Positions 1 to 59,484 of a stretch of 59,484 nt of DNA are shown here, one piece after another (position 1 is the first letter of the stretch; the number at the start of each line of letters is the position of its first letter). The notes under the pieces were generated by a model. It was not told the DNA's origin. It worked only from the letters and a program-made list of their open reading frames with translations, and made no database searches. The DNA is taken from positions 1-59,484 of the forward strand of contig JBLDXI010000117.1 of the NCBI GenBank assembly GCA_047495785.1. The letters are read 5' to 3'. Origin of the DNA: Lepidodermella squamata. Its lineage: Eukaryota; Animalia; Gastrotricha. Position numbers and translations under genes: made by a program.

Positions 1-11196: not shown

Positions 11197-12987
11197 ATGC
11201 TTACAAAGTCGTGCTATAGCAAGTCTGATTTGGAATTTTTTGACCTGCATGGTTGCCCGCCTATTATTGGCCCTCCTATTCCAGCAAGTGAGTCTCGTGC
11301 GTGGATGATTAGGAATCCAGACAGTAGAGCAATCTTTTTGCGTCTAGAAGCATGTTATCAAGACGCGAGCACTCAGCAGGCGTTACGTGAGATGCTTGAA
11401 GAAGATGCCAAGTCTTATAATGATGATGGTACTCCGCGTCTGCCGCCGAAGAAAAAGCGTAAAAGGCGTAGAAATCGTGGTAAGCGTGCTAGATCTTGCG
11501 CTAATTCTGCCGCGCCTGAATCTTGTGTTAGTGATACAGCCTCTGTTCTTGATGCTAGTGATGGTACATCTGAATCTGACGGTTCTGATACCGCTGACAC
11601 GGTTGTTGATCTTGGTACAGGGCGCGAACCCACCCCTGGCGTTGTGGCTGGCTCAGAGCCGCCAATGCCTCTATGCACTCGCTTTATTTCTAATCCTGGC
11701 CCTGGTTATTCTTGCGCTTCTGGCGTAGTTTCATCGCCTAGTAATAATCCTTGTGAACGTGGTGATTGTCCAATGGCCGTAGATTCAGCTCAGGCTTCGA
11801 ATTCTGCTTCTGGCGTTGTGGCTGGCTCAGAGCCGCCAATGCCTCTACGCATTCGCTCTGCTGTTGAGTCTGCGGTAGAAAATCCTGTAATTTTCGAGGG
11901 ATCTGGTTCCCGCGATTCTGGCTTTGTGATTTCATCAGGCGATGAGCTTTCTCAAACTAGTGAAATTTCTGATAACTGTCTTATTGTCATAATTGATGGT
12001 GTTTCAACAGCGTTTAACACGCCGTTTCTTTGTGTTAAGGAATTGCATCGTGTAGCGCCTACTGTTCGGCACAGCAAGGTGTGGATTTTTCCTCGCGGTG
12101 GTGTCGGCATTATGTGTGGTGATGCCTCGAGTGTGAATGCCGTCTTATCTAAGGCTGGTTGGCCTGATAATGCTTTTGGCGGGTCGGTACGCCCGCATCG
12201 GCCGTCGAAATTCGAACAGCCGCGCGTCGCCAATAACTTACGCATTCGCTCTTGTGATGTAGACCTGCGTAAAGCTGTCTGCACATTTTTCCGCGGCGTT
12301 TCCGCTACCGATATTCTTGAAGATTGGTTTGACGTGATTGACGAGGCTTGGCCGATTCCTAATTTGGCTAATTGCTTCGGTGTGAAGTGTAAATCAATTA
12401 GCATCTGTGAACAACTAGTTTCGTGCGGTCGTTATTTTTTCGGCTTTCATGTTAAGGCGCGGCCGTGGCACTCAACTCCTGTTGTAGAAATTTGTAATCG
12501 CTGTCTATGCGTTGGACATTTCGCAGCGCAATGCCAAAGCGTTCTCAGATGCGCTACGTGTGGTGAAACTGGCCATGATAGCCGTGTTTGTGACAGCACA
12601 TCGCAGCACTGTGCGCGGTGTGGCAACGCCCATTCGGCCTTTTTTCGCGGCTGCCCGCATGTTAAAGCTGAGGCCCAACGTCGCCGCAAGGCGGAGCTGG
12701 CCGAAGCTCAAGCGATCCATAGCAGTAGTAGCAATGATGCGTCCTTTCGTGAAGACGTAGTCGCAGGAGCGGCCGTGCAAGTTCCTCATCTGCCGCCAGT
12801 TTTTCGTGATGATTTGCGCCAAGAAGCTGTTACGTGTGGTGCTTCATGTCTCGAATCTTTTCGCGATATTATTGCTTCGCAGGCAGCAGAAATCGGCCGT
12901 CTAACTAACATGGTAGAGCAATTATCTGCTGTTATTCAGCGTTGTGGGCTGGTTTCATCGGCCGTCAACCATGTATCTGTTCCGTAG
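11197..12987 (+). CDS. Gag-like ORF1 nucleic-acid-binding protein of element A (596 aa, three CCHC knuckles)
   Basis: CNRCLCVGHFAAQC, CATCGETGHDSRVC and CARCGNAHSAFFRGC match the Jockey/I/R1-type ORF1 triple knuckle. Basic NLS-like PKKKRKRRR. Confidence 0.9.
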   Translation: MLTKSCYSKSDLEFFDLHGCPPIIGPPIPASESRAWMIRNPDSRAIFLRLEACYQDASTQQALREMLEEDAKSYNDDGTPRLPPKKKRKRRRNRGKRARSCANSAAPESCVSDTASVLDASDGTSESDGSDTADTVVDLGTGREPTPGVVAGSEPPMPLCTRFISNPGPGYSCASGVVSSPSNNPCERGDCPMAVDSAQASNSASGVVAGSEPPMPLRIRSAVESAVENPVIFEGSGSRDSGFVISSGDELSQTSEISDNCLIVIIDGVSTAFNTPFLCVKELHRVAPTVRHSKVWIFPRGGVGIMCGDASSVNAVLSKAGWPDNAFGGSVRPHRPSKFEQPRVANNLRIRSCDVDLRKAVCTFFRGVSATDILEDWFDVIDEAWPIPNLANCFGVKCKSISICEQLVSCGRYFFGFHVKARPWHSTPVVEICNRCLCVGHFAAQCQSVLRCATCGETGHDSRVCDSTSQHCARCGNAHSAFFRGCPHVKAEAQRRRKAELAEAQAIHSSSSNDASFREDVVAGAAVQVPHLPPVFRDDLRQEAVTCGASCLESFRDIIASQAAEIGRLTNMVEQLSAVIQRCGLVSSAVNHVSVP

Positions 12988-13508
12988 CTTATTTTCAGCC
13001 GTGTGCAAGTCGCTTTATACGCATGAGTGCTTTCGGAACTGCTGTGCTTCGTTGGCTATTGTTATGGGATCTGTTTCTCAGTGTGGTGTTACATGCTTCA
13101 GTTGTTCGTCGCTTAAGGTGGCTGTTCACACGGCGACCTTTGTCATGTATCGCGCTCCCGGGGCGGAACTACTGCTCGCCGCTGGCCTTTGCCTCGGTGC
13201 TGGCAGCCGCCCGGGGTTTCTTGGTTCTTGAATTTTTGAAATGTTGGTGCTTTCGCCTATTCGCCGGGGGATGTAATGTCAGCTGGCGTTTGGGAATGAT
13301 TGCTTGAGATTCGGCTTGGCCGTGTTTTAGCCGTGTTTCTGTTTACGGCGTTGGTACTCCGAACCAGAATCATCAGGGCGTTGAAAGCGGCGCTCTGCGC
13401 TGTGATTCGCCAGATGGCGCGTTGGTTGTCCGCAGCCTAGTTTAGGACGACAACTGAAGCGTATCGGGTCGTGGTTATGATTGGGTTTCACGATAGCCTG
13501 CGAGGTGC

Positions 13509-14060
13509 ATGTTTGTTTCGATCGCTTGGTGTGTTACGACTTTGCCTGGCATTGGTGCCACTGGTGCCTTTTTTCGTAGTTTCCTGGCAGTTGTTCAGCG
13601 TTGTAGTTCATCCTGGCCTGGTTGTACTTCTGGGTATCGTAGTTCTTCTTGGCCTTGCTGTGCTTCTGGCTCTTGTAGCTCTTCTTGGCCTGATTGCGCT
13701 CTTGGCTGTTGTAGTTCATCTTGGCATGGTTGTACTTCTGGATATCGTAGTTCTTCTTGGCCTTGCTGTGCTTCTGGTTCTTGTAGTTCTCCTTGGTCTG
13801 ACTGCTCTGGTTCTCGTAGTTCTTCTTGGCCTTGTCATGCGTCTGGTTCTCCTAGTTCTTCCTGGTCTTGCTGTTTTTCTTGGCCTTCTCGTCGCTTTCG
13901 GTCTGGCTATGCTGATGGCTCTGGTTCTCTTTGGCCTAGCGGGGCTTCTGGGCGTCGTACATCTTCTTGGTCTTGTGGTACTCCTTGGCCTGGGCCTTGT
14001 AATGGAATTGGGCCTCGTGGTTCTTGGTCTAGCTGTTCTTCTGTTCGTCGTTGCTGGTAG
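13509..14060 (+). CDS. Possible Ser/Cys/Trp-rich repeat protein (183 aa, CSSSWP repeats)
   Basis: ATG start. Several repeat-to-repeat differences are synonymous in this frame, but other frames are also open. Confidence 0.3.
   Translation: MFVSIAWCVTTLPGIGATGAFFRSFLAVVQRCSSSWPGCTSGYRSSSWPCCASGSCSSSWPDCALGCCSSSWHGCTSGYRSSSWPCCASGSCSSPWSDCSGSRSSSWPCHASGSPSSSWSCCFSWPSRRFRSGYADGSGSLWPSGASGRRTSSWSCGTPWPGPCNGIGPRGSWSSCSSVRRCW
13600..14045 (+). repeat. Degenerate ~36-nt tandem repeat inside element A
   Basis: Units such as TGTAGTTCATCCTGGCCTGGTTGTACTTCTGGGTAT and CGTAGTTCTTCTTGGCCTTGCTGTGCTTCTGGCTCT. Confidence 0.85.
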
Positions 14061-14183
14061 CGGATGGGCCCCGGGTGGCGACACGCTTCGGCGGTGGCCC
14101 GGGGCGGCAATTGCGGTGTTAATCGTCGTTGCAGGCAGCGGTTGGACCCCGGGTGGCGGCACGCTTCGGCGGCGGCCCGGGGT
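14046..14183 (+). repeat. Two 78-nt-period GC-rich repeats, each a hairpin capped by cUUCGg
   Basis: GCCCCGGGT...CGC-TTCG-GCG...GCCCGGGGC (14068-14105) and ACCCCGGGT...CGC-TTCG-GCG...GCCCGGGGT (14146-14183). Confidence 0.75.
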
Positions 14184-14343
14184 GTTGGCGCTGTTGGCTG
14201 TCCTCGGCTGTTGGCTGCCCTTGGCTGCTTTATGAACTATTGTAATATTGTAATGTGGCTAACTCTTTGCTATGATCACCCAACTACGCTTGTCTGTGTA
14301 ATTTTATCGGTTTGGTTGGTCAAATTTTTCTGAATTCCTAATC

Positions 14344-14387
14344 AATAATCTGCTATTTCTCGATATTATTCTGAGGTTAGTGTCCGT
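14344..14387 (+). ncRNA. Diverged SL-a-like gene carried inside element A, 5' part (continues 22451-22482)
   Basis: AATAATCTGC...TTCTGAG|GTTAGT, then after removing B, TGCTGTCT..TAGAATGCGCGG. The same blocks occur in the same order in SL-a. Confidence 0.6.
14377..14387 (+). repeat. Left TSD of element B copy 1 (11 bp)
   Basis: TTAGTGTCCGT is repeated at 22440-22450, directly after the poly(A). Confidence 0.92.
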
Positions 14388-14553
14388 TTAATATCTGCGA
14401 TTGAATATTAAATTTTCTGAGGTTAGTATCAACACCACTTCGACTGTTGTTTGCTAGTTTGCCGGTTCTGCGTTGACCATATACGCTGTTCATTATTGTT
14501 TAAATAAAATAATTTTCCTTTTTGAGATTTCGCTGTCTAAGCGAATTTTTAAA

Positions 14554-17500
14554 ATGTTAATGTTTTCCGCTGTCGGCGCTGGGCGCGACGAGTTGTCTTT
14601 ATTGAAAATAGAAATTTCTGAAAATTTTAAAAAAGTTGTCTTAGTTCCTGCTACCGATGCGAGCGAGTGGCTGGCCGAGGCTGACGAGGCTGTCGATGCT
14701 GATTTCCCGTTGTTCGGTGGTGATTGCGTTGCTAATACGCCACCCCGAGCGACGGTTGCAGGCGAGATCGACGATGCCCGAGCTGAGGCTGATGTCACGG
14801 CGTTCGGCAGTGCCAGCGTTTCGAAAACGCCACTCCGATCGCCGGCTGCATTGCTTCGCGATAGCAAGAACGAGCAACGCCCTGGAAAAAAAGAGTTTCC
14901 CTTAATTTTCTTTTTATTGACTGGGCTAGCCGGTTTTTATTTTGCTCTTTATGGCTCCGAGCCGGTTTTCGACTCTGTTTTTGCTCGGTCGTCAGGGCCT
15001 TCTGCTCGGGCGATCGAAGACGTTGTTGATTTTCACGGCACGTATTTATTGCCGAAGCCTTATGCGTCGGTAGTAGTAACCGCTCCTAGCGGATCACGGC
15101 CGGTTTTTAGCTCTGATTTTTGCCGTTTGCAAAGGCCTTCTGCTTCAGCAGACGTGTTTTTTATGGAATTTCTTTTTGATTTTATGTCGAAGCACTCAGC
15201 GTCGGCATATGTAGCCGCTCCTAGCGGATTCCCGACCGATCGCGTCGGTGTAGCTGTAGAGTTGTCGAGCGCATCCGATTTTGCGATGCCCTTAGACGTC
15301 CGCGGCCGCCCCTGCGACTTGTCATTTTTTCCTGAATTTTTTGATAATTTTTGTCCGCTGTCCGCTTTTTCCGGTCAATTTTCTCTGACCGTCCTTTCGG
15401 ACAGGCAGCAGATGTTGTTTTCGTACTACGGTGCTGACGGCGGCACGTGGATGCGTGATAACACTGTTGTTTTTCTCAGCGGTGCGGCGCTTCACGCGAC
15501 CGCTGTCGTAACAGCTGGTGTTGTTTTGTTCGAAAAAGCGGTGTTGCTCGTATTGCTAGCATGGCGCACTGTTTGCACTGGTTATGGAGAATTCCTAATT
15601 CTTCAACTTTTGTTTACGCAGGCGGCTGGCTGTTTAGCTTATGGTATTTACTTTGTTGTTTTTGTAAAAGTTGTTAAAAAATTACAAAAATTTGCTTCTG
15701 TTTTTGATACGGATACGAGCAAGCGGCTAGCAGGCGATATCGAGGCGAATGATCGGTGCTGTTTGACTTGTTGTTTGGCATGCTGCTTGGCTGATGGTTT
15801 TACTTTTATCGCGAAAAGTAAAATTTTTAAAAAATTGAAAAATTTTGTCTTTGTTTTTGAGACGGATACGAGCGAGCGGTTGGCGAACGAGGCGGTCGAT
15901 CGAGGCTGCTTGGCTTGTTGTCTGGCTTGCTATCTGGCCGTTGGTTTTGCCTTCATCGCTGAAATTAAAATTTTTAAAAAATTAAAAAATGTTGCCTTTG
16001 TTTTCGACAAGAATGCGAGCGAGCGATTGGCCAAGGCGGACGAGGCGGTCGATGCGGACGTCACGTCGTTCGGCGGTGACAGCGTTACGCGAACGCCACT
16101 CCGATCGGCGGCTGCAACTGCGGTCGACAACGCCCGGGCTGAGGCTGACGTCACGGCTTTCGGCGGTGATAGCGTATCGAGAACGCCACCCCGACTGCCG
16201 GCTGCATTAACGATCGAACCTGAGGCTGATGTCACGGCTTTCGGCGGTGCCAGCGTATCGAGAACGCCACCCCGACTGCCGGCTGCATTGCTGCGCAAGA
16301 ATGGACAACGCCCACTTAAAACCGAGTTTTCCTTAACTTTCTTATTAGTTAGCGGGATAGTCGGGATTTATTTCGGGCTTTGTGGATCCGAATTTGCTTT
16401 TGATTTTGCCCGTTCATCAGGGCCTTCTGCTTTGATGAACGGTGACGCTTTTGTTAGATTGCCGTTACTGCCGAAGCCTTCTGCGGCGGCTCTAGTAGTA
16501 ACCGCTCCTAGCGGAACTGAAAGTGTTGACTTAGACATCGTTGGCTCGGTGGGTTCGGGACCGTCGTTACTGCCGAAGCCTTCTGCGGCGACAGTTGTAG
16601 TAACCGCTCCTAGCGGAACGCGGTCCGATAGTGTGATAGTTGCTTTTGATTTTGCTCGTTCATCAGGGCCTTCTGCTTTGATGAACGGTGACGCTTTTGT
16701 TAGATTGCCGTTACTGCCGAAGCCTTCTGCGACGGCCCTAGTAGTAACCGCTCCTAGCGGAACTGAAAGTGTTGACTTAGACATCGTTGGCTCGGTGTGT
16801 TCGGGACCGTCGTTACTGCCGAAGCCTTCTGCGGCGGCAGTAGTAGCAACCGCTCCTAGCGGACGATGCATTTCCCGCGACTTAGCATTTCCTAGCGGAC
16901 GATGCATTTCCCGCGACCTAGCATTTTCTCTTGAATTTCTCTCTATTTTGAGTTGCTGTTACGCCCCGCAGTACAGCGCGGGTATACTTGATAGCGCTGT
17001 TAGAGCGATTTTGTGGAAGATGGTATGCACTGTTGTTTTCCTCAGCGGGGCGGCGCTTCTCGCGACCGCTGTTGTAAGGATTCGAGTATTGACGGCTGCT
17101 TGTGATGTGGTGTGTGATATGGTCATGTCGCTCGGCCATTTTTGTTTCCTGTTTGGTGTTCACCCAGGTGAACGCGAACTTGTAAAAAATCACGTGAAAA
17201 ATGACAAAAATGATAGCAAAATTGATCTAAGGGATAAAGTCAGGCGTAGCGAGTCCGTAGAAAGGTCGAATTTGTTCGAGGTTCTTCGGTTGCGCGGTGG
17301 TGCCGGACGAGATGAGAACGAAGAGAGACAGAGAGCAGAAGAGGATAGAATTCGAGCAGCATGGGAAGGTGAAGGCGCTGATGAGACTGTCGAGCGGCCG
17401 CTAGACCAAGGTGAAGTCAGGGACATGATTCAAGATTTGACGGCTGGTGAAGACACGCCGATGGATCAAGGTTCGGTGAAAGGCGCGACCAGTGACCGAA

Positions 17501-19341
17501 AGCGACGTGCCGGTGATGGCATGTTTGTCAACCTTAGCGAAGCGCCTGACTTTACTGGCATGGAATCCTCGGTTTCCGAGTCAGACATGAAGTCAGCGAA
17601 GTTTTTGAAGACTGATGGTGCGAAACCGGCGGCCGAGAAGAAGACCGTGACGAGGAAGCCGGTGGCGAGAGGAAAAGAGCAGAAGACAGTAGAGGAAGAT
17701 AGCCGAGGTAGCCAAGAGGGTCAAGGAGAATTCATTACTGTGACGGCGAAGAATCGTCGACAGCCACCGGTTCAGACGGCGAACCAGGGCGGCGCTAAAC
17801 CAGGCAACTGGCGAGGCAAACCGACGATTAATTGGAAGTTGAGCGCGATGGTGGATCGAATCGATGGCCAACGATTCAATAGCGAGTATCTCATGAATCA
17901 AGAAGTTCACAGGATAGCACCGAGTGCCCGGGTTGTGAAGATGCTGCCGAAAACGAAAGGCGGTTGGCAGATTGTTTTTGCCGACGAGGCATCTATGAAA
18001 GCATTTTACGAAAGCCCGTCATGGAAAGACCCGTCAAGGCCGGCATTCGGGGCAAACGCGAACGCCCATCCTCCGGCGGCTTTAGCTGGTGAAAAACCGA
18101 AAGTTCAAGCGGACTTCAAGCTTGAGGAACGCAAAGTGAAAGCCATCGACATACCGTCGTCGGCGCCTGTTGAGGATGTAGTAAAGTACTATAAGGAGAA
18201 TTTTGGAGCAGTTTTTGTGGTGAAGCTGAAGCAGGGCAGGCCTGGCTACAGCACGTACCTTATTGAGTTCAAAACTAAGGACGAAGCGGACGCCCAACTG
18301 AGAAATGGTTTTATCGGCTTCTTTGCGTTGACGAGCAGAGTGCAGCAAGTCAAAGACTATAGCCCGCAAGTGAAAATTTGCCAGCGGTGCCAGGGTAGTG
18401 GCCACTCCTGGACGGCATGTAGCCAGACGATAACCTGTCCCGATTGTAGCGGTGAGCACTTCAGGGGCGACGAAGCTTGCCCGGTGGTAATTGCGAAAAA
18501 GGCTTGCGTTGAGCAAGGCCTGACGGACGAAGCGGCGAAGGCCAAAGTATGTGAAGCGATGCGGTGTCGCAACTGCACGCAGAAACACACCACCAACTAC
18601 GCCGGATGTCCGTACGTGCAGTATGTAAGAGATGGTTTAGCGAGAGATAAGAGAAGGCAGTTAGCGGAAGCAGAGGCGATCAGGGCAAAGGCCAAGGCTG
18701 AGGCGGAGAAACGCGCTGAAAAGCGTGTTGAGAAAACTGTGGTCAAGCCAACCACAGGAGGACCCAATGGCCAAGGGTCGGGGACGGGCAAGCCAGCACA
18801 GGGTTCGAGCCAGCGAGTAGCGGGACAGCAGTTGAGCAAAAGTCAGCGGAAGAACAGGCGAAGGCGGGTGCGTAATGCGGCTAAGAAGGCTGCCGAGACT
18901 GGTAAGAAGGCACCAGTAGTTGAGCAGGTTGAAGCCGGGGCCGAGTCCGATTCGGAGTCCGAGGCAGAGTCGTCGATGGATGTGTCGAGGATTAGCAATA
19001 GCGGGTCAACGAGCAGTCGCTTGGGTGCCAGTCAGGACGAGCGACGTCAGGATGGTTCCTTGCGTGCCAGTCAGGGCAAGGGCCGTTCGGGCAGCGAGTT
19101 GAACAGTAATTCAAAAGAGCTTTTGAACGATCTGTGGGGCCGCGCAGCAGTTGCAGCGGCCAGTGTTATTTTTTCTGAAACGTCAGGAACCAAATTTGTG
19201 GCGCAAGTAAGCTTAATTCTGTCGAAAATGGCCGTGATGAAATATCAGGGCCAGACTGATATGCAAGAATTCAGCTTCGATTTGGCATTTGAGAAAGCTC
19301 AACAGTACTTTGTGGCGATCCAAACATGCCAAGATCAGTAA
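14554..19341 (+). CDS. Element B ORF1: hydrophobic repetitive N-terminal extension, LRLRGG motif, Gag-like domain with CCHC knuckles (first ATG 14554; frame open from 14473)
   Basis: Knuckles CQRCQGSGHSWTAC, CPDCSGEHFRGDEAC and CRNCTQKHTTNYAGC. The frame stays open in both diverged copies. Confidence 0.85.
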   Translation: MLMFSAVGAGRDELSLLKIEISENFKKVVLVPATDASEWLAEADEAVDADFPLFGGDCVANTPPRATVAGEIDDARAEADVTAFGSASVSKTPLRSPAALLRDSKNEQRPGKKEFPLIFFLLTGLAGFYFALYGSEPVFDSVFARSSGPSARAIEDVVDFHGTYLLPKPYASVVVTAPSGSRPVFSSDFCRLQRPSASADVFFMEFLFDFMSKHSASAYVAAPSGFPTDRVGVAVELSSASDFAMPLDVRGRPCDLSFFPEFFDNFCPLSAFSGQFSLTVLSDRQQMLFSYYGADGGTWMRDNTVVFLSGAALHATAVVTAGVVLFEKAVLLVLLAWRTVCTGYGEFLILQLLFTQAAGCLAYGIYFVVFVKVVKKLQKFASVFDTDTSKRLAGDIEANDRCCLTCCLACCLADGFTFIAKSKIFKKLKNFVFVFETDTSERLANEAVDRGCLACCLACYLAVGFAFIAEIKIFKKLKNVAFVFDKNASERLAKADEAVDADVTSFGGDSVTRTPLRSAAATAVDNARAEADVTAFGGDSVSRTPPRLPAALTIEPEADVTAFGGASVSRTPPRLPAALLRKNGQRPLKTEFSLTFLLVSGIVGIYFGLCGSEFAFDFARSSGPSALMNGDAFVRLPLLPKPSAAALVVTAPSGTESVDLDIVGSVGSGPSLLPKPSAATVVVTAPSGTRSDSVIVAFDFARSSGPSALMNGDAFVRLPLLPKPSATALVVTAPSGTESVDLDIVGSVCSGPSLLPKPSAAAVVATAPSGRCISRDLAFPSGRCISRDLAFSLEFLSILSCCYAPQYSAGILDSAVRAILWKMVCTVVFLSGAALLATAVVRIRVLTAACDVVCDMVMSLGHFCFLFGVHPGERELVKNHVKNDKNDSKIDLRDKVRRSESVERSNLFEVLRLRGGAGRDENEERQRAEEDRIRAAWEGEGADETVERPLDQGEVRDMIQDLTAGEDTPMDQGSVKGATSDRKRRAGDGMFVNLSEAPDFTGMESSVSESDMKSAKFLKTDGAKPAAEKKTVTRKPVARGKEQKTVEEDSRGSQEGQGEFITVTAKNRRQPPVQTANQGGAKPGNWRGKPTINWKLSAMVDRIDGQRFNSEYLMNQEVHRIAPSARVVKMLPKTKGGWQIVFADEASMKAFYESPSWKDPSRPAFGANANAHPPAALAGEKPKVQADFKLEERKVKAIDIPSSAPVEDVVKYYKENFGAVFVVKLKQGRPGYSTYLIEFKTKDEADAQLRNGFIGFFALTSRVQQVKDYSPQVKICQRCQGSGHSWTACSQTITCPDCSGEHFRGDEACPVVIAKKACVEQGLTDEAAKAKVCEAMRCRNCTQKHTTNYAGCPYVQYVRDGLARDKRRQLAEAEAIRAKAKAEAEKRAEKRVEKTVVKPTTGGPNGQGSGTGKPAQGSSQRVAGQQLSKSQRKNRRRRVRNAAKKAAETGKKAPVVEQVEAGAESDSESEAESSMDVSRISNSGSTSSRLGASQDERRQDGSLRASQGKGRSGSELNSNSKELLNDLWGRAAVAAASVIFSETSGTKFVAQVSLILSKMAVMKYQGQTDMQEFSFDLAFEKAQQYFVAIQTCQDQ

Positions 19342-59484: not shown

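What the first reader, a model, noticed from the sequence alone, without database searches (positions are those of the whole stretch)
14388..14446. Element B starts with a 57-nt copy of its own target, beginning at the inferred SL transcription start
Seen: after the left TSD and two extra Ts, 14390-14446 is identical to spacer 1676-1732 (exon, donor and 24 further nt), although this copy is not in the spacer. It begins at the AATATCTGCG shared by both SL-like genes. Inference: B is transcribed from the host SL promoter, so full-length cDNA records the +1, which independently supports the SL gene model. Each insertion also recreates a fresh target site at its own 5' end. This parallels R2 co-transcription with 28S sequence.
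Basis: partly seen in the sequence, partly recalled or inferred. Interest (0 to 1): 0.88.

Follow-up and report, generated by a model that had tools for sequence, protein, structure and literature searches.

The report
LINE carrying its spliced-leader gene head
A jumping gene that lands in this animal's spliced-leader RNA gene carries the first 57 bases of that gene at its own front end, most likely because it is read from the host gene's promoter, a known trick of ribosomal-DNA retrotransposons seen here with a new target and apparently without a ribozyme.

Summary
Observation confirmed. 14390-14446 is an exact 57-nt copy of the SL-like gene at 1676-1732 (exon, donor, 24 nt past the insertion point), at the front of an off-target APE-type LINE copy with an 11-bp TSD plus TT. 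The head belongs to the element: copy B2 (48115) sits in a haplotype-II unit, yet its left 24 nt carry the haplotype-I alleles of B1's head. A cDNA run supports the SL model (exon-only pile-up, adapter-joined 5' ends) but puts +1 at 1675, so the head starts at +2. It also holds an unspliced exon-donor-B contig. No ribozyme was found at the head. Relatives in other organisms insert at the same kind of donor, and one carries a second exon-donor head. Best reading (0.72): B RNA starts at the host SL cap site, and the head primes the 5' junction by annealing. Not shown: B's own start site, or tandem B arrays. R2 (earwig) and melanogaster-type R1 are close precedents, and SL targeting is known for RLE-type CRE/NeSL elements. 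This scan has already noted SL-targeting APE LINEs and target-copy heads on other DNA of this genome. New variant of a known kind.

The parts
14390..14446 (+). 57-nt head of LINE B1: SL exon +2..+33 (14390-14421), donor GT (14422-14423), 24 nt beyond the nick (14423-14446), haplotype-I alleles
14388..14389 (+). TT between TSD and head; untemplated, or T plus a misread +1 A
14377..14387 (+). left 11-bp TSD of B1, starting at the T of the SLc donor GT
22440..22450 (+). right 11-bp TSD of B1, after poly(A)13 at 22427-22439
14473..19341 (+). B1 ORF1 (1622 codons; first ATG near 14557); gag-like zinc-knuckle part in the C-terminal half
19326..22112 (+). B1 ORF2, 928 aa: APE endonuclease plus RT; no RNase H or RLE domain found
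14321..14387 (+). SLc, diverged SL-like sequence in element A (upstream motif, exon, donor); continues at 22451-22482; the off-target landing site of B1
1675..1772 (+). SLa gene, haplotype I: 33-nt exon 1675-1707, donor 1708-1709, 3' hairpin 1741-1769 (also at 10130)
1652..1660 (+). CAAAATTTT-type motif about 23 nt upstream of +1, also before SLb (2124) and SLc (14321); candidate external promoter element, absent from B's head
   Evidence: alignment only, function inferred
2146..2236 (+). SLb gene: 32-nt exon 2146-2177, donor 2178-2179, 3' hairpin
48148..48171 (+). left 24 nt of B2: haplotype-I alleles inside a haplotype-II unit (element-borne, not a TSD)
48115..54180 (+). LINE B2 in a native SLa gene; RT deleted (joins 20226 to about 22248 equivalents); poly(A)10 at 54171-54180, then the haplotype-II intron
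10644..22889 (+). element A (gag-only, 20-bp TSD at 10624-10643 and 22890-22909) in SLb; hosts B1
30886..31213 (+). element C, short A-related insert in the SLa exon

Best explanation
B is a site-specific APE-type LINE that nicks between the G and T of the SL donor (shown by both 3' junctions). An ancestral insertion left a 24-nt duplication of the intron on its left. A copy in a native SL gene lies behind the gene's promoter, so it is transcribed from the SL cap site as one RNA: 33-nt exon, donor, 24 intron nt, element body, poly(A) (inferred; RNA contig shows the exon end, donor and body joined). Reverse transcription copies the head. At a native SL gene the cDNA head anneals to the identical exon and primes second-strand synthesis, giving a seamless junction that imports the element's own alleles (B2; allele mismatch shown, annealing inferred). 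At the diverged SLc site annealing fails, so the whole head is inserted behind an ordinary 11-bp TSD with two extra nucleotides, ending one base short of the cap site (B1). No ribozyme is needed, because the host start site defines the RNA 5' end only 33 nt upstream of the nick.
For: Exact 57-nt identity with a sharp upstream stop at +2. B2's unit is 1000/1000 upstream and 692/692 downstream identical to the haplotype-II unit 39655, but its left 24 nt carry both haplotype-I alleles, as B1's head does. Same head/body junction in B1, B2 and the X2 cDNA contig 14416-15884. cDNA 5' ends at 1675 and 2146 equivalents; contigs pile on exons and not on introns. No HDV-like fold at the head, none in Rfam; the single descriptor hit lies 265 nt inside and 3 of 40 shuffles give one. 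A conserved motif lies upstream of all three SL-like genes, outside the head. Relatives with 42-83% RT identity form one clade (SH-aLRT 99) and insert at or just after AG|GT donors of SL-like genes with 7-16 nt duplications (L003, L055, L059, L065); L055 has a second exon-donor head behind a 14-nt TSD. Mechanistic precedent in R2 and R1.
Against: Only one off-target copy. No raw reads, so no direct 5' end of a B transcript. In X2 a C-like contig also runs into the head (joint 14085 to 14416), so some B RNA may be read through from an upstream insert. The first 205 nt of B1 and B2 are identical although the rest differs by 4.8% (P about 4e-5), so their 5' ends may share a recent exchange and are not fully independent. 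X2 is labelled a different organism, its RNA status is a guess backed by the adapter, and contig depths are not expression levels.
Confidence: 0.72

Rival explanations
1. B RNA starts within or just before the 24-nt duplicated intron piece (own start or processing), and during reverse transcription the cDNA jumps onto abundant free SL RNA using that homology and copies it to the cap. The DNA product is the same, but B does not use the SL promoter.
For: DNA junctions cannot tell this from co-transcription. Template jumps onto small RNAs are known for LINE RTs (U6-L1 chimeras; own knowledge). Only one off-target copy.
Against: The cDNA contig already joins 6 exon nt, the donor and the 24 nt to the B body (record 13), so B RNA extends upstream of the nick. 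Native copies lie directly behind an intact SL upstream region.
Confidence: 0.12
2. The head works as an internal promoter: the element captured the SL 5' region once and now starts its own transcription at the head wherever it sits.
For: The head is fixed and the first 205 nt are fully conserved between copies 4.8% apart. Internal promoters are usual in LINEs (Pr77 of L1Tc, listed).
Against: The only motif shared upstream of the three SL-like genes lies outside the head. snRNA-type SL promoters are external (own knowledge). Relatives mostly have no long head and begin right after the host exon.
Confidence: 0.1
3. DNA-level origin: B1 or B2 5' ends arose by recombination or gene conversion between rDNA units (or by mis-assembly), not by copying of an RNA head.
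For: The array switches from haplotype I to II across element A, so exchanges occur here; B1 and B2 share an unusually identical first 205 nt.
Against: B1 has a clean 11-bp TSD, poly(A) and two extra bases, and starts within one base of the cap site. B2 would need two exchanges, one in a 46-nt window and one within about 9 nt. The same junction is in an independent 2015 run.
Confidence: 0.06

Closest known systems
R2 retrotransposons with upstream ribozyme cleavage, especially earwig R2 (Eickbush, Burke, Eickbush 2013, PMC3774820)
   Same: RNA carries target sequence at its 5' end; cDNA-target annealing gives uniform junctions; failure to anneal gives a duplicated head with untemplated bases; earwig R2 keeps a 22-bp downstream target copy with substitutions at every 5' end.
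   Different: R2 is RLE-type, targets 28S, is a Pol I co-transcript, and its 5' end is cut by an HDV-like ribozyme. B is APE-type with two ORFs, targets an SL donor, and its head runs to the host cap site with no ribozyme found.
Melanogaster-type R1 and tandem R1 arrays (Stage and Eickbush 2009, PMC2718515)
   Same: APE-type site-specific LINE whose off-target full-length copies carry upstream target sequence at the 5' end; tandem arrays form by insertion into the TSD at the 5' end of an earlier copy.
   Different: 28S target; heads are variable (6-28 nt) and end 9 nt upstream of the nick. B's head is fixed, spans the nick and reaches a transcription start.
CRE clade (SLACS, CZAR, CRE1, CRE2) and NeSL
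   Same: Non-LTR elements specific for SL RNA genes; co-transcription with the target was proposed (PMC3636483; PMC12278014). From memory, SLACS transcription was reported to depend on the SL promoter (Patrick et al. 2008; paper not held).
   Different: They encode an RLE endonuclease and insert in the exon; B encodes APE and nicks inside the donor dinucleotide.
Keno (Tx1 clade, U2-specific)
   Same: APE-type LINE specific for a small Pol II snRNA-type gene (PMC4640811).
   Different: U2 target; B's ORF2 has no C-terminal zf-RVT hit and does not group with the zf-RVT-bearing row in the tree.
Trans-spliced retrocopies (SL exon relics)
   Same: DNA copy that begins with an SL exon.
   Different: Trans-splicing adds the exon only; B's head includes the donor and 24 intron nt, so it comes from an unspliced transcript.

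Membership tests
APE-type non-LTR retrotransposon (I/Jockey-like) | N-terminal APE endonuclease plus RT in ORF2 | tested here: met
   Exo_endo_phos_2 1e-12, RVT_1 3e-28
APE-type non-LTR retrotransposon (I/Jockey-like) | poly(A) tail and TSD | tested here: met
   A13 and 11-bp TSD at B1
APE-type non-LTR retrotransposon (I/Jockey-like) | placement in a named clade (Jockey, I, R1, Tad1, Tx1) by RT phylogeny | tested here: inconclusive
   own clade of 23-24 rows; no curated references in the tree; not with the R1-like or fungal rows; quick search only
R2 clade | single ORF with C-terminal RLE endonuclease | tested here: not met
R2 clade | 28S target and 5' HDV-like ribozyme | tested here: not met
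   a very divergent ribozyme could be missed
CRE / NeSL clades | RLE endonuclease | tested here: not met
CRE / NeSL clades | specific insertion in SL RNA genes | tested here: met
   site is the donor, not the exon interior
SL RNA gene (target) | short 5' exon ending AG|GT, abundant in cDNA without its intron | tested here: met
   (contig pile-up; qualitative)
SL RNA gene (target) | exon joined to many different mRNAs | tested here: inconclusive
   one search listed only the best loose ends; exon-mRNA joins were not displayed
SL RNA gene (target) | stem-loops and Sm site | tested here: inconclusive
   3' hairpin conserved with changed pairs in 4-5 organisms; donor-spanning stem predicted; no canonical Sm site in SLa
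SL RNA gene (target) | trimethylguanosine cap, Pol II/SNAPc promoter | not testable with these tools
   needs cap IP and promoter assay
Trans-spliced retrocopy | exon only, no donor or intron | tested here: not met

The most novel reading that the evidence does not exclude
A previously undescribed, multi-species clade of APE-type LINEs parasitises the SL RNA promoter and cap site directly: its RNA is an oversized, capped, unspliced SL transcript, which gives it a promoter, an SL-type 5' end, a built-in primer for the 5' junction and a portable landing site on which further elements stack, with no ribozyme or internal promoter.
Probability: 0.45. Interest if true: 0.72.

Novelty: new variant of a known kind. 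Interest (0 to 1): 0.55.

Why it matters
It shows how a site-specific LINE can obtain a defined, target-matching RNA 5' end without a ribozyme: by sitting 33 nt behind a host start site. The two copies in one window show both outcomes predicted by the R2 heteroduplex model (seamless junction with imported alleles; whole head plus extra bases off-target), in an APE-type enzyme. Transcription of SL-targeting elements with their target was proposed but lacked data in the paper I could read. The allele mismatch gives a simple genome-wide test of homology-primed second-strand synthesis, a step still poorly understood for LINEs and relevant to retrotransposon-based gene insertion.

Tried and rejected
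Chance match: rejected (57/57, E 5e-23). True 24-bp TSD at B2: rejected (two mismatches that follow the element's haplotype). Trans-splicing as source of the head: rejected (donor and intron present). HDV ribozyme at the head: none. Head starting exactly at +1: corrected to +2. Metagenome scan with the ORF2 alignment gave only distant LINEs at 22-29% identity. PDB search gave only weak L1/R2 RT hits. Text search for the leader sequences found no paper; the host animal stays unidentified. SLACS and NeSL primary papers were not held.

Full report
Setting. The window is an animal rDNA array: 18S/5.8S/28S on the minus strand and 5S on the plus strand. Each spacer holds two small plus-strand genes that begin with the same motif and end their first 32-33 nt in AG|GT (SLa at 1675, SLb at 2146). 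Three kinds of insert interrupt them: A (gag-only, 20-bp TSD, in SLb), C (330 nt, in the SLa exon) and B. B1 (14390-22439) encodes a long ORF1 and a 928-aa APE-RT ORF2. B2 (48115-54180) has lost its RT by an internal deletion.

Observation. 14390-14446 matches 1676-1732 and 10131-10187 over exactly 57 nt and not one base further upstream. It follows an 11-nt TSD (14377-14387, repeated at 22440 after A13) and TT. B1 lies in SLc, a diverged SL-like sequence inside A, and was inserted between the G and T of SLc's donor, the same register as B2's 3' junction in SLa. So the description is right.

Is the head part of the element? The array has two spacer haplotypes. B2's unit is identical to the haplotype-II unit at 39655 over 1000 nt upstream and 692 nt downstream, yet the 24 nt on B2's left carry both haplotype-I alleles, exactly as in B1's head. 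A TSD made at that insertion would match the right flank. A DNA-level explanation needs two exchanges in windows of 46 and about 9 nt. The simplest reading is that the 24 nt came in with the element RNA. One caution: the first 205 nt of B1 and B2 are identical while the rest differs by 4.8%, which means either constraint or a recent exchange of 5' ends.

Are the targets SL genes, and where is +1? Laying three runs on 10000-15900, run X2 shows a template-switch adapter tail (recognised from memory as the SMART oligo), so it is cDNA. Its contigs pile on the bins holding the SLa and SLb exons (summed depth about 56,000 and 48,000) and are nearly absent from the intron and spacer bins (4-6). The tool warns that contig depth is not expression, so I use this only as a pattern; it is the pattern expected of trans-spliced leaders. 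G-ending adapter-like loose ends join at 10130 (8 contigs) and 10601 (4 contigs), i.e. 1675 and 2146; one full adapter joins 4 nt further up at 10597. The SLa exon is therefore 33 nt and B1's head starts at +2. That fits an RT that stops at the cap-proximal base and adds two nucleotides, or misreads it (inference). The target's 3' hairpin is kept, with changed base pairs, in the flanks of related elements from other organisms. A canonical Sm site is not evident in SLa, and exon-mRNA joins were not among the rows displayed.

Is B transcribed with the head? X2 holds a 1792-nt contig covering 14416-15884: the last exon bases, the donor, the 24 nt and the B body, unspliced, at depth 74, against 4-6 for the spacer and mostly 0-4 for A; in the DNA run X1 the spacer far exceeds B. 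So B RNA exists and extends upstream of the nick into the exon. Contigs cannot show its first base. A C-like contig also leads into the same head (joint 14085 to 14416; C aligns with A at 14032-14094), so some B RNA may come through an upstream C insert, which would itself be read-through from the SL gene. No HDV-like ribozyme lies at the head. A short motif about 23 nt upstream of +1 is shared by SLa, SLb and SLc and is not in the head, which favours an external promoter.

Relatives. About 23 proteins from environmental assemblies share 42-83% identity over the RT region and form one clade. Where both ends are present they sit at SL-like donors with 7-16 nt duplications: L003, L055, L059, L065; L065 has B's register (G|T). 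L001, L057 and L064 have SL-like intron after the poly(A). L002 lies beside 5S. Thus a 24-nt ancestral TSD is in range for the clade. L055 shows the B1 anatomy: a 14-nt TSD, then a second partial exon-donor copy (19/22 identical to L059's SL-like junction), then the body. In L056 a poly(A) is followed by a near copy of the SL intron start and then another LINE, a hint that re-made targets get used; it comes from a metagenome assembly and is weak. No B-B tandem occurs in the window.

Mechanism. Shown: nick register, element-borne head, start at +2, unspliced exon-donor-body RNA, SL character of the targets. Inferred: transcription from the SL promoter, annealing of the cDNA head to the exon at native sites, and non-homologous joining at SLc. 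Confidence 0.72. Rivals: homology-assisted jump onto free SL RNA (0.12), internal promoter (0.10), DNA-level exchange (0.06).

Comparison. It works like R2 elements with upstream cleavage, including earwig R2 with a fixed 22-bp downstream target copy, and like melanogaster-type R1, whose off-target copies carry 28S sequence at their 5' ends. Insertion into the 5' TSD of an earlier copy is known for R1. It is not an R2, CRE or NeSL member: those have an RLE endonuclease. I found no paper on APE-type SL-specific LINEs in the held library, which lacks most subscription journals. This scan has already noted SL-targeting APE LINEs, 33-nt leaders and target-copy heads on other DNA of this genome; those notes are leads, not support.

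Verdict. Real, well supported, mechanistically informative; a new variant of a known strategy. Interest 0.55.

Noticed in passing
window 14473-17280: B's ORF1 has a roughly 900-codon hydrophobic, repetitive N-terminal extension: 0 stops versus a mean of 42 in shuffles, all B1/B2 indels in frame (6, 72, 3, 39 nt); relatives lack it.
   Followed up: partly
window 17281-17301; L060:672, L062:407, L065:737: A ubiquitin-tail-like LRLRGG motif precedes the gag part in B and in three relatives, a possible cleavage site for a host deubiquitinase.
   Followed up: partly
window 10591-22985: The spacer haplotype switches from I to II across element A/B1: recombination inside or beside the insert, or an assembly join.
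   Followed up: partly
window 10143-10207 (X2 record 10) and 22473-22482: Another SL-headed cDNA contig leaves the SLa sequence at +78, the same point where SLc diverges; SLc may be the head of a further nested element rather than a gene.
   Followed up: no
window 14416 (X2 joint from 14085): A C-like transcript runs into the haplotype-I/B head, suggesting C inserts in front of B and both are co-transcribed.
   Followed up: partly
window 1822-1847 and 2346-2371: A conserved 26-nt block lies downstream of each SL gene, the second one 57 nt before 5S; function not tested.
   Followed up: no
window 22800-22889 and 31127-31213: Elements A and C share a similar 3' end without poly(A).
   Followed up: partly
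window 14390-14594: First 205 nt of B1 and B2 are identical against 4.8% divergence elsewhere; constraint or exchange.
   Followed up: partly
L056:1-143 and 5071-7068: Three related LINEs head to tail in a metagenome contig.
   Followed up: partly
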